The position numbers and the translations under genes are program-made. Below, in pieces: positions 1 through 64,000 of a stretch of 64,000 bases of DNA. The notes under the pieces were generated by a model, which saw nothing but the letters and a program-made list of their open reading frames with translations, ran no database searches and was not told the DNA's origin. Origin of the DNA: an uncultured archaeon (GTDB taxonomy: Archaea > Iainarchaeota > Iainarchaeia > Iainarchaeales > 1-14-0-10-31-34); assembly GCA_964442255.1 (NCBI GenBank), contig CAYTYC010000001.1:32694-96693 (forward strand). The letters run 5' to 3'. Numbering within the stretch: position 1 is the first letter of the stretch; each line of letters opens with the position of its first letter.

Positions 1-338
1 TTGAAAGGCTGAGAATAATAAGGGACTTCAGTAGGGACGCGCCTAAATTTGACCAAAAATCCTACAAGCGTGTCGCCAGGGCGGTGGCGCAAAGCCACAT
101 TGGCAGGATAAGCCCAATGAAGAGAAGATATTGGGAGAAAACTTACGAGAAAATGCTTGAAAACACGAAATTCAGGGAATATGCTGAAAAAATGGAAGAG
201 CATTATAGAAAAAAAGCAACTGCAGACATTCACGGCACCGACAGAAAAAAAGGCAAAAGTTAGGGAAGATACTTAAGCTTTTTTGAAAGGAAAGGATTAA
301 ATGAACCTTTACTTATTTTACTCATTTAAGGTGGTTGG

Positions 339-545
339 ATGGTTAACATGACTATGGCTGTTCCTGAAAGACTGCATCGGCTCATGAAAAAACATTCTGA
401 GATTAAGTGGGCTGAAGTGGCTAGAAAGGCGATAGAAAAAAAAGCAATGGAGCTGGAAGAAGAAAAAATGCCGTGGATGAAGCATGCCCACGAGCACGCA
501 GTGAAAAGAGGCTGGAGCGAAGCGCATGAACTCTTCGAGTTTTGA
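339..545 (+). CDS. RHH/CopG-like antitoxin
   Basis: 68 aa, MVNMTMAVPERLHRLMKKHSEIKWAEVAR ribbon-helix-helix pattern; overlaps downstream toxin. Confidence 0.75.
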   Translation: MVNMTMAVPERLHRLMKKHSEIKWAEVARKAIEKKAMELEEEKMPWMKHAHEHAVKRGWSEAHELFEF

Positions 546-876
546 GCAGGGAGAAATTGTTGTTGCGCCTATTCCTTTCTCGACATTCTTGGCTGGAAAA
601 ATTCGCCCCGCGCTTGTGTTAAGCAGGAAGGAATACAACAACAAATCAGAGGACATTATAGTGTTAAAGGTCACGAGCAAGGGAAAGGATTACCCGTTTG
701 ATGTTGTGTTGAAAGAAAAGGATTTGAGTTCAGGAAAACTAAAGCACGAAAGCGTAATCCAGGCGGATTTTCCGGTGATGGTAGAAAAAACAAGCGTTAA
801 AGAAAGAGTTGGCAAAATCTCCAACCAAAAACTCAAAGAAATAAAGCAAAAACTGAAGGAACTGTATCAATTATGA
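526..876 (+). CDS. PemK/MazF-family toxin
   Basis: GEIVVAPIPFS...KIRPALVLS...VTS motifs. Confidence 0.9.
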   Translation: MNSSSFEQGEIVVAPIPFSTFLAGKIRPALVLSRKEYNNKSEDIIVLKVTSKGKDYPFDVVLKEKDLSSGKLKHESVIQADFPVMVEKTSVKERVGKISNQKLKEIKQKLKELYQL

Positions 877-1217
877 AGCAGTTGAAAAAATCCCTGAAGC
901 CAATTCCGCTCTCGCTTAGGGACAAGAAAAGGTATGTTTCATTCACTTTCGCTGAAGGCGGAAAATTTTCGGAGAAAGAAGTGCGTGAGGAAGTGAACCG
1001 GGTTTTCTACCACTTGTTTGGGGAAATAGGCCTTGCGAGGAAAAATTTCCAGTTTGTTTCCTTCAACGAAAAAACCCAAAAAGGAATACTGAAATGCAGG
1101 CACACCGAGGTTGAGGACGTTAAGGCAGGCGTGCTGTTCGTGAAAGAAATTGGCGGAAAACCCGTTCTCCCCGGGATTCTAAGGGTAAGCGGCTCAATCG
1201 GAAAGCTTAAGAAATAG
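873..1217 (+). CDS. rnp2: RNase P protein Pop5/Rpp14
   Basis: PLSLRDKKRYVSF and RVSGSIGKL motifs; superoperon context. Confidence 0.9.
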   Translation: MKQLKKSLKPIPLSLRDKKRYVSFTFAEGGKFSEKEVREEVNRVFYHLFGEIGLARKNFQFVSFNEKTQKGILKCRHTEVEDVKAGVLFVKEIGGKPVLPGILRVSGSIGKLKK

Positions 1218-1253
1218 TTTTTTCTTTTGTCAGCCGGTTTTTCTGCCCCCTGG

Positions 1254-1301
1254 CCCGCAAACCGCGGCACCCGCAAACCGCGGCACCCGCAAACCGCGGC
1301 A
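1254..1301. repeat. 3 x 16-bp tandem repeat CCCGCAAACCGCGGCA
   Basis: three exact copies starting 1254, 1270, 1286. Confidence 0.9.
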
Positions 1302-1384
1302 GTCTTGTCTTATCTTTTAACCATCTATCGAAAAAAGGTAAGATTTAAATATTTTTTGTGCATTTGTTTGTTCGGGTGATTGCG

Positions 1385-1597
1385 ATGGAGACAATAACTT
1401 TGTCCAAAAAATTTCAGATTGTTATCCCCAAAAAGACCAGGGAAGGTCTTGGGCTGAAAGCAGGCCAAAAGCTTGTGCTTCTTGAAAAAGGAAACAGTGT
1501 TGAGCTCGTGAAAATAGGAAACATAAAGTCAGCAATGGGGATGGCGAAAGGCGTTTCCGTCAAAGGCCTGAGGGATGAAAGTGAACGTTTTAGTTGA
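1385..1597 (+). CDS. AbrB/MazE-family antitoxin (VapB)
   Basis: LSKKFQIVIPKKTREGLGLKAGQKL AbrB signature. Confidence 0.9.
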   Translation: METITLSKKFQIVIPKKTREGLGLKAGQKLVLLEKGNSVELVKIGNIKSAMGMAKGVSVKGLRDESERFS

Positions 1598-1958
1598 CAG
1601 CAGCATATGGATTGAGTATTTTGCAAAAGGGGCCAAAGCCAGGAAAGTTGCCGGCATAATTCATAATGCAAACAAACGAACCTACAAGACGCCTTCGATT
1701 GTTCTGTTTGAAGTGTATAAAAAAATAAAAAAAGACCTGAATGAGCAGGTGGCGAATGAAGCAATAGCCCACATTATTGATTTAACGGAGATAATACAAT
1801 TGGATGCGAGGCTGGCGGTGCATGCAGCAGAAGTAAGCCTTGGGACAGGGCTTGCGATGGCTGACGCAATCATTAAGGCGGCTGCAGAATTGAATGACGC
1901 CGAAATAAAGACCATGGACAGGCACTTCAAGGGCTTAAACGGGGTTGGTCTGGTGTGA
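1575..1958 (+). CDS. vapC: VapC PIN-domain toxin
   Basis: LVDSSIWIEY, LAMADAII and TMDRHF PIN motifs. Confidence 0.9.
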   Translation: MKVNVLVDSSIWIEYFAKGAKARKVAGIIHNANKRTYKTPSIVLFEVYKKIKKDLNEQVANEAIAHIIDLTEIIQLDARLAVHAAEVSLGTGLAMADAIIKAAAELNDAEIKTMDRHFKGLNGVGLV

Positions 1959-2133
1959 TGAGTAAATCCTAACCTACATGGTGCAGGGGGGCAATAGGGT
2001 GAGGGGTTAATGAAAACCTGAAGGCAAGCGGGTTGGTTGGAAAGCTCAAGAAATGAGGGAAGACGGGAACCTTTTAAAGCTTATTCTTATTAGATTAGTT
2101 AGTCCGGAAAGAAAGGAAAAAAGAGGTGTTTTA

Positions 2134-2862
2134 TTGTACCCGGGTTCTAGAAGTGCGGCTTACGACAGGGTTGCGACGATGTTCAGCCCGGACGGCAGGC
2201 TATACCAGGTTGAATACGCGTCAAAAATCGTTGACCAGGGAACGCTTGGGGCTGCATTAATTTACGATAAAGGCGTTTTGTTTGGCGCTGACAAGAAAGT
2301 CACTTCAACCTTGATTCTGCCGGCAAGCATTGAAAAAGTCTTCAAAATAGACCAGCATGTCGGCGCAATAAGCTCGGGGTTGGTGGGGGACGCAAGAAGG
2401 CTTGTGGATATTGCAAGACAGGAAGCGCAGGAAAACCAGATGTTTTACGAGGAACCAATCCAGGTTGAAACACTGGTTAAAAAGGTTTCAGGAATAAAGC
2501 AAATCTTCACCCAGTACGGCGGAATGCGGCCGTTTGGAGTGAGCTTCATTATTGGCGGGATTGACACCGACGGAAAAAAGAAGGTATTTGAAACCGAGCC
2601 ATCAGGCGCACTTGCGGAGTACAAGGCAATTGCAATCGGGAAAGGAAAAAAAGAGGCAATGAAGGTTTTGGAGAAAGGCTACAGGGACAAAATGGCTTTC
2701 GCGGACGGAGTAAGGCTTTTAATGGAAACAATTAAGGCGGGATTGTCGGAAAACGAAAAATTTGACATCAACAGGCTGGATTTTGCGTTCATTGAATCCG
2801 GAGGCGAATTCCGGAGAATGGCCACTTCGGACTTGAATTCTGTTTTAGGGAAAAAATCTTGA
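2134..2862 (+). CDS. psmA: Proteasome alpha subunit
   Basis: YDRVATMFSPDGRLYQVEYA signature; TTG start inferred. Confidence 0.95.
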   Translation: MYPGSRSAAYDRVATMFSPDGRLYQVEYASKIVDQGTLGAALIYDKGVLFGADKKVTSTLILPASIEKVFKIDQHVGAISSGLVGDARRLVDIARQEAQENQMFYEEPIQVETLVKKVSGIKQIFTQYGGMRPFGVSFIIGGIDTDGKKKVFETEPSGALAEYKAIAIGKGKKEAMKVLEKGYRDKMAFADGVRLLMETIKAGLSENEKFDINRLDFAFIESGGEFRRMATSDLNSVLGKKS

Positions 2863-2879
2863 CTTTTTTAGGGTAATTT

Positions 2880-3575
2880 ATGGTAAAACTCGAGGAAGCC
2901 GTAATCGCACGGCTTGAAAAGGAAGGCGAAAAATTCGAGGTCCTGGTTGATCCTGACTTAGCAATGGAACTAAAAAAAGGCGAAAAAGTGGACTTCAATG
3001 AACTGCTTGCATCAGACGAAATATTCAGGGACTCCAGGAAAGGGGAAGAGGCAAGCGAAGAAAAACTGAAAAATTTTTTTGGGACAGCCGAAGTCAATGA
3101 GGTCGCGGAAAAAATCGTTAAAGAGGGAAGGGTTCAGCTTACAACCGAACAAAGAAAAGAAATGCTCAAAAAGAGGAGAACCGAAGTGATTTCGCTGATT
3201 GCAAGAAACGCATTGAACCCGCAAACCAATTCTCCGCACCCAAGGCAGAGAATTGAAAACGCATTGGAGGAAGCGAAAGTGCAAATTGACCCCGCGAAGC
3301 CGGCCTCCGAGCAGGTGAAAGAAATACTGAATGAAATAAAAAAGCTCATCCCGATTTCGTTTGAAAAATTGAGGGTCGCGGTGAAGGTGCCCGCGCAGTT
3401 CGCCGGCCGTGCTTCACCGATCCTCCACAACTACGAGCTAAAGCAGGAGGAATGGCAGAAAGACGGCTCATTGGTTGTGGTATTGGAATTGCCCGCGGGA
3501 TTGAAGGCGGATTTGTTTAACGAATTAAATCATTTGACGCACGGGGAAGTTGAAACAAAAATAATTGAACAGTAA
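2880..3575 (+). CDS. Ribosome maturation factor SBDS/Sdo1
   Basis: GEKFEVLVDP, QLTTEQR and PHPRQRIENAL motifs. Confidence 0.95.
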   Translation: MVKLEEAVIARLEKEGEKFEVLVDPDLAMELKKGEKVDFNELLASDEIFRDSRKGEEASEEKLKNFFGTAEVNEVAEKIVKEGRVQLTTEQRKEMLKKRRTEVISLIARNALNPQTNSPHPRQRIENALEEAKVQIDPAKPASEQVKEILNEIKKLIPISFEKLRVAVKVPAQFAGRASPILHNYELKQEEWQKDGSLVVVLELPAGLKADLFNELNHLTHGEVETKIIEQ

Positions 3576-3591
3576 GGGAGTTGAAAAAAAA

Positions 3592-4209
3592 GTGAAAAAA
3601 GTTGTTGTGCCCGGGGAATTAATTTCCGAGGAAAGAAAAAAAATCGGAGAAAATGTTTTCGTAAGGGAAGGAAAAATTTATTCAAGTGTTCTGGGGCTGA
3701 CTGATGAGTCTTCCCCTGTTGCGGGGGTTGTCCCTTTGGAAGGAAGTTACCGTCCCGCGGAAGGGGATTTGATTGTCGGGGTGGTTGAAATGGAGACCTT
3801 TGCGGGATATTTGGTTAACATCAACACCCATGCATGGTCGTTTCTGTCCAAGGAATCCCTTCGCGAGCCCCTGAAGCCGGGCTCAATTGTTTCCGCGCAG
3901 GTTGCAAGGGTGAACGAAGTGAACGAAGTTGACCTGGACAGGCCAAGGGTCTTTTACGGCGGGGAAATAATCAAGGCGACTCCGGTAAAGGTTCCGAGGA
4001 TTATTGGAAAAAACGGCTCAATGCTGAACGTTTTAAAGGACGGAACCAAAAGCAGTTTAATGGTGGGAAGAAACGGGTTTGTCTGGGCGAAAGGCGGGAA
4101 CACCGCGCTTCTTGCAAGGTCGCTGGAAAAAATCCAGAAAGAAGCCCACCACGGAAACCTGACAAACTCCATTGAATCATTTTTGAAGAAGGAAGGAAGT
4201 GAGAAATGA
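3592..4209 (+). CDS. rrp4: Exosome RNA-binding protein Rrp4
   Basis: VVPGE N-domain, S1 and KH (VPRIIGKNGSM); start uncertain (3565 or 3592). Confidence 0.9.
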   Translation: MKKVVVPGELISEERKKIGENVFVREGKIYSSVLGLTDESSPVAGVVPLEGSYRPAEGDLIVGVVEMETFAGYLVNINTHAWSFLSKESLREPLKPGSIVSAQVARVNEVNEVDLDRPRVFYGGEIIKATPVKVPRIIGKNGSMLNVLKDGTKSSLMVGRNGFVWAKGGNTALLARSLEKIQKEAHHGNLTNSIESFLKKEGSEK

Positions 4210-5063
4210 TGGCGAAAAAAGAGGAAAAAATTGAGTACGTGAACAAGAAGGGCCTTAGGCTTGACGGAAGAAAGCCGGAAGAATTAAGGGAATTGAAGAT
4301 CACCGCATCAGTTCTGCCTAATGCGGACGGAAGCTGTTACCTTGAATGGGGCCAAAACAAGGTTTTGGCGGGAGTGCACGGCCCGAAGGAAGTGATTCCA
4401 AAGCACATGTCAAATCCGTACAAGGGAATAATTAAATTTGAGTACAGGATGGCGACCTTTTCTGTTCCCGACAGGAAAAGCCCGAAGCCCGGGAGGAGGG
4501 ACATTGAAATAAGCAAGGTATGCGGGGAAGCGCTCTCAAAGGCGGTGATGCTGGAAAAATTTCCTAACACCGCGCTTGAAGTTTGGGTTGAAATTTTGGA
4601 CAGCAACGCGGGAAGCAGGGTTGCGGCCTTGACTGCGGCAAGCGTTGCCTTGGCTGATGCGGGCATTCCTATGACTGATTTGGTTTGCGCGTGCGCGGCC
4701 GGAAAAGCCGGGGGAAAAATAATCCTTGATTTGAACAAAGACGAAGAGGACGCGCCCGACGCGGTGGACATGCCTCTTGCAGTCCTGCCGAATTCAGGGG
4801 AAATCGTTTTGCTTCAAATGGATGGAATTTTATCCAAAAAGGAGTGGATTGAGGCAATGGAGCTCGGATTAAAGGGCTGCAGGTCAGTGCACGAAAAGCA
4901 GGTTAAGGCGCTGAAAGACAAGTACGGGCAAACCGAAAAAATTGAAGGCCCGGAAGGAAAAACAGGGGCAAAGGAGGAAAAAAAGCAGGGAAAAGGTTTG
5001 CCAAAAGCAGAGGAAAAGAAAAGTGAAGAGGAAAAAACCCGGGAAAAAGGTGATGAAAAATGA
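4206..5063 (+). CDS. rrp41: Exosome subunit Rrp41 with K/E-rich tail
   Basis: RLDGRKPEELR, ADGSCYLEWG, AGSR and LLQMDG motifs. Confidence 0.95.
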   Translation: MMAKKEEKIEYVNKKGLRLDGRKPEELRELKITASVLPNADGSCYLEWGQNKVLAGVHGPKEVIPKHMSNPYKGIIKFEYRMATFSVPDRKSPKPGRRDIEISKVCGEALSKAVMLEKFPNTALEVWVEILDSNAGSRVAALTAASVALADAGIPMTDLVCACAAGKAGGKIILDLNKDEEDAPDAVDMPLAVLPNSGEIVLLQMDGILSKKEWIEAMELGLKGCRSVHEKQVKALKDKYGQTEKIEGPEGKTGAKEEKKQGKGLPKAEEKKSEEEKTREKGDEK

Positions 5064-5842
5064 ATGTTGAAATGCTGCATGAAATCGCAAGCGAAAAGGT
5101 TTTGCTTGAAGCAAAAGAGGGAAGAAGGCTGAGCGGAAGGGCGTTCGACGAATACAGGAAACTCAAGCTTGAAAAGGATGTCTCTAAAAACGCGGAGGCC
5201 TCGGTCAAAGCCTTCCTCGGCCAGACAGAGGTAATTGCGGGAATTAAAATGATTCCCGGCGAACCCTATCCTGACAGCCCCGGTGAGGGAACTATTTCAG
5301 TTGGGGCAGAGCTTTTGCCCCTGGCTTCACCTGAATTCGAGTCAGGTCCCCCAAGGGAAGGCGCAATAGAGCTTTCAAGGGTAGTGGACCGCGGGATAAG
5401 GGAAAGCAAGACACTCAATTTTGCTGACTTATGCATCCGTGAAGGGGAACTGGTGTGGATTGTGTTCATTGACATTTACGCGTTGAACTGCGATGGAAAC
5501 CTTTTTGATGCAAGCTCTGCGGCAGCGCTTTCCGCCCTCCTTGACTGCAAAATCCCCAAGCTTGAGGACGACAAGGCAGTTAAGGGGGAATTCAGCGGAA
5601 AACTGAAGCCGGCAAACAAGCCCCTGCTTTCAACTTTCGCGAAAGTGGGAAACTCAATCTTCCTTGACCCGGATTTAAGGGAAGAAAAGGCGATGAGTGC
5701 CCGTTATTCCGTGGCAACAACCGAGAAAGAGGAATTGTGCGCAATGCAGAAAGGCCTTTCCGGGGCGTTCAGCCTGAAGGAAATTGAGTCCTCAATTGAC
5801 CTTGCATTGAAGAAATCACAGGACTTAAGGAAACTGTTGTGA
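5060..5842 (+). CDS. rrp42: Exosome subunit Rrp42
   Basis: PYPDSPGEG, ELSRVVDRGIRES and DGNLFD motifs. Confidence 0.95.
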   Translation: MNVEMLHEIASEKVLLEAKEGRRLSGRAFDEYRKLKLEKDVSKNAEASVKAFLGQTEVIAGIKMIPGEPYPDSPGEGTISVGAELLPLASPEFESGPPREGAIELSRVVDRGIRESKTLNFADLCIREGELVWIVFIDIYALNCDGNLFDASSAAALSALLDCKIPKLEDDKAVKGEFSGKLKPANKPLLSTFAKVGNSIFLDPDLREEKAMSARYSVATTEKEELCAMQKGLSGAFSLKEIESSIDLALKKSQDLRKLL

Positions 5843-5852
5843 GGAACAGGAA

Positions 5853-6293
5853 ATGGGTGAAACAAAAAAAGTCCGCACAACCGGAAGGTTTGGCCCCCGG
5901 TATGGGGTGGGGATAAGGAAAAGGGTGCTGAAGGTTGAACAGCAGCAGAGGCAAAAATTTCAGTGCCCCCACTGCGGATTCAGGAAAGTGAAAAGAAAGG
6001 CGAAAGGCATTTATGTTTGCGGGAAATGCGGAAAAAAGATTGCCGGCGGAGCCTATGTTTTGTCCACAATGGGCGGGGACATAATCAGGAAAATGGTTGC
6101 GCAAAAGAAATTTGTTTCAGGGTTGGGCGAATTAACCAAATCCAGGGAAAAAGAACGGGAAGAAAGGGAAGCGGAAAAGGAAAGAAAAAAAGCCCCCGAA
6201 AAAAAGGAAAAATCCATAGAACAAAAAAAGAGGCCGGAAAAAAAGGAATCAGGGGAAGAACATAAAGAAATGCGCGGAAAGAAAAAGGATTAA
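5853..6293 (+). CDS. rpl37ae: Ribosomal protein eL43 (L37Ae) with charged C-terminal extension
   Basis: GRFGPRYG, CPHC..CGKC, AGGAY. Confidence 0.95.
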   Translation: MGETKKVRTTGRFGPRYGVGIRKRVLKVEQQQRQKFQCPHCGFRKVKRKAKGIYVCGKCGKKIAGGAYVLSTMGGDIIRKMVAQKKFVSGLGELTKSREKEREEREAEKERKKAPEKKEKSIEQKKRPEKKESGEEHKEMRGKKKD

Positions 6294-6313
6294 ATTAAAA
6301 TGGAGTGAATTGA

Positions 6314-6466
6314 ATGGCGAAACAAAAATCCGGAAAATATAAGTGCCAGAAATGCGGAATGCAGTTTGACGCTTTGCCCGAAGCGGTTGTAAGATGCCCT
6401 TCCTGCGCAAACAAGGTTTTGCTTAAGGTAAGGCAGCCTGTCTCAAAAGAGCTTAAGGCAAGGTAA
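6314..6466 (+). CDS. rpoP: RNA polymerase subunit P (Rpo12), not in ORF track
   Basis: hand translation MAKQKSGKYKCQKCG...VRCPSCANKVLLKVR; conserved position after rpl37ae. Confidence 0.9.
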   Translation: MAKQKSGKYKCQKCGMQFDALPEAVVRCPSCANKVLLKVRQPVSKELKAR

Positions 6467-6476
6467 GGCGAAGAAC

Positions 6477-6947
6477 TTGCTTTTCACTACCTCCAGAAAG
6501 CCTTCAAGGAAAACGCTTTCGTTTGCCAAGGATTTGGTGAAAAGCCTTCCATCCACGGTTTACTTTCCGCGCGGAAAAAAAGGGGTTGAGGAGCTTATTT
6601 CAGATGCACGGTACAAGGGCTTTAATTCAATTCTGGTTTTATGCGAATCCCACGGAAACCCTGTTTCACTGAAAAAAATTGAATTAACTGAAGGGGAATG
6701 GGATTACTCATTTGAGGCAAAAATAAGGCTTTTGGGCTCAAGGAAAGAAATTTCGGGATTCACTGCCTCCCTGCAGGGAATTGGAAAGGTTTCCGTGCGG
6801 GAAGATGTGAAAAATTTTTTGGAGTTAAAGGAAAACAGCGGGGCCCAGGAAACAGAGTTCAGGGAAGAAAAAGGCAAACTGAATTTTTACAGGAACGGCT
6901 CGCCTGTTGGGCCGGAGTTTGAGGTGAAAGGAATTGAGCGAATTTGA
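6477..6947 (+). CDS. Brix/Imp4-domain protein
   Basis: FTTSRKPS...RGKK...ESHGNP; synteny. Confidence 0.85.
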   Translation: MLFTTSRKPSRKTLSFAKDLVKSLPSTVYFPRGKKGVEELISDARYKGFNSILVLCESHGNPVSLKKIELTEGEWDYSFEAKIRLLGSRKEISGFTASLQGIGKVSVREDVKNFLELKENSGAQETEFREEKGKLNFYRNGSPVGPEFEVKGIERI

Positions 6948-7179
6948 GTTTTTCCTTGAACTGGATTTTCCTTCAAATGAACGGGCGGAAAAGGTTTTGA
7001 ACGCTATTTCCCCTGAACTGGAGGCCGAAAAAAGGCTGCGCTCAAGTTCAGGGGTAAAGGTTAAAAGGAATACTTTATCCATTTATGTTCAGGCAAAGGA
7101 CAGGACCGCGTTGAAGGCGTCGGTTAATTCCGTTTTAAAGGGAATTATTTTGTCAAATGAATTGCTTGAGGAGGTTTGA
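6934..7179 (+). CDS. pcc1: KEOPS subunit Pcc1
   Basis: AISPE...AKDRTALKASVNS; synteny. Confidence 0.85.
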   Translation: MSEFEFFLELDFPSNERAEKVLNAISPELEAEKRLRSSSGVKVKRNTLSIYVQAKDRTALKASVNSVLKGIILSNELLEEV

Positions 7180-7185
7180 AAAACA

Positions 7186-7530
7186 ATGGCAGATGAAAGA
7201 CAGCAGGATGCGGCGGAATTCGAGAGAAACCGCGCGCAGCTCATGAACATTTCTTCACAGAAGCAGCAGCTGCAGTTCCAGAGCAGGGTTTTGGGGGACT
7301 CCCTTGCGGAGCTGGAGAAAACAGGCGAAAAAAAGGTTTACAAGGCAGTTGGAAACATCCTGATTCTGACTCCGGTGGACAAGGCAAAGAAAGAGGTAAA
7401 GGATTCCAAGGAATCCGTTGATCTTAAAGTCAAGACACTGCAAAAACAAGAGGAACTGACAATAGACAAGCTCAACAAACTCAAAAAAAAGCTTGAAGTA
7501 AAGGAAGAAACCCCGGCGAAAGCGAAGTGA
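7186..7530 (+). CDS. pfdB: Prefoldin beta subunit
   Basis: coiled coil with VYKAVGNILI hairpin; synteny. Confidence 0.9.
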   Translation: MADERQQDAAEFERNRAQLMNISSQKQQLQFQSRVLGDSLAELEKTGEKKVYKAVGNILILTPVDKAKKEVKDSKESVDLKVKTLQKQEELTIDKLNKLKKKLEVKEETPAKAK

Positions 7531-7536
7531 ATTTGC

Positions 7537-8553
7537 ATGCCCCTGCTCCGGAAGTTCCTGAAAAACGTAAAGGGCGGAAGGATAGGGATTTTCACGCACG
7601 AAGGTGCGGACGTTGACGCCTTTGCCGCGGGGGCATGCATGTACCTTTACCTCAAAGAAAAATACTCCCCAAAACTAATTGTCCCGGAGCACATAAACAT
7701 TAACGCGAAATCAGTCGCAAAAAAAACCCGCATTCCTTACACAATAACAAAAAAAAGGGTTCCAGACTTTGATGCAATGGTTTTCGTTGACTTCAATGCG
7801 GCGGAAATGTTGGGGGGAATCGCATTTAAAGTCCTTTCCCGGAAAAAACCGGTTCTCCTGGTTGACCACCACACGAAAGCAAAGAAGGGCGCAATAAAGG
7901 CGCAGTTCCATTTTTTGGACTCAAAGGCTTTAAGCTCGTGTGAATTGGTGTTAGAGTTGTTCAGGCGCTCCCATATTGAAGTTTCGCCTAAAATGGCGCA
8001 GCTTCTTGCCGCGGGGATTGTGACAGACACCGCCTTCTTTCACACAGCAAACCATTCCACTTTCAAGAAAATGTCTTTTCTTTTGCGCGAGTCCCGCAAA
8101 TCTTTTTCCCAAATCACGGCGCTTTTTAGGGCTGAAGTTGACTTCAGCGAAAAAATTGCTTCCCTGAAAGCGGCAAAGCGCGCCCGCATTTTCAAAATCG
8201 GAAACTGGGTTGCGGTCACAACGGATGTGGGCTCTTTTGAGGCTTCCGCAGCCTCCGTGCTTGTGAGGCTTGGGGCTGATGTCGCGTTTGCCGGGGACTG
8301 CGATAACTCCAAAATAAGGGTAAGCGGAAGGGCTTCAATGCTTTTCCTCAAAAAAACGGGTTTTGATTTGGCGCGGGACGTTTTTCAGCCCCTGTCCCCC
8401 AAATTTTCCGGATCCGGCGGAGGCCATGCCGGCGCGGCTGCCTTCAGCGGAAAAGCGGAAAGCCTTGAGCCAGCCTTGCAGGAGTGTTTGAAGCTTGTGC
8501 AGCGGCATCTGAAGAAAAAAAACAGGCCCTTTCAATTGAAGGAATACACCTAA
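7537..8553 (+). CDS. DHH/DHHA1 phosphoesterase
   Basis: HxxADxD, DHH, GIVTDT and GGGHAGAAA motifs. Confidence 0.9.
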   Translation: MPLLRKFLKNVKGGRIGIFTHEGADVDAFAAGACMYLYLKEKYSPKLIVPEHININAKSVAKKTRIPYTITKKRVPDFDAMVFVDFNAAEMLGGIAFKVLSRKKPVLLVDHHTKAKKGAIKAQFHFLDSKALSSCELVLELFRRSHIEVSPKMAQLLAAGIVTDTAFFHTANHSTFKKMSFLLRESRKSFSQITALFRAEVDFSEKIASLKAAKRARIFKIGNWVAVTTDVGSFEASAASVLVRLGADVAFAGDCDNSKIRVSGRASMLFLKKTGFDLARDVFQPLSPKFSGSGGGHAGAAAFSGKAESLEPALQECLKLVQRHLKKKNRPFQLKEYT

Positions 8554-8598
8554 TCATTTGAATAACTTTTAAATACTAGTTTGGTTCAATTAAATGCA

Positions 8599-9252
8599 AT
8601 GAAAGGCAAACTAATCCTGCTGTTTGCGCTTGCGCTGCTTTTGGCTTTGCCTGCAGCTTTCGCGGATGTTCTTTTTCCCGGAGAAAAAAGTGTGGGCTAT
8701 TGCTTTGAGATTTCAAACATTGGCGAATACCCTGGCTATGCTTTTGTGGCAAGCTTTTATGGCGCAAACGGCGGCTATAATGTCGCGGAGGAAGGGGAAT
8801 GTGTGGGCTTCTATAAGTTTGACAGGGCTACAGTTTATGCAATAAAGAAAGAGAAATTTGATGAAATTGACTTTACTGATGTGGAGAAGCTTGAAAAGAT
8901 TAAAGAGGAGGGCTACTTTGAAAAGAATAAGGACTTTGTCCCTTCGGGAATTGAAATCCACCACGGCCAAAGCACAGTTGCGGAAACAGATCCATTGGAA
9001 AAAACGGTTGATGTGTTGGAGATTGTTTCCTTAAGTGAAACTGGGTTTAACCTAAAGAAATCCAAGGTAATTTATGCTTACCTTGGGGGCTTTGTTGAAG
9101 AAAAGGTTTACACTTCGCAGGATGAAAGGCCGCCACGTTCACTTGGCGCGATTCTTCCCGCATGGTTCACCGCTTTTTGGGTTATAACTTTTCCAATAAC
9201 CGCCCTCATAATAATCGGCTTAATTCTCCTTTACAGAAGACGGAAAAAATGA
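8599..9252 (+). CDS. Secreted, C-terminally anchored hypothetical protein
   Basis: signal peptide, C-terminal TM helix plus RRRKK. Confidence 0.75.
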   Translation: MKGKLILLFALALLLALPAAFADVLFPGEKSVGYCFEISNIGEYPGYAFVASFYGANGGYNVAEEGECVGFYKFDRATVYAIKKEKFDEIDFTDVEKLEKIKEEGYFEKNKDFVPSGIEIHHGQSTVAETDPLEKTVDVLEIVSLSETGFNLKKSKVIYAYLGGFVEEKVYTSQDERPPRSLGAILPAWFTAFWVITFPITALIIIGLILLYRRRKK

Positions 9253-9557
9253 TTCTTTTCGGTTTGGTTTTTGCCCTTCTTCTTACAATCTTCTTGGAAT
9301 TCTTTGTTTTATGGCTTATCCTAAAAAAAGAGCCCACAAAGCTTTTGCTTTACTTTGCATTGATTAATTCTTTCAGTCAGCCCCTTGCAACTTTTGCTTA
9401 CTGGACTTTTTTGCCGGATTTTTTTCTTGTTGAGGCCGCGGTGTTCTTGGCTGAAACAGTGCTGATTGCGCTTTTGCTTCAGACAAATTACAGGAAAGCT
9501 TTATTGTTGTCTTTTGCCGCTAACGCGGTTTCCGCGGCGTTCAGCTTTCTTTTATGA
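9249..9557 (+). CDS. Small multi-pass membrane protein
   Basis: hydrophobic, overlaps upstream stop (ATGA). Confidence 0.7.
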   Translation: MILFGLVFALLLTIFLEFFVLWLILKKEPTKLLLYFALINSFSQPLATFAYWTFLPDFFLVEAAVFLAETVLIALLLQTNYRKALLLSFAANAVSAAFSFLL

Positions 9558-9834
9558 ATTCGCAGGGCCTGCAGTCCGGGCTTTTCCCGCGGTCATACCA
9601 TCCCTTTGGAAGGGCTTCGTTTCCCTCAAAGTATATGTGCATCCTTCCATCAGAATCGCAGTACGCGTTTTCCAGTTCCCCCACATACTTGTAGCAGGGC
9701 GCAACGCATTTTTCGTCCCCGCTGAAGGAAGGCAGCTTGTCCGTTCCAGTGTAGCCCGTCAAAAAATAGCCCATTATCACGCCGATTCCCAACGCAATGA
9801 ACCCGTAAGCCAGAACGCTTTTCATAAACCTCAT
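9541..9834 (-). CDS. Membrane-anchored Cys-rich hypothetical protein
   Basis: N-terminal TM, several Cys. Confidence 0.6.
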   Translation of the reverse strand: MRFMKSVLAYGFIALGIGVIMGYFLTGYTGTDKLPSFSGDEKCVAPCYKYVGELENAYCDSDGRMHIYFEGNEALPKGWYDRGKSPDCRPCEFIKES

Positions 9835-9886
9835 TTCACTCCCTAAGATATTCGCCTTTCTTATTTAAATCTTTTTTCTTATTCAC

Positions 9887-9978
9887 GTCAGGCGGTTTAA
9901 TGCATCGGCTTTCAGGCCGATTGTTCTTTTTGACCCTGATTTTATGGATGCCCCGCCCTTTAGGGCGGGAGGCAGTCA
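9887..9978 (+). ncRNA. Structured element family B, copy 1 (IS605 right-end / TnpB omega-RNA-like)
   Basis: hairpins ATCGGC/GCCGAT and CCCCGCCC/GGGCGGGA, ends GCAGTCA; covarying homologue at 43481. Confidence 0.6.
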
Positions 9979-10031
9979 TTTTTTACGCCGAATCGTTAAA
10001 CTTATATACCCCAAACCCTTATATTTTACAA

Positions 10032-10631
10032 ATGGCTTTCAAGGTTCACTGGACAATTATTCTGCCCATTGCGACAGCCATACTCGGCATTTATGAGATA
10101 ACGTTGGAGGCAATTTCCCCCCTTAACTGGATTTTTGCCGCCCTCATCTTCATCATGGCGGGACTGATGTTTTACAGGTCTTTCACCGCAATGAGGGAAG
10201 AAGAAGAGGAAGAAGCAGGGTTTGAAGAGGAAAAGCAAAGGGCGCCGTCAAAATCCTTGGTTGCACAGGAAAACCTTCCATACAGGCTGAGAAGGCCGGG
10301 TTCAGAGGCCGCTGAAAAACTGGAGCTGGAGGACTTTTTTGTATCCAGGCCCCCGGAAAGGAAGCCCGCCCAAAAACAGGTTCAAAGGACGGCTCGAAAA
10401 CCGTATTCCGTGCAGCCCGCGCAAAAAGCCCCGCCCGCAAGGCCTTTCGCAAAACCCGTTTCCCCTAAGCCCACGGCAGCGGGAAAAGAAAAGCCTTTGG
10501 CTGAGGTCTTAAAGGAAAGGATTTCAGCAAAACCCGAAAAGCCCCCGGCACAGTCTCCGGCAAAGGAAACCGGCCTGAAAAAGAAAAAAGAAAAAGCGTT
10601 AAAGGAACTCAAAGACCTTTTCAGCCAGTAA
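10032..10631 (+). CDS. Two-TM protein with Pro/Lys-rich tail
   Basis: hydrophobic N-terminus, low-complexity C-terminus. Confidence 0.7.
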   Translation: MAFKVHWTIILPIATAILGIYEITLEAISPLNWIFAALIFIMAGLMFYRSFTAMREEEEEEAGFEEEKQRAPSKSLVAQENLPYRLRRPGSEAAEKLELEDFFVSRPPERKPAQKQVQRTARKPYSVQPAQKAPPARPFAKPVSPKPTAAGKEKPLAEVLKERISAKPEKPPAQSPAKETGLKKKKEKALKELKDLFSQ

Positions 10632-10640
10632 AAAAAATTC

Positions 10641-10991
10641 TCATTCCATGTTCTTTATTCTCATAAAGCACTTGTGGCAGACAAATTTTTCATTCAGTTC
10701 CACGCCCATGTTGTCCAGTCCTTCGCATAAAATGCATCTTCTTCCCCTGCCCGTTATTTCTTTGCCTGCCCAGGAGAAAAGCAATGCCCACGAACACCAG
10801 CCGGGAAGAACCAGCTCCTGCAAAACCGTTTTATCATTTGCCTGCACCCTTCGCTTGAAGCCTTCCGGCACATGCCTGTGGATGTTTTCCATCCATTTAA
10901 CCCTTTCCAGGTTTCCCTTCAACAGGAACTGGGTTTTTTTTTCCTCAAAAAGCGAGCACATTTTTTCTCTAATTGAATGAAATGCATTCAA
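10641..10991 (-). CDS. Hypothetical protein with C-terminal CxxC..CxxC zinc finger
   Basis: CILC...CHKC. Confidence 0.65.
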   Translation of the reverse strand: MNAFHSIREKMCSLFEEKKTQFLLKGNLERVKWMENIHRHVPEGFKRRVQANDKTVLQELVLPGWCSWALLFSWAGKEITGRGRRCILCEGLDNMGVELNEKFVCHKCFMRIKNME

Positions 10992-11013
10992 AAATAAAAG
11001 CCTTTCCCTTTCC

Positions 11014-11781
11014 TTAAAAAAAATTTTCCACGGCTTCCCGTATGGTTGAAACCTCTTTCACCTGCATTCCCCATTGATCTTCCGCGAATTCCCTTAAATC
11101 CAGGGTTTTTGGCACATAGTTCACGCGCTGTATTGTGAGGAAACCGCGCTTTTCTTCCCGGATTTCCTGCTTGTAATAGGTTATTGTGCTTTGGCCTTCC
11201 GGCACCAAAAAAAGCCGTGTTCCGGCTTCCCCTAAAGCCGCGGCCTTTTCCATTACCCCGCTGATTCTTCCAATCCTTCCGTTTTCGCTTATTGTGCCGG
11301 TTATTGCCACTTTTTCCTTTGGGCTTTCCTCTTTTATTGCCCCTATTGTCGCAATAGCCAATGCAGCCCCCGCACTCGGCCCCCCCACCAAATCAGCCTT
11401 TGTTTCGGTTATTGAATAAATGACGTCCTTTCCCCTGAGGCTTTTTCCGGTGAAGTTTTCCGCAACTTTTGCGGCGACCTCGATGCTTTCCTGTGTGTCA
11501 GGTTCCACAAACGGGTTGGTGTTGAACAAAATCCTTTTTTCCCCTGGCAGGCCTTCTCTTATCTCCACTGAAGCTTTGTTCACTATTCCCTTGTTTTCTG
11601 ATGCGGAAACCGCCACAACGCTTATTTCCGCGGAAAAAGTTCCGGCAGGCAGGGGCTCTTTAGCGGGGCTCCCGCCCACTGGGCTCATGCCATGGGATTC
11701 GCTTAAGAAAAGGCCCAAATTTATGCCTAACACGAATACAAGAACAACAAGCAAAATCCAGGCGGCCTTGTGTGAAGCCAT
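11014..11781 (-). CDS. S16 (Lon-like) membrane-anchored serine protease
   Basis: GGPSAG catalytic Ser, ITGTI..G.IG.ISG..EK. Confidence 0.85.
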   Translation of the reverse strand: MASHKAAWILLVVLVFVLGINLGLFLSESHGMSPVGGSPAKEPLPAGTFSAEISVVAVSASENKGIVNKASVEIREGLPGEKRILFNTNPFVEPDTQESIEVAAKVAENFTGKSLRGKDVIYSITETKADLVGGPSAGAALAIATIGAIKEESPKEKVAITGTISENGRIGRISGVMEKAAALGEAGTRLFLVPEGQSTITYYKQEIREEKRGFLTIQRVNYVPKTLDLREFAEDQWGMQVKEVSTIREAVENFF

Positions 11782-11908
11782 AAAAAAAATTCCCCTGGAA
11801 ACGCTTTTTAAGGCTACTTTTTTTTGAATGAGAAAACACAAATCAGGGGCTTCAGCCAAACTCCAATGCGCCGGAATCCGCTTAAACGGAGGCCTTAAGG
11901 CCAGGGCT

Positions 11909-12316
11909 TCACTCGATGTAAATGGTTTGGCTGCCTTTCCTTACCTTTCCCCTGTCCGCGTAACGGAAAAGGTAGTGCACGGTGCTTTTCGGCGTTCCGG
12001 TGAGTTCCTCTATTTTTCTCAGGCTCAGGTAATCCTTTTTAAGGTCCGAAATCTTCAGAATCTTTTCAAAACCCAGTTCCAGTGCCCTTCCCCTCCTGTT
12101 TTCCACTTTAACGGAAACATTTTTTTCCTTCAAGTATTTCCTGCTTTTTTCCCCCAGCCTTTTTAAGGTGGACGCGCTTAAGCTGAACTCCTTTACGCCC
12201 TTTTTTTCCGCCAAATACTGCAGTTTAGTGAATTTGATTGGCCTGACCAAATGAATTTTTTCAACGCCCTTTGGAAGGCGCCTGACATTTGTTTTCCCGT
12301 ACACGGAATAACGCAT
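11909..12316 (-). CDS. HTH-containing protein (DUF1699-like)
   Basis: EKIHLVRP, RRGR, C-terminal SLRKIEELTGTPKSTVHY HTH. Confidence 0.6.
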   Translation of the reverse strand: MRYSVYGKTNVRRLPKGVEKIHLVRPIKFTKLQYLAEKKGVKEFSLSASTLKRLGEKSRKYLKEKNVSVKVENRRGRALELGFEKILKISDLKKDYLSLRKIEELTGTPKSTVHYLFRYADRGKVRKGSQTIYIE

Positions 12317-12325
12317 TTTTTTTTT

Positions 12326-13042
12326 TCACCAGCCCACAATTCCCGCGGCCATGAACATCGCGAGGCTTAGGATAAGCCCCAACACAAAGAACAAGGGGTT
12401 TCCTTTGCTTCCCTCCGGAAGCATGTCCCTTATCACAACGTAAAGCAGCGCGCCAACCACGAAAGCAAAAATGGCGAGAAAAATGTGCCTTGCGGGATTC
12501 AAAAGGAAAGCAAAGAGCGCCCCGATGAGAGGGGAGGCCGCAAGCGTAATGGAAATTATTCTGTTCTGGAAGTGTTCGTCGATGTGCGTCAAGGAAATTC
12601 CGGAGGAAATCGTGTGAAGGAAAAGCGGAATAAACAGGAGAAAACCCAACTCAATTTGCGGGGAATTAATGGCAAAGAAAAGTGCAGCGCCCACGACAAA
12701 GTGGTCAATGAAAAATCCGGCGGCATGCACCTCCGCAAGCTCCCTTAAAAGGACGTCCTTGTTTTTGACGTGCTGGTAAATGTATTTTTCCATCACATGA
12801 AACAAAACAAAACCCGCCAGAAGGAAGACGAACACCTTTTCGCCCATCAGGGAGGCGCCTTCAACCAGTTCGGGAAGCAGCACAAGAAAAATGAATGCAA
12901 TGAACAGCCCCGCGGAAAAGCTCACAAGCTGTGCGTGAAAGCGTTCAACGTGTGCCGCAAACTGCTCGGAAAACCAGTGGACAGCCACAAGGATTGCGGC
13001 GAGAACAAATGTCAGGGATGCAGTCAAACCAAGCATGTCCAA
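12326..13042 (-). CDS. ZIP-like metal transporter
   Basis: SFSAG...LLPE, His-bearing TMs, GALLYVVIRDMLPE. Confidence 0.75.
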   Translation of the reverse strand: MDMLGLTASLTFVLAAILVAVHWFSEQFAAHVERFHAQLVSFSAGLFIAFIFLVLLPELVEGASLMGEKVFVFLLAGFVLFHVMEKYIYQHVKNKDVLLRELAEVHAAGFFIDHFVVGAALFFAINSPQIELGFLLFIPLFLHTISSGISLTHIDEHFQNRIISITLAASPLIGALFAFLLNPARHIFLAIFAFVVGALLYVVIRDMLPEGSKGNPLFFVLGLILSLAMFMAAGIVGW

Positions 13043-13128
13043 GAATAAGCGCGTTTTTTTATTTAAATGTTTTGCTTCAGCTGGGGAAAGCTATAAATAC
13101 GCATGAAGCCATCTTTTGTACGGGAAGC

Positions 13129-13695
13129 ATGTTCAACGACTACTACAGGAAAGCCGTGTTCGGAAACCAGGTGAAATTCGTTAAAGGGCAGTTTTTCCTC
13201 GGAAACGTTCCCTTTGTTTTTGCCCCCCTGGATTTGCTTTTGTCCATTGTTTCAATAGATGATGAAAACCTCCACAAAAAGCTTTACTCTTCGGTGAAGG
13301 AATCCGCGCAAAGGCTTGTTCAAAGGTTCGAGTTTCCGTTTGAATACAGTGCCCTGAGAAGGCTTGAGGAAATGGAAAACTATTTTTCATCTTCTGGCTG
13401 GGGCCCGCTGCAAAGAATGCATTTGGATGAAAAGAAAAGCCGGGCGCTTGTAACCGTTGAAAATTCCCCCCTGGCTTTGGCTTTGCAGGGAAAAAGCCTT
13501 CATCCGGTTGACCATTTAATGAGGGGCATTCTTGCCGGGGTTTATTCAAGTGTCATGAAGCGGGACATGGACTGCGTGGAACTCGCGTGCCTTGCTTCAG
13601 GCGCGCCGGAAAGATGCGAGTTTGTGTTAAAGCCGCACCACGAATTCGATTTCTCAAAAGAGCTTACCAGAAAACAAATTGAACCCAAAATTTAG
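13129..13695 (+). CDS. V4R-domain protein
   Basis: SGWG, RGILAG, ELACLASGAPERCEF. Confidence 0.8.
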   Translation: MFNDYYRKAVFGNQVKFVKGQFFLGNVPFVFAPLDLLLSIVSIDDENLHKKLYSSVKESAQRLVQRFEFPFEYSALRRLEEMENYFSSSGWGPLQRMHLDEKKSRALVTVENSPLALALQGKSLHPVDHLMRGILAGVYSSVMKRDMDCVELACLASGAPERCEFVLKPHHEFDFSKELTRKQIEPKI

Positions 13696-13735
13696 CCCCC
13701 GCAAAAAAACCGGTTTCTTGGTTAAAACCAAAAAA

Positions 13736-14797
13736 TCAGCAATCCCTTTCAACAAGGTAGTCCGCGAAAGCCCTGAGCTTCTTTTTTGCCTTGCTTTCCT
13801 TCAGCAAAGGCTCGATTTCTTTCCAGGCGCCTTTCACAAGTTCCTTGGCTTTTTCTCTTGCGTAATCTATTGAGGCGGTTTTTTCAATCAGTGAAACGGC
13901 CTCTTTAATCAGCTTTTCGTCCTTTGTGTGCATTCCAAGAATTTCCTTCAGTCTTTCGGCGTCCTTTTTTTCCGCGTTCGCAAAAGAATGGATGACCATC
14001 AGCGTGCGCTTTCCTTCGTTTATGTCGTCCCCGAACTCTTTTCCCCACTCTCCGGTCGGCTTGATGTTCAGAATATCGTCCTGTATCTGGAACCCCACGC
14101 CAATCATTGAAGCGAATTTTCCCGCGGCCTCCGCCTCTTTTTTTTCAGCATCCGCCAGCACCGCGCCAAGCTTTGCGGAAAACCTTGCAAGTGTTCCGGT
14201 TTTAAAGGCAACCATTTGAAGGTATTCTTTTTCGGAGGGCTCCTTTTTTCCCTTGTGCCAGTAAATGTCCAGCCCCTGCCCCACGCTTAACTCCAAAAGC
14301 GCCTGCACATAAATCTCAAATGCGCGGTTCTTTTTTTTTTCGCTTAAGCCGCTTTCAGTCAGGGGAAGGAGGGGCGCAAAGTAAAGCATGTTTCCCGCGT
14401 TGATTGCAATGTCGGTGCCGTAAATTTTGTGCGTGCAGGGCGTTCCCCTCCTTAAATCGGAGTCGTCTTCCACGTCGTCAACCATTATTGTGCCGTTGTG
14501 CACCATTTCCGGCAGGCACGCGAACTCCAGTATTTTCTCCGGATTTCCCCCGAATGCTTCGTTCACCAAAAGCATTAGCACAGGCCTCCAGCGTTTTCCC
14601 CCGCGGTCCAAAAACTCCCATATCGGCTCGTTCAAGGACTTGTTTATGGATTCTTCGTCAAACTCAAAGAGAGGCTTTCCGAAGACTTTTTCCGTCCATT
14701 TTTTGTCCGCCTTCCGGGGAAAGCATTTCTCCATTTCCCTGTCAATGCGTGGCTTCCATTCATTCAAAAAGGATTTGATTTCCTTTTCCGCTTCCAT
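13736..14797 (-). CDS. idsA: Polyprenyl (GGPP) synthase
   Basis: GGKRWRP, DDVEDDSDLRRG and FQIQDD motifs. Confidence 0.92.
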   Translation of the reverse strand: MEAEKEIKSFLNEWKPRIDREMEKCFPRKADKKWTEKVFGKPLFEFDEESINKSLNEPIWEFLDRGGKRWRPVLMLLVNEAFGGNPEKILEFACLPEMVHNGTIMVDDVEDDSDLRRGTPCTHKIYGTDIAINAGNMLYFAPLLPLTESGLSEKKKNRAFEIYVQALLELSVGQGLDIYWHKGKKEPSEKEYLQMVAFKTGTLARFSAKLGAVLADAEKKEAEAAGKFASMIGVGFQIQDDILNIKPTGEWGKEFGDDINEGKRTLMVIHSFANAEKKDAERLKEILGMHTKDEKLIKEAVSLIEKTASIDYAREKAKELVKGAWKEIEPLLKESKAKKKLRAFADYLVERDC

Positions 14798-14863
14798 GTA
14801 TTAATATAGCAAACGACATTCTTTTTTAAATGCCCTGTTGCCTTTCGCTCACGCAAATGGATT

Positions 14864-14974
14864 GATGCAGGGCAAATGATTGTCATTTGTTGCAGTTCAG
14901 TGTCTGGTATTTCTTTCATTTTTTGCAGGCAATCGCCGATGCAGGGCAAATGATTGTCATTTGTTGCAGTTCAG
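14864..14974. repeat. 37-bp palindromic direct repeat x2 separated by 37 bp
   Basis: identical copies 14864-14900 and 14938-14974, each containing CAAATGA-ttg-TCATTTG. Confidence 0.85.
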
Positions 14975-14996
14975 GGGCAGGTGCTTTAAATGCTTT

Positions 14997-15275
14997 TCAC
15001 TTAACCTGCCTGAGGCTGTTGACTGCCTCAAAAGGCTCCATTACCCTGAATTTCAGGAAATTTTTTTCCACAAGCCTTTTCCTCATGAGTTCCCCCAAAG
15101 CTTCACTGATTCTTGTTTCTTCTTCCCTTGCCATTTCCGTTATTTCGTCAAAAAACAGTTCCCCGTGCCTTATCAGCGCCATCAAAACCTTGAGCTTGAC
15201 TTTCTCCCTTTTGTCCAGTTCATTTTCCTTTTCAATCCTGATGCAAGCGGCCTCCAGTATGTTCAGCCAAACCAC
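14997..15275 (-). CDS. Small winged-helix protein (TrmB-like)
   Basis: KVLMALIRHGEL...ISEALGELMRKRLVE. Confidence 0.55.
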   Translation of the reverse strand: MVWLNILEAACIRIEKENELDKREKVKLKVLMALIRHGELFFDEITEMAREEETRISEALGELMRKRLVEKNFLKFRVMEPFEAVNSLRQVK

Positions 15276-15412
15276 CCCCTGAAAGGTTTGATTGGTTGGA
15301 TAAACCGCGCGGTTTTCCGGAAATTCAATTAACGCTTACGCTTTCCGCATATAAATAGTTTCCAGTACAAACAGTACGGACAAATGGTACCAATGCATTT
15401 ATATGGCAGAAG

Positions 15413-15925
15413 CTATCGGTAAACAGCGTAACCGTAAACTTTTTTTCCATTTGTTTTTTCCAGCGCCTCTTCAATTGTTTTCTTCATTTCCTTTAGTTCG
15501 CGTTCATCTTTCACCGGAACCTTGTTTTTGAAGTCCTCAATTTTCTTGTTTTCCCCGTTAATCCTTATGAGGTAAGTCTGCTCCTCCGCCTGCAGGCTCT
15601 GCTTCAGGATGCCTTCAAGCTCAACCGCCCTGCGCGCAAGGAAAGAGGTTTTCCTTTTCACCAGTTTCTCAAACGCCTTCACGGGGTTTTTTGAAAAATA
15701 ATTTGCGGGATGCGAGTTAGTGCAGTGCACCAGGCCGTGGCGGAGCAAATCATTCAGCGCAACATAAACCTTGTTCACGGGCACGAGGCTTTCCCGGCTT
15801 AACTGTGTGGCGGTTTTAACCTCGCCTGAAAGCAAAAAGAAGTAGACTTTGGCGTGTGAAACGCCAAAGCCTGGTAGGAGTTCGGAAAATATTGCCTTTA
15901 ATTTTATTGGAGCCTGTCTGGGCAT
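15413..15925 (-). CDS. TrmB-family transcriptional regulator
   Basis: AKVYFFLL...TATQLSRESLVPVNKVYVALNDL..GLV. Confidence 0.85.
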   Translation of the reverse strand: MPRQAPIKLKAIFSELLPGFGVSHAKVYFFLLSGEVKTATQLSRESLVPVNKVYVALNDLLRHGLVHCTNSHPANYFSKNPVKAFEKLVKRKTSFLARRAVELEGILKQSLQAEEQTYLIRINGENKKIEDFKNKVPVKDERELKEMKKTIEEALEKTNGKKVYGYAVYR

Positions 15926-16088
15926 ACAAAACCCATTAATCTATACGGCGTTAAACATATTAAAAGCTTAATTTAAATTTTTGATTTGGTTAATTTAATT
16001 AATTATTTAAGCCTTTCTTTCTTATGGGTTATTAATTTAGTTTTGGCTTTAGTGTCCATCTGGAAATTAAATTTACAGGAGGGTTTCT

Positions 16089-16535
16089 GTGATTGACGAA
16101 ATTGACAAAAAGATTTTGAATCTGATGATTTCTTTCCCTGAAATTCGGCAGCACGAACTGGCGAAAAAAATCGGAATTTCCGCGCCCGCGGTGACAAACA
16201 GGATAAAGAAGCTGAAAAAGGAAAAGGTTTTGCTTGGCTACCGCCCAAGCATTGACTTGCACAAGCTCGGATACGATGTCACGGTTGTGATAACTGTCAG
16301 GACGGCGCAGAACCTTGAGGCCACGGCAAACAAGTGGGCGCAGGATCCCCACGTGTGCGCGGCTTACCGTGTCACAGGGGAAACCGACTTTGTTTTGGTC
16401 GCAAAATTCAGGAACACAAAGGAACTGGACAAATTCAATCAGGCAATGTTTGCCGATGAAAGCGTGAACAGGACAAACACCAGCCTTGTGTTCAGCGCGG
16501 CAAAAGAAGGCCAGCTCCCGAACAGGGTTTTTTAG
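16089..16535 (+). CDS. Lrp/AsnC regulator
   Basis: IDEIDKKIL HTH, RVTGETDF. Confidence 0.92.
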   Translation: MIDEIDKKILNLMISFPEIRQHELAKKIGISAPAVTNRIKKLKKEKVLLGYRPSIDLHKLGYDVTVVITVRTAQNLEATANKWAQDPHVCAAYRVTGETDFVLVAKFRNTKELDKFNQAMFADESVNRTNTSLVFSAAKEGQLPNRVF

Positions 16536-16651
16536 AAACCCCTTTCCGGGAACCCCGCCTGTTTCAATGGGCGAATGAATTGTTTCCGTCAGGCCGTTTA
16601 CGGGAAAAAAAATTAGGGGGGCTTTAACCCGCCGTAGTTTAGGCGGGTTTA
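16531..16651. mobile_element. Dispersed element family A, copy 1 (MITE-like, diverged)
   Basis: TTTAGAAACCCCTTTCCGGGAA..CCCGCCTGTTTCAATGGGCG shared with 41940 and 54188. Confidence 0.7.
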
Positions 16652-16942
16652 TTCGTTTATCCCCCGCGCTTTTATTCTTTCTTCGTAAGCTTTGGAATAC
16701 TCTTCCTTAAGCCAATTTAGAAGGTCCATTAACAGGCCGTTTCGTTCCAGGTCTCTTTTCTCTTTCTGCAAAACAACTTTGTGTGCGTCTATGCTTCCCT
16801 GAAACTTGTCCCCATAGATGAGTATAAGTTCCCTCCATTCATGGTCTAATAGTATCGGACATAAGTTTTGGAAACTTTTTGGTTTTTGGAACCTTGTTTT
16901 TTGCCTGCATTTTGGCAAACTAAAGCATTTCCTAATGTACAA
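16649..16942 (-). CDS. Hypothetical protein
   Basis: 97-aa ORF, no recognised motif. Confidence 0.4.
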   Translation of the reverse strand: MYIRKCFSLPKCRQKTRFQKPKSFQNLCPILLDHEWRELILIYGDKFQGSIDAHKVVLQKEKRDLERNGLLMDLLNWLKEEYSKAYEERIKARGINE

Positions 16943-17023
16943 AAGTTCAATTATTTATGTCCATGGCTATAATATCACATTCATAAGTTTCTCTATTTTG
17001 CTTTTATCCGGGACAATTTTTTT

Positions 17024-17293
17024 TTAGGGTGATTTGGCAAACACAGCCCCAAAGCAGACCAAAACAGGTAAATCCCTGTGGCCTTCCGGAAAATTCTCCA
17101 CAACAAAGTAAGGCATTCCCCTTTTGAAGGAAGGCTTTTTTGATTCAATGGTTGAAATAATAAACCGGTTAAATTTGTCCAACGCCGGGGTTTCTTGGGT
17201 TCTTTTTTTTACGGATTCAATCCACTGCGCATAATCGGTTTCCTTTTTGAGGTCCAGCCCCCTCATGCTTTTGGGGCGTGGAGGAGGCGGCAA
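17024..17293 (-). pseudogene. Orphan ORF fragment, possibly degraded
   Basis: upstream ATG (17376) is in another frame and stops after 37 codons. Confidence 0.3.
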
Positions 17294-17413
17294 AGTCTCA
17301 GCGAGCTAAGTGGCGCCGCAGCAAGGTTAGTCAAACTCTTGCTTCCAAGCGCTTTCGCCAGACCTCTTTTAGCCATAACGAATTAATGCTCTTAAAGTAT
17401 TTAAAGACTTTTT

Positions 17414-18589
17414 TTAGCCGTGCCTGAAAAACTTTTCCAGCCTTTCAAACGCCTTTTCAATCAGTTCATACTTTGTCGCGTAGCTCATCCGAACAAACCC
17501 TTCCCCTTCCGCGCCGAACTCCGTGCCCGGAACAACCGCAACCTTTGCCTTTTCCAGAACCTTTTTCGCGAATTTAAACGAATTTTCCCCGGAGTCAATG
17601 CGCGGAAAAACATAGAACGCCCCCTCCGGCTCAACGTCAACAGTCAAGCCATTCAATTCCCGCAGCCGCCTTAAAACCATTTTCCTTCTCCTTTCGTATT
17701 CTTTCCTCATTTTTTCCACCGGCTTTTTGCCCATCCCTAAGGCAAACTCCCCAAGTTTTTGGGAAAAGGTGGGGGCGCATAGCGCGGTGTACACGTGGAT
17801 TTTGGTCATCTTTTCAATCAGCCACTCCGGCCCGGAGGCAAAGCCCAGGCGGAAGCCGGGCATTGCATAACTTTTGGAAAATGTGTGAAGGGTTAAAACA
17901 TGGGGCTGCATTCCGTTTAAGGAAGCCATTGAAACGTGCTTTGCGTTCCCGTACACGAAGTATTCGTATGCTTCGTCGGAAATCAAAAGCAATTCGTTTT
18001 CCACGGCAATGTCTGCAAGCTCCTCCAAATCCTTTTTTTTGAGCACGGTTCCGGTTGGGTTGGAGGGCGAGTTAACGATTATCGCCCTTGTGCGCTTTGA
18101 AATGCTTTTCTTTATTTCATCAGAATCAATCTGGAATCCGGTTTCTTCCTTCAGCGGAATCTCGACCGCAAACCCGTTCAAAAGCTTGATTGAAGGAATG
18201 TATGCGAGAAAGCCCGGGTTGGGCGTAAGAACCTCTTCTCCCGCGTCCACCAGGCACATCAGCCCCATCATTATTGCTTCGGTTGAGCCGTTTGTCACGA
18301 CAACCTGCTTTAACGGGTCGTCCAGCTTAATCCCGTTTTCTTTCCCCAGCTTTCTGTCAATCGCTTTCTTAAAATCGGTTCTCCCGCCGGGGGGAGAGTA
18401 ATGCGTGAAGCCCTTTGAAAGAATTTTTTTTCCGTAGTTTAGGATTTCTTTTGGCGTGCCAAAATCCGGCTCTCCCGGCCCGAGGGAAATGACTGCTTTG
18501 TCTTCTTCCGCGATTTTAATCAGGGCGCCAATTGTTGAGTCAGGCAGTTCGGCCGTCCTTTCGCTCAAATATTTGCTTAAATTCTTCAC
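17414..18589 (-). CDS. PLP-dependent aminotransferase class I/II
   Basis: GEPDF, NSPSNPTG, SDEAY, FSKSYAMPGFRLG. Confidence 0.95.
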   Translation of the reverse strand: MKNLSKYLSERTAELPDSTIGALIKIAEEDKAVISLGPGEPDFGTPKEILNYGKKILSKGFTHYSPPGGRTDFKKAIDRKLGKENGIKLDDPLKQVVVTNGSTEAIMMGLMCLVDAGEEVLTPNPGFLAYIPSIKLLNGFAVEIPLKEETGFQIDSDEIKKSISKRTRAIIVNSPSNPTGTVLKKKDLEELADIAVENELLLISDEAYEYFVYGNAKHVSMASLNGMQPHVLTLHTFSKSYAMPGFRLGFASGPEWLIEKMTKIHVYTALCAPTFSQKLGEFALGMGKKPVEKMRKEYERRRKMVLRRLRELNGLTVDVEPEGAFYVFPRIDSGENSFKFAKKVLEKAKVAVVPGTEFGAEGEGFVRMSYATKYELIEKAFERLEKFFRHG

Positions 18590-19230
18590 CTGATCACCCT
18601 TACATCCACCGCAAGGGCGTTTCTGGAGTCAAGCATTACCGGGTTCAGGTCCAGCTCTGAAACCTTTTCTTTTTCCATGAATTTGCTTACATTCAAAAGC
18701 AAACCTTCAAGTTTTTTGAAATTGACGGCTTTTTTTCCCCTCGCGCCTTTCAGAATCGCTTTTCCTTTTATTTCTGAAACCATTTCCTTTGCGTCTTTCC
18801 GCGTGATTGGAACAAGGCGGATGGAAACGTCTTTCATTATCTCCACGAATATTCCGCCCAAGCCAAACAAAATGATGGGCCCGAACTGCGGGTCAATTTT
18901 TCCCCCAACAATTACCTGCACCCCGTCAGCCATTTTTTGCACCATTATTCCGCGGATTTTTGCTTTTGGAGCCTTTTTCTTCACATTCTTCAAAATTCGC
19001 CTGAAAGCCTCCAGCGCCTCTTTTTCGGATTCAATGCCCAGCTCAACCCCGCCTGCATCGCTTTTGTGAACGACCTGCTCCGAAACAATTTTCATTGCAA
19101 GCGGAAACCCAAGTTTCTTTGCAACGCGCGGCAAATCCTTCTCTTCCTTCACCAGCCCGCCTTTCGCAAACCGCACCCCGTATTTCCGCAAAAGCTTTTG
19201 CGCTTCCGGAAAATCCACCTGCTTTTTCAT
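18586..19230 (-). CDS. acdB: ADP-forming acetate-CoA ligase, ATP-grasp beta subunit
   Basis: HKSDAGGV, DPQFGP, GLGGIFVE, ELDLNP. Confidence 0.9.
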   Translation of the reverse strand: MKKQVDFPEAQKLLRKYGVRFAKGGLVKEEKDLPRVAKKLGFPLAMKIVSEQVVHKSDAGGVELGIESEKEALEAFRRILKNVKKKAPKAKIRGIMVQKMADGVQVIVGGKIDPQFGPIILFGLGGIFVEIMKDVSIRLVPITRKDAKEMVSEIKGKAILKGARGKKAVNFKKLEGLLLNVSKFMEKEKVSELDLNPVMLDSRNALAVDVRVIR

Positions 19231-19269
19231 CGCATAAATAGAGGCAAAAAGGGAATTTAAAGTTTCGCA

Positions 19270-20214
19270 TTAAAAGTGCTCAAAGCCTTTTCCGAGGGCC
19301 GTTTTTTTCCCGTTTTCCAGAAGAAAAATTCCGTCTTTTTTTGGCAGGATTTCACCGACAACTGAGTACTTCACTCCGCGTATTTTTTTCAAATTTTTTT
19401 TGGGGGTTGTGAAAACCAATTCAAAGTCTTCCCCGCCATTCAAAGCAAAATCGTGCGGGGATTTTTTCACTTTCTTTGCGAGCTTTTTTGTGTTTTTGGA
19501 GAGAGGAATCCTTTCCTTAAAAATCCTTGCGCCAACCGAGCTCATTTCGCAAATGTGCCTCACTTCAGAGGCAAGCCCGTCGCTGACGTCAATCATTGCG
19601 TTCACGTAAGGCGCAATCTTCCCTGCTTCCTTCAGCCTCGCTTTAGGCTCAAGGTGCTGCTTAACGTTTCCTTTTTTCCTTTTTCGCAGCACTTCCAAAC
19701 CAGCGGCGCTTTTCCCCAAATCGCCTGTAACGCAGATAAGGTCTCCAACCTTTGCGTCGCTCCGCAGTCTCAAATTCCTTTTGTCGACTTCCCCAACCAT
19801 GCACACATTCAAAACAATCAGCTTTCCGTGCGTTGTGTCCCCGCCAACCAGCTCAAAGCCGTATTTCCGGGCAACAGAGTAAAAGCCCCTGTATAGTTCT
19901 TCCGCGAATTTCACGGAAACCTTTTTGCTTAACGCAATTGAAACAAGCGCATATTTTGGCAGGGCGCCCATTGCCGCGATGTCCGAAACATTTGCTTCCA
20001 TTGCCTTTGCCCCTATCTGGAAGGGGGTTGACCATTTCAGGGAAAAGTGGTCGTTTTCCACAAGCATGTCAGTTGTTAAAACAAGGAAAAGGTTCTTCTT
20101 CCACTTGATTACTGCGGCATCATCCCATATTCCGACTTTCACGCTTTTGTCTTTCACTTTCCGCGTAACCCTTTCAATTAATGCAAACTCCCCGCCTATT
20201 TCCGAGATTCTCAA
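19270..20214 (-). CDS. thiL: Thiamine-monophosphate kinase
   Basis: GEFALI, DDAA, NVSDIAAMGA, GGDT, DVSDGL, GGEDFEL; TTG start inferred. Confidence 0.95.
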   Translation of the reverse strand: MRISEIGGEFALIERVTRKVKDKSVKVGIWDDAAVIKWKKNLFLVLTTDMLVENDHFSLKWSTPFQIGAKAMEANVSDIAAMGALPKYALVSIALSKKVSVKFAEELYRGFYSVARKYGFELVGGDTTHGKLIVLNVCMVGEVDKRNLRLRSDAKVGDLICVTGDLGKSAAGLEVLRKRKKGNVKQHLEPKARLKEAGKIAPYVNAMIDVSDGLASEVRHICEMSSVGARIFKERIPLSKNTKKLAKKVKKSPHDFALNGGEDFELVFTTPKKNLKKIRGVKYSVVGEILPKKDGIFLLENGKKTALGKGFEHF

Positions 20215-20222
20215 CTTTTCAC

Positions 20223-21464
20223 CTATTCCTTCATTGAACAGAATTTTCCGCACATCGAGCAGAACTCCTCATGCACCTTGGAGTCCTTCCTGTATTTCCT
20301 TGCTTTCTCCGGGTCAAGGGAAAGCATGAACTGCTTTTTCCAGTCAAATGCTTTTCTCGCTGAACTCAGTTCCCGGTCCCTTTCATGCGATGAAAAAATT
20401 CCTTTAGCCAAATCGGCTGCATGTGCTGCAATACGCGAAGAGATTACCCCTTCTTTTACGTCCTCCACATCCGGAAGCTTCAAGTGCTCTGCCGGAGTCA
20501 CATAACACAAAAAGTCCGCGCCGTGCATTGCCGCAACCGCCCCCCCTATTGCGGAGGTAATGTGGTCATAGCCGGGGGCAATGTCCGTCACCAATGGGCC
20601 GAGAACATAGAAGGGCGCGTTGTGGCAGTATTTTTTCTGCAAAAGCACGTTCTTTTTAATTTGGTGAATGGGAACATGCCCCGGGCCTTCAATTATTGCC
20701 TGCACGTCCTCTTCCCAGGCGCGCTTCGTTAATTCACCTAATGCCCTGAGTTCAGCCAACTGCGCCTTGTCTGTCGCGTCCGCAATGCTTCCCGGCCTCA
20801 GGCCGTCGCCCAATGAAAGCGTCACATCAAATTTTTTTGCAATCTTCAGCACTTCATCAAAGTTTTCATACAAAGGGTTTTCCTTTTTGTTGTGCTTCAT
20901 CCAACGCACAAGAAAGCTTCCTCCCCTGCTTACAACCCCTGTGACCCTTTTTTCAAGAAGCGGAATGAATTCCTTTTTCACGCCCGCATGCACTGTCATG
21001 AAGTCAACGCCCTGCCTTGCCTGCACTTTTATTGCTTCCAGCATTTCCCCTATGCCAATCTCCAGTTCGTTTTCCGCTTCAGCCATTGCCTGGTAAACCG
21101 GAACAGTGCCCAAAGGAACGGGGGAAAGGGCAAGCAATTTTTCCCTAATTTTGTTTAATTCCCCGCCAATGCTTAAATCCATCAACGTATCGGTTCCGTA
21201 TTTCAGTGAAACTGCCAGTTTTGCTTTTTCTTCCTCCAAATCAATTTTTGAGGGGGAGGTGCCGAGGTTTACGTTTATTTTTGTTTTCAGCCCTTCCCCT
21301 ATTGCAATTGGCGCAATGGGCGTCCTTTTCCGGTTCAAGGGAATTACCACCCTTCCTTCCGCAATTTTTTTCCTTAACTTTTCCGCTTCAATGCCTTCCT
21401 TTACTGCGGCGTTCCTTATTTCCTTTGAAACCTTTCCTTCCTTTGCTTTCCTTGACAAAGTCAT
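20223..21464 (-). CDS. thiC: Phosphomethylpyrimidine synthase
   Basis: [29 protein letters not shown]. Confidence 0.97.
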
Positions 21465-21507
21465 TTCAGTTTTCGCCCCTTTCCTTTAACCCCTTTCCGC
21501 AAGAGCG

Positions 21508-22125
21508 TCATTTCAGTTTTCCCCGGATTCTTTCAACGGCCCCCTTCACGTCCTCCTGCATTAAAACCGCGGAAATCATTGAAACCTTTTTGACTCCCGC
21601 CTCCAGCACCAGTGAAAGGTTTTCTTCATTGATTCCGCCGATTGCTGTCACAGGAATGGACACGGCGTTTTTAACTTCTTTCAGCAATTCAATTCCCCCT
21701 GCCCTGCCGGCATCCTCTTTTGTGGCTGTCTCAAAAACCGGGGAGGCGGAAACATAATCCGCTCCGCTTTCTTCTGCTTCCCTGGCTTCAGCCGCGTTAT
21801 GGGCAGTAACCCCGATTACCTTGTTTTCTCCCAGAATCTTTCTTGCCTCCCTTAATTCCATGTCTTCCTGACCCAAATGCACCCCGTCCGCGCCAGATGC
21901 AAGCGCAACATCAACCCGGTCGTTCACCAAAAAAAGCGCGCCATGCCCTGTGCAAAGCCTTTTCAGCTCTTTTGCTTCTTCAACCATTTTTTTGGCGGGA
22001 AATTCCTTTTCGCGGTACTGCACCAATTTCACTCCCCCTTCCAGAGCCCCTTTCACTGTTTCCTTCACCGGCTTTTTTGAAAGCCTTCTGTCGGTAATGA
22101 AGTACAAGTCAAAATCTTGTTTCAT
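21508..22125 (-). CDS. thiE: Thiamine-phosphate synthase
   Basis: LYFITD, VQYREK, VNDRVD, GVHLGQED, AIGGI. Confidence 0.95.
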   Translation of the reverse strand: MKQDFDLYFITDRRLSKKPVKETVKGALEGGVKLVQYREKEFPAKKMVEEAKELKRLCTGHGALFLVNDRVDVALASGADGVHLGQEDMELREARKILGENKVIGVTAHNAAEAREAEESGADYVSASPVFETATKEDAGRAGGIELLKEVKNAVSIPVTAIGGINEENLSLVLEAGVKKVSMISAVLMQEDVKGAVERIRGKLK

Positions 22126-22202
22126 TTGCCCACTTCCCAAAAACTCCCCTTTTTTTTTATATTTCATCCGAATTCAACTTTCCGGGATTTCCGGATTCCG
22201 CT

Positions 22203-22997
22203 TCACTTAAACTCAATTTTCTGCATGCCCTCAACCTTTCCTTCATCAAGCGAAAAAATTTCGTCGTAAAATTTTTCCTTGTAAGTTCCTGGCCCCGTGC
22301 TTTCCTTTGAAGCCAGTTCCCCCGCGATTCCAAAAACACTTAACGCATACGCTGTTGCCTTCCAATAATCTTTTTCCACTCCTGCAAATGCCCCAATAAC
22401 TGAGGCAGCCATGCATCCCGTGCCGACAATTTTTCCCATCATGTCGTGCCCGTTTTTAACGAGCGCAAGCGATTCCCCGCCGCTCACAACATCCACTTTT
22501 CCGGTCAATGCGACAACGCAGTTAAACTTCTTGGCCGCAGTTTTTGCAATTTCCTCCAGGCTTCCTTCCACACCCATTGCCTCAACTCCCTTCACTTCCG
22601 CCTTCACTTCAGCAAGCGTCCCAATCTCCGCGGAGTTTCCTTTCAGCACCGAAACCGTCACTTCAGATAAAATTTTTTTTGCGCTTTCCGTCCGGAAAGA
22701 GGTTGCACCCGCTCCGACCGCATCCAAAACAACCGGAATGCCTTTTTCATTTGCTTTTTTTCCTGCCAAAACCATTGAGTCAATCAGCTCCGGCGTGAGG
22801 GTTCCAATATTCAATACAAGCGCGGAGGCGATTTCCGCCATCTCCGCCACTTCCTCTTTTGCGTGCGCCATTACCGGGAGAGCGCCCACCGCACGCACAA
22901 TATTCGCGCAGTCGTAAATGGTAACCCAGTTGGTTAAATGGTGCACTAACGGCTTTTCTTCGCGTATCTTCTCCAGCACTTCAAAGGCCGTATTCAT
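22203..22997 (-). CDS. thiM: Hydroxyethylthiazole kinase
   Basis: [27 protein letters not shown]. Confidence 0.95.
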
Positions 22998-23108
22998 TTT
23001 TTTTTCCACCCCAACCATTTCTTCCGGCAAAATGTTAATAAAAGTGTTCAGTTTCGTTTCCTAAACGTTGGGGGAGGTTTTTAAAGAAGAAACGGCTATT
23101 TTCATTGC

Positions 23109-23333
23109 ATGGGCATTTCTGGAGTTTTAAGGCGCATTGTGCGGAAAAACAGGAACCCGCGCCGGGAACTGAAACCGGGGCCAGGGCTTTCCGAAAAAGC
23201 CAATGAAATCATTTACAGGGCAGAGGCGGGGGAAATTCTCCGGGAAAAACTCCTGGATTTTTTGAATGAGGCAGGCCTCCCCGGGCACGAAAAACAAGTC
23301 GTGGTTTCAAGGCTTAAGTGTTTGCTTGACTGA
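23109..23333 (+). CDS. Small orphan protein with basic N-terminus
   Basis: 74-aa ORF downstream of TATA-like TTTTAAAG. Confidence 0.5.
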   Translation: MGISGVLRRIVRKNRNPRRELKPGPGLSEKANEIIYRAEAGEILREKLLDFLNEAGLPGHEKQVVVSRLKCLLD

Positions 23334-23377
23334 TTTCCGCGAACTATTTAAACCTATTCCCGGCTAAATTCTAACTG

Positions 23378-24646
23378 GTGTTTATGCTGAAAATGAAGGT
23401 TTTAGGCGGAGGCAGGGAGGTAGGCAGAAGCAGTTTTTTGCTTGACTCTGGAGAAAAGATTTTGTTAGAGCACGGAATAAAGCTCAACCCGGACAGAATC
23501 CAGTATCCCTTAAAGCTGAAAAGCCATTTGGATGCGGCAATAATCAGCCACGCTCACCTGGATCACAGTGGAAACCTGCCAGCGCTTTATACGGACTCCT
23601 GCATGATGTCTTTTATGACCCTTCCTACGCTGGAGTTAAGCAAGCTTTTGTGGGCTGATTCACTGAAGATAGCGAAGGCAGAGGGCACTGAAGCAACCTA
23701 CACGAAAGCAGAGGTGCAAAAAACCGAAAAATTCACTTTCCCTTTGGGTTACAGGAAAAAGGTGGACGTAACGGAAAACGTTTTCATGGAGTTTTTTGAT
23801 GCGGGCCACATTTTGGGCGGGGCAATGGTCAAGCTCGATTACCCGCAGCACAGGCTCCTTTACACCGGCGACTTCAAAATAAACGAAACCCGCCTCCACT
23901 ACGGTGCGGACACAAAATTCGGCGACATTGACACCCTGGTAATGGAGTCAACCTACGGTGACCGGGAACACGGAAAAAGAAAAGAAATCGAAAAAGAGTT
24001 TGTGGAAAGCGTGCAGGACACAATAGACAGGGGGGGCTGGGCTTTGGTGCCGGCTTTTGCGGTTGGAAGAAGCCAGGAAATGATTGACATTCTCCACGAA
24101 TACAATTTGGACACGGAAGTCTTCCTGGACGGAATGGCGAAAAAGGCCGCAAGAATTATCCTTGATTTCCCGGAATTTTTGAAGGACCCCAAGTTTTTGG
24201 GGAAAGCCCTCCACTCCACCACCTGGGTTGAAAGGCACAACAAAGGCGCAATATTCAGGGAGCCCGGTGTAATTGTTTCAACTGCCGGAATGCTGGAAGG
24301 CGGCCCGGCACTGAATTATTTGAAGAGAATCTACAGCGACAAAAACTCCTCGGTTTTCCTTACCGGATACCAGGTTGAAGGAACAAAGGGAAGGCAGTTG
24401 GCGGAAAAAGGAACCATTGTAATTGACGGAGAAGAATTAAAGGTTGACGCTGAAGTGAAAAAATTTGATTTCTCCGCGCACGCCTCGCACTCAGAGCTGA
24501 TGAAAATGGCTGAAAAGGCTGCGCCTGAGAGAATTGTTTTAATCCACGGGGACGACAAAATAATTGAAGGCCTGCAGAAAGAGCTCAAAGGAAAAGGCTT
24601 CAGCGTTGAGGCGCCCGCAAACGGCGAAACAGTTGGGCTTGCATGA
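23378..24646 (+). CDS. beta-CASP metallo-beta-lactamase ribonuclease
   Basis: GGGREVGRS, HAHLDH, AGHILG, ESTYG, FSAHA. Confidence 0.92.
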   Translation: MFMLKMKVLGGGREVGRSSFLLDSGEKILLEHGIKLNPDRIQYPLKLKSHLDAAIISHAHLDHSGNLPALYTDSCMMSFMTLPTLELSKLLWADSLKIAKAEGTEATYTKAEVQKTEKFTFPLGYRKKVDVTENVFMEFFDAGHILGGAMVKLDYPQHRLLYTGDFKINETRLHYGADTKFGDIDTLVMESTYGDREHGKRKEIEKEFVESVQDTIDRGGWALVPAFAVGRSQEMIDILHEYNLDTEVFLDGMAKKAARIILDFPEFLKDPKFLGKALHSTTWVERHNKGAIFREPGVIVSTAGMLEGGPALNYLKRIYSDKNSSVFLTGYQVEGTKGRQLAEKGTIVIDGEELKVDAEVKKFDFSAHASHSELMKMAEKAAPERIVLIHGDDKIIEGLQKELKGKGFSVEAPANGETVGLA

Positions 24647-25461
24647 ACGAATTCCAAAAATTCCTTGTTTCCCTCAAGGACTCCTTCACCGCCCTCCGCA
24701 GTGAGCCAAAGCTTTTTCTCCCGAAAATCGTTCTCGCGCTGCTTTGGGGAATCCTCCTGCTTTTGATTGCGGAAAAGGCGGTGCGGTTGTTTTCCATCCG
24801 GCAGTTTCCCCCCGCGCAGATAGCGGAGCAGGCCAGCCTGATTTTTTCGGAGGTTGCGTGGCTTTTCATTTTATTTGTCGGAATGTTTTTGGCGGACGTG
24901 TTCGTGAACGCGGCTTACCCTTACTTCATTGAACGATTCTACCGAAATGAAAAAATTTCCCTTATCTCCGGTTTTGCGCACATTTCCCGCAACTCGTTAA
25001 GCTACCTGGCCCCCATTGTGCTTTCTTTTTTGGTTTCAATCCTTGCGCTTATCCCCTTTGTGTTCCTTTTCTCCTTTGCACTGCTTTCCAGGGACCTGCT
25101 TTTTATCGCCTTAAGCCTTGCAATCCTCCTTGCGGTTGTCTTCGGGGTTTCCTTTTTCTTTTACTTTGTTTACCCCATCGCGGTAATCGAAAAAAAAGGG
25201 CTTCTTTCACTGTTTGCGTCCATTAAAAGCGCTAAAAAAAACTTCTGCCCGGTGTCCTTGGCGGTTGTGATCACGATGTCTTTAAGCCTTGTCACTGTTT
25301 TCCTTGCGGTAAGCTACCGGGACATTTTGGCGGTGGGGGTTAGCGCGCTCATATTGTTTTTCGTCCTGAGAATAGTCAACGCGATGATTGCCACCTACCA
25401 GATGGTTTTGAACCCCGTGCTTTACCTGGAGTTTGAGAAAAACAGGGGGCTGGAAAAATGA
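24643..25461 (+). CDS. Multi-pass membrane protein
   Basis: about 6 hydrophobic segments, translationally coupled. Confidence 0.75.
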   Translation: MNEFQKFLVSLKDSFTALRSEPKLFLPKIVLALLWGILLLLIAEKAVRLFSIRQFPPAQIAEQASLIFSEVAWLFILFVGMFLADVFVNAAYPYFIERFYRNEKISLISGFAHISRNSLSYLAPIVLSFLVSILALIPFVFLFSFALLSRDLLFIALSLAILLAVVFGVSFFFYFVYPIAVIEKKGLLSLFASIKSAKKNFCPVSLAVVITMSLSLVTVFLAVSYRDILAVGVSALILFFVLRIVNAMIATYQMVLNPVLYLEFEKNRGLEK

Positions 25462-26201
25462 ACCGCGTTTCCCCGAAGGCAAATTTTTGCAAACCTTTTT
25501 CTAAAAGGTTTTGCCCGAAATGCGGAAAAGAAACCCTGCGCCCGGTTAAAGGCTTTTGCGCGGAATGCTTTGCATTGGACCACGCGCTCGTGGAGCTGCC
25601 GAAAGAAATCCGGGTAGAGTTCTGCAAACGCTGCAACAAAATCCGCCTGAAAGGGCAGTGGAATGAGCAGGATGAACGGCTTTTGAAGGACTTTGTTTCC
25701 TCAAAGCTAAAGGAAAAAGAATTGCGGGTAAAAGGCGTTAAAGTAAATCTTCAGCCCCTGGCGGAAGGCTCAACCGTTGCGGAACTGAATATTTCCGGAA
25801 CAGTGGACGGGGAAGAAATAAGCTTAATAAAGCAGGCTTTATTGAAGCCGAAAAGAGGGATATGCGATGCGTGCATGAAGCTTGCCTCCGACTACTATGA
25901 GGCGATTCTCCAACTCCGGTTCAAAGAAAAAAAGAACAGGGAAAGGGAGGGGGAATTAAAGAAAAAAATTGAGCGAATTTTGAAGGAAAAGAAGAAATTG
26001 GATTCCCTTGCAAAAGTGATTGCATTCAGGAAGGACAGGAAAGGCTTTGACGCGTTAATCGGCTCAAAGAAGGCGGCAAAGGATGTTGCGGAAGCGCTTG
26101 CAAAAAAAGCAAAAACAAGTGTTGTCTTCTCCCATTCCGTTGTCGGGATGGACAAAAATGGAAAACAGAAAAAGCGGTTCACCTTTTGCGTGAAGGTTTG
26201 A
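25458..26201 (+). CDS. nmd3: NMD3-family ribosome biogenesis protein
   Basis: FCPKCG..FCAEC..CKRC..CDAC, YYEAILQLR. Confidence 0.9.
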   Translation: MNRVSPKANFCKPFSKRFCPKCGKETLRPVKGFCAECFALDHALVELPKEIRVEFCKRCNKIRLKGQWNEQDERLLKDFVSSKLKEKELRVKGVKVNLQPLAEGSTVAELNISGTVDGEEISLIKQALLKPKRGICDACMKLASDYYEAILQLRFKEKKNREREGELKKKIERILKEKKKLDSLAKVIAFRKDRKGFDALIGSKKAAKDVAEALAKKAKTSVVFSHSVVGMDKNGKQKKRFTFCVKV

Positions 26202-26250
26202 GGGCGGTTTTCCGGCTGAACTCCAGGGAAATGCTTTCGCTGCAGAAGGC

Positions 26251-26952
26251 TTAAACTTCATACTTTTTGAGTTCGGTTTCAATTTCCTGAAGCGGCTTGT
26301 TTGTCACAAGCAAAGGGATTTTCTCTATTTCCGCGATTTTCACGGCAATCGGGTCAACGCTTTTTGGCCCGTGCAAAACAACTATTGAGGGCTTCATGTC
26401 CGTACTGAACCTTCCCACGCGCACGGCAATCATCGGGCTCCTTCCGTTTTCCACGTGGTCAAAAAGCAGTGCCCTTTCAGGGGTTTTTCCGTACATTTGA
26501 AGGTATTCGTGCACCGGAACATCCAGAATCACTTTCAACGAGTCAATTAAGGTGTAGCCGTAAACCACGACTTCTTTTAGCCGGGCCTGGTTTGCGACAA
26601 CCTTTGCGCCAATCTTTTCAGCAAACTCTTTTCCGTTCACCGCCCCAAAAAATTCGTGTATTCCGAAGACGTCGCTTTCGGGCTTGAATTCTTTTTCCAG
26701 CTGTTTCCTTATTTTTCCTCCGCGCTTGTCATCTATTTTCAGCAGGGATTCAATCAGCCTTTTCACCACCACGATGCCGGGGCTCTGCCTTCTGCCGCCC
26801 TCGTAATCGGAAATCGTGGAAGAGCTTACCTTCAGGTATTCAGCCAACTCGGTTTGCGACACGCCGAAAATTTCGCGCCATTTTTTCATGCTCCTGCCCG
26901 GGTCCCTGCTCAGGCAGATTTCGCCTGCCATTGTAACCGGCAGCTTGTCCAT
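26251..26952 (-). CDS. Conserved archaeal HTH regulator (COG1709-like)
   Basis: AGEICLS, KKWREIF, ISDYEGGRR, GRSPMIAVR. Confidence 0.88.
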   Translation of the reverse strand: MDKLPVTMAGEICLSRDPGRSMKKWREIFGVSQTELAEYLKVSSSTISDYEGGRRQSPGIVVVKRLIESLLKIDDKRGGKIRKQLEKEFKPESDVFGIHEFFGAVNGKEFAEKIGAKVVANQARLKEVVVYGYTLIDSLKVILDVPVHEYLQMYGKTPERALLFDHVENGRSPMIAVRVGRFSTDMKPSIVVLHGPKSVDPIAVKIAEIEKIPLLVTNKPLQEIETELKKYEV

Positions 26953-27057
26953 GAATTCCCCCCACGAATCAAAAAAGTTTAATTAAATTAAAGAAAAGAC
27001 CCCTTAAAAATGTTTCGTCAATCGTCTGAATTGAATTTGAGGGCTTGACGAAGTGTT

Positions 27058-27165
27058 TCAGAGCTCGTGGAAGTCTTTTTCATCTCTTTTAAGCGGCTTC
27101 AAGCTTTTATGAACCCCAAACCTGCTTATTGGTGTTTCTTGCGGTTTCCTGGTTTTTTTGTTCAT
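27058..27165 (-). pseudogene. 35-aa ORF resembling an antitoxin C-terminus
   Basis: hand translation MNKKTRKPQETPISRFGVHKSLKPLKRDEKDFHEL. Confidence 0.3.
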
Positions 27166-27186
27166 TTTTATTTACTTTAATTGTAA

Positions 27187-27281
27187 CGGGCCCGGTGGGA
27201 ATCGAACCCACGACCTACAGCTTAGGAGGCCTGCGGGGTTCTGGAAGAACCTTGCCGCCCTATCCACTAGGCTACGGGCCC
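27187..27281 (-). tRNA. tRNA-Arg(CCU) with 22-nt BHB intron at 29/30 (27231-27252)
   Basis: full cloverleaf after intron removal; BHB with GCGG/CCGC helix and CA|A, AG|G bulges. Confidence 0.92.
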
Positions 27282-27327
27282 ATGAAAAACAATTGAACCA
27301 AGAAGAATTTAATCTTTGCTGTGGGCT

Positions 27328-27888
27328 TTAAACCAAAAACCACAGCACAATTCCCGTGCCCAAAGGGATAGTTAAATTGTCCTCGAATTCCAGGAGTTCG
27401 GCAAGCATTCCTCCGGTGGAGGCAAGCAAAGCGATTTCCAATGGAAACAGCATCCACAGGTAAAAGGCCGAAACCAGTATTCCCGCAACCGTGCCTTCCG
27501 CGGAGCGCCTGTTCGGAAGGCAGATTGAGCCAAACTTTTTTCCCGCAACCGTTGCAATTGAGTCTCCAAACACCAGCACAACCAGTGCCCCTAACACGAT
27601 CAGCAGATTGTTGTAGAAAAGAAAGCTTATGGCAAGGGTTCCCGCAAAAAAAGACAGGGCCCCTTTTCCCGGGAGAAAGGCTTCCTCCTGCCTGCCCACA
27701 AGCTTCACGATGTCGTGCACAAGAAAAGTTTTTGCCTTCCTTTTAATCATCAACGAAAGCGAGAAGCCGATTGCAAGCACTCCAATGTTAATGAAAATGT
27801 AAGGCACAACTCCAACCGTGCCGACCAAAAGAATCACAAGGCACCCGAAAAAGTAATGCAAAAACTGCCTCCGTATTTCCAAATCCAT
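27328..27888 (-). CDS. Dolichol/phytol kinase-like (SEC59) membrane protein
   Basis: RQFLH, GDSIATVAGKKFG, RSAEGT, EDNLTIP. Confidence 0.85.
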   Translation of the reverse strand: MDLEIRRQFLHYFFGCLVILLVGTVGVVPYIFINIGVLAIGFSLSLMIKRKAKTFLVHDIVKLVGRQEEAFLPGKGALSFFAGTLAISFLFYNNLLIVLGALVVLVFGDSIATVAGKKFGSICLPNRRSAEGTVAGILVSAFYLWMLFPLEIALLASTGGMLAELLEFEDNLTIPLGTGIVLWFLV

Positions 27889-27914
27889 GCAAAAATAATC
27901 CGCGAACCCTTTAA

Positions 27915-28685
27915 TTAACTTTTTCTCTGCAGGAAGGCCATCGCGTGCTCCGGGTGGAAGGGCTTCAGGAGAACAAGCTCAAGAAGTTTGAATTCAGGCT
28001 CCAGTTTTTTCAGCTCTTTCCGGAAAATCTCGTGAATCCCCATTTTCTGTGAAATGCTTCTCGCCTTAATCGCAAGAAGTCCGAATCCTTTTGGCTTCAG
28101 GAAAAGCCTGGCGTTTTTCAGGAAAATTTCTGCCTGGTTTTTCTGGGAGACATCCTGGTAAAGCAAATCCACTTTCTCGTTCCCCAAATCCTTTAAGTAC
28201 AGCTCCGGCCGGTTTGCGTCGGCAAGCACAGGGATAATGTTTTCCCTTTGCTCGCTTACTTCAATCAATTTGGGCATTACCCTTGCGCTCACGTCAACAG
28301 CAAAAATTATTCCCTCTTTCCCGGCCAAATCCGAAAAGTGCGAGGCGGTTGTCGCCTCCGCTGCACCCAGGTAGAGAACGGATGAGCCGGCTTCCAATGG
28401 CAGTTTCTTCAGGCCGGAGTGCAGTGCGGCTGCGCACTTTGATCTGCGAGGATCCCATTGCCTGAACTCTTTTCCCCTGATTTTCAGCAGCTTTTCACCG
28501 TAGACTTTAATGCCGGGGCACAGGTTTTCAGTGAAAATGTGTTTTCCCTGGAAAAGCAGGCTTTTTTCTTCAAAAGAATTTTCCCGGAAAGCATGCCTTT
28601 CCGTATTTCCGCCTTTTTCCTGAAAATTTTTTCTTTTTCCTTTCTTCCGCCCTTTTTTTGGGAAGACGGTGTTTTCTTCCTTCAT
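27915..28685 (-). CDS. flpA: Fibrillarin-like 2'-O-methyltransferase
   Basis: VYGE, WDPRRSK, VLYLGAA, YQDVSQ. Confidence 0.95.
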   Translation of the reverse strand: MKEENTVFPKKGRKKGKRKNFQEKGGNTERHAFRENSFEEKSLLFQGKHIFTENLCPGIKVYGEKLLKIRGKEFRQWDPRRSKCAAALHSGLKKLPLEAGSSVLYLGAAEATTASHFSDLAGKEGIIFAVDVSARVMPKLIEVSEQRENIIPVLADANRPELYLKDLGNEKVDLLYQDVSQKNQAEIFLKNARLFLKPKGFGLLAIKARSISQKMGIHEIFRKELKKLEPEFKLLELVLLKPFHPEHAMAFLQRKS

Positions 28686-28724
28686 TTTTTATTTCCTGTT
28701 TTTTTGCCTTTTTTTGCAGGAAAT

Positions 28725-29537
28725 TCATTTCCTGCCTTTTTTTTCAAGCTCTTTGGCTTTTCGTTCAATGCCGGATTTCAGTTCAGGAAAAAGCCGTTTT
28801 TTGCCGAAAAAGTCCTCTTTTAAGGCAATGGAAAGCTTTCCCGCCAGAGTTCTGGATAATTTCCCCTTATTCCAGGGCTTTGCCTTTTTTATGATTGGGT
28901 TGGAGTAAAGGATTCCGTATTTTGGGGGCTTTGAGCCGTGTTTTAGGTGCTCGAACAGCGCTTTTTCTGCACCCAAAACCTGCAGGGTTGAAGAGGGCAT
29001 GAACGCTAATCTGCGCAGGGAAGATGCTTTTGCAAGCATTTTGGCGGCAAGGAGCGGTTCTGCCAGTTCCGCAAAATTTGGTGCAAGGGACTTCATTTCA
29101 GAGGCAATGTAGTCGGCAAGCTTTTCCCTTTCCTGCCGGATTGAAAGCGCGTTTTCCGCCAGCATTTGAATTTGTTCCAAATCCTTTTTCTCTATTTCCC
29201 CTCCCATGGATGAAGGGGCTTTTGCCTCAATTTTTGCAGCCGCCTCTTCGTTTTGGTAGGCTTTAAGGATAATGCTTTTTTTGAATTCTTTTCTTTCCCC
29301 AAGCGAAACCAGCTTCAGAAAGGATTCGTGGTCGCGGACAAGCGAATTCAGTTCAGGGAAGTGAATGCCGTACCATTCCCTGCACTGCTCCGCAAGAATG
29401 TTGAATGATTCATCCAAATCCTCCAGAAGGTTGACTGCCTTAATTATGTGAACGTCCTTTCCTGTGAACGCTTCAGCAACGCCTTTTTTTGCCTTTGAAA
29501 GCATTTTTTTCCTTAGCTCTTCGCGTTTTTCCACCAC
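28725..29537 (-). CDS. nop5: C/D-box RNP protein Nop5 (short form)
   Basis: REWYGIHFPE, QVLGAEKALF, PPKYG. Confidence 0.92.
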   Translation of the reverse strand: MVEKREELRKKMLSKAKKGVAEAFTGKDVHIIKAVNLLEDLDESFNILAEQCREWYGIHFPELNSLVRDHESFLKLVSLGERKEFKKSIILKAYQNEEAAAKIEAKAPSSMGGEIEKKDLEQIQMLAENALSIRQEREKLADYIASEMKSLAPNFAELAEPLLAAKMLAKASSLRRLAFMPSSTLQVLGAEKALFEHLKHGSKPPKYGILYSNPIIKKAKPWNKGKLSRTLAGKLSIALKEDFFGKKRLFPELKSGIERKAKELEKKGRK

Positions 29538-29614
29538 AACACCTTTTTAATATACACTTAAATAATATTATAAACCAAATCTTGAAGGCTAAACCGAAAA
29601 AAGGAATGGTTTAA

Positions 29615-31108
29615 GTGAAGGAATCAAATTTCATGGAATTAATGCTCAGGAAAAGCTTTTTTTTTCCTTCAGCCGAGATATATGGCTCTGGTTTTGGCGG
29701 CTTCTGGGATTTCGGGCCGTATGGAACTGCAATCAAAAGAAAAATTGTGGAATTGTGGAGAAAGGAGCTGGTGGAAAAAGAAAATTTTTTGGAGGTTGAC
29801 GGTTCGCTTGTCCTGCCGAAAGCGGTTTTTGACGCTTCAGGCCACAGCGCAAACTTCAACGACCCCTTAACGCAGTGCGGGAAATGCAATTCTCATTACC
29901 GTGCGGATTCCCTTCTCTCTGACCACGTGAACGTGAACTTTCCGGAGGGAACGCCCGCAGAAAAATTCGACAAACTGATAAAGGAAAACAAATTGCGCTG
30001 CCCGAAATGCAGGGGCGAACTTGGAAAAGTGAAAAGGTTCAATATGATGATGTTTTTGGAGATTGGCGCAACTGGAAAACAGCTTGGAGGATTAAGGCCT
30101 GAAACCGCGCAGAATTTGTTTTTGGATTTCAGCCGGATGTTCAAGAGCATGCGCCAAAACCTTCCGCTCGGGCTGGCGCAGTCCGGAAAGGCTTTCAGGA
30201 ACGAAATCGCGCCCCGCAATACTCTACTCCGCGCCCGCGAATTCGGGCAGATGGAAATTGAAATCTTTTTTAACCCCGAAAAAATAAATGAATGCGAAAA
30301 CTTCGGGAAAATGGAAAACGAAAAAATCCGCATACTTTCCCTTAATGAAAAAAAGGAAAAGGTGTTGCGGGCAAAGGATTTGGTGGACAAAAAAATTGTT
30401 TCCGGAAAACTTGTTGCGTATTACATTGCGCGTTTGCAGGAACTTTACCTCGCTTATGGAATTCCTTTCGCTAAAATGCGTTTCCGTGAAGTTGGAGTGG
30501 ATGAGCGCGCCTTTTACTCAAAGGAAACATGGGACTTCGAGGTTGAAACCGGGTATGGCTGGATTGAACTGGTTGCGTGCAATTACCGCGGAGACTATGA
30601 TTTGAGAATGCATGGAAAGGGCTCGAAAAAGGATTTGAAGGTTAAGGAGGACGGAAAAGAGTTTGTTCCGCACATCTTTGAGCTTTCCGCTGGCCTGGAC
30701 AGGGCCTTTTTTGTTGTTCTGAACCTTTCCCTGCGCGAGGAAACCAAAAAAGGGGAAAAACGCATTTTGTTGGACATCCCTTCAGCGCTCGCCCCTTTTA
30801 CGTGCGGGGTTTTCCCTTTGGTTAAAAAGGACGGCTTGCTTGAAAAGGGGCTGGAAGTTTTTGAATTGCTTAAAGAAAACGGTTTGGATGCAGTGTTTGA
30901 TGAAAAGGGCTCAATCGGCAGAAGGTACGCGCGTGTGGATGAACTAGGGTGCCCGTATGCTGTAACCCTTGATTATGATTCTTTGGGGAAAGAGGATGTA
31001 ACTATCCGTGAAAGGAATTCCACGGAACAAAAGAGAGTGAAAATCAGGGAACTCCCGGAATTGTTGTGGAGGCTTGGGAACGGGAAAATAGTCTTTAAAG
31101 ATATTTAA
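29615..31108 (+). CDS. glyS: Glycyl-tRNA synthetase (alpha2 type)
   Basis: LRPETAQ, FRNEIAPR, REFGQME, SIGRRYAR. Confidence 0.96.
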   Translation: MKESNFMELMLRKSFFFPSAEIYGSGFGGFWDFGPYGTAIKRKIVELWRKELVEKENFLEVDGSLVLPKAVFDASGHSANFNDPLTQCGKCNSHYRADSLLSDHVNVNFPEGTPAEKFDKLIKENKLRCPKCRGELGKVKRFNMMMFLEIGATGKQLGGLRPETAQNLFLDFSRMFKSMRQNLPLGLAQSGKAFRNEIAPRNTLLRAREFGQMEIEIFFNPEKINECENFGKMENEKIRILSLNEKKEKVLRAKDLVDKKIVSGKLVAYYIARLQELYLAYGIPFAKMRFREVGVDERAFYSKETWDFEVETGYGWIELVACNYRGDYDLRMHGKGSKKDLKVKEDGKEFVPHIFELSAGLDRAFFVVLNLSLREETKKGEKRILLDIPSALAPFTCGVFPLVKKDGLLEKGLEVFELLKENGLDAVFDEKGSIGRRYARVDELGCPYAVTLDYDSLGKEDVTIRERNSTEQKRVKIRELPELLWRLGNGKIVFKDI

Positions 31109-31113
31109 GTCTT

Positions 31114-31329
31114 TTATGGGCCGGCTTGCGCCCTTTTCCTTTTTCTTGTTTTTGCCCCTATTGGAGGGGCGCGGTCAAGGCTTTGCAGTGCTTCAACTAT
31201 TTTTGGCTGCAGCGGTCTTCCGGGGGGCGCTTCTGAAAGCACTCTTCCCAGTGCCCTGATCTCCCTGAATGCCATGCCTTTTGTGGTTCTGTTGCCTCCC
31301 GCATTTTTCTTGGCTGCTCTTCTTTGCAT
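31114..31329 (-). CDS. Small basic orphan protein
   Basis: MQRRAAKK... 71 aa. Confidence 0.45.
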   Translation of the reverse strand: MQRRAAKKNAGGNRTTKGMAFREIRALGRVLSEAPPGRPLQPKIVEALQSLDRAPPIGAKTRKRKRAQAGP

Positions 31330-31361
31330 TTTAAAACCATTATCTATTATATTCAAAGCCA

Positions 31362-31369
31362 TTTAAATA
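31362..31369 (+). promoter_or_regulatory. TATA box upstream of tRNA 5' fragment
   Basis: TTTAAATA about 25 nt before 31394; could also serve the divergent ORF. Confidence 0.55.
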
Positions 31370-31393
31370 CTTCTTTTGCCTAATTTCTACTGC

Positions 31394-31406
31394 GCCCTTG
31401 TAGCTC
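31394..31406 (+). pseudogene. 5' fragment (nt 1-13) of a tRNA-Thr-like gene
   Basis: GCCCTTG-TA-GCTC; first 7 nt complementary to CAAGGGC at 32600-32606. Confidence 0.65.
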
Positions 31407-31410
31407 TTTT

Positions 31411-31482
31411 GCCGCAGTAGCATAATGGTAATGCTCCGACCTCGTAAGTCGGTGATTGGGGGTTCGATTCCCCCTTGCGGCT
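31411..31482 (+). tRNA. tRNA-Thr(CGU)
   Basis: complete 72-nt cloverleaf, CCGAC-CT-CGT-AA-GTCGG, discriminator U. Confidence 0.95.
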
Positions 31483-31596
31483 CTTCACAGGAAATCTCCT
31501 CCCTTTCCAAAAGTTAATAGCCCTAAAAGCTGTTTTTTAATTGTGACTTGAGTTTATTTTGATTCTGAAACTGTAAGGGATAACTTCTTTAAAAAT

Positions 31597-32553
31597 TTGA
31601 AGAGCTATGGAAAGTTTAGGACTTGGCGTGAATTTTATAATCATATTAGCGAAGCAAAAACTTCAATGGAGAATTATAGGTCCGGTCAATGGACTATTCC
31701 TTCCCGCCTTTTTGACAAATTGTGTGATTTGCTTCCTAGTCACTTGGAAAAACTCTTTAAATCCAAACTAAACTATAAGACTGGTAATTGGGGGCAAATC
31801 ATTGGCGGGAATATAACGTATGGTAAACACCAAGATATTTTTGAAAAGGGGCGTGCTATTGCAATCGCGAAACAAAAAGAAAATCCAAAACATGACTTTG
31901 ATTTGGATATGGAATTGACTGAGGGGCTAAGCGAATTTATCGGTTGTTTTATTGGAGATGGTTTCACTAACAATTATGGCGGAAAATATGTGGTGCAATT
32001 TGCGGGAGACAATCGATTTGATGCAGACTATTATGATGGGACAATTATTCCAATAGCCCGTTCTTTATTTGGTTTTGATAAAGCAGGCATTCGCCGTAGT
32101 GGGAATGCTTTGTGGGTTAGTTTTTATTCTAAAAGACTTTTTGAGTTTCTTACTACTGGGTTTGAGATGCCTGCTGGACTAAAATTTAACCGGGTTAGAA
32201 TTCCTGTTGAAATTCTTGAGTCGGGTCCGGAAAAAATAATCCCTTGTATTCGAGGCATGTTTGATACTGATGGTTGCGTTTTTTACGATAAACGACCGGC
32301 TTATCGTAGACCTTATATTAGAATCGAGTTAACAATGCGTAATCCCTTTTTGATTAGGCAGGTGCATTACCAGCTTAAAAAGATCGAGGTTAGGTCAAAA
32401 GTTCTTTCTGATGAGACTAGGCTGCAGATAACGGCAAGAGAGGACGTTAAGCTGTTTTTGCAGAAGATAGGGTTCTCAAACAAACGGCATAGAAACCGAA
32501 TAACCAGATTTTACCCTGAATTGGAAAAGATTACGAAGGCTAAGGGGTCTTAG
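31597..32553 (+). CDS. Two-motif LAGLIDADG homing endonuclease
   Basis: LSEFIGCFIGDG and CIRGMFDTDG motifs; T-rich codon style unlike flanking genes. Confidence 0.9.
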   Translation: MKSYGKFRTWREFYNHISEAKTSMENYRSGQWTIPSRLFDKLCDLLPSHLEKLFKSKLNYKTGNWGQIIGGNITYGKHQDIFEKGRAIAIAKQKENPKHDFDLDMELTEGLSEFIGCFIGDGFTNNYGGKYVVQFAGDNRFDADYYDGTIIPIARSLFGFDKAGIRRSGNALWVSFYSKRLFEFLTTGFEMPAGLKFNRVRIPVEILESGPEKIIPCIRGMFDTDGCVFYDKRPAYRRPYIRIELTMRNPFLIRQVHYQLKKIEVRSKVLSDETRLQITAREDVKLFLQKIGFSNKRHRNRITRFYPELEKITKAKGS

Positions 32554-32570
32554 CTTGGGTTAACCGGAGC

Positions 32571-32607
32571 AAAGCGCAGGCCGGGGGTTCGACTCCCTCC
32601 AAGGGCT
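32571..32607 (+). tRNA. Orphan 3' half (nt 37-73) of a tRNA, probably Thr
   Basis: AA-AGCGC-AGGCC-GGGGG-TTCGACT-CCCTC-CAAGGGC-T; no contiguous 5' half. Confidence 0.8.
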
Positions 32608-32727
32608 TTTCACGGGAAATGTGCCCTTTCCAAACAATGTTAAATCCGGAAGCCCTTTTTCTATCGAAGCGAAAGTTTAAATTAACTTATTGCGTTAATT
32701 AACTTTACATGTTAACTAAGTGGTCCG

Positions 32728-33057
32728 GTGGAAAAAGAGAAAACCTTCCCGAAGTATCTGGATGCACAGGGAAAAGACTTAATCCACGGGAGGTTTGAAA
32801 GAAACAGGGAAGGAAAACCCAAGGCTTTCAGCGTGAACTGCACCTGCGAACTGGAAGGCAAAAACATGGAAATAATCCGTTTTGACTCTTCCCATGGGAG
32901 TGTTTACGTCCACAGGCTTTACAAGAAGCCGCCGAGAATTGAAGTGCTTGGAAAGGAGGTTTCATTTTCAACAATAAATGAATTTGTTTTGGAGATTGAA
33001 GAAAGTTATGGGGTCTGGAAAAAGGCTTTCATTAGAAACTATCTGAAAGGTGATTGA
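32728..33057 (+). CDS. Putative TA-type small protein (RFDxxHG..H motif)
   Basis: EIIRFDSSHGSVYVHRLY; coupled to an HTH gene. Confidence 0.6.
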   Translation: MEKEKTFPKYLDAQGKDLIHGRFERNREGKPKAFSVNCTCELEGKNMEIIRFDSSHGSVYVHRLYKKPPRIEVLGKEVSFSTINEFVLEIEESYGVWKKAFIRNYLKGD

Positions 33058-33059
33058 GT

Positions 33060-33422
33060 ATGGCGAGAGAAGGTAAAGCGGTTATACGGATTGGAAGGAA
33101 TGCGTTAAGCAGGGATTTGATGAAACTGGAGAAGAACAGGAAAGCGAATTGCCCTGAACAGGTGATTTACTTCAACGACTTTAACCAGCTTTTCTCTGTT
33201 TTGTCCGCAAAAAAACTGGAGTTGCTGCAGCACCTGTCCGGGAAAAAAGGAAAAAACGTTTCATTCCTTTCAGTTGAACTGAAAAGGAAGAAAGAGGCCG
33301 TGAGCAGGGATTTGCACGAGCTTGCAAGAACAGGGCTGATTGAAATAATAAAAGACGGAAAGAAAGCCTACCCGAGAAACAAATTTGACAGGCTGGAGAT
33401 TCCGTTAAAGATGAGGGCGTAA
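33060..33422 (+). CDS. HVO_A0114-like winged-HTH protein (putative antitoxin)
   Basis: VLSAKKLELL..ELKRKKEAVSRDLHELARTGLI. Confidence 0.75.
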   Translation: MAREGKAVIRIGRNALSRDLMKLEKNRKANCPEQVIYFNDFNQLFSVLSAKKLELLQHLSGKKGKNVSFLSVELKRKKEAVSRDLHELARTGLIEIIKDGKKAYPRNKFDRLEIPLKMRA

Positions 33423-33467
33423 ACCAAACCCTTAAATTCCCTTTTTGCGTTTATTTTATCTGATTTT

Positions 33468-33896
33468 ATGCCTGCTGAAGCCGAGGAAGAGAGGTTTGAC
33501 CGCTTTTTGTTCACCGGAATAGTGGTTTTGCTGATTATAGTTGCGGGGGCGCTTATCGCATTCAAGGCATTTACCCGCGAGCCTGTTTACTACTCCGAGG
33601 TTTACTTTGCAGGGGAAACAATCGTGGACGGGGCAAGAATAGGGGAAAGGATTCCCGTAAATTTTTTCATAGGAAACCATGAAGGAAAAACCCTTACTTA
33701 CACTTACTTGGTGAGCGCTTTTGGCGGGGACAAAGTGGAAAAAGAAATTGAATTGCAGGACGGGGAACTCAAAGAGATAAGGGAGTTCACGGAATTTGAA
33801 ACAGATTACGGCTCAAAACAGCGCGTTACGGTTGAAGTGGAAAAGCCGGACAGCGTGAAACCCTACGCCTTGTGGTTTTGGGTTGAGGTAAGCTGA
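33468..33896 (+). CDS. DUF1616-like membrane-anchored protein
   Basis: TM, YSEVYF, IGNHEG, LWFWVEV. Confidence 0.65.
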   Translation: MPAEAEEERFDRFLFTGIVVLLIIVAGALIAFKAFTREPVYYSEVYFAGETIVDGARIGERIPVNFFIGNHEGKTLTYTYLVSAFGGDKVEKEIELQDGELKEIREFTEFETDYGSKQRVTVEVEKPDSVKPYALWFWVEVS

Positions 33897-33949
33897 CAGC
33901 GTTTTGAAGGGCAAGCACTTTTTTTTTGTTTTTTTTCCGGTTAAATGAA

Positions 33950-35050
33950 TTAATCTTTTTCTTTCTTTTTTGGGCCCTTGAGCCTTAATTTATATGACCT
34001 GTAAATCGAATGGGCTTTTGCGCTGTGCAGCTGCTTTTCCAGGTTTTCAACCCTTTTTTCCCTGTGGGAAATGATTTTCCTTAAATCTTCCACCAATGAA
34101 TCCCGTTCCCTTACCTCTTTCTCCAGAGACCTCATTTTCTTTTCGTTTTCTTTTTTTGCTTCCTCTTTGGCTTTCAGCTTTGAGTGCTGCAAATTCAGGA
34201 GCTCGCGGCTGTAAGAACTGCGTAACTGCAAACTTTCATGTTCTATGTCTAAAAGAACTTTTTTCGCGAAATCTTTTTCCCTTTTCAGCAGTGAAACAAG
34301 CTCCGGGCCCTTTGAAAGGTAGCCGTACATGAGGTGCTCGGCGGAATCAAACTTTTCCTTTACATCCGCAAAAGAATCATTGATTAAATCAATTTTTTCC
34401 GAAAGGCTTTTCATTTCCCCTTCCAGTTCGGTGCGGCTTTTTTCCAGCCTCACTGCAACATCGTTTAAATCGTGCTCCAGGTCAATGGAACTCTTTTCCC
34501 CGGCCTTTCCAATAAACGCGTGGTGCTTCAGCTCCTCGTGCTTTTCCCTTAAATCATGGAACTCTTTTTCCCTTGTTTTAAGCAAACTCATCACATGGGA
34601 TGCGGTGCTTTTTTCATCCAGGGGGGTGAGCTTTTCGGAGCGGGTGTGCAGGTGCACCTGCTCAAGGATGAAACGCGTTTTAAGCAAAAGGGAAAGGATT
34701 TTGTTGCTTAAGTCGCCGTACAGTTCCGGCACCTCTATTTGCTGCTGCCAGCCCCATTCCTCTTTCTCTTTTTTGTCCTGCTCCATCACAAGGTTTCTTC
34801 TGAGCACGTTAATGGAGGAGGCGTAATCCCTTGCAAGGGGCTCAAGGTTTGGGGCATTCATTCCGGGGTCTTGCTCCATTTTTCCCTTTATTCCGTACAC
34901 AATCTTCTGTATTTCCTCCAGCCGCTGGATTGAGGAGTCCAGCGCGTGCACAAAGCTTTTCCTGCTGTATTTCTTCCATTCATTTGAATTCAGGTAATCC
35001 TGGAAGTCTTTCACGCGGTGAATCAGCTCTTCAGCCAGCCTTTCAACCAT
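33950..35050 (-). CDS. Long coiled-coil hypothetical protein
   Basis: 366 aa, E/K/L heptad-rich. Confidence 0.75.
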   Translation of the reverse strand: MVERLAEELIHRVKDFQDYLNSNEWKKYSRKSFVHALDSSIQRLEEIQKIVYGIKGKMEQDPGMNAPNLEPLARDYASSINVLRRNLVMEQDKKEKEEWGWQQQIEVPELYGDLSNKILSLLLKTRFILEQVHLHTRSEKLTPLDEKSTASHVMSLLKTREKEFHDLREKHEELKHHAFIGKAGEKSSIDLEHDLNDVAVRLEKSRTELEGEMKSLSEKIDLINDSFADVKEKFDSAEHLMYGYLSKGPELVSLLKREKDFAKKVLLDIEHESLQLRSSYSRELLNLQHSKLKAKEEAKKENEKKMRSLEKEVRERDSLVEDLRKIISHREKRVENLEKQLHSAKAHSIYRSYKLRLKGPKKKEKD

Positions 35051-35136
35051 TTCAATCCGGTATTATTAAATCTTCGGTTATTTAAATTTCTTTCTACTCG
35101 CTTGGAAAACCTTAAAAGCCCCAAAAGCCTATTATT

Positions 35137-35463
35137 TTGGGGATTGAAACGGGCTTAACGGATTTGTTCAGGCGAAGGAAAAAAATTGTTTCCAAAGAGC
35201 TGGTGAAAGAAGCGGAGTTTGAAGTGCGGTACGTGTATTCACTGGAAGGAATCGGGCTGGTTGTGCACGGCTTGCTCCAAAAAGGCGCAATTGAAGAGGG
35301 CGTAAACTGCCTTTTGGAAGGCAAAACAGGGGTTGTGGAAAAAATTCTTTCCCGTTCCTCCCGGGTGAAGTCGGCCTTTGGAGGGCAGGAGTGCTCGCTG
35401 AAACTGGGCGCATTCAGGGAAGAAGAGCTAAAAGAAGGCCAAATCCTGCGGTTCAAGGAATAA
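35137..35463 (+). CDS. Stand-alone EF-Tu domain II-like protein
   Basis: VYSLEGIGLVVHGLLQKGAI...AFGGQECSLKL. Confidence 0.7.
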   Translation: MGIETGLTDLFRRRKKIVSKELVKEAEFEVRYVYSLEGIGLVVHGLLQKGAIEEGVNCLLEGKTGVVEKILSRSSRVKSAFGGQECSLKLGAFREEELKEGQILRFKE

Positions 35464-35582
35464 GCCCGAAAAGCCGGCAACCAAAAAAAAGGAGTAAAAA
35501 AAAATCCGGAAAAGCCGGAAAAATTCAGCGGAAAAAAAAAATTTGCGGAAAAACCCGCAGAAAAAAAGGAAGATGAAAAAAA

Positions 35583-36578
35583 ATGCCGTGCGCGGAGGAA
35601 GAGGTTTGCCTGGGAAGGTCCCGGGAGTTTGCGGTTGACCCAAAAGGAAAAGCAAAGGCCAAAACGGTTTGCATTACCCACGCGCACTCCGATCATGCAC
35701 GCCTTTCAAGAAAGGCTTCCTGCGAGTACTGGATGACAAGGGAAACACATTCCCTCATTAAATGCAGGGGAAACGGCGCAAAAAAAGTGAAAGAATTGAA
35801 GTACGGGAAAAAAATTGCTTTGAACGGTTTTGGCGTAAGCCTGCATAATGCAGGCCACATCCTCGGCTCAAGCCAGGTGAAAGTGGAGGGAAAAAAAAAC
35901 ATTGTTTTCACCTCGGACTTCAAGCTTTCGGATTCCCTGGTGCAGAAAGCAGCCGAAGTAATTCCCTCCGATATTCTTGTCATTGAAACAACCTTTGGCC
36001 TGCCTGAATTCAGTTTTCCTTCACGCGAAACCATGTACAAGGAGATTGGAAAATGGGTGGAGAAAGGCGTTGCACAAAAAAGGTTTCTCTTGCTTGGCGG
36101 TTATGCGGTTGGAAAGGCGCAGGAGTTGACCAAAGCGGTAAACGAATTCACGGGGGAAATTCCTTTGGTCCATGAAACGGTTTTCAACGCAAACAAGGTG
36201 TATGAGTCGCATGGGGTGAAGCCGGGAAATTATGTGAAGCTGGACCACAACCTGAAGGACTTTAATGTGCTGATTATTCCCCCGCATTACGTTGACTATA
36301 ATCTGATGCAGGCGGTTTCCCTTTCAATCGGAAAAAAAGTTGAGGCCGCCTTCGCAACGGGGTGGAGGTACGGCAGCGGGCTGGCAAGGGTTTTCCACCT
36401 TTCAGACCATGCGGATTTCAGTCAGCTGCTGCGCTACGTGAAAGAGTCCAATCCGAAACTCGTTCTTACGCACCACGGCTTTGCGGAAGAGTTTGCGCGT
36501 GCAGTGAAAAGAAAACTCGGAATTGAGGCCCGCCCTCTGGGGGCGAAAGGGCAGAAAACCTTAAACGAGTTTGTTTAG
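35583..36578 (+). CDS. Metallo-beta-lactamase-fold nuclease (short beta-CASP-like)
   Basis: THAHSDH, AGHILGS, ETTFG, SDHAD. Confidence 0.88.
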   Translation: MPCAEEEVCLGRSREFAVDPKGKAKAKTVCITHAHSDHARLSRKASCEYWMTRETHSLIKCRGNGAKKVKELKYGKKIALNGFGVSLHNAGHILGSSQVKVEGKKNIVFTSDFKLSDSLVQKAAEVIPSDILVIETTFGLPEFSFPSRETMYKEIGKWVEKGVAQKRFLLLGGYAVGKAQELTKAVNEFTGEIPLVHETVFNANKVYESHGVKPGNYVKLDHNLKDFNVLIIPPHYVDYNLMQAVSLSIGKKVEAAFATGWRYGSGLARVFHLSDHADFSQLLRYVKESNPKLVLTHHGFAEEFARAVKRKLGIEARPLGAKGQKTLNEFV

Positions 36579-36665
36579 CGCAGGAAATAGCCTTGATTGC
36601 TTCCTTAAAAACCCAATGCTCCTTTTCCGCATTCTCCCAAAGCAGCCCGGATATTTTCCCTGGCT

Positions 36666-36902
36666 TCACGGGGGTTTTCCCTTTCCTTTGGGTCTTTTGG
36701 CGATAGAACCGGCAAGTTCATCCAGGGCCTTTTGCGCTCTTTTCGTGTCACGCAAACCGGCTCTTGCATCTCCCTGTATTTTTCTTGTCCCGTTTATTAA
36801 TCTTCCGGCATCTTTTTGAAGTCTTGTGAGTTGTGCCTGCACAGGGCTTCGCCTGTGAAATCTGCCGGCAATCCAGTTCCAGGCCCGCCTCAATTTCGGC
36901 AT
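36666..36902 (-). CDS. Small Arg-rich orphan protein
   Basis: MPKLRRAWNWIAGRFHRR... Confidence 0.5.
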   Translation of the reverse strand: MPKLRRAWNWIAGRFHRRSPVQAQLTRLQKDAGRLINGTRKIQGDARAGLRDTKRAQKALDELAGSIAKRPKGKGKPP

Positions 36903-37002
36903 ATTTTCCCTCAAATATTAACCCAAGAGGGGCTTAATTAAGGTATCTTTCAGGCATCTTTTTAAAGACTAAAATAAAAACATTTTCCGGCCACCTTTTT
37001 CT

Positions 37003-37716
37003 GTGCAGCCTATCACTTTATACAAAACCATCCTAAAAGAATTCGGTGAACAGAACTGGTGGCCTGTAACAGAACCGGGAGAAACTGCCCCAACCTATAA
37101 AAAAAGAAAATCGCTTTCCACTGCACAAAGGTTTGAAATCTGTGTTGGCGCAATCCTGACGCAAAACACTTCCTGGCTGAACGTAATGAAGGCGCTTGAG
37201 AACCTGAATAAAGCGAAAATGCTTTCCCCGCGAAAACTGGGTTCAGCAAGAAAGCGGAAGACAGCTTCGCTCATAAAGCCTGCGGGATACTTCAACCAAA
37301 AGGCGGGCTACCTGAAAAATTTTTCCGCGCACCTGGAAAAAAATTACGCAGGCAAACTGGAGGAGTTATTCAAAAAGCCTTCCGCTGAGCTGAGGAAAGA
37401 GCTTCTCTCAATTAAGGGAATTGGGGAAGAAACCGCGGACTCCATAATCCTGTACTCGGCCCAAAAGCCCGTGTTTGTGGTGGACGCTTACACGAAAAGA
37501 GTGCTTTCAAGGTTGCGTGGGGAAAGGCAAACCAACAGCAGTTATGTAGAAGTTCAAAGTTTTTTTGAGTCCCGCCTGCCAAAAAATGTGAAGCTGTTCA
37601 ATGAATTCCACGCCCTGTTTGTCGCATTGGGAAAGGATTTCTGCACCAAAACCTCGCCCGGATGCTTCGCCTGCTGCCTGCGCAGAAACTGCGCTTTCCC
37701 TTCAGTCAAACCTTAA
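37003..37716 (+). CDS. Endonuclease III-related HhH-GPD protein
   Basis: GAILTQNT, GIGEETADSI, VVDAY, C-terminal Fe-S Cys cluster. Confidence 0.92.
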   Translation: MQPITLYKTILKEFGEQNWWPVTEPGETAPTYKKRKSLSTAQRFEICVGAILTQNTSWLNVMKALENLNKAKMLSPRKLGSARKRKTASLIKPAGYFNQKAGYLKNFSAHLEKNYAGKLEELFKKPSAELRKELLSIKGIGEETADSIILYSAQKPVFVVDAYTKRVLSRLRGERQTNSSYVEVQSFFESRLPKNVKLFNEFHALFVALGKDFCTKTSPGCFACCLRRNCAFPSVKP

Positions 37717-37814
37717 AACTTCAAAACCCCCCGGATTTTCTTTTGCCTTCTTTCGCGCTTCTAAACCTTTAAAACCCTAATGCAGGTACTTTATTATGAA
37801 ATTCAGGTGAACCC

Positions 37815-39128
37815 ATGGAAAGAATGAATTCACGCCAAATAACAGTAAAGACTGCGGAAAAAAAAATCAGGTTTTTTGGCTGGGTTTCGGAGAGCAGGGA
37901 TTTTGGGGGCTTAAGGTTTCTTTCGCTCCGCGACAGGTTCGGCTTTTTGCAGGTGACTGCGCACAAAAAAAAAGTCAAGCAGGAATTGTTTGAAAAAGTT
38001 CCCGAATTCACAAAAGAATCACTGCTTTGCGTTGAAGGAAAAATTGAAAAATCGCCGAAAGCCCCTGCCGGGGTTGAACTAATTCCCGACAAAATTGAGC
38101 TTGTTTCCAATGCGCATACCCCCACGCCAATTGATATGAGCGGAAAGATTGAAACAGACCAGTCCGCGAGGCTGGACTGGAGAAGCATTGATTTAAGAAA
38201 GCCAAAAAACCAGGCGCTGTTCACTGTTCAGGCAAAGCTTTTGCAGGGAGCGCAGGAATGGCTGAATGAAAACTCTTACCAGCAGGTTTTCACCCCCTGC
38301 CTAATGGGCGCTGCCTCGGAGAGCGGGGCAGAGGTTTTCAGGATGAAATACTTTGACACGGAAGCATTCCTCCGCCAGGACCCCCAGCTCCACAGGCAGC
38401 TGGCAATTGCGGGGGGAATTGAAAAGCTTTACGACATCGGCCCAAGCTGGCGCGCGGAGCAGAGCCACACCACGAAACACTTATGCGAGCACAGGGCAAT
38501 CGCGGTTGAAGAAGCCTTCATTGAGGATGAAACCACAACCGAAAGGGCGCAGGAGGAGCTGGTTGTAGCGATGCTGAAAAAAGTGAAAAAAGAATGCAAA
38601 GAGGAACTCAAATTACTGGAAGTGGGCTTTAAAATTCCGGAAACACCTTTTCCCGAACTCCGATTCCCAAAAGTGTATGATATTATTGAAGAAAAAGGCG
38701 GAAGCGTTGAAAGAGGCAAAGACCCCGACGCGGAAGGCGAAAAGATTATATGGGATTACATCCAAAAAAAATTCAAGGCAGACTTTTACTTCTTTAACCG
38801 TTTTCCCTTTGAAGCAAAACCCTTTTACGTGATGCGCGTGGATGAAGAGCCGGAGTACGCGCGCAGCGTGGACCTTTACTTCCGCGGGCTGGAGTTAAGC
38901 TCCGGAGGGCAAAGGGAGCACAGGCATGAAAGGATTGTTGAACAGGTTAAGCTTAAAGGAATGGCCCTGGATTCGGTTGAATGGTTCACCAAATTCTTCA
39001 AGTACGGGGTGCCGCCTCACGGAGGGTTTGCGATTGGAATTGAAAGGATTACCCAACAGCTTTTGAATGTTGAAAACATCAGGGATACTGCATTATTTCC
39101 CCGGGACCCGACACGGGTCCTTCCCTAG
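37815..39128 (+). CDS. aspS: Aspartyl-tRNA synthetase (archaeal type)
   Basis: OB fold GWV..RD.GG, QDPQL, ELSSGGQR, PPHGGFAIG. Confidence 0.9.
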   Translation: MERMNSRQITVKTAEKKIRFFGWVSESRDFGGLRFLSLRDRFGFLQVTAHKKKVKQELFEKVPEFTKESLLCVEGKIEKSPKAPAGVELIPDKIELVSNAHTPTPIDMSGKIETDQSARLDWRSIDLRKPKNQALFTVQAKLLQGAQEWLNENSYQQVFTPCLMGAASESGAEVFRMKYFDTEAFLRQDPQLHRQLAIAGGIEKLYDIGPSWRAEQSHTTKHLCEHRAIAVEEAFIEDETTTERAQEELVVAMLKKVKKECKEELKLLEVGFKIPETPFPELRFPKVYDIIEEKGGSVERGKDPDAEGEKIIWDYIQKKFKADFYFFNRFPFEAKPFYVMRVDEEPEYARSVDLYFRGLELSSGGQREHRHERIVEQVKLKGMALDSVEWFTKFFKYGVPPHGGFAIGIERITQQLLNVENIRDTALFPRDPTRVLP

Positions 39129-40436
39129 GTGAAAGAATTGGCAGAAAAATTTTCCTCAGTCAAAGATGCCCTGAAAAAAAGGAAGGGGCCAGTGAATCTG
39201 CGGGGCTGGGTTAAAAGAAAAAGGCAGGTTTCAGATAATTTTTTCATCCTTTTAAGGGATTCAAGCGGAGAAATTCAATGCATTTTCGGGAAAAAAAAGT
39301 TCAGTGAAAAGGAATGGAAACAGCTTTCCTCCCTGAACTTTGAGTCCTCTGTTCATTTCACGGGAAAACTGAAAGTTGACTCGCGTGCCCCGGGAGGGAT
39401 TGAATTAAGGGCGGAAAAATTCGCTGCAATTCACATTGGAGAGCCGTTCCCAATCCAGAAAGATTTGAGTGAAGAGTTTTTGCTGGATGTACGGCATTTG
39501 TGGCTTAGGAGTTCAAAGATGACCGCAATCAGCAAGGTCCGCGACTCCTTGCTCCATGCAGCCCGGCTTTGGCACAGGAAAAACAATTTTTATGAAACAA
39601 GCCCCGCAATAATTACCCCAAACGCTTGCGAAGGCGGCACAACGCTTTTTCCATTGGATTATTTCGGGGAAAAAAGGTACTTAAGCCAGAGTGCGCAAAT
39701 GTATTTGGAGGCACTGATTTTCTCAATGGAAAAGGTCTGGGCGCTTACCCCGAGCTTCAGGGCGGAAAAGCACAAGACAGCGCGCCACCTCTCAGAGTAC
39801 TGGCACCTTGAAGGGGAAATCGCCTGGGGGGACATGTTTGAAATGATGTCCCATATTGAGGAAATGGTGAAATTCATTTGCCATTTTGTCGCAAAGGAAA
39901 ACCCGAAAGAACTGGGGCTTTTGGGCAGGGACCCAAAGGATTTGCTGAAAATTAAAACCCCTTTCAGGAAAATCTCCTACGATGACACCTTAAAGGCCCT
40001 TGAAAAAGATTTCCGGAAAAACATTTCCTGGGGAGTGGATTTAACAATCAAAGAAGAAAAACTCTTAAGCCAGAAAGAAAAACAGCCTTTTTTTATCCAC
40101 ACTTACCCAACCGCAATAAAGGCTTTTTACGCAAAAGAGGACCCCAAGGACGGCAAAAAATGCTTCAGCTTTGATTTAATTGCGGCTGAAGGCTTTGGCG
40201 AACTGTGCACAGGCGGCCAAAGGGAAGACGTAAACGAAAACCTGGTGAAAAAACTCAAGAAAGACAAAATTCCTTTGAAAAACTATGAATGGTATCTTGA
40301 CCTGCGCCGTTACGGTTCTGTCCCGCACTCCGGCTACGGTTTGGGAATTGAAAGGCTTCTTCAATGGATTTGCAAACTGGATTCAATTAAGGACACAATC
40401 CCTTTCCCGCGCACAATGAACAGAAGCTACCCGTAA
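39129..40436 (+). CDS. asnS: Asparaginyl-tRNA synthetase
   Basis: RHLWLR, CEGG, LSQSAQMYLE, WYLDLRRYGSVPHSG. Confidence 0.93.
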   Translation: MKELAEKFSSVKDALKKRKGPVNLRGWVKRKRQVSDNFFILLRDSSGEIQCIFGKKKFSEKEWKQLSSLNFESSVHFTGKLKVDSRAPGGIELRAEKFAAIHIGEPFPIQKDLSEEFLLDVRHLWLRSSKMTAISKVRDSLLHAARLWHRKNNFYETSPAIITPNACEGGTTLFPLDYFGEKRYLSQSAQMYLEALIFSMEKVWALTPSFRAEKHKTARHLSEYWHLEGEIAWGDMFEMMSHIEEMVKFICHFVAKENPKELGLLGRDPKDLLKIKTPFRKISYDDTLKALEKDFRKNISWGVDLTIKEEKLLSQKEKQPFFIHTYPTAIKAFYAKEDPKDGKKCFSFDLIAAEGFGELCTGGQREDVNENLVKKLKKDKIPLKNYEWYLDLRRYGSVPHSGYGLGIERLLQWICKLDSIKDTIPFPRTMNRSYP

Positions 40437-40454
40437 AAATTTTTTTGTGGTAAG

Positions 40455-40853
40455 ATGCACACGATTTCAGTTAGAACAAACAAAAGAAACGAACTGATTG
40501 ACGTAACAGACAAAGTCCGGGAATTAATTGAAAAAGCGGGAATGAAAAACGGTGTTGCTGTTGTCGTTGTTCCCCACACAACCGCGGGAATCACAGTAAA
40601 CGAGAACGCCGACCCAAGCGTTAAAAAAGACATTGAAAACACCTTGAATAAGCTGGTTCCGGAGGGCGCGGGATACTCGCATGCAGAGGGAAACCCGGAT
40701 TCCCACATCAAGTCCTCGCTTGTCGGCCATAGTGTAATGCTTATAATTGAAAACGGAGAAGTCCAGTCCGGCGCCTGGCAGGGAATAATGTTCTGCGAGT
40801 TTGACGGCCCGAGAAACAGGGAAATCTGGCTGGAATTGCTTGAAAAGCCTTAA
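40455..40853 (+). CDS. yjbQ: YjbQ/UPF0047 protein
   Basis: HTTAGITVNENAD, SHIKS, WQGIMFCEFDGPR. Confidence 0.93.
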   Translation: MHTISVRTNKRNELIDVTDKVRELIEKAGMKNGVAVVVVPHTTAGITVNENADPSVKKDIENTLNKLVPEGAGYSHAEGNPDSHIKSSLVGHSVMLIIENGEVQSGAWQGIMFCEFDGPRNREIWLELLEKP

Positions 40854-41036
40854 TGCCGGTTTGTGCTATTCTTCGCGTTTTGTACCAAAATTCATTTATA
40901 AATGAAAAGCTGCAGTCTATATGGCGAGTTTTAAGCTCCAAGGCGCCATTCCTCCTGAAGGGAATCAATTGCTTTGTTTCACCTCGCAATTGATTACCTT
41001 TTTCTTTTTTTTGCCTGTATTCTTTTTTTGATTCAC

Positions 41037-41405
41037 ATGAAAAAAATTTTTTTGGCAGGATTGGTTTTTCTGCTTATTTTGTCCACTGTTTCAGCCGCCG
41101 CCCTCTGGGACCCTTTGCGGCCGGTAAGCGAGGCCGCGGCACAGTTTGATGCTGTAACAAAAGTTTTGGTGTTCGCTTTTTCCGCGGCAATCCTTGCGAT
41201 TGCCTTGCTTGCCTACAGGAAAACCCGTTCCAGGCGCTTTCTGCTTATTGCGTTTGCCTTCCTTTTGTTTGCCGGAAAATGGTTCCTGAAAATAATGGAC
41301 TTGTTTGTAAGCCCCGGCTTGTTCCTTCCTGACTCTTCGGAGAACGTTTTTGAGCTCGCGATTCTGGTGCTGCTGTTTGTGGCGCTTTTTTATAAGGGGA
41401 AATAG
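41037..41405 (+). CDS. Small multi-pass membrane protein
   Basis: hydrophobic segments, AYRKTRSRRFLLI. Confidence 0.7.
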   Translation: MKKIFLAGLVFLLILSTVSAAALWDPLRPVSEAAAQFDAVTKVLVFAFSAAILAIALLAYRKTRSRRFLLIAFAFLLFAGKWFLKIMDLFVSPGLFLPDSSENVFELAILVLLFVALFYKGK

Positions 41406-41410
41406 GTGCC

Positions 41411-41944
41411 TTGATGGATGAAGCCGAGCAGGCGCTGGAGTTAGGGGCAAGAAAAAAAATCTTCAGCACCATTGACTCTTCACCCGGACTGCATTTCCGT
41501 GAACTGCAGAGGAGGACGGGAATTGCGGTCGGCAGCCTCCAGTATCACCTTGATTTCCTTGAAAAAAAGCACTTAATTCGCGTGGTAAAGGACGGAAAGT
41601 TTTCCCGCTATTTTTCCATCCGCGGAAAACAGTTGGGGGAAAGCCAGAACACAATGTCTCTTTTGCGCAAGGAAAAGGTCCGCAAAATAATCCTGTTTCT
41701 CCTTGAAAAAAAGAAAGCCAACCAACTATCCATTGCAAACGCAGCCGGGCTTTCCACTTCCACCACCTCCTGGCACTTAAGCCAGCTCATGGAAAAAGGG
41801 CTGCTTTCCCGTGAACTTTCCGGAAGGGAAACCTTTTTTTCCGTGAAAGAGCCGGAAAAAGTCGCCGGATTAATTGTCAGCCACAGGAAAAGCTTTTTGG
41901 ATGAATTGGTGGACAGCTTCGTGGAAATCTGGGAAGAAATTTAG
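41411..41944 (+). CDS. Double winged-helix regulator (COG3398-like)
   Basis: PGLHFRELQR..GSLQYHL; STTSWHL. Confidence 0.85.
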   Translation: MMDEAEQALELGARKKIFSTIDSSPGLHFRELQRRTGIAVGSLQYHLDFLEKKHLIRVVKDGKFSRYFSIRGKQLGESQNTMSLLRKEKVRKIILFLLEKKKANQLSIANAAGLSTSTTSWHLSQLMEKGLLSRELSGRETFFSVKEPEKVAGLIVSHRKSFLDELVDSFVEIWEEI

Positions 41945-42052
41945 AAACCCCTTTCCGGGAATCCCGCCTGTTTCAATGGGCGGAAGAGGGGTTTTCATAA
42001 GCAGTTTACGAAAAAAAAAATTTGGCGGATTTTTAACCCGCCGCAGTTTAAT
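41940..42052. mobile_element. Dispersed element family A, copy 2
   Basis: 113 bp, near-identical to 54188-54300. Confidence 0.8.
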
Positions 42053-42106
42053 GCGCTTTTTTTCCAGGAGCAATGAATTTAAACAGGAAAGTCTTTCCTT
42101 TTAAGC

Positions 42107-43450
42107 ATGGAGCGATACATCCGCTACGGAATAATGGTTTTCGGCGTAATTGCGGCGATCATTACCTCCTTGCTTCCCCTCGGAATTGATCCGCAGGCGC
42201 AGCTTGTTCTCGCCTCAACAATTCTTGTGATGGTTTTCTGGTTTGCGGAAGTCGTTCCATTGCATGTTTCCGGATTGATTGGCGCATTTCTTTTGATTGT
42301 CTGGGCGGGCTTCACGCCCACCGAGGTTTTTGCCCCCTTTTTTGACCCCGTGCTGGTGCTGCTTTTGGGCGGCTTTGTTTTGGCTGTCGCAATGCAAAAG
42401 CACAAACTGGATGAAGTAATAACCCTCACCCTCCTTTCCCGTGTCGGCCACAGCCCCAAAAAATTTCTCCTTGTTTTGATGGCTTTAACCGCGTTTGTTT
42501 CCTTTTGGATGACCAACACGGCCTCAACAGCGGTAATTCTTCCCATTGCATTGGTTGTATTGGCGGCAAACAAGCTTGAGCCCCTTAAATCAAACTACGG
42601 GAAGGCAATCGTGTTGGGAATAGCCTATGCGGCAACAATAGGCGGGCTTGGAACCCTTATTGGCTCAACCCCGAACGCGATGGCGTTAAAGTTTCTCGGC
42701 GACCAGGGCATTCAGCTCACTTTTTTGGACTGGATGTTTTACGGCGTTCCAATCGTAATCATAATGGTTCCAGTCGCGTGGATTGTGCTGTACAAGATGT
42801 ACAGGCCTGAGATTGACTCAATTGAGGCCCACTTTGAAAGAAAGCCGCTTTCAAAAGAGCAAAAAATTATTTTCGCAATCTTTTTTGTTACTGTTGCGCT
42901 GTGGCTTACAACAGGATTCCACGGAATTTCCGCAAGCACAATTTCCCTGGTGCCGATTATTCTCCTGTACCTTTTTGGCCTGCTTAACACAAAAGATTTT
43001 TCCCGGGTGCAGTGGGCCGCGTTAATCCTTTTTGGCGCAGGGCTTTCAATAGGCACAGCAATGCACGCCTCCGGGCTGGACCAGCAAATAGCCAACCTGC
43101 TGCTTGCAATTGTTTTCGGCCAGCCGATGTTTCTCGTTCTCCTGATAATACTTTTGTTTGCAATCCTTCTCACAATTGTCGCAAGCAATACTGCGGCCGG
43201 AGCGATAATGATTCCCGTAATTTTGCCTCTTGCGCCTGTTATTGGAATCGACCCCAAAATTCTTGCAATCCTTGTTGCAGTGGGCGTGAGCCTGGACTTC
43301 ATTGTTCCGGTCGGCACCCCGCCTTCCACAATTGCCTACAGTTCCGGCTACATTAAAACAAAGGACATGGCGAAAAGCGGAATCGTGGTAGCGGCAATCG
43401 GAACACTGGTGGTTGCTTTGCTGGCTTACTTTGTGTGGGGCCTTTTCTAA
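42107..43450 (+). CDS. SLC13/DASS anion symporter
   Basis: TNTAS, IGSTPN, SNTA, GTPP motifs. Confidence 0.92.
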   Translation: MERYIRYGIMVFGVIAAIITSLLPLGIDPQAQLVLASTILVMVFWFAEVVPLHVSGLIGAFLLIVWAGFTPTEVFAPFFDPVLVLLLGGFVLAVAMQKHKLDEVITLTLLSRVGHSPKKFLLVLMALTAFVSFWMTNTASTAVILPIALVVLAANKLEPLKSNYGKAIVLGIAYAATIGGLGTLIGSTPNAMALKFLGDQGIQLTFLDWMFYGVPIVIIMVPVAWIVLYKMYRPEIDSIEAHFERKPLSKEQKIIFAIFFVTVALWLTTGFHGISASTISLVPIILLYLFGLLNTKDFSRVQWAALILFGAGLSIGTAMHASGLDQQIANLLLAIVFGQPMFLVLLIILLFAILLTIVASNTAAGAIMIPVILPLAPVIGIDPKILAILVAVGVSLDFIVPVGTPPSTIAYSSGYIKTKDMAKSGIVVAAIGTLVVALLAYFVWGLF

Positions 43451-43480
43451 ACCGCGTGCCGCCGAAAAAGTTTATTCTGC

Positions 43481-43578
43481 GTTAGGGGGTTTAATGCCTT
43501 GCCCCTGAGGGCGATTGTTTAACTGACTTTGCCAAATGAAAAATCAGATGCCCCTGCCTTCCGGCAGGGGAGCAGTCA
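43481..43578 (+). ncRNA. Structured element family B, copy 2
   Basis: GGTTTAATGC, hairpins TTGCCC/GGGCGA and CCCCTGCC/GGCAGGGG, ends GCAGTCA. Confidence 0.6.
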
Positions 43579-44346
43579 TTTTCCCCTTACAAAGCCGTCA
43601 AACGCTCCAACCGTTTTTTTGTAGTCTTCCCTTCTGAAGGCCAGCACATAGCCCAGCCCCACAAACGCCCCGAAAACGTGTATCAGCGCATCGCTCGGCG
43701 TTTTCTCTTCGCGCTGCCGTCCTTCCTCTGTTTCCGCAATCTTTTCCTTCACAACCCCGATTTGCCTATTCAAATCCTGCGCCCTGTTCAAATCCCCCTC
43801 AAGGATTGCCTTGTTCTGGTTCTCCCTTATTTCTTTTACCTCTTTCTCCATTGCCTTCCTGCTTTCCTCAAAAATTTTACCGTAAGCAACAGTTCCCAGC
43901 CCGAAAAGCAAAAGCATTGCAATGAACGCAAGCACAGTGTTCTTTGGCTTAACCATGAACGCGGCGGCAATCATTCCTGCCGTTCCGCCGCTTGCCCCAA
44001 CCAACGCGTACTGCGGAAAAACAAGGAGAAAAGCGGCTGCGGAAATAAAGCCTGAAAGAAAAAAAATTCCCACAACATGTTTTCCCTTTAGTGCGCGCTC
44101 CAGCACCAACCCAAAAACAAGGAAAGAAACCGAGTTCAATAAGAGGTGGCTTGCCCCAATGTGCACGAACATGAAAGTGAAAAGCCCTGAAGGCTGCCGT
44201 AAATAGAATTCCAGTGCCTCAATCTTTTCCAACGGAATGAAGAAACCCATGTTTGAAAGGAAAAGATATGAGAGAATGAGCGCAGAAAACAAAATAAGGG
44301 TGGCTTTTGCTTTCTTCACTTCGTCCAAAAAAATTTTTGTGTCCAC
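43576..44346 (-). CDS. Rhomboid intramembrane serine protease
   Basis: HxxxxHxxxN, GASG, HVFG. Confidence 0.88.
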   Translation of the reverse strand: MDTKIFLDEVKKAKATLILFSALILSYLFLSNMGFFIPLEKIEALEFYLRQPSGLFTFMFVHIGASHLLLNSVSFLVFGLVLERALKGKHVVGIFFLSGFISAAAFLLVFPQYALVGASGGTAGMIAAAFMVKPKNTVLAFIAMLLLFGLGTVAYGKIFEESRKAMEKEVKEIRENQNKAILEGDLNRAQDLNRQIGVVKEKIAETEEGRQREEKTPSDALIHVFGAFVGLGYVLAFRREDYKKTVGAFDGFVRGK

Positions 44347-44413
44347 ACAATCATTTTAGCTTAAAAGTTATATATAAATACTCTTTCCGGCAGTCTTTTG
44401 GTTGGGATAGCGC

Positions 44414-46360
44414 ATGAAAATTTTTTTCGCAAGCCAGTCGTTTTACCCTTACATTGGGGGGGTTTCAACTTACCTGCTTAACCTTGCAACCGGGCTGAAG
44501 GAGCGCGGCCATGAAGTTGCTGAAGTGCAGCTCCGCCCTCCCCATGAATCTGGTGAAGAGGAAATAAAGCAGGTTAATGTTTACAGGGTGCCCAAAGAGC
44601 CGCTGGACAGAAAACAGCTCAAGGGCTACAGCAAATTCAAGGAAACGATTTACGATGAAGCCCACTGCTTCGGGAAAACCTTCAGCAAAAACCCCTCCGA
44701 AATGGAGGGGTTTGAGGAATACAATGAAATAAACGATTTGATTGGTGAGCAGGTTTTTGAGCTAATGGAACAGCATCCCGCTGAAATAGTGCACGTGCAG
44801 GACTTCCAGCTCTTGTTCCTTTACCGCCACATCCCACGGGGAGTGCCCACAATCCTCACCTGGCACATCCCCTTCAGCAGGCGGATGTCAAAAAACCTGC
44901 AAAAATTTTTGGTGTCGCACATGCAGGAATACGATAAGGTTGTTTTTTCCTCCCCTGACTACATTAAGTCCGCGGTTAAGGCCGGGTTAAGGAAGGACAA
45001 AAGCGAACTCATTCACCCTATAGCCAACACAAGGCTTTTCAAAAAAATGAAAGTAAACCAGGAGGAAGTGAAGCAAAAGTTCGGGCTTCCAAAAAAATCC
45101 AAAGTCATTTTATGCGTGCAAAGAGTTGACAGAAAAAGCGGGCACAGCCAGCTGATAAAGGCAATGCCTGCAGTGCTGAAAAAAGTTTCTGACGCAAGGC
45201 TGGTTTTTGCGGGCGGAAAGTCTATGAGCTCAAAGATTTCATCCGCCAGGAGAAAATATGAGTTGCAGGTTGAAGGGCTGGTCAAGAAAAAAAACCTCGG
45301 AAAAAAGGTGGTTTTTGCGGGAAATGTCCCGTACGAAAAGCTTCCCGAATTGTACAACGCGGTTGAGGTTGTGGCGCTTGTTTCAAGGGTTGAAGGGTTC
45401 GGGTTAAGCGTAACAGAGGCAATGGCGTGCGGAAAGCCGGTTGTGGGGACAAAGGCGGGTGGAATCCCCCTGCAGGTGAAAAACGGCTTCAACGGTTTTT
45501 TGGTTCCGGTGGGAAACCACAAGGCAACCGCAAAACGCCTGGCTGAACTCCTGGAAAAAGGAAACCTGAGGAAAAAAATGGGCGAAAATTCCTTGAAAAC
45601 GGTTGAAAAAAAATTTGGCGCCCACATTGGAATAGAAAAGCACATTGCATTGTATAACTCCCTTTTAAGAAAAAAATCCGAATCATGGAACCTCAGAATG
45701 CTTGACTTCAAGGACGTTTCGGCGATTTTAATGGACTTTGACCGCACCTTAACGGACAGGCCCGGGGTTGTGAGAAAAAGCGTTCTCAACTACCTTAAAA
45801 AGGTGAAGAAGCCCAGGGTTTTGGTTACTGGAAGGAATTACCGGTACGTGCTTGGGCTGGAAAAAAAACTCCCTTTTTTTGACGCAATTGTTGCGGAAAA
45901 CGGCGCGGTAATAAGGTTTCCCGAAAAAAAGGAAACCATTTTCATTGACTCCGAGCAGATGGCCGACGCAAGAAGGAAACTCAAAAAGGCCCTTTTCAGC
46001 GTGAATGCCGGAAAAATAATTGTTTCAACCGAGGCAAAAAACTCCGGAAAAATAAAGCGGTTTCTTGGCAAAAGCTTAAAGGAATTGGCATTTAAGAAAA
46101 ACATTGACAACGTGATGGTTTCCCCAAAGGAAGCAGACAAAAAAAGGGGGGTCTTGTTTGCCTTGCAGCAACTGAACCTTGAGCCCGAAAAAACAGTCAT
46201 CTTTGGTGACGGGGAAAACGATGTTGACTTATTCAATGTTCCCGGTTTTAGGGTTGCGGTCGCAAACGCGGTCCCAAAGCTTAAGGCCCTTGCGGACCAG
46301 GTCACCTCCAAGTCCCGTTCCGCGGGGCTGATTGAGGCGCTGCAGGAACTCCAAAAATAG
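44414..46360 (+). CDS. GT4 glycosyltransferase fused to HAD-IIB phosphatase
   Basis: EGFGLSVTEAMACG; DFDRTL, VTGR, AENGA, GDGEND. Confidence 0.9.
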   Translation: MKIFFASQSFYPYIGGVSTYLLNLATGLKERGHEVAEVQLRPPHESGEEEIKQVNVYRVPKEPLDRKQLKGYSKFKETIYDEAHCFGKTFSKNPSEMEGFEEYNEINDLIGEQVFELMEQHPAEIVHVQDFQLLFLYRHIPRGVPTILTWHIPFSRRMSKNLQKFLVSHMQEYDKVVFSSPDYIKSAVKAGLRKDKSELIHPIANTRLFKKMKVNQEEVKQKFGLPKKSKVILCVQRVDRKSGHSQLIKAMPAVLKKVSDARLVFAGGKSMSSKISSARRKYELQVEGLVKKKNLGKKVVFAGNVPYEKLPELYNAVEVVALVSRVEGFGLSVTEAMACGKPVVGTKAGGIPLQVKNGFNGFLVPVGNHKATAKRLAELLEKGNLRKKMGENSLKTVEKKFGAHIGIEKHIALYNSLLRKKSESWNLRMLDFKDVSAILMDFDRTLTDRPGVVRKSVLNYLKKVKKPRVLVTGRNYRYVLGLEKKLPFFDAIVAENGAVIRFPEKKETIFIDSEQMADARRKLKKALFSVNAGKIIVSTEAKNSGKIKRFLGKSLKELAFKKNIDNVMVSPKEADKKRGVLFALQQLNLEPEKTVIFGDGENDVDLFNVPGFRVAVANAVPKLKALADQVTSKSRSAGLIEALQELQK

Positions 46361-47554
46361 TCAGCTGAAGCCGTTCAGCATTTTAAGGTAATCCAGGAGA
46401 TGCCTTGTAACCAGAAAATGTTTTTTCACGTGTTCCCTTCCGTTTGCCCCCAGCCTTTCCCGAAGCTTTTCATCTTTAAGAAGCTGAAGGGTTTTTTTCG
46501 CGCATTCCCTGTTGCTTTTCACCAAAAAACCGGTTTCCCCGTCAATCACCTGCAATGGAATGCCCCCCGCATTTGTGGCAACAACAGGGGTTCCCTTCCA
46601 CAGTGCCTCGCTTACAGTAAGGCCAAATCCTTCCCTGGTTGATTTTTGGAGGACGACGCCTGAAGCCCTTTGCAGCACGTTAACAAGAAAGCTGTTCTGT
46701 TCCGTTATGAGGTGGATGTCTTTTTTTCCGTGAGCCTTTTTAACGGTTTTTTCGTAAATCCCCTGGCTTTCAGGGTCGTCCACGGCGGTTGAGCCCATTA
46801 AAACAAGCTGGCAGTTGCATTTCTTTTTAATCATCTCATACGCTTTTATCACTCCAACAGGGTCCTTCCATTTGTCGAAGCGGGAAATCTGGGAAACAAT
46901 GGGCTTGTCCCTGTCAATGCCTTTCTTTGAAAGGTATTTTGTCACCCTTTTTTCCGTTGTTTTCCTGTTTTTGCTGCTTAAGGGGTCAATGGATGGCGTG
47001 ATTGTGGTTTGTGGAATGGATGCGTTTTGCCTGAATGAATCCATTGAAACAACCATCCTGTCGTACATTTGCACAAAATGCTTTGCGTATGCCCACATTT
47101 CTGTGTTGGGCTTTGACAGGTCCACGTGGCACCTCCAAATCCAGGGCTGCCTTTTTTTATAGAATTTTATTAAAGGCAGGGGCTGAATGTCGTGCACTAT
47201 TATGAAGTCGGAGTCGTCTATGTGCGAAATTAATGACATTGCCTCGTTGAATTCCATGTAAATTTTTTTTTTCAGCTCCGAGAGCCGTATTTTTTCCCCC
47301 TGCAGGGCGTTGTGGAATTTTTTTGTGGTGGTAAAGAATTCCGGCGAACCCTTCATCACCCTCCAGCCGCTTTGGATTCCTGCGTCGTTCATAAGGAAAA
47401 CAAAATTGGAAAGGATTTCCGCTACCCCGCCCCCGTAAAGGGTGGAGTTCACGTGCACCAAATGCTTTTCCTTGAGCGGCTCCGCCTCTTTTCTGATTTC
47501 CTGTATTGCCGTCTTTCCCGCGACCCCGGTATAGTCCCTTAATTTCCTAAGCAT
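46361..47554 (-). CDS. treT: Trehalose glycosyltransferring synthase TreT-like
   Basis: HVNST..GGGVAEIL, HNALQG, WRCHVD, SRFDKWKD, QKSTREGFGL. Confidence 0.88.
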   Translation of the reverse strand: MLRKLRDYTGVAGKTAIQEIRKEAEPLKEKHLVHVNSTLYGGGVAEILSNFVFLMNDAGIQSGWRVMKGSPEFFTTTKKFHNALQGEKIRLSELKKKIYMEFNEAMSLISHIDDSDFIIVHDIQPLPLIKFYKKRQPWIWRCHVDLSKPNTEMWAYAKHFVQMYDRMVVSMDSFRQNASIPQTTITPSIDPLSSKNRKTTEKRVTKYLSKKGIDRDKPIVSQISRFDKWKDPVGVIKAYEMIKKKCNCQLVLMGSTAVDDPESQGIYEKTVKKAHGKKDIHLITEQNSFLVNVLQRASGVVLQKSTREGFGLTVSEALWKGTPVVATNAGGIPLQVIDGETGFLVKSNRECAKKTLQLLKDEKLRERLGANGREHVKKHFLVTRHLLDYLKMLNGFS

Positions 47555-47577
47555 GCATTAAATAGGCTTTTTCTTAT

Positions 47578-48594
47578 TTAAAGGTTTTTCCCTAAAAATT
47601 TTTTTTTCCCCGCCTTCATCAGTTCGCATGCAGAGTTTTCCGGAAACTTTTCGTTTAACGCCATCCCCGTGCCTTTTTCCATTCCGCCGTAAATTTTGTG
47701 GATGTTCGGCAAAAATTCAATGTAAAAATGCACGTGCTTTTCTTTTTCATTCCATGAATGGAACACGGCATTATAGGGGAGGTCGCCGAAAAGGCCGAAG
47801 TAAGCATTCAATGTTTGCAGGTAAATGCCCGCAAGGTGCCTCAACTCTTTTTCGGTAAACTCCATCAAACACCGCTTATGCCTTTTGCTGACAACCCATG
47901 TTTCATGCGGCCAGAAGGATGCATAAGGGGCAATTACCGTGAAAGAAGGGTTTTCAAACACCTTTCTTTCGCTTTTCCTTTCCTTTTTTTCAATTTCGCA
48001 GTAAACGCATTTCCCTTCTTTGGAGTAAAATTTTTTTGCGCCTTCCTCCTCTTTCCTTGCCGCCGGCGGAACAAATGGCACGCCAACTATCTGGGAATGT
48101 TCGTGTGAAAGCGAGGCCCCGCATTCTTTTCCATGGTTTTTGAACAGCACCACGCGTTTTATTCCCTTCATTTTCCACAGTGCTTTTTCCCTTTCCCTGT
48201 AAACCTTCAGCAGTTCAAGCATTTCCTTTTGGCTTAACTCCTTCAGCAGACGGGAATGATTGTTTGTTTCCACAATTATTTCATGCAAGCCGAACGCGGG
48301 GGAATGCGAGTAAAAATTTTTTCCTTGTTCCCTGTGCTCCAATTCCTGGTCCAGTGCGCTAAACTTGTTTTCAAAAACCCTGTGCTTCCATTTTTTTCCG
48401 TCAATTACCGCCAGTTTTTCAGGGGGAGTCATTCCCTCATTCCCCAAGCAAAAGGGGCAGTTCTTTTGCCTCGCTTTTTTCCCTTTTTTCGTTTTCCAGC
48501 GCTCTTTTCTGAAGTCCGTCGGCCTGTTTGCCCGTTCCTCCGAGTAAATAACCCATTCATCCAAAAAATAGTGTTTCCTGAACTCTTTGGCCAT
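47578..48594 (-). CDS. galT: Galactose-1-phosphate uridylyltransferase
   Basis: RANRP, CPFC, NKF, GASLSHEHSQ. Confidence 0.9.
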   Translation of the reverse strand: MAKEFRKHYFLDEWVIYSEERANRPTDFRKERWKTKKGKKARQKNCPFCLGNEGMTPPEKLAVIDGKKWKHRVFENKFSALDQELEHREQGKNFYSHSPAFGLHEIIVETNNHSRLLKELSQKEMLELLKVYREREKALWKMKGIKRVVLFKNHGKECGASLSHEHSQIVGVPFVPPAARKEEEGAKKFYSKEGKCVYCEIEKKERKSERKVFENPSFTVIAPYASFWPHETWVVSKRHKRCLMEFTEKELRHLAGIYLQTLNAYFGLFGDLPYNAVFHSWNEKEKHVHFYIEFLPNIHKIYGGMEKGTGMALNEKFPENSACELMKAGKKKFLGKNL

Positions 48595-48646
48595 AACTTA
48601 ATTAGCCCCTGTGCCTTTTAAACCTTTTCAGCGCAAAATTCTTTTT

Positions 48647-48985
48647 TCATCTTGCCCTGGCTAAAGCTTTCTCTTTTCTTTCCCCTATTTTTTCCAATGC
48701 TTTTTTCATCAGCATGTTGTCCAGTTCGATTAACTCCTGCACCACAGGGTTTTCGGTGTTAAGCCTGTACATCTCGGCTTTGCCTACTTTTCTTGTGTTG
48801 GTTACGACTTTTGTCTTTTCAAGCCTTTCCCAAAAGGTTTCCAGGGTGTTCCATGAAACGTCCGCCTGCCTGCAGATGTCTTTTTTGCCGTAGTCGAATA
48901 CGTCGTTTTCAATCAAAAAGTCCAATACCCTGATTATCGGGTAGTCCCCAAAGAACTCCACGAAAAGGGATTTGTCTTCCGCCAC
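48647..48985 (-). CDS. Small winged-helix protein
   Basis: SLFVEFFGD.PIIRVLDFL, TRKVGKAEMYRLN; GTG start inferred. Confidence 0.7.
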   Translation of the reverse strand: MAEDKSLFVEFFGDYPIIRVLDFLIENDVFDYGKKDICRQADVSWNTLETFWERLEKTKVVTNTRKVGKAEMYRLNTENPVVQELIELDNMLMKKALEKIGERKEKALARAR

Positions 48986-49050
48986 TCCAATCACGTTAGA
49001 TAATAGACGATGAATTAAATTTAAATATTTTACTCTTGGTGTTTCAATTA

Positions 49051-49554
49051 ATGAAACTTTCTTCTTTCGGGATTCGGAGGCGGATTCTGCGCAAAATGGT
49101 GCGGCACAGCCTTTGGGGCGGAAAGCATACGGCTTTTGACAACATCCCAAAAGGCTTTCCAAAGGAGTTGTGGAGAGAGGTAAAGAAAGAGCTGGAACAG
49201 CTTATAAGAGAAGGCTTGGTCGTGAAAAAATTTCCCGGTCTGGTGTNNNNNNNNNNNNNNNNNNNNNNNNNNNNNNNNNNNNNNNNNNNNNNNNNNNNNN
49301 NNNNNNNNNNNNNNNNNNNNNNNNNNNNNNNNNNNNNNNNNNNNNNCGCTCCATGTTTCGTCTCTGGAACAGCTTATAAGAGAAGGCTTGGTCGTGAAAA
49401 AATTTCCCGGTCTGGTGTTCCGCTCCATGTTTCGTCTCTGGAACAGCTTATAAGAGAAGGCTTGGTCGTGAAAAAGCCTACTGGTTATGGGCTGCACGTT
49501 TCACTTAATGTGAGAATGAAGGCGGAGATTGAGGGGATAATTTTTGGGGAATGA
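49051..49554 (+). CDS. Small conserved archaeal protein, mis-assembled across gap
   Basis: WGGKHT...KPTGYGLHVSLN; internal duplicated segment plus N gap. Confidence 0.55.
   Translation: MKLSSFGIRRRILRKMVRHSLWGGKHTAFDNIPKGFPKELWREVKKELEQLIREGLVVKKFPGLVXXXXXXXXXXXXXXXXXXXXXXXXXXXXXXXXXXAPCFVSGTAYKRRLGREKISRSGVPLHVSSLEQLIREGLVVKKPTGYGLHVSLNVRMKAEIEGIIFGE
49247..49346. other. Assembly gap (100 N)
   Basis: run of n. Confidence 1.
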
Positions 49555-49586
49555 TTTGGTGGACGCGGAAAGAAACGGGCTTGAGA

Positions 49587-49907
49587 TTATTTGTCCGGCT
49601 TCGGTGGCTGTTTTTTCTTCTTTTTGTCGTAAACCAAAATTGACAGGCAGGCCAGCAAGTAGGAAACTACAGGGTATACAACCATATGTAAAATAAAAAC
49701 AGCAAATTGGGGTTCAGAATAAAATTTTTGTTCAAAAATCAACCACAAAAGTCCGCCCAAAAATAGGAAAGGGGCTAAAAAAGGCATTGGATACCAGCCA
49801 CTTCCTCCGGGGTCAATGTACATAAATATGGGAAAAGGCGCGACAAAAAAAATTATTAAAAACGCCGAAATTTTTCTTCCATTTGGCTTCAGAAAGTCAA
49901 GATTCAT
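49587..49907 (-). CDS. Small membrane protein
   Basis: 3 hydrophobic segments. Confidence 0.65.
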   Translation of the reverse strand: MNLDFLKPNGRKISAFLIIFFVAPFPIFMYIDPGGSGWYPMPFLAPFLFLGGLLWLIFEQKFYSEPQFAVFILHMVVYPVVSYLLACLSILVYDKKKKKQPPKPDK

Positions 49908-49966
49908 TCTAACTTATATATAAATAATCTTTCAGCCAAACATTTCCTGAAGAAAGGAGGGATTGA

Positions 49967-50482
49967 ATGTCTGCAGAAGGAAAAAAGGTTTTGTTTGTGA
50001 TTGCCCCGGAAAATTTCCGGGACGAGGAATTGTTTCACCCGAAAGAGGAACTGGAAAAGGCTGGCGCAAAAACAGTTATTGCTTCGCTTTCAAGGGGGGA
50101 AAAAACTGGAATGCTTGGCGGGAAGGCTGTAGCGGAACTTTCCGTTGATGAAGTGAATCCTAAGGAATTTGACGCAATCGTTTTCGTGGGCGGAACCGGA
50201 AGCAGCACTTATTTCCAGAACCCAAAGGCGCATGAACTGGCGAAAGCGTTTTTTTCTGCCGGAAAGCCGACTGCCGCTATCTGCATCGCTCCAAGCACTC
50301 TTGCAAACGCGGGCCTGCTGAACGGCAAAAAAGCCACCTCCTATCCAAGCGAAAAAGGAAACCTGGAAAAAAGGGGAGCAAAGTTCACAGCACAAGGGGT
50401 TACAGTGGACGGAAAACTGATTACGGCAGACGGTCCGAAATCTGCAAGGGAATTCGGCAGGAAAATTGCGCAAGCACTTTAA
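49967..50482 (+). CDS. DJ-1/PfpI family protein
   Basis: FRDEE, VFVGG, AAICIAP, ITADGP. Confidence 0.93.
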   Translation: MSAEGKKVLFVIAPENFRDEELFHPKEELEKAGAKTVIASLSRGEKTGMLGGKAVAELSVDEVNPKEFDAIVFVGGTGSSTYFQNPKAHELAKAFFSAGKPTAAICIAPSTLANAGLLNGKKATSYPSEKGNLEKRGAKFTAQGVTVDGKLITADGPKSAREFGRKIAQAL

Positions 50483-50488
50483 AAAAGG

Positions 50489-50566
50489 TGGTGGGAGAGG
50501 AGAGATTTGAACTCTCGACCTCCCGGTTATCAGCCGGATGCGCTAACCAGGCTGCGCCACTCTCCC
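50489..50566 (-). tRNA. tRNA-Ile(GAU), CCA encoded
   Basis: cloverleaf TCCGG-CT-GAT-AA-CCGGG, ends ACCA. Confidence 0.95.
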
Positions 50567-50838
50567 ACAATTATGCGTTAAATTGCTGAAACTAAATAAT
50601 TCGCCAGAATAAGCTTTAAAACAGAATCCGTAAATCCCTTCTCGGGTTCATCAGACTAAATTCTGCCAGGAAAGGAATAAAAAGCTAATGAAGCCGCGAG
50701 GCAGAGTTCTGCCGCTCTTGAACGGCTGGTGAATGCCGTTTCGCGCGGCTTTTAAGGAAAACATTGCCGGAAGCCATAAAGTGCCGGCGCTCCCGAGCGC
50801 CAGGAATCTACTTAATTCTTTTCCAGCACAGTTTTGGC

Positions 50839-51285
50839 ATGGGTCTGCCCAAACTCTTCAGAAGAAAGCCTTCCGCGCTTCACGCTTACAGGGGAATGCG
50901 GGTAAAGCCCTTAAGCCTGGGCGGTTTTCTGGGTTTAAGGGATAACCCCTTAAACAGTTCACTTCCGCTGATTGCAAGGAAACGCATTGTTCCTGCCAGG
51001 GGCGGGGAAAAAATTGTTTTCTCTTTGCATGAAACGGCCCCTGAAAGGGACTGGCTTGGGAGAAAGGTTTTGGCTGAAAGAGGCCCTGTTTCAAGCGTGA
51101 GCCTGTTTGTTCCGGCAGACAAAAGCAGGCCAGCCGCAGGCGGGGCATTCACTGCCCCAAAATACCAGCGCATGGGCCTGGCAAAGCATTTAAGCAGCTT
51201 GAGGGAAAACGAGCTAAGCGCAAGAGGCATAGAAAATTTTTTGCCTGAAGGCAGAATGCGCCAGAGGGGAGAGCCAAAAAGATAG
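50839..51285 (+). CDS. Divergent GNAT-like protein with basic leader
   Basis: TAPKYQRMGLA acetyl-CoA motif. Confidence 0.55.
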   Translation: MGLPKLFRRKPSALHAYRGMRVKPLSLGGFLGLRDNPLNSSLPLIARKRIVPARGGEKIVFSLHETAPERDWLGRKVLAERGPVSSVSLFVPADKSRPAAGGAFTAPKYQRMGLAKHLSSLRENELSARGIENFLPEGRMRQRGEPKR

Positions 51286-51400
51286 GCTGCATAACCTTTA
51301 AATCTTCTTCAACCCTATTTTTATTGTGCATCTTGGGTGCAGCCCCGTAGCCGGGGAACCTTTTAAGAAAAGGTTCGCCAAAAAACAGGCTGCGGAGCAC

Positions 51401-51643
51401 AGCCCCGTAGTCTAGCGGCCAAGGATGCAGGGCTTTGGAAATCAGAACCTGCGGTTCCGATACCTCCCTTAATTTTCGGGGGAGGCGCAGAACCAGGGAT
51501 CCGGTACCTCCCTTAAAACTTTCGCGCGAAGTTTGCACGCGGATACGTCAAGGGTTTTCCCTTTGGTCAACCCTTTATAAATATTTGTGGGAGGTTCTGG
51601 TTGAAGAAACCCTGTGACGGGAGTTCGAATCTCCCCGGGGCTA
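51401..51643 (+). tRNA. tRNA-Gln(UUG) with 170-nt intron at 37/38 (51439-51608)
   Basis: exons form a cloverleaf; BHB with CTTT/GAAG helix and 11-bp intron stem AATCAGAACCT/AGGTTCTGGTT. Confidence 0.92.
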
Positions 51644-52249
51644 TTGCTTTATTGGCGCTATTTTCTTAACAAGCCTTATTTTTTCTGGAAAGGTGTCCCT
51701 TGGAAACCTTTCTATTGCTTTTAGGAGTTCCCCTTCGTTTGGGCTCCGTTCAAGCCCCAGTGAATTGAAAAGCCGCCTTGCCGCCGGGCTTGATTTGAAG
51801 CGTGGCTCCAAAATTCCGCCGTGCTTCAGGAAGAAAGCTATAATGCTCCTGTTTTCCACATTCACCCAAACCCGCCTTACGCCGCTTAACGACAGATGCG
51901 TTTCCATGAGCCTCCACATTACTTCCCCTAGCCCTTTCCTTTGATATTCTTTTTCGATAAGAAAAATTGGCGCCCTCTTTGGACTGCCGCCAACAAATGA
52001 AGCGGAGTTGCCTTGTCTCCGCACTTCAAGCATTCCGATGTCTTCAGGCCGTCTTTCGGAAAAAACCGTTATGTGGTTTGCGGAGGGGTCCAGTTCAAGC
52101 AAAATTTTTTCTCCACCCAATCTATGCGAAAAGTACGCCCAAGAGGGACTCGCTGTAAAGGCTCTTTTCCCAATTGATATTTCTCTTCCTTCAGGCTTAA
52201 CTTGTTTCAAGCCCGCTTGCCTGATCCTGTTCCAACGAAAAGCCGGCAT
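51641..52249 (-). CDS. GNAT acetyltransferase-like protein
   Basis: EKEYQRKGLG, AFFLKHG. Confidence 0.7.
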   Translation of the reverse strand: MPAFRWNRIRQAGLKQVKPEGREISIGKRAFTASPSWAYFSHRLGGEKILLELDPSANHITVFSERRPEDIGMLEVRRQGNSASFVGGSPKRAPIFLIEKEYQRKGLGEVMWRLMETHLSLSGVRRVWVNVENRSIIAFFLKHGGILEPRFKSSPAARRLFNSLGLERSPNEGELLKAIERFPRDTFPEKIRLVKKIAPIKQ

Positions 52250-52304
52250 CTGATTATGCTAGTCCACTAAGCGGCTTAAATTTGTTTTGTTTTAATGATA
52301 CTTT

Positions 52305-52964
52305 ATGATTAAGGCTGTTTTGTTTGACTGGAACGGAACATTGTTTGATGACGTGAAAGCCGCGTTTGCGGGCGCAAATTTTCAGATAAAACAACTCGGC
52401 GGAAAAGAGATTTCCTTTGAGCAGTACAGAAACACTTTCACAATCCCCCTCCCCAAGTTCTTTAAGGCAAACAATGTTCCAACCAATGAATACCTTAAAA
52501 ACCTGGAAAAATACCAGCAGGATTTCTTCGAGTTTTACAGCGAAAAAGGGGAGAACTGCTGCCTGAGGAAAGGGGCAAAAGAGGTTTTACGGGAATTAAA
52601 AAAACGCGGCATAAAGGCCGCGGTTTTAAGCGCGCACCGAAAAAAGGACATCCTGGAAAAGCTGGAGGAATTCGGCATAAGCCATTTAATTGACGCGGTG
52701 GAGGCGGTGGAAGGAAACATCACGGGAATGGCGAAAGGAAAAGAAGCTGACAGGGCACTGAAGGAACTCGGCGTTAAGGCTGAAGAAGCGATCATTGTGG
52801 GCGACGGCCTGCAGGACATTGAGGCAGCAAAAGAACACGGAATGAAGGCAATAAGCATTGGGGGCGGATTCATTTCAGGCGAAAGGCTGAAAAAAGCGGG
52901 AACAGACTATTTTGTGAAGGATTTGGGGGAAGTGCTGGAAATAGTGGAAGAAATTAATTCTTGA
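52305..52964 (+). CDS. HAD-family hydrolase
   Basis: FDWNGTL, VGDGLQDI. Confidence 0.9.
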   Translation: MIKAVLFDWNGTLFDDVKAAFAGANFQIKQLGGKEISFEQYRNTFTIPLPKFFKANNVPTNEYLKNLEKYQQDFFEFYSEKGENCCLRKGAKEVLRELKKRGIKAAVLSAHRKKDILEKLEEFGISHLIDAVEAVEGNITGMAKGKEADRALKELGVKAEEAIIVGDGLQDIEAAKEHGMKAISIGGGFISGERLKKAGTDYFVKDLGEVLEIVEEINS

Positions 52965-52997
52965 GCAGCCTTTTGTTGCAAAATCTTTTTCCTTTCT

Positions 52998-53846
52998 TTA
53001 ATTCATTTTTAGCTTGAATATCAATATCGGCATTTGTCCCGGGATTCCTTGAAACGAGTACTCGTATGATTTCACTGATTCTAGTTCCAAACCCACTTCA
53101 TTTGCTATTCTTATCATGTGTTCTCTTGGTATTTGGTGTGCTTTTAGTTGTTCTGGTGTAGGCTGTTGGTCTCGTTTGAGACCTGAACCTTTTTTGTTGT
53201 GGTGCGGTATCCAGCCGACAACAAAACGAGAAGTTGTCCTTTCTTTAAGCAATTTTTTTTGCTGTTCAAGAGCTTGTTTCAATCCACTCTTTCCAGCCCA
53301 ATGTATTGCATTAAACGTTACTACAAGGTCATATGAATGCTGTGGAAGTCCGGGATTTTCAAGGGTTCCAACGCTGAAATTTACTTGGGCGTCTCCGCAT
53401 TCTTTTTTGATTCTTTGTGCTTCTCTTAATGTTCCTGGTGCAAAATCAGTTGCGTCTATTCTTGTTTTAGGAAAGCTTGTAGCTGCAAAAAGTTCTTGCG
53501 TGCCACTTCCACAACCAGTGCTTGCAACCCTAAACTCGGGTCCAATTCTTTCAGCCATTTTGCGCATTTCCGTTAGTAATGTTTTGCTTATTGCTCTTTC
53601 TGTCCCTTCCTTTTCCAAATACCTGGGGGCGAATTTTGCGGTACTGGAGAAAAAGCGGGCTTCATCTTTTGGCAGGTGTCTTCTTTTTGCTCTAAGAAAT
53701 CTAGTGATAGGAAACAATTGAACTGGTTGATGTCTATGGATAAAATCTATGATGTCTTTATAATTTCTGCCAAGCCTTCCGTTTACCTGTGCTCTCCGTT
53801 TGGGTATTGTTTTGAGGTCTCTAAAACTCTGTATAGCTTCACTCAT
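52998..53846 (-). CDS. Class I SAM-dependent methyltransferase with basic N-terminal extension
   Basis: STGCGSG, DATDF, YDLVVTFNAIHW. Confidence 0.8.
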   Translation of the reverse strand: MSEAIQSFRDLKTIPKRRAQVNGRLGRNYKDIIDFIHRHQPVQLFPITRFLRAKRRHLPKDEARFFSSTAKFAPRYLEKEGTERAISKTLLTEMRKMAERIGPEFRVASTGCGSGTQELFAATSFPKTRIDATDFAPGTLREAQRIKKECGDAQVNFSVGTLENPGLPQHSYDLVVTFNAIHWAGKSGLKQALEQQKKLLKERTTSRFVVGWIPHHNKKGSGLKRDQQPTPEQLKAHQIPREHMIRIANEVGLELESVKSYEYSFQGIPGQMPILIFKLKMN

Positions 53847-53994
53847 TATTCTTTTTGTCCCCCTAAGAAAATTAACGTAAGGATGAATTTAAAGGTTTGT
53901 TTCTTTATGTTTTTTGAGTATAAGTTGGGACTAGACGTTATCCAAGGAAAGTAATAAAAATAGTTGAAGAACTAAATAGTTAGGTGAAAAACTG

Positions 53995-54192
53995 ATGGGC
54001 TTAATGGACAGGTTTAAGGCAAAAAAAGAGGAAATGGAGAAGAAGAAAGCCGGGGAAAGCGCTCCGGAAGGGAAATACGATGAAGCCTGCGCTTTGTGCG
54101 GGGGAGGTGGAACAGAAAAAAAGTGGGCTGGGCAGTACTGGCACAAAAAATGCTACAGAAGGGCAAGAAAAGTCGGGAAAGGAATGATTTAG
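53995..54192 (+). CDS. Small zinc-finger protein
   Basis: CALC...WHKKC; GGTGA RBS. Confidence 0.7.
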   Translation: MGLMDRFKAKKEEMEKKKAGESAPEGKYDEACALCGGGGTEKKWAGQYWHKKCYRRARKVGKGMI

Positions 54193-54300
54193 AAACCCCT
54201 TTCCGGGAATCCCGCCTGTTTCAATGGGCGGAAGAGGGGTTTTCATAAGCAGTTTACGAAAAAAAAAATTTGGCGGATTTTTAACCCGCCGTAGTTTAAT
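54188..54300. mobile_element. Dispersed element family A, copy 3
   Basis: 113 bp, near-identical to 41940-42052. Confidence 0.8.
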
Positions 54301-54973
54301 CTAAAACTTCTGTTTCCCTGTCTTTTCCCACTATAACAGTGCAGTCCCTTGAAAAAATTCCGTTGGCCTTGACTCCGGGCGTTGCATCCAAGCGCTTCTC
54401 CAATTCCTCCGGTGCAGGGACGCCATCCGGAAAATCAAGATAGGCTATCAGGTTTTCGCTTTCGCTCACTTTCCTTTCACCCGCGTCATCCTTCACAAAC
54501 TTTTTTTCGCAGTCCAAATCCGCAAACTCATTGAAAACAAAATCCCTTTTATCCTGTTCAACCTCAATCAGCACAGGTTTGGAGAGCCGCTCCACAATCT
54601 TTCCTTCATCAACCACGACCACAAACTTTTCCGCCCTGTAATCCACTTCCTTTTCCTTCAAAAACGCGTACAGCGTGTTTCCTTTAATCAGCCTCTTTTT
54701 TCCGTCCACTTCATCCGCGCCATCCACCGCCAAATCAATTTTCTTTGCTTTCTCAACCGAAACCAGTTTCAGCCCGACTTTTTCGGCTAGCGCGGCGCTT
54801 TGTTCGGAGGTGGAAACGCATTTTACCCCAAGCCTTGATTTTTTGTTTTTTTCCCCCAAAAGCCTGATGAACTCTTCTGCCGTGCTCCCTGAACCCAGGC
54901 CTACAGTCATTCCCTTTTTCACGTACTCCAGCGCCTTTTTTGCCGCGTTAACTTTCTGATCTTTTTTCCCCAT
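54296..54973 (-). CDS. rpiA: Ribose-5-phosphate isomerase A
   Basis: GLGSGST, DGADEV, LIKG. Confidence 0.92.
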   Translation of the reverse strand: MGKKDQKVNAAKKALEYVKKGMTVGLGSGSTAEEFIRLLGEKNKKSRLGVKCVSTSEQSAALAEKVGLKLVSVEKAKKIDLAVDGADEVDGKKRLIKGNTLYAFLKEKEVDYRAEKFVVVVDEGKIVERLSKPVLIEVEQDKRDFVFNEFADLDCEKKFVKDDAGERKVSESENLIAYLDFPDGVPAPEELEKRLDATPGVKANGIFSRDCTVIVGKDRETEVLD

Positions 54974-54975
54974 TT

Positions 54976-55881
54976 TTATTCCCCCAAAGCGTAGGCCGCG
55001 GCTCCCGCGGCCACAGAATAATCCCCATAACTTGCTTTAATTATTTTGGTTTTGGAGCGGAAAGCCTTGACAATATGCAGGTCAAGCCTTTTTTTTGCTT
55101 TATTTAAAAGCAGCCGGCTGTTGCTTAAGCCTCCCCCCAAAACAATTGCGTCAGGGGAAAAAATGTTCACAAGGTTTCCCAAACCAACTGCAAGATAACC
55201 GCTTAATTCCTCAATTGTCTCCTTTGCGGCCATGTCCCCTTTTTTGGCTTCCCTGTCAATGTCTTTGGGGATTAAATCAGGGTAATTGGATAAAGAGCTT
55301 TTTTGTTTCCGCATTTTGCTTTTTGCGGTTTCCAGAAAAGCTTTTCTGCTCACGTATTCCTCCCAGCAGCCCCTGTTTCCGCAGCCGCATTTTTTTCCCC
55401 CAAAAAAAACGCACAAGTGCCCGAATTCCCCTCCCGGAAGAATTTTCCTGTCAAGCACGATTCCTCCCCCGAGTCCCGTTCCAAGGGTGACGCCCAAAAC
55501 AAGCCTGAACTTTTTTGCCTTTCCCCACACTGATTCCCCCCAAGTCATCAGGTTGGCGTCGTTTTCAACGAAAACCTTTTTGTGCAGATTTTTTTCCAGA
55601 AAACTTTTCAGGTTTGTTCCCTTTAAGGGCTTCAGGTGGGGGGCAAACAATATTTTTCCTTTTCCGTCAACAACCCCCGCAAACCCAACTCCAATCCCTT
55701 TAACCTTTTTGTTTTCTGGAAGCACTTCCCCGACGGCCTTTAAAACGTTTTCCAGGGCCCTCTTTTTTTTCATGCCAGCCCCCGTTTTTGCCTTGAATTT
55801 TTTAATGATTTTTCCGTTTTCACCGGCAAGCACTGCCTTGATGTTTGTGCCGCCGATATCCACTCCAACGGCCAAATTCAT
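54976..55881 (-). CDS. ROK-family sugar kinase
   Basis: DIGGT, ENDAN, GTGLGGG, EFGH, CGCGNRGCWE. Confidence 0.92.
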   Translation of the reverse strand: MNLAVGVDIGGTNIKAVLAGENGKIIKKFKAKTGAGMKKKRALENVLKAVGEVLPENKKVKGIGVGFAGVVDGKGKILFAPHLKPLKGTNLKSFLEKNLHKKVFVENDANLMTWGESVWGKAKKFRLVLGVTLGTGLGGGIVLDRKILPGGEFGHLCVFFGGKKCGCGNRGCWEEYVSRKAFLETAKSKMRKQKSSLSNYPDLIPKDIDREAKKGDMAAKETIEELSGYLAVGLGNLVNIFSPDAIVLGGGLSNSRLLLNKAKKRLDLHIVKAFRSKTKIIKASYGDYSVAAGAAAYALGE

Positions 55882-56861
55882 TTTCTCGCCAAAGCCTTTT
55901 TCAGGTAATCAATGTTTTTAACCGGAAAAGGGTCTGTCCGGGTTTTCATCGCAAGAAAATAGGACACATAGCTTCCGAACTGCAGGAGGCAGAATATTTC
56001 CTCAAAAAAACTTTTTCCTTCAGCCTTTACAACCACTACGGGAAAGCGCCTGAACAATTTTTTCATTGCCCGCACCCGTTTTTGCATTTGCTTGTCCAGT
56101 TTCTTGGGCAAAAGAATTATTACCGCCGCCTTCTTCAACTGCCTGAACCCCACGACCTCGTTGTGGTTCATTTCAGGAAAAGAATTGAAGTGCGCGAAAT
56201 ACTTTGAGTTTTCGTTTAATTCGGTTTGCCATTTTCTGGCCGTACAGCTAATTTCTTCCGGAGCATAAATAAGCGGAATCCTTTCCTTGAGTTTTGCCGC
56301 GATTTTTTGCGCCCTTTTTTTCATTTTCGCCGACTTTTTGTCCAGGCGCAAAATTGTGTCCAGCACGTCGTGTTCCTTTGATTCAATCAATCCCAGCTTC
56401 CTGAAAATTACGATCACTGGCACAGTGAGAAAGCCTCCCGCGCTCCGAGGAGGAAAGCCTTCCGGAAGCAGGATGCAGTTTTTCACTGCCTTTTTCAGTT
56501 TTCCCCCCGAGCAAATCCCTACAACCATTGCGCCCTTTTTTTTTGCTTCTTTCACTCCTGCAAGCGTTTCCTCGGTGTTTCCGGAGTAGCTGACCGCAAT
56601 AAACAATGTGTTCCTGTCCACGTAGGCGGGAATTGAGTAATCCCTGTTTACCTGCAAAGGAATTTTGAGCTCTTTTTTCAGCAGGCATTCCAGTATTTCG
56701 CCCGTTACTCCGCTTCCGCCCATTCCCTGCACGACAAGGTTCCTGAATTTCTTTTTCCTTGCCTTAAAGCTTTCCCCCAACAGCAGGCCTTCAATCATTT
56801 CCACGGGAAGGAAGTCAATTAACTCCAGGTAATTTTTTCCCTTAAACATTGCTTTCCCCAC
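55878..56861 (-). CDS. Bifunctional phosphoglucose/phosphomannose isomerase
   Basis: GMGGSG, SYSGNTEET, NENSK, PEMNHNE. Confidence 0.92.
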   Translation of the reverse strand: MGKAMFKGKNYLELIDFLPVEMIEGLLLGESFKARKKKFRNLVVQGMGGSGVTGEILECLLKKELKIPLQVNRDYSIPAYVDRNTLFIAVSYSGNTEETLAGVKEAKKKGAMVVGICSGGKLKKAVKNCILLPEGFPPRSAGGFLTVPVIVIFRKLGLIESKEHDVLDTILRLDKKSAKMKKRAQKIAAKLKERIPLIYAPEEISCTARKWQTELNENSKYFAHFNSFPEMNHNEVVGFRQLKKAAVIILLPKKLDKQMQKRVRAMKKLFRRFPVVVVKAEGKSFFEEIFCLLQFGSYVSYFLAMKTRTDPFPVKNIDYLKKALARK

Positions 56862-56946
56862 TATTCTTTGGCTTTTAATCCTTTAAAACTTATACTGCTT
56901 ATGGGTTTTATAACCTCTTTTTCCCAATTTCAAGGCTTATTTTGCC

Positions 56947-57789
56947 TCATTTTTCTTCAGGGAGTTGCCCAAGGCGTCTGTAGCTTTCGTATGCGCCCCA
57001 AAGCGCTTGTGCCTCTTTTAACGGGATTTTTCTTTCTCTGGCGGTTTCTTCCAAGGTTTTTTTCCCGTGCATTACCCCCCTAATTAGAACCGTGAGTCTT
57101 GACGCTTCACGGTACTTTAACCCTAAACGCTCTTTAAGCGCGCTTCTTATGAAATCCCGTGCAGCATTGTAAACTTTGTCGTAAATATAGCTTTTAAGAC
57201 TCTTTTTTTGGGGATCATATTTTGTAATCCATCTTGGCAGCAAACCTAAAACGTATGCCTCGAAATCCTTGGATGTTTCCCTCCAAAACCTGTGCTTCAC
57301 GCCGGCTGAGCGTATTGCATTTTTTACGTCAGGCATTGCTTTTGCTTTTAACCTTTCCTGTTGAACTGACAATTCCGGAATTGTTGCTTTCCGCCCCCTT
57401 ATGTCTGGCAACTGCCATCCCTCTTTCCGCATACGATATTTAACCTTGTTAATGGTGGTGATAGAAGCCGTTATTCCATCTTTTTTCAGCATTGCCTTTA
57501 TTTTTGCAGCATTACTCCGGGGATTATAAAAAACTTTTCTCTTAATTTTTGTTCCCATTTCATCCAAATTTGACCTTGGAGACATTTTCCGCACCACAGG
57601 TAACCCAATTCCATTTCTCCTCATTTGCGCCCTAACCTGACGAACAGAACCAATTGTTGTTTCAACTGGTTTTTCCTTGCGCTTAAGCATTTCCCTAATA
57701 TCTGCTGCAATGGTCTCCGGATTACGAAAAATTGCTCTCCTTATTGCGGCATTTTTTGTATCCAACCCCACTCGCCTGCGTGTTCCCAT
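56947..57789 (-). CDS. Orphan protein with two N-terminal HTH-like repeats and sigma-70 region 2/4-like C-terminal half
   Basis: KDFEAYVLGLLPRWITKYDPQKKSLKSYIYDKVYNAARDFIR; TLEETARERKIP; pattern match by eye. Confidence 0.55.
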   Translation of the reverse strand: MGTRRRVGLDTKNAAIRRAIFRNPETIAADIREMLKRKEKPVETTIGSVRQVRAQMRRNGIGLPVVRKMSPRSNLDEMGTKIKRKVFYNPRSNAAKIKAMLKKDGITASITTINKVKYRMRKEGWQLPDIRGRKATIPELSVQQERLKAKAMPDVKNAIRSAGVKHRFWRETSKDFEAYVLGLLPRWITKYDPQKKSLKSYIYDKVYNAARDFIRSALKERLGLKYREASRLTVLIRGVMHGKKTLEETARERKIPLKEAQALWGAYESYRRLGQLPEEK

Positions 57790-58088
57790 GCAAAAAACTA
57801 TCATTAAAGTGGTTAAAATGCCTTTCCTTCATTTCAAGCCTTTTTAATCCGCCAGAATTCTGCGTGGTCTGAAAGGCCCCCGGTCTTTATTTTTTGTGCG
57901 GCGGTTCAGCTGCCTGCTTATTTTTCAAGCAGCCATTTCCACAGGGGCATGAATCTTGCTTTTTGTCCTTGTATTGTTTCAGTGGCTCCATAATTCCGCG
58001 TTATTATGACGAAGTAGCGAAGACTAAAGTCCACACTACTATAATAGAAAGCTTTGTTTGAAAAGCTTTCTATCACACTATAAAGCTT

Positions 58089-58952
58089 TTATTGTTTCTT
58101 TGCAGGCTGAAAAAGCAATTTGGGCAGCTCTTCAAGCAGGTCGCTTGCCATCAGGCCATAGCCGTATTTCTTGTGAGCCCTGTTGCCTGCCAGGCCGTTG
58201 AAGTAGGCAGCAGAGCAGGCAGCTTCAAGCAGCCCTGCGCCCTGTGCAACCAGCCCCGCGCACAAGCCAGCCAGCACGTCCCCTGTGCCTCCAACAGTCA
58301 TTCCCGCATTCCCTGTTTTATTTATTTTCACCTTCTTTCCGCATGAAATTACGTCCACTTTGCCCGTCAATAAAATAACGCACTTGTGCTTTAACGAAAC
58401 TTTCTTCACCAAAGCCTTTCTTTTATTCAGCTCTTTTGGAACCTTTTTTCCGGAAAAAACCTCAAACTCATTGGAATGGGGAGTCAACACGCAATTGTTT
58501 TTGAAAATTTTTCCCTTAAGTGCTTTAATCGCGTCACCGTCCACGACAACCGGAACCTTCACTCCGCTCACAACCTTTTTCGCAAACTTTTGCGTTCCTT
58601 TCCCCAACCCCAAGCCGGGCCCAATAAGAAGGCAGTCGTTTTTTTTGCTTAATTCAATAACTTTTTTTGCGTGCTTTTCACTGAAATTCTTTCCCGCGAA
58701 TTTGGTTGTAATCAAATCCGGGGAAAAGCAGTTAATCGCCCATGCGACTTTCTCAGGGGCGCAGATGTTCACCAAATCCGTTCCGGAGCGGAGGGCTGCA
58801 ATTCCCGCCAACGCAGACAAAATCGGCGCGCCAATAAACTGTTCATTTCCTCCGGCAACCAAAAGCCTTCCGTTCTCTCCCTTATGCGAATCCTTTTTTC
58901 TTTTGACCAGCGCCTTTTTTGCGTAACTTGAATCAGTTAGTTCTTTTTCCAT
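58089..58952 (-). CDS. nnrD: ADP-dependent NAD(P)H-hydrate dehydratase
   Basis: SHKGENG, IGPGLG, LTPHSNEF, GGTGDVLAG. Confidence 0.93.
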   Translation of the reverse strand: MEKELTDSSYAKKALVKRKKDSHKGENGRLLVAGGNEQFIGAPILSALAGIAALRSGTDLVNICAPEKVAWAINCFSPDLITTKFAGKNFSEKHAKKVIELSKKNDCLLIGPGLGLGKGTQKFAKKVVSGVKVPVVVDGDAIKALKGKIFKNNCVLTPHSNEFEVFSGKKVPKELNKRKALVKKVSLKHKCVILLTGKVDVISCGKKVKINKTGNAGMTVGGTGDVLAGLCAGLVAQGAGLLEAACSAAYFNGLAGNRAHKKYGYGLMASDLLEELPKLLFQPAKKQ

Positions 58953-59017
58953 GGAAACCCCTGATTTTTTTTTAGCCCACTCTTAATCTCTTGCCTTTAA
59001 TTTACTTTTTTGGGGAA

Positions 59018-60907
59018 TCATTTAATTTTTTCGATTTCTTTCCTTAAAAGCCAGCTTAAGGTTTTTCCGTCCGCCTTTCCCTTCAGGGCCTTCATTGCGT
59101 CCCCCATTAAAGCCCTTACTGCGCCTTCCCCGCGCGCCTCAATCAAAGCACGGTTTTTGTGGACAACTCCTTTAACGGTTTTTGCAATTTCCTTTTCTCC
59201 GGCTGTTCCGCCGCCAATATTTTTCATGACATCCTTAAAGTCCTTCCCGGGCTCTTCCGTCCATCTTCCCAGCGCTTCAGCCAAAAGCTTTCTCGGTACA
59301 CCGTATTTTTCTCCCGCTTCAATTGCCTGTGAAAGCATTTCATTTGAAAGCCTTTCAACTTTGGCGCCCTCCCTTTTCATTCTAACCAAATCCTCCAATA
59401 GCAGCACGGCTGTGGGGGTGGGGCTGGCGCCTTTTTTGACCAATTCCTCAAAAAGGCCCGCAAAATTGCTGTAAGCCATTTTTTGGGCGAGGGCCGGATT
59501 CAAACCAAACCCCTTTATGTATAAGTTAACCCTTTCTTTTGTGCTGAGCGGAAGTTTCTTAAGCAGCCTTTTGAGCATTTTTTTGTCAACAATTATCCGT
59601 GGAATGTCTGTTTCAGGGTACATTCTTGCCGCTCCAGGCAGCGGGCGGCTGTATGCATTGCTTCCATCGGGAAGCGCGTCCCGGGTTTCCCCCGGCACCC
59701 CGTGCAGGCACTTCTTTGCCCTTTCCACAACAACTTCCAGTGCTTCCCCCGCTTTTTTCTTTTCCCCAACCAAAAAAATAAAAGCGTCCTCCTTGCCGCA
59801 CTTCAGCTTCCCTGAAACTTCCTTAACTTCTTTTTCGCTGACACCGTAATCCGGCATTTCATCCGAGTGAAAGATTCCCTTAATCCCGGTTCTCGCTTTC
59901 ACATAATCAGCAAACTCTGTTCCAAGCCTCCGGTTTGGCTGCAGCTCCTTTCCCACTAACCCGCCAAAACTTTTCAATTTTATCCCGAAAACGCTTTCCT
60001 TGCTCCACTGCTTTCTTATTATCCCGCAACCGGTTTTTTCAAATACTTTGCTTAAGTTAATTGGCACCTGCTCTAAATCTTTTTCACTCAGTCCACGCGA
60101 CTTTAATTCTTTCATCACTTCAACCAGCCCAAGCTGCCTTTGCGCTTCCCTTTCCACGCAGGTTTTGATTAACGCAAGTTCCTGCACCCCCTTTACCTCC
60201 GTCCTTGCGCCTTCCCTGATTGAAATGTTCAAATCCTGCCTTATTGTGCCGAGTCCGCGTTTTGCTTTCCCTGTCCTCCGGAAGATTTCCCCGATTGCTT
60301 CAGCGGTTTTAAGCGCTTCCTCCGGTGAAAAAATCCCGGGCTTTGTTGCAAGCTCTATTAACGGAATTCCCAGCCTGTCCAGGCGGTAAAAAATTTTTTT
60401 GCCTTCGCGTTTCATGGGCCTTCCGGCATCCTCTTCCAGAACGATTGCCTGAACCCCAACCTCTTTCCCGTTTATTTTGATTGCCCCGCCCACTGAAACC
60501 AATGCGGTTCTTTGAAAACCCGACGGGTTTGAACCGTCAATGACTGTTTTCCTCATCACGCACAATTCATCAAAGACTTTGCTTTCCGTAATCAGTGAAA
60601 CCTCTAAAACCGCTTCAAGGGCTTTTGGGTTAACCGGATGCGGCGGCTCTTCATCCAGTTCAACCAAACACGTTGAATCGTTGTAAGCTTCGTAAACAAA
60701 GGAGTTTCCTCTCCTGAACTGCTCCAGTGCAGCCGCATCGTATTCCCCCAATTCTGAGGGCACAGGGCGCAGCCTTCTTTCAACGGTAAAGTCGGGCTTG
60801 TCTTCTTTCAGCCTTGAATCGCACCTGCAGAACAGCTTTCCTGTGTCAAGCTGCTGGTGCACCTCCAGCCCGCACTTCAGTCCAAGTTTTTTGTAGTCCA
60901 ACGTCAT
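59018..60907 (-). CDS. gatE: Glu-tRNA(Gln) amidotransferase subunit E
   Basis: GLEVHQQL, DGSNPSGFQRT, RGLGTIRQD, PGAARMYPETD. Confidence 0.97.
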   Translation of the reverse strand: MTLDYKKLGLKCGLEVHQQLDTGKLFCRCDSRLKEDKPDFTVERRLRPVPSELGEYDAAALEQFRRGNSFVYEAYNDSTCLVELDEEPPHPVNPKALEAVLEVSLITESKVFDELCVMRKTVIDGSNPSGFQRTALVSVGGAIKINGKEVGVQAIVLEEDAGRPMKREGKKIFYRLDRLGIPLIELATKPGIFSPEEALKTAEAIGEIFRRTGKAKRGLGTIRQDLNISIREGARTEVKGVQELALIKTCVEREAQRQLGLVEVMKELKSRGLSEKDLEQVPINLSKVFEKTGCGIIRKQWSKESVFGIKLKSFGGLVGKELQPNRRLGTEFADYVKARTGIKGIFHSDEMPDYGVSEKEVKEVSGKLKCGKEDAFIFLVGEKKKAGEALEVVVERAKKCLHGVPGETRDALPDGSNAYSRPLPGAARMYPETDIPRIIVDKKMLKRLLKKLPLSTKERVNLYIKGFGLNPALAQKMAYSNFAGLFEELVKKGASPTPTAVLLLEDLVRMKREGAKVERLSNEMLSQAIEAGEKYGVPRKLLAEALGRWTEEPGKDFKDVMKNIGGGTAGEKEIAKTVKGVVHKNRALIEARGEGAVRALMGDAMKALKGKADGKTLSWLLRKEIEKIK

Positions 60908-60908
60908 T

Positions 60909-61052
60909 TCAAACTTCCACAAGATTTTTTCCCAGTTCAAAGCATTTTTCCATTATCTCCTTGTTTTCCTTCACTTCCCCTGGTTTTTCCGCAGCTGCAA
61001 GCACTTTTCCCTTCACCTTGATTTCGTGGATTCTGCAGAATTCCTCCAAAGC
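60909..61052 (-). CDS. C-terminal fragment of a flavodoxin-like protein, cut by gap
   Basis: KPGEVKENKEIMEKCFELGKNL; a different family from the ORF across the gap. Confidence 0.5.
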   Translation of the reverse strand, partial: ALEEFCRIHEIKVKGKVLAAAEKPGEVKENKEIMEKCFELGKNLVEV

Positions 61053-61152
61053 NNNNNNNNNNNNNNNNNNNNNNNNNNNNNNNNNNNNNNNNNNNNNNNN
61101 NNNNNNNNNNNNNNNNNNNNNNNNNNNNNNNNNNNNNNNNNNNNNNNNNNNN
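61053..61152. other. Assembly gap (100 N)
   Basis: run of n. Confidence 1.
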
Positions 61153-61880
61153 ACTTTGCCCCTGAAAAGCCTTTTAACGCCTTTCCGGAGCGCGCTTTCC
61201 TTTGCCCCCAAAAAAATGTGCGTCAAAAGCAGTTTTTTGCATTCCGCTTCCGACGCAATCATCCCGCATTCTTTCGGGGTAAGGTGGCCTGGCTCTTTTC
61301 TGCTGTTCGGCTTTGAACACTCAAGCGCAAGCAAATCCGCATTTTTTCCCATGGAAACAACCCCTTCACACTTTCCAGTGTCCCCGCTTATCGCCAAAGA
61401 TTTTCCGCCTTTTTCAAGCCTGTAGCCCACGCTTTTAACCGGATGCCTTGTCGGAAAAACCCTGATTTTAATTCCTTTAAAATTAAGGCTGCCCCCTTTT
61501 AACTCCTTAATTTCGCAAATGAACGGAAGTTTTTTTGAGGGAAGGTGCCTGTCAAGCAAAAGAATTTTTTTCCACAAAAGCCTGAAATAGGCCCTGAATC
61601 CTTTCGGGCCCACAAGCAAAAGCTTTTTTTTTCTCGGCACAACACTGAACGCATAAGCCCAAAGCAGTGCGGGCAGGTCATTCACGTGGTCGTTGTGCAG
61701 GTGCGAGAAAAGAATTGCGTCTATTTGAAAAGGGTTAACCCCCGCCTCCAGCAGCCTGCGAATTGTTCCGGGGCCCGCGTCCACAAGCACAAGCGTTTTT
61801 CCCGCCTTCACCAGGTTGCATGCGGGATTGCGCTTAAGCCTCGGCTCCAAGGTGCCTGAACCCAGAACAGTTAACTCCAT
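61153..61880 (-). CDS. RNase Z-like metallo-beta-lactamase, 3' end in gap
   Basis: LGSG, DAGPG, SHLHNDH, SGDT, GHLT, LTH. Confidence 0.85.
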
Positions 61881-61889
61881 GTTAAAACC

Positions 61890-63215
61890 TTAATCCAAAT
61901 CAAATCCATTGAATTCGCTTCTTTCGTCCAGCTCCCCGCGCAGGTTTTCGGTAAACAGTTTTTTTGCTTCCTCTTTCCTGTAATTCCCCCGGAGCCAGGC
62001 AAGCTTTATGAAGGCTGTTTCGGTTGTCATGTCCCCCGCAAAAATCACGCCTATTTCGTGGAGGCGCCTGCAGTTCGTGTAAATGAAGGGGTGAACCCTG
62101 CCAAAAATGCACTGGGAGGTCAGCACCACAATCCCGCCCTTTGAAATGAATTTCTTAAGTGCTTCATAGTTTTTCCTGTTTTCCGGGGTGTTGGTCGGTG
62201 CCTGCCCAATGCCTGTGCCCTCCAGCACAAAGCCCTTGTACTTTTTGTCGGAAAAAAAGCCGAACTGTTCCGGGTTCATGTTGGGGTGGGTTCGGAGAAT
62301 TCCGGTTTTTTCCTCAAAATTCTTTTTTGAAACAACGTCCCTTGAATTGCCCTTCCTTTGGTAATTTTTCCCCAGAAAACTGATTTCCTTTGATTCATGG
62401 CTTATTTTTGCAATGGGGGAGGAATTAATTGCCTTGAACGCGTCCCTCCTGCTTGTGTGCATTTTCCTTGCCTTTGTAGCGGGAAGCACTGCACATGTTT
62501 TGTCCGCCGAAGAATCGTGCATGCATAAAGCCACGCCCGCAAAATCCGTTTCCTTAATGAAGCGCGCCGCGCACACCAGATTCATTCCCGCGTCGCTGCT
62601 TCCCCTGTCAGAGCTTCTCTGCGAGCCCACCAGAATAACGGGAACAGGGAGTTTTTCAAAAATAAACGCAAGCGCCGCGGAAGTGTAATGCAATGTATCA
62701 GTTCCGTGCCCTATTATCACCCCTTCGGCCCCGTTTTTTATTTCTTTTTCAACCGCGTCCGCAATCTTTTTGTAGTTTTCAAACCGCATGTCCTCTGACA
62801 TCATTTCGCTGACAAGCCTGCATTTAAAGTTCGCCACCCCCCTTAATTCGGGAAACATTGCCAGCAAATCCTCGGGGGAGAAGGACGCAATAACCCCGCC
62901 TGTGCTGTAATTGACCCTGGAGGCGATTGTTCCGCCGGTGTGGATTACGGTTATGCGGGGAAGGCCTTTCTGTTCTTCCGCGGATTCGGCGGCAGGTTTT
63001 CCGACCTTTTTCCCTTTCCCGAGCCTTTTTATTTTCAGTTTTGAATCCGCCTCAACCGCGGCGTTGTACCCTGAGTCTGCCTTGACGTAGATTATTGAGG
63101 GGTTTTTTTCTGAAGCCGGAAGAAGGGTGCCCCGCACTTTTTCCCCTTCCGCCTCAACCTCAACTAAATCGCCTTCGCTCAGGCATTTTTTCCTTAAAAA
63201 GTCTTTTGCCTTCAT
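61890..63215 (-). CDS. gatD: Glu-tRNA(Gln) amidotransferase subunit D
   Basis: TGGTIASRV, HGTDT, GSQRSSDRGSSD, RKMHTSRRDAF. Confidence 0.97.
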   Translation of the reverse strand: MKAKDFLRKKCLSEGDLVEVEAEGEKVRGTLLPASEKNPSIIYVKADSGYNAAVEADSKLKIKRLGKGKKVGKPAAESAEEQKGLPRITVIHTGGTIASRVNYSTGGVIASFSPEDLLAMFPELRGVANFKCRLVSEMMSEDMRFENYKKIADAVEKEIKNGAEGVIIGHGTDTLHYTSAALAFIFEKLPVPVILVGSQRSSDRGSSDAGMNLVCAARFIKETDFAGVALCMHDSSADKTCAVLPATKARKMHTSRRDAFKAINSSPIAKISHESKEISFLGKNYQRKGNSRDVVSKKNFEEKTGILRTHPNMNPEQFGFFSDKKYKGFVLEGTGIGQAPTNTPENRKNYEALKKFISKGGIVVLTSQCIFGRVHPFIYTNCRRLHEIGVIFAGDMTTETAFIKLAWLRGNYRKEEAKKLFTENLRGELDERSEFNGFDLD

Positions 63216-63367
63216 TCCTTTAACCAAAAGGAATCAACTTAATTTAAAGCTAATCTTTCCGGTTTCCCGGGTTTTTGCGTGTTTTGCCGTGCTCTCTGGA
63301 ACCACCATAGTGAAGCCGCAAGCCCGAAGCCAGGGCAAGGAATAAATACTGCCGTCCCCCTTTATTT

Positions 63368-64000
63368 GTGTTGAATGCCTTTTTTTGAAAAGAACAGGAA
63401 AGCGGGTTTTTCTTCCCGGAGGCGCTGGGTTCCCCGCAGGCCAGGGGGCAGCGGAATAGCAAGACCCAAAGTGGAAAGCACGCTTCGCTTTGAAACCTCT
63501 GTTTATGCGGCAGCAGAAATAGGCGGTATGCTTTACGTGGGCGGAAGCAACTGGAACAGAAGAAAAGTGCCTTACTCAAAGAAAATTGCGGAAAAATCAA
63601 AAGGAGTCCTGCAAATACTGCGCGGCAGAAAAGTAGTGGGTTTCAGGGAATTTCCCTCAATGATTTACTCGATTCTTGAACTTCCAAGCAAAAAAACATT
63701 TGTGGGATGCAAGTCAGCAAAAGGCACTTTAAGCATAATGAACAGGCAGAGAAAGATTCTTCTCCAGAAAGACGACCGCCTTGGCGGAGGCGTTTACAAC
63801 GCAGTATTCAACAGAAAAAGAAACGAAATAACCTTAAGCACAAGGGCAGGAAAACTGGAAGTAATCGACGCGGAAAGCCTTGAAACAAAGGCCCAACTCC
63901 AGTTAACCAAAGAAGGCACAAGGCTCTGGTCGCTGAAGGAAAGCGGGGACGGAAAACTTTTTTCCGGCGACTATGACGGAATGCTTTACGCGGTTGACCG
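63368..64000 (+). CDS. Beta-propeller (WD40-like) protein, partial
   Basis: hand translation open to window end: SVYAAAE..LYVGG, LWSLKE..LFSGDYDG. Confidence 0.6.

Follow-up and report, generated by a model that had tools for sequence, protein, structure and literature searches.

The window analysed here, a 64,000-nt stretch from the genome of an uncultured archaeon (G000; assembly of 1.28 Mb, 93.8% complete), contains two related sequences at 9887–9978 (copy 1) and 43481–43578 (copy 2). The sequence at both places is as given in the original prediction, which had read the pair as orphan RNAs resembling a TnpB omega RNA. Copy 1 is located between divergent genes, one starting at 9834 (−) and the other probably at 10033 (+), and the sole ORF crossing it (9900–10631) is an upstream extension of the latter gene. 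Copy 2 is located between convergent genes, where its TCA (43576–43578) forms the TGA stop codon of a convergent 256-aa ORF (43576–44346, −). Both copies share the motifs GGTTTAATGC, GATTGTT, GATGCCCC, and GCAGTCA, with a mean column identity of 75% (136/146 nt aligned). Neither tnpA nor tnpB is present in the window, as had been stated; the only matches in the genome lie on contigs C21 and C9. At gathering score, Rfam recognizes only three tRNAs in the whole window. With the limit relaxed to E ≤ 10, no family scores above 23.9 bits on either copy, compared with cut-offs of at least 37, and the Rfam models named in PMC12558985 are absent from these matches. In the tRNA-Gly(TCC) of the window (27186–27282, −), 33 nt are inserted in the region of the anticodon arm, presumably as an intron.

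Copy 1, with boundaries inferred at 9883–9979 (+), extends 4 nt further to the left and 1 nt further to the right than originally drawn. It is assigned to subtype A of a PATE-type family, composed of a left end, a short linker, and a right end, and scores 80.3 bits with R1, a covariance model built from family alignment A2. A TTAT at 9879–9882 (+) abuts it and is, by analogy to IS608, a candidate target and left cleavage motif (TAM). The conserved left-end box GGTTTAATGC (9894–9903, +) contains the presumed left guide AATG (9899–9902, +) as well as a TATA-like TTTAAT, and the same box is found in IS200 left ends of two related DPANN genomes (G041 and G047), a Thaumarchaeota MAG, and a Methanosarcinales MAG. 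It is followed by the left-end hairpin ATCGGC/TTTCAG/GCCGAT (9904–9921, +). Beyond the linker, GATG (9947–9950, +) is the presumed right guide, a role suggested by covariation of its fourth base among right-end loci; it lies directly 5′ of the right-end hairpin CCCGCCC/TTTA/GGGCGGG (9951–9970, +), whose stem is also given as CCCCGCCC/GGGCGGG. The presumed right cleavage motif (TEM), TCAT (9976–9979, +), ends 9 nt 3′ of the last paired hairpin base, and a T run occupies 9979–9984.

Copy 2 repeats this arrangement as a PATE-type element of subtype B (43476–43579, +; R1 110.1 bits; boundaries inferred). It is preceded by a candidate target motif TTAT (43472–43475, +) and contains the left-end hairpin TTGCCC/CTGA/GGGCGA (43499–43514, +), a GATG (43547–43550, +) 5′ of the right-end hairpin CCCCTGCC/TTCC/GGCAGGGG (43551–43570, +), and the presumed right cleavage motif TCAT (43576–43579, +). 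Two further features of the original description were likewise found, namely a TATA-like TTTAAAT upstream of copy 1 (9864–9870) and T-tracts after both copies (6 T after copy 1, 4 T after copy 2).

Each window copy can form two plus-strand hairpins, one following the GGTTTAATGC box and one, GC-rich, near the 3′ end. Relative to shuffled sequences, plus-strand folding yields z = −2.6 for copy 1 and −1.8 for copy 2, and the minus strand also beats its shuffles. Across the eight full copies in the genome (see below), 91.9% of the cells in the two hairpins are paired compared with 82.7% after shuffling (0/500 shuffles reach the observed value), and pairing falls to 35–53% when the hairpin partners are slid against each other. 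Double-sided changes occur at 3 of 14 stem pairs, and these separate subtypes A and B. The sequence and the eight-copy pairing thus confirm both stretches, their shared motifs, and the two hairpins with compensatory changes. The additional outer stem that had been proposed (GTCAGG/CCTGAT versus GTTAG/CTGAC) has no fixed homologous partner across copies. The TGAC/GTCA pseudoknot can indeed form in both window copies but not family-wide, being present in 2/8 full copies, the window copies only; a partner 4-mer for TGAC arises in 31–47% of shuffled linkers, and three copies ending in GCCA retain TGAC uncompensated. The element ends, GT(C/T)AGG... and ...G(T/C)CAT, are not mutual inverted repeats, and the hairpins lie on the plus strand in 8/8 full copies. 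Owing to G·T wobble pairs, only one strand folds in this way, a feature as compatible with DNA as with RNA. Between boundaries of the kind originally drawn, the copies measure 85–99 nt and are too short for a transposase. C/D guide, H/ACA guide, and kink-turn readings were discarded, since the copies have no box motifs in common.

The two window copies had been counted as a pair, whereas the family comprises 11 members in G000, eight full and three partial. A nucleotide profile (nhmmer) derived from the two window copies detects these 11 places, and R1 finds the same ones (E ≤ 5e-4, 36–114 bits), the full-length matches scoring 77–114 bits with E down to 3e-20. The genome search with a covariance model, which the prediction itself had proposed, thereby recovers all 11 copies; ten further R1 matches with E 0.2–0.9 were left out of the count. 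The partial copies are a 5′ half on C9 and 3′ halves on C8 (at 51071) and C36. Subtype A consists of copy 1, the copies on C27 and C6, and the C9 half, while subtype B consists of copy 2, the copies on C18, C1 (at 13355), C11, and C8 (at 15457, which has lost an internal segment), and both 3′ halves. The C27 and C6 copies are 99% identical at unrelated loci, and copy 1 is 82% identical to the C27 copy. Copy 2 shares 88–92% identity with three other subtype-B copies, and four subtype-B copies are mutually 85–92% alike, compared with 49–62% between subtypes. Each of the 11 copies lies between genes or borders a gene end. Several weak R1 matches (E 0.2–0.6) lie inside the first 350 nt of contigs (C7:81–160, C35:255–346, C15:86–176, C17:101–146, and C19:164–209), which suggests that other GC-hairpin repeats break the assembly at contig starts in G000.

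The 5′ and 3′ halves of copy 1 align to the LE (left end) and the RE (right end), respectively, of complete IS200 elements. In G047 (contig C117), GTTAGGTGG..ATACC and a hairpin precede a 141-aa ORF with a Pfam Y1_Tnp match of 96.3 bits, and 3′ of this ORF lies GGATACC-hairpin-GGAGGATGTCA followed by T's. G041 (contig C31) harbours a complete element with left end, structured leader, Y1 transposase gene, and right end, and the ends of this element match the 86-nt ORF-less copies of the same genome. The homology extends further: The 5′ halves of the window copies align with the left ends (alignment A5), and the 3′ halves with the right ends (alignment A6), of the IS200 elements of G047, G041, the Thaumarchaeota MAG (L068), and the Methanosarcinales MAG (L054). 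Moreover, a left-end profile matches in L068 (E 2e-8) and L054 (E 0.003) immediately before tnpA, while upstream of four haloarchaeal tnpB genes it gives non-significant matches only (E 0.1–0.2). As a side observation, the TnpA proteins of this IS200 group (L024, 1593–2018; L170, minus strand; L068, 2021–2494) carry G-K-(S/A/C)-G-R at the place where many Y1 transposases have a tyrosine-containing motif; the HUH motif and the C-terminal Y-x-x-x-Q are kept.

Because their halves are homologous to the ends of complete tnpA-bearing IS200 elements, both window stretches are very probably non-autonomous IS200/IS605-family elements of the PATE kind (palindrome-associated transposable element). Each element consists of a left end (box GGTTTAAT(G/A)C plus hairpin), a 25–35 nt linker, and a right end (GATN, an 8-bp GC hairpin, 5–6 nt, and TCAT), with the transposase gene missing. 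The family thus belongs to a kind of element already known and does not represent a new guide RNA. PATE-type elements and their complete IS200 parents are thereby documented in DPANN archaea of the Iainarchaeota type, and within the literature searched, that on Iainarchaeota and transposable elements, we found no paper linking the two. The homology of the halves, the multicopy and patchy occurrence, and the pairing rules of the right end are direct results of the comparisons.

The right end follows a module, GATN, 8-bp hairpin, AGGATG, TCAN, that is spread far beyond this family. A pattern of this module, with two 4-nt stem segments, loop, and spacer left free, was scanned against a collection of species-representative genomes and matched at least 120 stretches, 80 of which were fetched. 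Among the loci listed, the carriers are mostly Halobacteria and Methanosarcinales, together with one Thaumarchaeota MAG, DPANN labelled Iainarchaeum, Woesearchaeota, Micrarchaeota, and Nanoarchaeota, and some bacteria. A same-strand ORF of at least 60 aa ends no more than 400 nt before the motif in 56 of the 80 fetched loci; 22 of these ORFs encode TnpB (PF07282 and/or PF01385), 5 encode Y1_Tnp, 7 are unrelated host genes, and 22 match nothing in Pfam. Such an ORF is missing from the remaining 24 loci, many of which lie at contig ends. The module closes TnpB elements in Halobacteria, actinomycetes, a cyanobacterium, and relatives among the Iainarchaeota. The resemblance to IS200/IS605 right ends, recognized in the original prediction, is therefore one of homology, as the same module ends Y1-transposase and TnpB elements alike. 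With its two N complementary to each other, the signature finds TnpA-only as well as TnpB right ends in Archaea and some Bacteria and aids the annotation of element boundaries and omega-RNA 3′ ends.

The 80 loci contain 32 distinct right-end stems, and the four free stem positions are fully paired in 65/80, compared with a mean of 11.5 and a maximum of 20 for shuffled partners. Further, the N of GAT[N] complements the nucleotide that follows GTCA in 69/80 loci (shuffle mean 34, maximum 46), T going with A in 41/41 and A with T in 25/29; these counts correspond to few independent covariation events, because the two states follow two clades (haloarchaea T/A, others A/T). The right motif TCAT/TCAN ends 9–10 nt 3′ of the hairpin foot in these elements. 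At the left side, 12 of the 14 copies whose 5′ end is intact (G000 7/9, G041 5/5) have a TTAT before the left end, 20–26 nt ahead of the left hairpin; base for base, this TTAT complements the AATA/AATG that directly precedes the hairpin. Two subtype-B copies (C1:13355 and C8:15457) have TTTAA instead. By analogy with IS608, TTAT would serve as left cleavage motif and insertion target. The flanks of the elements are T-rich on both sides, which would mask any short target-site duplication. At least four T's start at the cleavage motif in 9/10 right ends, more regularly than in a random flank. Stem pairing and the covariation of guide and cleavage site fit the rules established for IS608.

We propose the following route. 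An IS200 element would have lost its core and kept both ends, and a Y1 (HUH) TnpA supplied in trans would move the resulting copies by single-strand peel-and-paste transposition. The top strand would fold into the two hairpins, both of which TnpA would bind, and the 4 nt 5′ of each hairpin would pair with the cleavage motifs, TTAT on the left (also the insertion target) and TCAT on the right. Since TnpA needs single-stranded DNA hairpins, the stem compensation would reflect selection on DNA for transposition rather than RNA function. The AT-rich upstream box and the downstream T run are most simply explained by the T-rich target context, i.e., TTAT followed by T's.

In the work on Haloquadratum walsbyi (PMC3119063), PATEs are described as arising from IS605-type transposons by core deletion. 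The G000 family resembles them, as portrayed there, in being too short for a transposase, in lacking terminal inverted repeats while bearing near-terminal palindromes, in its conserved 5′ targeting and 3′-terminal oligonucleotides, and in its lost core and multicopy occurrence, with subfamilies both homogeneous and heterogeneous. The right-end pattern also matched two loci of H. walsbyi (L046 and L062). In contrast to those PATEs (PMC3119063), the host is a DPANN archaeon of the Iainarchaeota type whose genome measures 1.28 Mb, the parental element is an IS200 with tnpA only instead of an IS1341/TnpB element, and both hairpins are retained with a 25–35 nt linker (92–104 nt in total) compared with a 52-bp single-palindrome form.

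The geometry likewise follows Helicobacter pylori IS608, as given in PMC3201880. Both systems have subterminal imperfect palindromes on one strand at both ends. In both, the cleavage motifs are paired by guides of 4 nt located 5′ of each hairpin foot, and the right motif begins with TCA. Measured from the hairpin foot, the left cleavage motif lies 19 nt in the 5′ direction in IS608 and ~20–26 nt here, and the right one lies 10 nt in the 3′ direction in IS608 and 9–10 nt here (PMC3201880). In IS608, the left cleavage motif doubles as the target, which is TTAC there and TTAT-like here (PMC3201880). Unlike IS608, the present elements have GC-rich stems of 6–8 bp with TTTA/TTCA loops and carry no genes, and their pairing rules are drawn from covariation, not biochemistry. 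PATE-like elements of Geobacillus stearothermophilus, as covered in PMC10055086, are similarly gene-less, have the LE and RE of elements that bear tnpA or tnpB, and are expected to undergo mobilization in trans; in the IS200/IS605 elements of this species, TAM and TEM covary with the DNA guides, as they do here. However, the G. stearothermophilus PATEs are reported to carry TnpB omega RNAs often (PMC10055086), whereas the parent here is without tnpB and left-end sequence stands before the right hairpin. With TnpB omega RNAs and haloarchaeal sotRNAs, as presented in PMC12558985, the window copies share the right-end class's terminal stem-loop and tail, which in TnpB elements mark the end of the omega RNA. 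They differ in that tnpB is neither adjacent nor present in cognate form, that the sequence upstream of the hairpin is not a scaffold, and that a T run occupies the guide position.

The distribution of the family is patchy. At E ≤ 0.01, R1 matches 5 of the 61 genomes of the order, G000 included, with nine matches in G041, two in G047, and one weak match each in G023 and G048. Among eight genomes of the same family, searched with the stricter filters used for large sets, R1 yields none. Three of the 86-nt copies of G041 have the same sequence, and a fourth deviates from it at a single base; the flanks of all four are unrelated. Patchy, multicopy, and recently amplified, the family therefore shows the pattern of a mobile repeat and not that of a conserved RNA gene. 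Y1_Tnp genes occur in 4/5 element-bearing genomes compared with 14/56 others. Three longer G041 copies (L035, L039, and L041; ~215 nt) have the right end at their 3′ terminus, while the usual first 25 nt give way to a shared ~130-nt extension that forms three or four additional hairpins and is joined to a variant of the left-end box; the extension may represent either captured sequence or a left end of greater length.

Among contigs from three public DNA runs of one study, those of two runs contain copy 1 as in the window; there is no joint skipping it, and the loose ends at copy 1 in these contigs are only cross-matches to the C9 half copy. No public RNA run is listed as containing the locus. 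No empty site for the element was found among the DNA-run contigs, metagenome contigs, and same-family genomes. A metagenome search with the neighbouring 256-aa protein returned one distant locus (34% identity) and no close strain, and orthologues in the same-family genomes are 36% identical, too distant for a comparison of insertion sites. Since neither an empty site nor a strain-specific insertion was seen, mobility in G000 is inferred.

G000 encodes two Y1 transposase genes, on C21 and C9. The C21 locus (G000:C21:4189–5760; L018, 224–1794) is a complete IS605 element in which a 139-aa Y1 tnpA overlaps a 384-aa tnpB, the only tnpB of the genome; its product is intact, with HTH, OrfB_IS605, and TNB domains. 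The ends of this element are formed by AT-rich hairpins ATAACCTAA/TTAGGTTAT and a tail GGTAGTTCAC that resembles the right-end tails of TnpB elements in the relative G058. The C9 locus (G000:C9:47097–47591; L020, 1462–1956, minus strand) is a solo gene for a 165-aa Y1 transposase with an HUH motif and Y-x-x-x-Q near the C-terminus, which we take as marks of an intact enzyme. The catalytic tyrosine sits on the C-terminal helix (PMC3201880). C9 TnpA is 32% identical to the G047 IS200 TnpA. Inspected by eye, its gene is flanked upstream by GGCGGTTTATGC and a hairpin and downstream by GATAC, a hairpin, GAG, five nt, and TCA, i.e., the layout of the window elements with diverged sequence. Run with filters off beside the Y1/TnpB loci on C21 and C9, R1 reaches at most 10.6 bits (E 0.47), and short-word BLAST of the family against these two loci gives exact words of at most 13 nt, which is chance level. 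As no transposase of G000 has matching ends, the partner would be the C9 gene, an unassembled gene, or a lost gene, and the copies may be stranded or served by C9 tnpA.

The original prediction had interpreted the two stretches as stand-alone TnpB omega-RNA scaffolds that act in trans and are maintained because their structure is under selection. On this reading, transcription would begin at the AT box upstream, the RNA would fold into a scaffold with the right-end hairpin at its end, and a TnpB encoded elsewhere would use it. The resemblance behind this proposal is real, since the right-end class is common to TnpB elements: The 3′ module is that of 22 TnpB-bearing elements among the 56 ORFs, and TnpB genes ending in the same motif, which the prediction had suggested looking for, exist in the relatives G003 (same family) and G042, with the same hairpin and tail. 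G000 also has its one intact 384-aa TnpB, and PATEs carrying omega RNAs used in trans are discussed in PMC10055086. Nevertheless, we judge this proposal very improbable and do not uphold it. The sequence before the terminal hairpin is a left-end homologue, unlike the ~75 nt preceding the hairpin in haloarchaeal TnpB elements, the complete relatives encode TnpA only, and R1 does not match the ends of the G000 tnpB element. Additionally, the element-bearing genomes G041 (nine copies), G047, and G023 give no TnpB match at a completeness of 75, 89, and 99%, respectively. Archaeal transcription terminates at oligo-T, so that the T run found from the cleavage motif onward at nearly all right ends would leave little or no guide. 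A check for guide targets in the downstream sequence, also part of the original proposal, was negative, the 16 nt after each copy having no notable second match in G000. At gathering score, Rfam detects no omega-RNA or sotRNA family on six TnpB loci; the sole match is an unrelated antisense family on L079.

A domesticated small RNA (~60–95 nt), or a terminator or insulator between packed genes, with TTTAAT as promoter and the T run as stop, would account for the position of all 11 copies in intergenic space or at gene ends, for the TATA-like box in the left end with T runs after the element, and for the strand-specific fold conferred by G·T wobbles; that the terminal TCA is the stop codon of a convergent gene in 4/20 copies points in the same direction. 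Strand-specific folding is, however, equally needed by the transposed top DNA strand, and complete transposons, in which box and hairpins function in transposition, conserve them to the same degree. Half copies exist, and the absence from the eight same-family genomes searched, together with the patchy occurrence in the order, is unlike a conserved RNA gene. We therefore regard domestication as improbable, although less so than the omega-RNA scaffold. Chance similarity, or ordinary Rho-independent-like terminators with GC hairpins, might be invoked because GC hairpins and T runs are common and because weak sub-threshold Rfam matches point to terminator-containing families (rnk leader, RybB), but full-length matches of 77–114 bits and the conserved unpaired boxes with transposon-end homology cannot be chance. 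The profile and R1 family matches and the transposon-end alignments refute this explanation, to which we assign next to no probability. The PATE-type reading thus removes one candidate "orphan guide RNA", its structure and covariation being explained by DNA-level needs of IS200/IS605 transposition, and it advises that covarying two-hairpin intergenic repeats in small archaeal genomes be tested first as fusions of IS200/IS605 ends.

A more speculative extension, to which we give little credence, is that a structured, TTTAAT-driven RNA of ~60 nt, containing the right-end hairpin and terminating at the T run, modulates TnpA or TnpB in trans or insulates convergent genes, or that the family has adapted to land on stop codons. 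The copies whose terminal TCA is the TGA stop of a long convergent ORF are copy 2 (43576–43578), G000:C8:15538–15540, and L023 and L039 of G041, with ORFs of 259, 308, 156, and 358 codons. Removal of copy 2 between TTAT and TCAT would produce an in-frame TAA with the same C-terminus. Tolerated TTAT sites on such a TAA stop amount to 128/2277 in G000 (~5.6%, by a crude ORF call), i.e., an expectation of ~1/20, against which 4/20 represents a mild enrichment. The adaptation is conceivable because TTAT is complementary to a TAA stop and the TCAT end restores a TGA stop; if it were true, the element would land exactly on stop codons of convergent genes in a very compact genome and leave the protein unchanged.

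A short sequence, TTTACCCTGATT, directly follows the right end in two copies of different subtype (C27:11300–11315 and C8:15541–15556). With one change, it recurs on C36 at about 330 after GTCAT and in the copy 1 linker (9926–9941) just before a TTAT. A repeat family was ruled out by 49 scattered one-mismatch matches genome-wide, and TTTACCCTGATT may be a trace of flank capture or tandem insertion.

What the first reader, a model, noticed from the sequence alone, without database searches (positions are those of the whole stretch)
31394..32607. tRNA inside a tRNA: a broken tRNA-Thr brackets an intact tRNA-Thr(CGU) plus a LAGLIDADG endonuclease
Seen: about 25 nt after a TATA box comes GCCCTTG-TA-GCTC (tRNA nt 1-13), then TTTT, a complete tRNA-Thr(CGU), a two-motif LAGLIDADG ORF of atypical composition, and 17 nt after its stop a clean tRNA 3' half ending CAAGGGC-T that pairs 7/7 with GCCCTTG. 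The D-loop-to-anticodon part of the outer tRNA was not found between them. TAGCT occurs at both junction regions (31401, 32551). GCC start and U73 suggest the outer tRNA is also Thr. Inference: (a) a homing cassette that cuts a host tRNA-Thr gene and brings its own cleavage-resistant replacement tRNA rather than splicing out; (b) a remnant of a giant endonuclease-encoding tRNA intron; or (c) a trans-spliced 3' half. I know of no description of (a), but could not search.
Basis: partly seen in the sequence, partly recalled or inferred. Interest (0 to 1): 0.85.

Follow-up and report, generated by a model that had tools for sequence, protein, structure and literature searches.

The report
Homing endonuclease cassette replacing tRNA-Thr gene
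A selfish DNA-cutting-enzyme gene in a tiny DPANN archaeon has landed inside the threonine tRNA gene, left both ends of the old gene as dead stubs, and brought a complete working copy of the tRNA with it, a layout that recurs in many related genomes.

Summary
A TATA-like box is followed by nt 1-13 of a tRNA (31394-31406), TTTT, an intact tRNA-Thr(CGU) (31411-31482), a two-motif LAGLIDADG gene (31597-32553) and nt 39-73 of a tRNA (32573-32607) whose acceptor strand pairs 7/7 with the 5' stub. Contigs from two samples bridge both junctions.

Comparison with relatives (order of Candidatus Iainarchaeum, DPANN) shows what it is. The stubs are the resident tRNA-Thr(CGU) gene that normally follows glyS. 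Relatives carry it uninterrupted, for example G001, G026 and G037. Others carry the same 'intact tRNA-Thr(CGU) + endonuclease gene + 3' stub' layout, with presence or absence varying within a genus.

In three relatives the endonuclease stop codon is the UAA of the stub's anticodon loop. The window has lost those 13 nt.

Of the 80 best homologue loci, 79 touch a tRNA that matches a tRNA-Thr profile, and 75 of these are intact tRNA-Thr genes.

Giant-intron, trans-splicing and chimera readings are not. The TAGCT repeat is chance.

Cleavage specificity and resistance of the incoming tRNA are inferred, not shown.

Closest known relatives are fungal mitochondrial 'mORF' gene hybrids, phage T4 SegB, and an unexplained Caldiarchaeum tRNA-Thr insertion.

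This scan noted the same kind of cassette before on other DNA (e1-4893121 and others).

The parts
29615..31108 (+). glyS (glycyl-tRNA synthetase), the conserved upstream neighbour that anchors the locus
   Evidence: Pfam tRNA-synt_2b and HGTP_anticodon. glyS is followed by tRNA-Thr(CGU) in 8 of 9 genomes of the family.
31362..31369 (+). TATA-like box (TTTAAATA) of the resident tRNA gene, now driving the incoming tRNA
   Evidence: Read directly from the sequence. It lies 25-32 nt upstream of the first base of the 5' stub. Function is inferred.
31394..31406 (+). 5' stub: nt 1-13 of the resident tRNA-Thr(CGU) gene (GCCCTTG-TA-GCTC)
   Evidence: Unique in the genome. Identical 13 of 13 to the start of the intact tRNA-Thr(CGU) of G037. 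Pairs 7/7 with CAAGGGC at 32600-32606. Comparable stubs of nt 1-15 or 1-18 lie upstream of the cassette in L057, L061, L068, L069, L072, L077, L078 and L108.
31407..31410 (+). TTTT spacer between the stub and the incoming tRNA
   Evidence: A T-rich stretch directly precedes the incoming tRNA also in G007 (TTTT) and G033 (CTTTTGCT).
31411..31482 (+). Intact tRNA-Thr(CGU), the only one ARAGORN finds in the genome; the cassette-borne replacement
   Evidence: ARAGORN; Rfam 68.1 bits; single Thr(cgt) call in the 51 contigs. GCCGCNG-type acceptor as in the inner tRNAs of G033, G007, G008 and G005.
31484..31520 (+). Endonuclease-linked upstream element: TTCACAGGAAAT..CCCTTTCCAAA inverted repeat plus a TATA-like AAAGTTAATAG
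   Evidence: Conserved upstream of homologous endonuclease genes in G000 contig C4, G027, G011, G007 and G008 (alignment A3). Its regex form matches only 3 sites in the genome. Absent after the uninterrupted tRNAs of G001, G002, G003 and G006.
31597..32553 (+). Free-standing two-motif LAGLIDADG homing endonuclease gene (318 aa from TTG; frame open from 31552)
   Evidence: Pfam LAGLIDADG_3. Both motifs and their acidic residues are invariant in 9 orthologues (G120-D121-G122, D225-G226). AlphaFold model pLDDT 88.5. Foldseek: I-DmoI TM 0.73 on the target, I-Tsp061I 0.69, intein endonucleases E 2e-10. Homologous coding runs 15 codons upstream of the TTG without a start codon, and about 20 N-terminal residues present in relatives are missing.
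32554..32572 (+). Relic of the endonuclease's former C-terminal coding sequence
   Evidence: GGTTAACC..GGAGCAA aligns with TTTTAACCCCGGAACAA at the end of the G007 ORF. Relative to G007, 13 nt including the anticodon loop and the old stop codon are deleted.
32573..32607 (+). 3' stub: nt 39-73 of the resident tRNA-Thr(CGU) gene
   Evidence: Identity 33 of 36 to the G026 native gene, 30 of 36 to G001 native, 27 of 35 to the window's own inner tRNA. Homologous stubs follow the endonuclease gene in G007, G008 and G033.
32608..32647 (+). Second, degenerate copy of the endonuclease-linked upstream element with no endonuclease gene behind it
   Evidence: Aligns with the element at 31484-31520 and with those upstream of other endonuclease genes. 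tblastn finds no endonuclease remnant downstream. Read as a relic of an earlier cassette behind the resident tRNA (inference).

Best explanation
The region is the resident tRNA-Thr(CGU) gene of a DPANN archaeon (Candidatus Iainarchaeum group), invaded by a roughly 1.17-kb mobile cassette. The cassette consists of a complete tRNA-Thr(CGU) gene followed by a free-standing, single-chain LAGLIDADG homing endonuclease gene.

Shown:
- The cassette sits between nt 13 and nt 39 of the resident gene.
- The resident gene's promoter, first 13 nt and last 35 nt survive as flanks.
- The only intact tRNA-Thr(CGU) in the genome is the one inside the cassette.
- The same layout, empty sites, and decayed or lost endonuclease genes occur among relatives.

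Inferred:
- The endonuclease cuts endonuclease-free tRNA-Thr(CGU) genes somewhere between the D-loop and the anticodon arm.
- The break is repaired from a cassette-bearing copy, using the promoter/5' region and the 3' tRNA part plus downstream flank as homology arms.
- The endonuclease gene and its tRNA are therefore copied in together.
- The incoming tRNA keeps the cell supplied and presumably escapes cutting.
- The incoming tRNA is transcribed from the resident promoter with a 17-nt leader (stub + TTTT) that RNase P would remove.
- The endonuclease gene has its own upstream element with a TATA-like box.
- A second, orphan copy of that element after the 3' stub suggests an older cassette was there before. 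The locus would then have gone through repeated rounds of invasion and decay.
For: Anatomy and uniqueness. The assembly is not chimeric: contigs of two samples bridge both junctions.

Endonuclease: both LAGLIDADG motifs are invariant in 9 orthologues. The model has pLDDT 88.5 and an I-DmoI/I-Tsp061I-like fold.

Linkage to the isoacceptor: the 4 closest homologues from other genomes (L002-L005) all have tRNA-Thr(CGU) 130-220 nt upstream on the same strand. Among 30 loci picked by tRNA similarity alone, the endonuclease gene follows 6 of 17 tRNA-Thr(CGU) genes and 0 of 13 tRNA-Thr(UGU) genes.

Empty and filled sites at the glyS-linked locus of the family, 8 loci in all:
- 4 have an uninterrupted tRNA without the endonuclease (G001, G002, G003, G006).
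- 3 have the cassette (G000, G007, G008).
- 1 has the incoming-type tRNA plus a 3' stub but no endonuclease gene (G005).

Stubs resemble local native genes, not the inner tRNA:
- G008 stub: 27 of 28 to G001 native, 19 of 28 to its own inner tRNA.
- G007 stub: 32 of 35 to G001 native, 23 of 35 to its own inner tRNA.
- Window stub: 33 of 36 to G026 native, 27 of 35 to its own inner tRNA.

In genus g33, the 47-nt stub of G192 and its downstream flank match, read by eye, the native gene and flank of endonuclease-free G193/G194.

In 3 of 10 cassette loci of the order (L003, L023, L026) the ORF's TAA is nt 36-38 of the stub's anticodon loop.

Wider survey: 316 relatives in public genomes, best 80 examined. 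In 79 of 80 a tRNA matching a tRNA-Thr profile abuts or overlaps the ORF. Eight further loci show the same nesting: 5' stub, intact tRNA, endonuclease gene.
Against: - No cleavage assay exists, so the target site and the resistance of the incoming tRNA are unproven.
- Some cassette-linked intact tRNAs keep the common GCTCAG D-arm found in the stubs (G037, L081, L112). A simple 'D-arm change gives immunity' rule therefore fails.
- Co-transfer of tRNA and endonuclease gene is not cleanly shown for the window. Its inner tRNA matches G033's inner tRNA at 57 positions and G001's native tRNA at 56.
- The window's endonuclease gene lacks the ancestral start and its ancestral C-terminal end. It may be decaying, so the cassette may no longer be mobile here.
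- Three of 10 cassette loci in the order have no stub at all (L013, L014, L036) and one has only a short relic read by eye (L035).
- Relatives are kin, not independent samples. The 80 loci were chosen by similarity to the endonuclease.
- How DNA would pass between DPANN cells is unknown.
Confidence: 0.8

Rival explanations
1. The intact tRNA is a resident paralogue, not cargo. A local tandem duplication of tRNA-Thr(CGU) was followed by insertion of the endonuclease gene into one copy, which then decayed.
For: One relative (L057) has the order intact tRNA, 5' stub, endonuclease gene, 3' stub, as expected for insertion into the second copy of a tandem pair. The window's inner tRNA is about as close to a native tRNA of its own family (56 matches) as to another cassette's inner tRNA (57).
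Against: In the window and in 8 other loci the 5' stub lies upstream of the intact tRNA, so the intact gene is nested inside the broken one. Inner tRNAs of G007, G008 and G005 are near-identical to each other (73-75 of 76) but match the native gene of their congener G001 at only 48-49 positions, whereas their stubs match it. No endonuclease-free genome examined has a tandem pair at this locus.
Confidence: 0.1
2. The insertion was made by an integrase or transposase-type element that uses the tRNA gene as attachment site. This is how the similar Caldiarchaeum locus was interpreted.
For: An intact tRNA followed by an element and then a displaced 3' tRNA piece is the classic footprint of integration into tRNA genes. 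That interpretation was proposed for a tRNA-Thr(GGU) insertion in Caldiarchaeum (PMC3293823, passages read).
Against: The only gene between the stubs is the LAGLIDADG gene. The repeated tRNA parts are diverged (27 of 35), not identical attachment cores. The whole tRNA, including its 5' acceptor strand, is replaced. Stub boundaries vary: starting at nt 27 (G192, G182), 32 (G007), about 39 (window) and 44-47 (G033, G008).
Confidence: 0.05
3. The outer pieces are a functional split tRNA, or a tRNA with a giant endonuclease-encoding intron, whose parts are joined at the RNA level.
For: The acceptor strands pair 7/7. This genome has many ARAGORN-predicted intron-bearing tRNAs. Split tRNAs are known in another DPANN lineage, Nanoarchaeum (recalled, not checked here).
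Against: Nt 14-38, including the anticodon, are absent from the locus, and no partner piece exists in the genome. Homologous stubs in relatives begin at different tRNA positions. An intact tRNA-Thr(CGU) already exists. No group I intron or other RNA family matches at E up to 10.
Confidence: 0.02
4. Assembly chimera of two tRNA-Thr loci.
For: The genome is a metagenome-assembled draft of 51 contigs.
Against: Contigs assembled separately from two samples span both junctions with 0 differences at the junctions. The same architecture occurs in other genomes, including G007, G008 and G033, and in further public records.
Confidence: 0.01

Closest known systems
Fungal mitochondrial mobile ORF ('mORF') gene hybrids: Allomyces macrogynus atp6; Glomus atp6, atp9, cox2, nad3 (PMC3630166, passages read; Paquin et al. 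1994 seen only as cited there)
   Same: A free-standing endonuclease gene inserts into a host gene. It brings a foreign duplicate of the displaced gene part and leaves the native part downstream. That native part stays closer to the relatives' gene than the inserted copy does.
   Different: Those hosts are protein-coding mitochondrial genes, and only the C-terminal part is duplicated, in frame. Here the host is an archaeal chromosomal tRNA gene, the whole gene is supplied, and stubs remain on both sides.
Phage T4 SegB (PMC2330249, abstract read)
   Same: A free-standing homing endonuclease that sits among tRNA genes, recognises a tRNA-gene sequence, and drives inheritance of itself together with neighbouring tRNA genes ('intronless homing').
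   Different: SegB is a GIY-YIG enzyme in a phage and recognises the T-psi-C stem-loop motif. No nested broken tRNA with a replacement copy is mentioned in the abstract.
Caldiarchaeum subterraneum tRNA-Thr(GGU) locus heterogeneity (Sugahara et al. 2012, PMC3293823, passages read)
   Same: A 5' tRNA-Thr fragment, then a 1.87-kb insertion with an 813-bp ORF directly before a complete tRNA-Thr. A copy also lies next to tRNA-Thr(CGU). [quoted passage not shown]
   Different: They read it as a transposable element or pNOB8-type integration with a 'DNA recombinase'. The word LAGLIDADG occurs 0 times in the paper. I could not test whether that ORF is a homologue. The layout matches my 'type 2' (ORF upstream of the restored tRNA), not the window's.
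Archaeal intron- and intein-encoded LAGLIDADG endonucleases (I-DmoI, I-Tsp061I, PI-PfuI, TliVMA intein)
   Same: Same fold and the same two catalytic motifs.
   Different: Those ride in self-removing rRNA introns or inteins. This one is free-standing and compensates for the damage by carrying a spare gene. It also has an extra helical N-terminal region of about 100 residues.
Integrase-mediated integration into tRNA genes
   Same: An intact tRNA at one end and a displaced 3' tRNA piece at the other.
   Different: No integrase is present, the repeats are diverged rather than identical, and the element is only about 1.1 kb.

Membership tests
LAGLIDADG homing endonuclease (single-chain, two-motif) | Two LAGLIDADG motifs, each ending in a conserved acidic residue | tested here: met
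   LSEFIGCFIGDGFTN and IPCIRGMFDTDGCVF. G120, D121, G122, D225 and G226 are invariant in 9 orthologues. Pfam LAGLIDADG_3 E 1.4e-7.
LAGLIDADG homing endonuclease (single-chain, two-motif) | Pseudo-dimeric alpha-beta-beta-alpha-beta-beta-alpha fold | tested here: met
   AlphaFold2 pLDDT 88.5. Foldseek: I-DmoI TM 0.73 (normalised on the target), I-Tsp061I 0.69, 142 PDB matches at E <= 0.001.
LAGLIDADG homing endonuclease (single-chain, two-motif) | Sporadic presence or absence at one homologous site among close relatives | tested here: met
   Family: 3 of 8 glyS-linked tRNA-Thr(CGU) loci carry it. By tRNA-selected loci: 6 of 17. One N-terminal relic (G184) and one locus that has lost the gene (G005).
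LAGLIDADG homing endonuclease (single-chain, two-motif) | Site-specific double-strand cleavage of the endonuclease-free allele | not testable with these tools
   Needs protein and a cleavage assay.
Free-standing endonuclease element with duplicated host-gene part (mORF-type gene hybrid) | Endonuclease ORF inserted in a host gene and not inside a self-splicing intron or intein | tested here: met
   Stubs on both sides. No intron family matches at E up to 10. The ORF stands alone.
Free-standing endonuclease element with duplicated host-gene part (mORF-type gene hybrid) | The element supplies a working copy of what it displaces, and the native displaced part is retained next to it | tested here: met
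   Intact tRNA-Thr(CGU) inside, native nt 1-13 and 39-73 outside.
Free-standing endonuclease element with duplicated host-gene part (mORF-type gene hybrid) | The native part is closer to the relatives' native gene than to the inserted copy | tested here: met
   33 of 36 and 30 of 36 against 27 of 35 for the window. 27 of 28 against 19 of 28 for G008. 32 of 35 against 23 of 35 for G007.
Split tRNA or BHB-intron tRNA | The pieces together make a complete tRNA with an anticodon | tested here: not met
   Nt 14-38 are absent from the locus and no partner exists in the genome.
Split tRNA or BHB-intron tRNA | Conserved split position or bulge-helix-bulge at the junction | tested here: not met
   Stub starts differ: nt 27, 32, about 39, and 44-47 in different genomes. 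A BHB fold was not computed.
Integrase-type integration into a tRNA gene | Integrase gene in the element and identical att repeats | tested here: not met
   The only ORF with a family match is LAGLIDADG. The repeats are 27 of 35 identical.
Group I intron in a tRNA gene | Ribozyme core detectable | tested here: not met
   No Intron_gpI hit in 31000-33000 at E up to 10.

The most novel reading that the evidence does not exclude
These cassettes may be one large, undescribed family of tRNA-homing LAGLIDADG elements spread across DPANN archaea, and possibly identical in kind to the unexplained Caldiarchaeum 'transposable element'. Such a family would continually replace tRNA-Thr alleles by horizontal transfer. 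It would build overlapping protein/tRNA coding, with stop codons placed in the D-loop or anticodon loop. It would scatter 5' and 3' tRNA stubs, giving a concrete, testable source for fragmented, split and oddly interrupted archaeal tRNA genes.
Probability: 0.35. Interest if true: 0.8.

Novelty: new variant of a known kind. Interest (0 to 1): 0.66.

Why it matters
How archaeal tRNA genes come to be interrupted, fragmented or split has long been attributed to mobile elements, without a clearly identified agent. Here the agent is visible: a homing endonuclease gene sits inside a tRNA gene, and both stubs, the empty site in relatives, and stages of decay are all on hand.

The locus also shows a selfish element solving the problem of hitting an important single-copy gene without an intron or intein. 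It carries a spare gene instead.

This gives a direct experiment: cleavage of native against cassette tRNA-Thr genes. It also implies that tRNA alleles in these tiny-genome archaea can be exchanged horizontally as passengers. In addition, it provides a pool of natural LAGLIDADG enzymes aimed at a highly conserved target.

Tried and rejected
- D-arm idea. I first read GCTTGGGTTAACCGGAGC after the stop codon as a possible D-arm joined at the TAGCT repeat, which would give a tRNA without an anticodon arm. Rejected: the stretch is homologous to the C-terminal coding sequence of the G007 endonuclease gene.
- ARAGORN in intron mode predicted a tRNA-Leu(UAA) with a 2,137-nt intron on contig C1 and a tRNA-Thr(AGU) across an N gap on C3. 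Both are artefacts; the first spans several genes.
- ARAGORN calls the C4 tRNA next to the paralogous endonuclease gene Ser(GCU). Read by eye it is tRNA-Thr(GGU) with a 16-nt intron after nt 37.
- I considered that the motif after the tRNA (ACAGGAAATC) is a decayed copy of the ATGGAAAAYC start seen in genus g33. Alignment favours a separate conserved upstream element instead. This is not settled.
- A simple rule that cassette tRNAs differ from targets in the D-arm does not hold for all loci.
- Sequence-only search of solved structures gave only weak matches (PI-PfuI E 2.4e-4). The fold search was needed.
- Literature searches found no description of archaeal tRNA-homing LAGLIDADG cassettes. 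Subscription journals are not covered. The supplements of PMC3293823 could not be read, so I could not inspect its ORF 'b'.
- Earlier-notes look-up by place gave nothing.
- No complex prediction, RNA model, or RNA-run search was made.
Full report
**What is in the window.**

The sequence reads, on the + strand:
- a TATA-like box, TTTAAATA, at 31362-31369;
- GCCCTTG-TA-GCTC at 31394-31406, which is nt 1-13 of a tRNA;
- TTTT;
- a complete tRNA-Thr(CGU) at 31411-31482 (ARAGORN; Rfam 68.1 bits, E 3.2e-14);
- a 37-nt element, TTCACAGGAAAT..CCCTTTCCAAAAGTTAATAG;
- an ORF at 31597-32553 (318 aa from TTG), matching Pfam LAGLIDADG_3 at E 1.4e-7;
- 19 nt of non-tRNA sequence;
- AGCGC-AGGCC-GGGGG-TTCGACT-CCCTC-CAAGGGC-T at 32573-32607, which is nt 39-73 of a tRNA with U73.

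CAAGGGC pairs 7/7 with GCCCTTG. The 13-mer and the 3' piece are each unique in the 1.28-Mb, 51-contig genome. ARAGORN finds one tRNA-Thr(CGU) in the genome, the inner one.

**Not an assembly artefact.**

Two public runs of one study hold the stretch. Their separately built contigs cover 31376-32505 and 32507-32700 in X1, which may be the source sample. In X2, another sample, they cover 31300-31456 and 32483-32700. Both junctions are thus bridged without differences. The only variant is A/G at 32506.

**The ORF is a homing-endonuclease-type protein.**

Nine orthologues align with both LAGLIDADG motifs and their acidic residues invariant (G120-D121-G122 and D225-G226). The AlphaFold2 model (pLDDT 88.5) matches I-DmoI (TM 0.73 normalised on the target), the archaeal intron enzyme I-Tsp061I (0.69), and intein endonucleases (E 2e-10). 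Residues 1-100 form an extra helical region. In the window, homologous coding continues 15 codons upstream of the TTG without a start codon. About 20 N-terminal residues present in relatives are missing. The gene may therefore be starting to decay.

**What the stubs are.**

The locus is syntenic across the family. glyS is followed by tRNA-Thr(CGU) in 8 of 9 genomes. Four of the eight have an uninterrupted tRNA and no endonuclease gene (G001, G002, G003, G006).

G001's gene ends ..GGGGGTGCGATTCCCTCCAAGGGCT and begins GCCCTTGTAGC. G026 and G037 (same order) carry GCCCTTG...CCCTCCAAGGGCT genes, and G037's first 13 nt equal the window's 5' stub. The window's 3' stub matches G026's native gene at 33 of 36 positions and G001's at 30 of 36, but its own inner tRNA at only 27 of 35.

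In G007 and G008, congeners of G001, an inner GCCGCCG-type tRNA-Thr(CGU) is followed by the endonuclease gene and then by a 3' stub. G007's stub matches G001's native gene at 32 of 35 and its own inner tRNA at 23 of 35. For G008 the figures are 27 of 28 and 19 of 28. G008's downstream flank also resembles G001's, read by eye.

G005 keeps the incoming-type tRNA and a stub but has lost the endonuclease gene. G008's gene carries a frameshift and an early stop. These are the stages expected of a homing endonuclease life cycle.

**The same pattern in another family of the order.**

Thirty loci were picked only by similarity to a tRNA-Thr(CGU). Seventeen are tRNA-Thr(CGU) and 13 are tRNA-Thr(UGU) by ARAGORN. 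The endonuclease gene follows 6 of the 17 and 0 of the 13. One further locus (G184) retains only the first codons of the gene.

Within genus g33 the gene is present in G037, G186, G192, G182, G180 and G187. It is absent in G191, G193, G194, G195, G190 and G183.

In G192 the ORF ends ..CCAGTTTCGTAA|ACTGGAGGTC..CGGAGGCT. Its stop codon is therefore nt 36-38 of the anticodon loop of a stub that begins at nt 27. Read by eye, this 47-nt stub and its downstream flank match the native gene and flank of endonuclease-free G193/G194. G182 and G007 also end the ORF in the anticodon-loop TAA, making 3 of 10 cassette loci in the order.

Compared with G007, the window has lost 13 nt that held the loop and the old stop codon. 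What follows the present TAG stop (GGTTAACC..GGAGCAA) is the homologue of G007's last codons. This removes the significance of the TAGCT repeat and of any D-arm reading.

**Wider survey.**

A pattern scan with the alignment found 316 relatives in public genomes. The best 80 were kept. They are named Candidatus Iainarchaeum, Woesearchaeota, Pacearchaeota, Nanoarchaeota, Aenigmatarchaeota, Micrarchaeota and others.

A profile built from 74 distinct tRNA-Thr sequences hits next to or over the ORF in 79 of 80 loci. The exception is a contig that ends inside the ORF. That profile can also hit other tRNAs; two loci, L066 and L073, have a different upstream tRNA.

An automatic sort gave three layouts:

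| Layout | Automatic count | After reading unsorted loci by eye |
|---|---|---|
| Type 1: intact tRNA upstream, as in the window | 26 | 29 |
| Type 2: intact same-strand tRNA overlapping the ORF's end | 23 | 30 |
| Type 3: tRNA antisense to the ORF's end | 16 | 16 |
| Unsorted | 15 | 5 |

Reading the 15 unsorted loci by eye moves 3 to type 1 and 7 to type 2.

In type 2 the stop codon lies in the D-loop of tRNA-Thr(GGU). In 16 loci, a stub of nt 1-15 (typically GCCTCTGTAGCTCAG) followed by a TATA-like box sits just upstream of the endonuclease gene.

Nine type-1 loci gave a regex hit for such a stub. In eight of them (L057, L061, L068, L069, L072, L077, L078, L108) a stub of nt 1-15 or 1-18 lies upstream of the gene. 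In all but L057 the stub precedes the intact tRNA, which is the window's nesting. In L057 the stub lies between the intact tRNA and the endonuclease gene. The ninth hit, L065, is doubtful.

The left edge of the insertion is thus nearly always in the D-loop: nt 13 in the window, nt 15 in most others.

**A second copy in the same genome.**

Contig C4 holds a paralogue (37.5% identity over 309 aa). On the minus strand its locus reads: intact tRNA-Thr(GGU) with a 16-nt intron, the endonuclease gene in antisense, the same upstream element, then a 15-nt 3' tRNA stub. G027 has the same convergent layout.

The upstream element (TTCAC.GGAAA..CTTTCCA plus a TATA-like box) is shared by endonuclease genes of G000 (twice), G027, G011, G007 and G008. 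It is absent after uninterrupted native tRNAs.

Its regex form matches three sites in G000. The third lies directly after the window's 3' stub (32608-32647) with no endonuclease gene behind it. I read this as a relic of an earlier cassette, that is, serial invasion. This is inference.

**Mechanism.**

Shown:
- the nesting;
- the empty sites;
- the polymorphism;
- the affinity of the stubs to native genes;
- the enzyme family.

Inferred from how LAGLIDADG and free-standing homing endonucleases work:
- The enzyme cuts endonuclease-free tRNA-Thr(CGU) genes between the D-loop and the anticodon arm.
- Repair from a cassette-bearing template copies in the tRNA and the endonuclease gene together.
- The spare tRNA prevents loss of function and is presumably not cut.
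- The resident promoter now drives the incoming tRNA, with a 17-nt leader.

Evidence against, or gaps:
- There is no biochemical evidence.
- Some cassette-linked tRNAs keep the GCTCAG D-arm.
- The window's inner tRNA is no closer to another cassette's tRNA (57 matches) than to a native one (56).
- Three of 10 cassette loci have no stub and one has only a short relic.
- The genomes compared are kin.

**Rivals.**

- Tandem duplication with insertion into one copy fits one relative (L057) but not the nested order seen here.
- Integrase-type integration lacks an integrase and identical repeats.
- Split, trans-spliced or giant-intron readings lack nt 14-38 and have variable stub boundaries.
- A chimera is excluded.

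**Comparison with what is known.**

The nearest kind is the fungal mitochondrial 'mORF' gene hybrid. There an endonuclease ORF arrives with a foreign C-terminal duplicate of atp6, atp9, cox2 or nad3, and the native end remains downstream (PMC3630166, passages read).

Phage T4 SegB is a free-standing endonuclease that recognises a tRNA T-psi-C motif and spreads with neighbouring tRNA genes (PMC2330249, abstract).

Sugahara et al. 2012 described a 5' tRNA-Thr fragment, a 1,868-bp insertion with an 813-bp ORF, and a restored tRNA-Thr(GGU) in Caldiarchaeum. They found a copy beside tRNA-Thr(CGU) and suggested a transposable element or plasmid integration. The paper never mentions LAGLIDADG (PMC3293823, passages). 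Its supplements were unreadable. Whether its ORF is a homologue is untested.

Eight full-text searches found no description of archaeal tRNA-homing LAGLIDADG cassettes.

Earlier notes of this scan report the same kind of cassette on other genomes, at tRNA-Thr, -Glu, -Pro and -Ile. They agree with this reading and gave me the lead to the Sugahara paper. My classification rests on the calls above.

**Verdict.**

This is a real feature, correctly seen and correctly interpreted under reading (a). It is a new variant of a known kind: a free-standing LAGLIDADG homing endonuclease that targets an archaeal tRNA-Thr gene and carries a whole replacement tRNA, leaving both ends of the resident gene as stubs.

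Noticed in passing
G000 contig C4:10400-12800 (locus L132), outside the window: A paralogous LAGLIDADG gene (37.5% identity) converges on tRNA-Thr(GGU), which has a 16-nt intron and which ARAGORN miscalls Ser(GCU). Upstream of it lie the same TTCAC..TTTCCA element and a reversed 15-nt tRNA 3' stub. A longer copy of the same 3' end (..GGTTCGACTCCCGCCAGAGGCTTGC) lies about 750 bp away, and the two bracket a small ORF.
   Followed up: partly
G000 contig C31:358-1230 (-), outside the window: A third, weaker LAGLIDADG homologue (24% identity, E 5e-10) lies about 200 nt upstream of tRNA-Ala(CGC) on the same strand.
   Followed up: no
L081, L084, L088, L089, L092, L095, L098, L101, L105, L106, L110, L112, L116, L121, L123 and others (public DPANN genomes): The endonuclease ORF overlaps the first 10-56 nt of an intact tRNA-Thr(GGU) and takes its stop codon from the D-loop (from the anticodon loop in L091). 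tRNA 5' processing would therefore cut the stop codon off the mRNA.
   Followed up: partly
L076, L083, L085, L086, L093, L096, L099, L100, L102-L104, L107, L109, L113, L119, L120: In 16 of 80 loci the last codons of the endonuclease ORF are encoded antisense to the 3' part of a tRNA-Thr(GGU or UGU) gene.
   Followed up: no
L013, L014, L023, L026, L035, L036 (genus g33): The endonuclease ATG lies 4-5 nt after the tRNA's 3' end. GGTTTTCC before the tRNA pairs with GGAAAACC at the ORF start. An extra hairpin-containing leader of about 60 nt (GGAACCAAYGGCG..GGGGTTCC) sits between promoter and tRNA. G183 (L022) has the leader but no endonuclease gene.
   Followed up: partly
window 32728-33422 (+): Two overlapping small ORFs lie directly after the locus: DUF7718 (E 1.9e-5, just below Pfam's cut-off) and an HVO_A0114/MarR-like helix-turn-helix protein (E 1e-17). 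They may be a two-gene module.
   Followed up: no
whole genome G000: ARAGORN in intron mode predicts many tRNAs with long introns (about 80-220 nt, for example Gly(GCC) 221 nt, Gly(CCC) 216 nt, Pro(GGG) 187 nt). These are unverified, and two of its calls were artefacts.
   Followed up: no
window 31109-31393: The glyS-to-tRNA spacer is 285 nt here against about 30-130 nt in the other family members. It holds only an antisense 82-aa ORF with no family match, and its origin is unknown.
   Followed up: no
window 32506: An A/G variant in the contigs of run X1 (depth 3.7 of 7.1) indicates strain heterogeneity inside the endonuclease gene.
   Followed up: no
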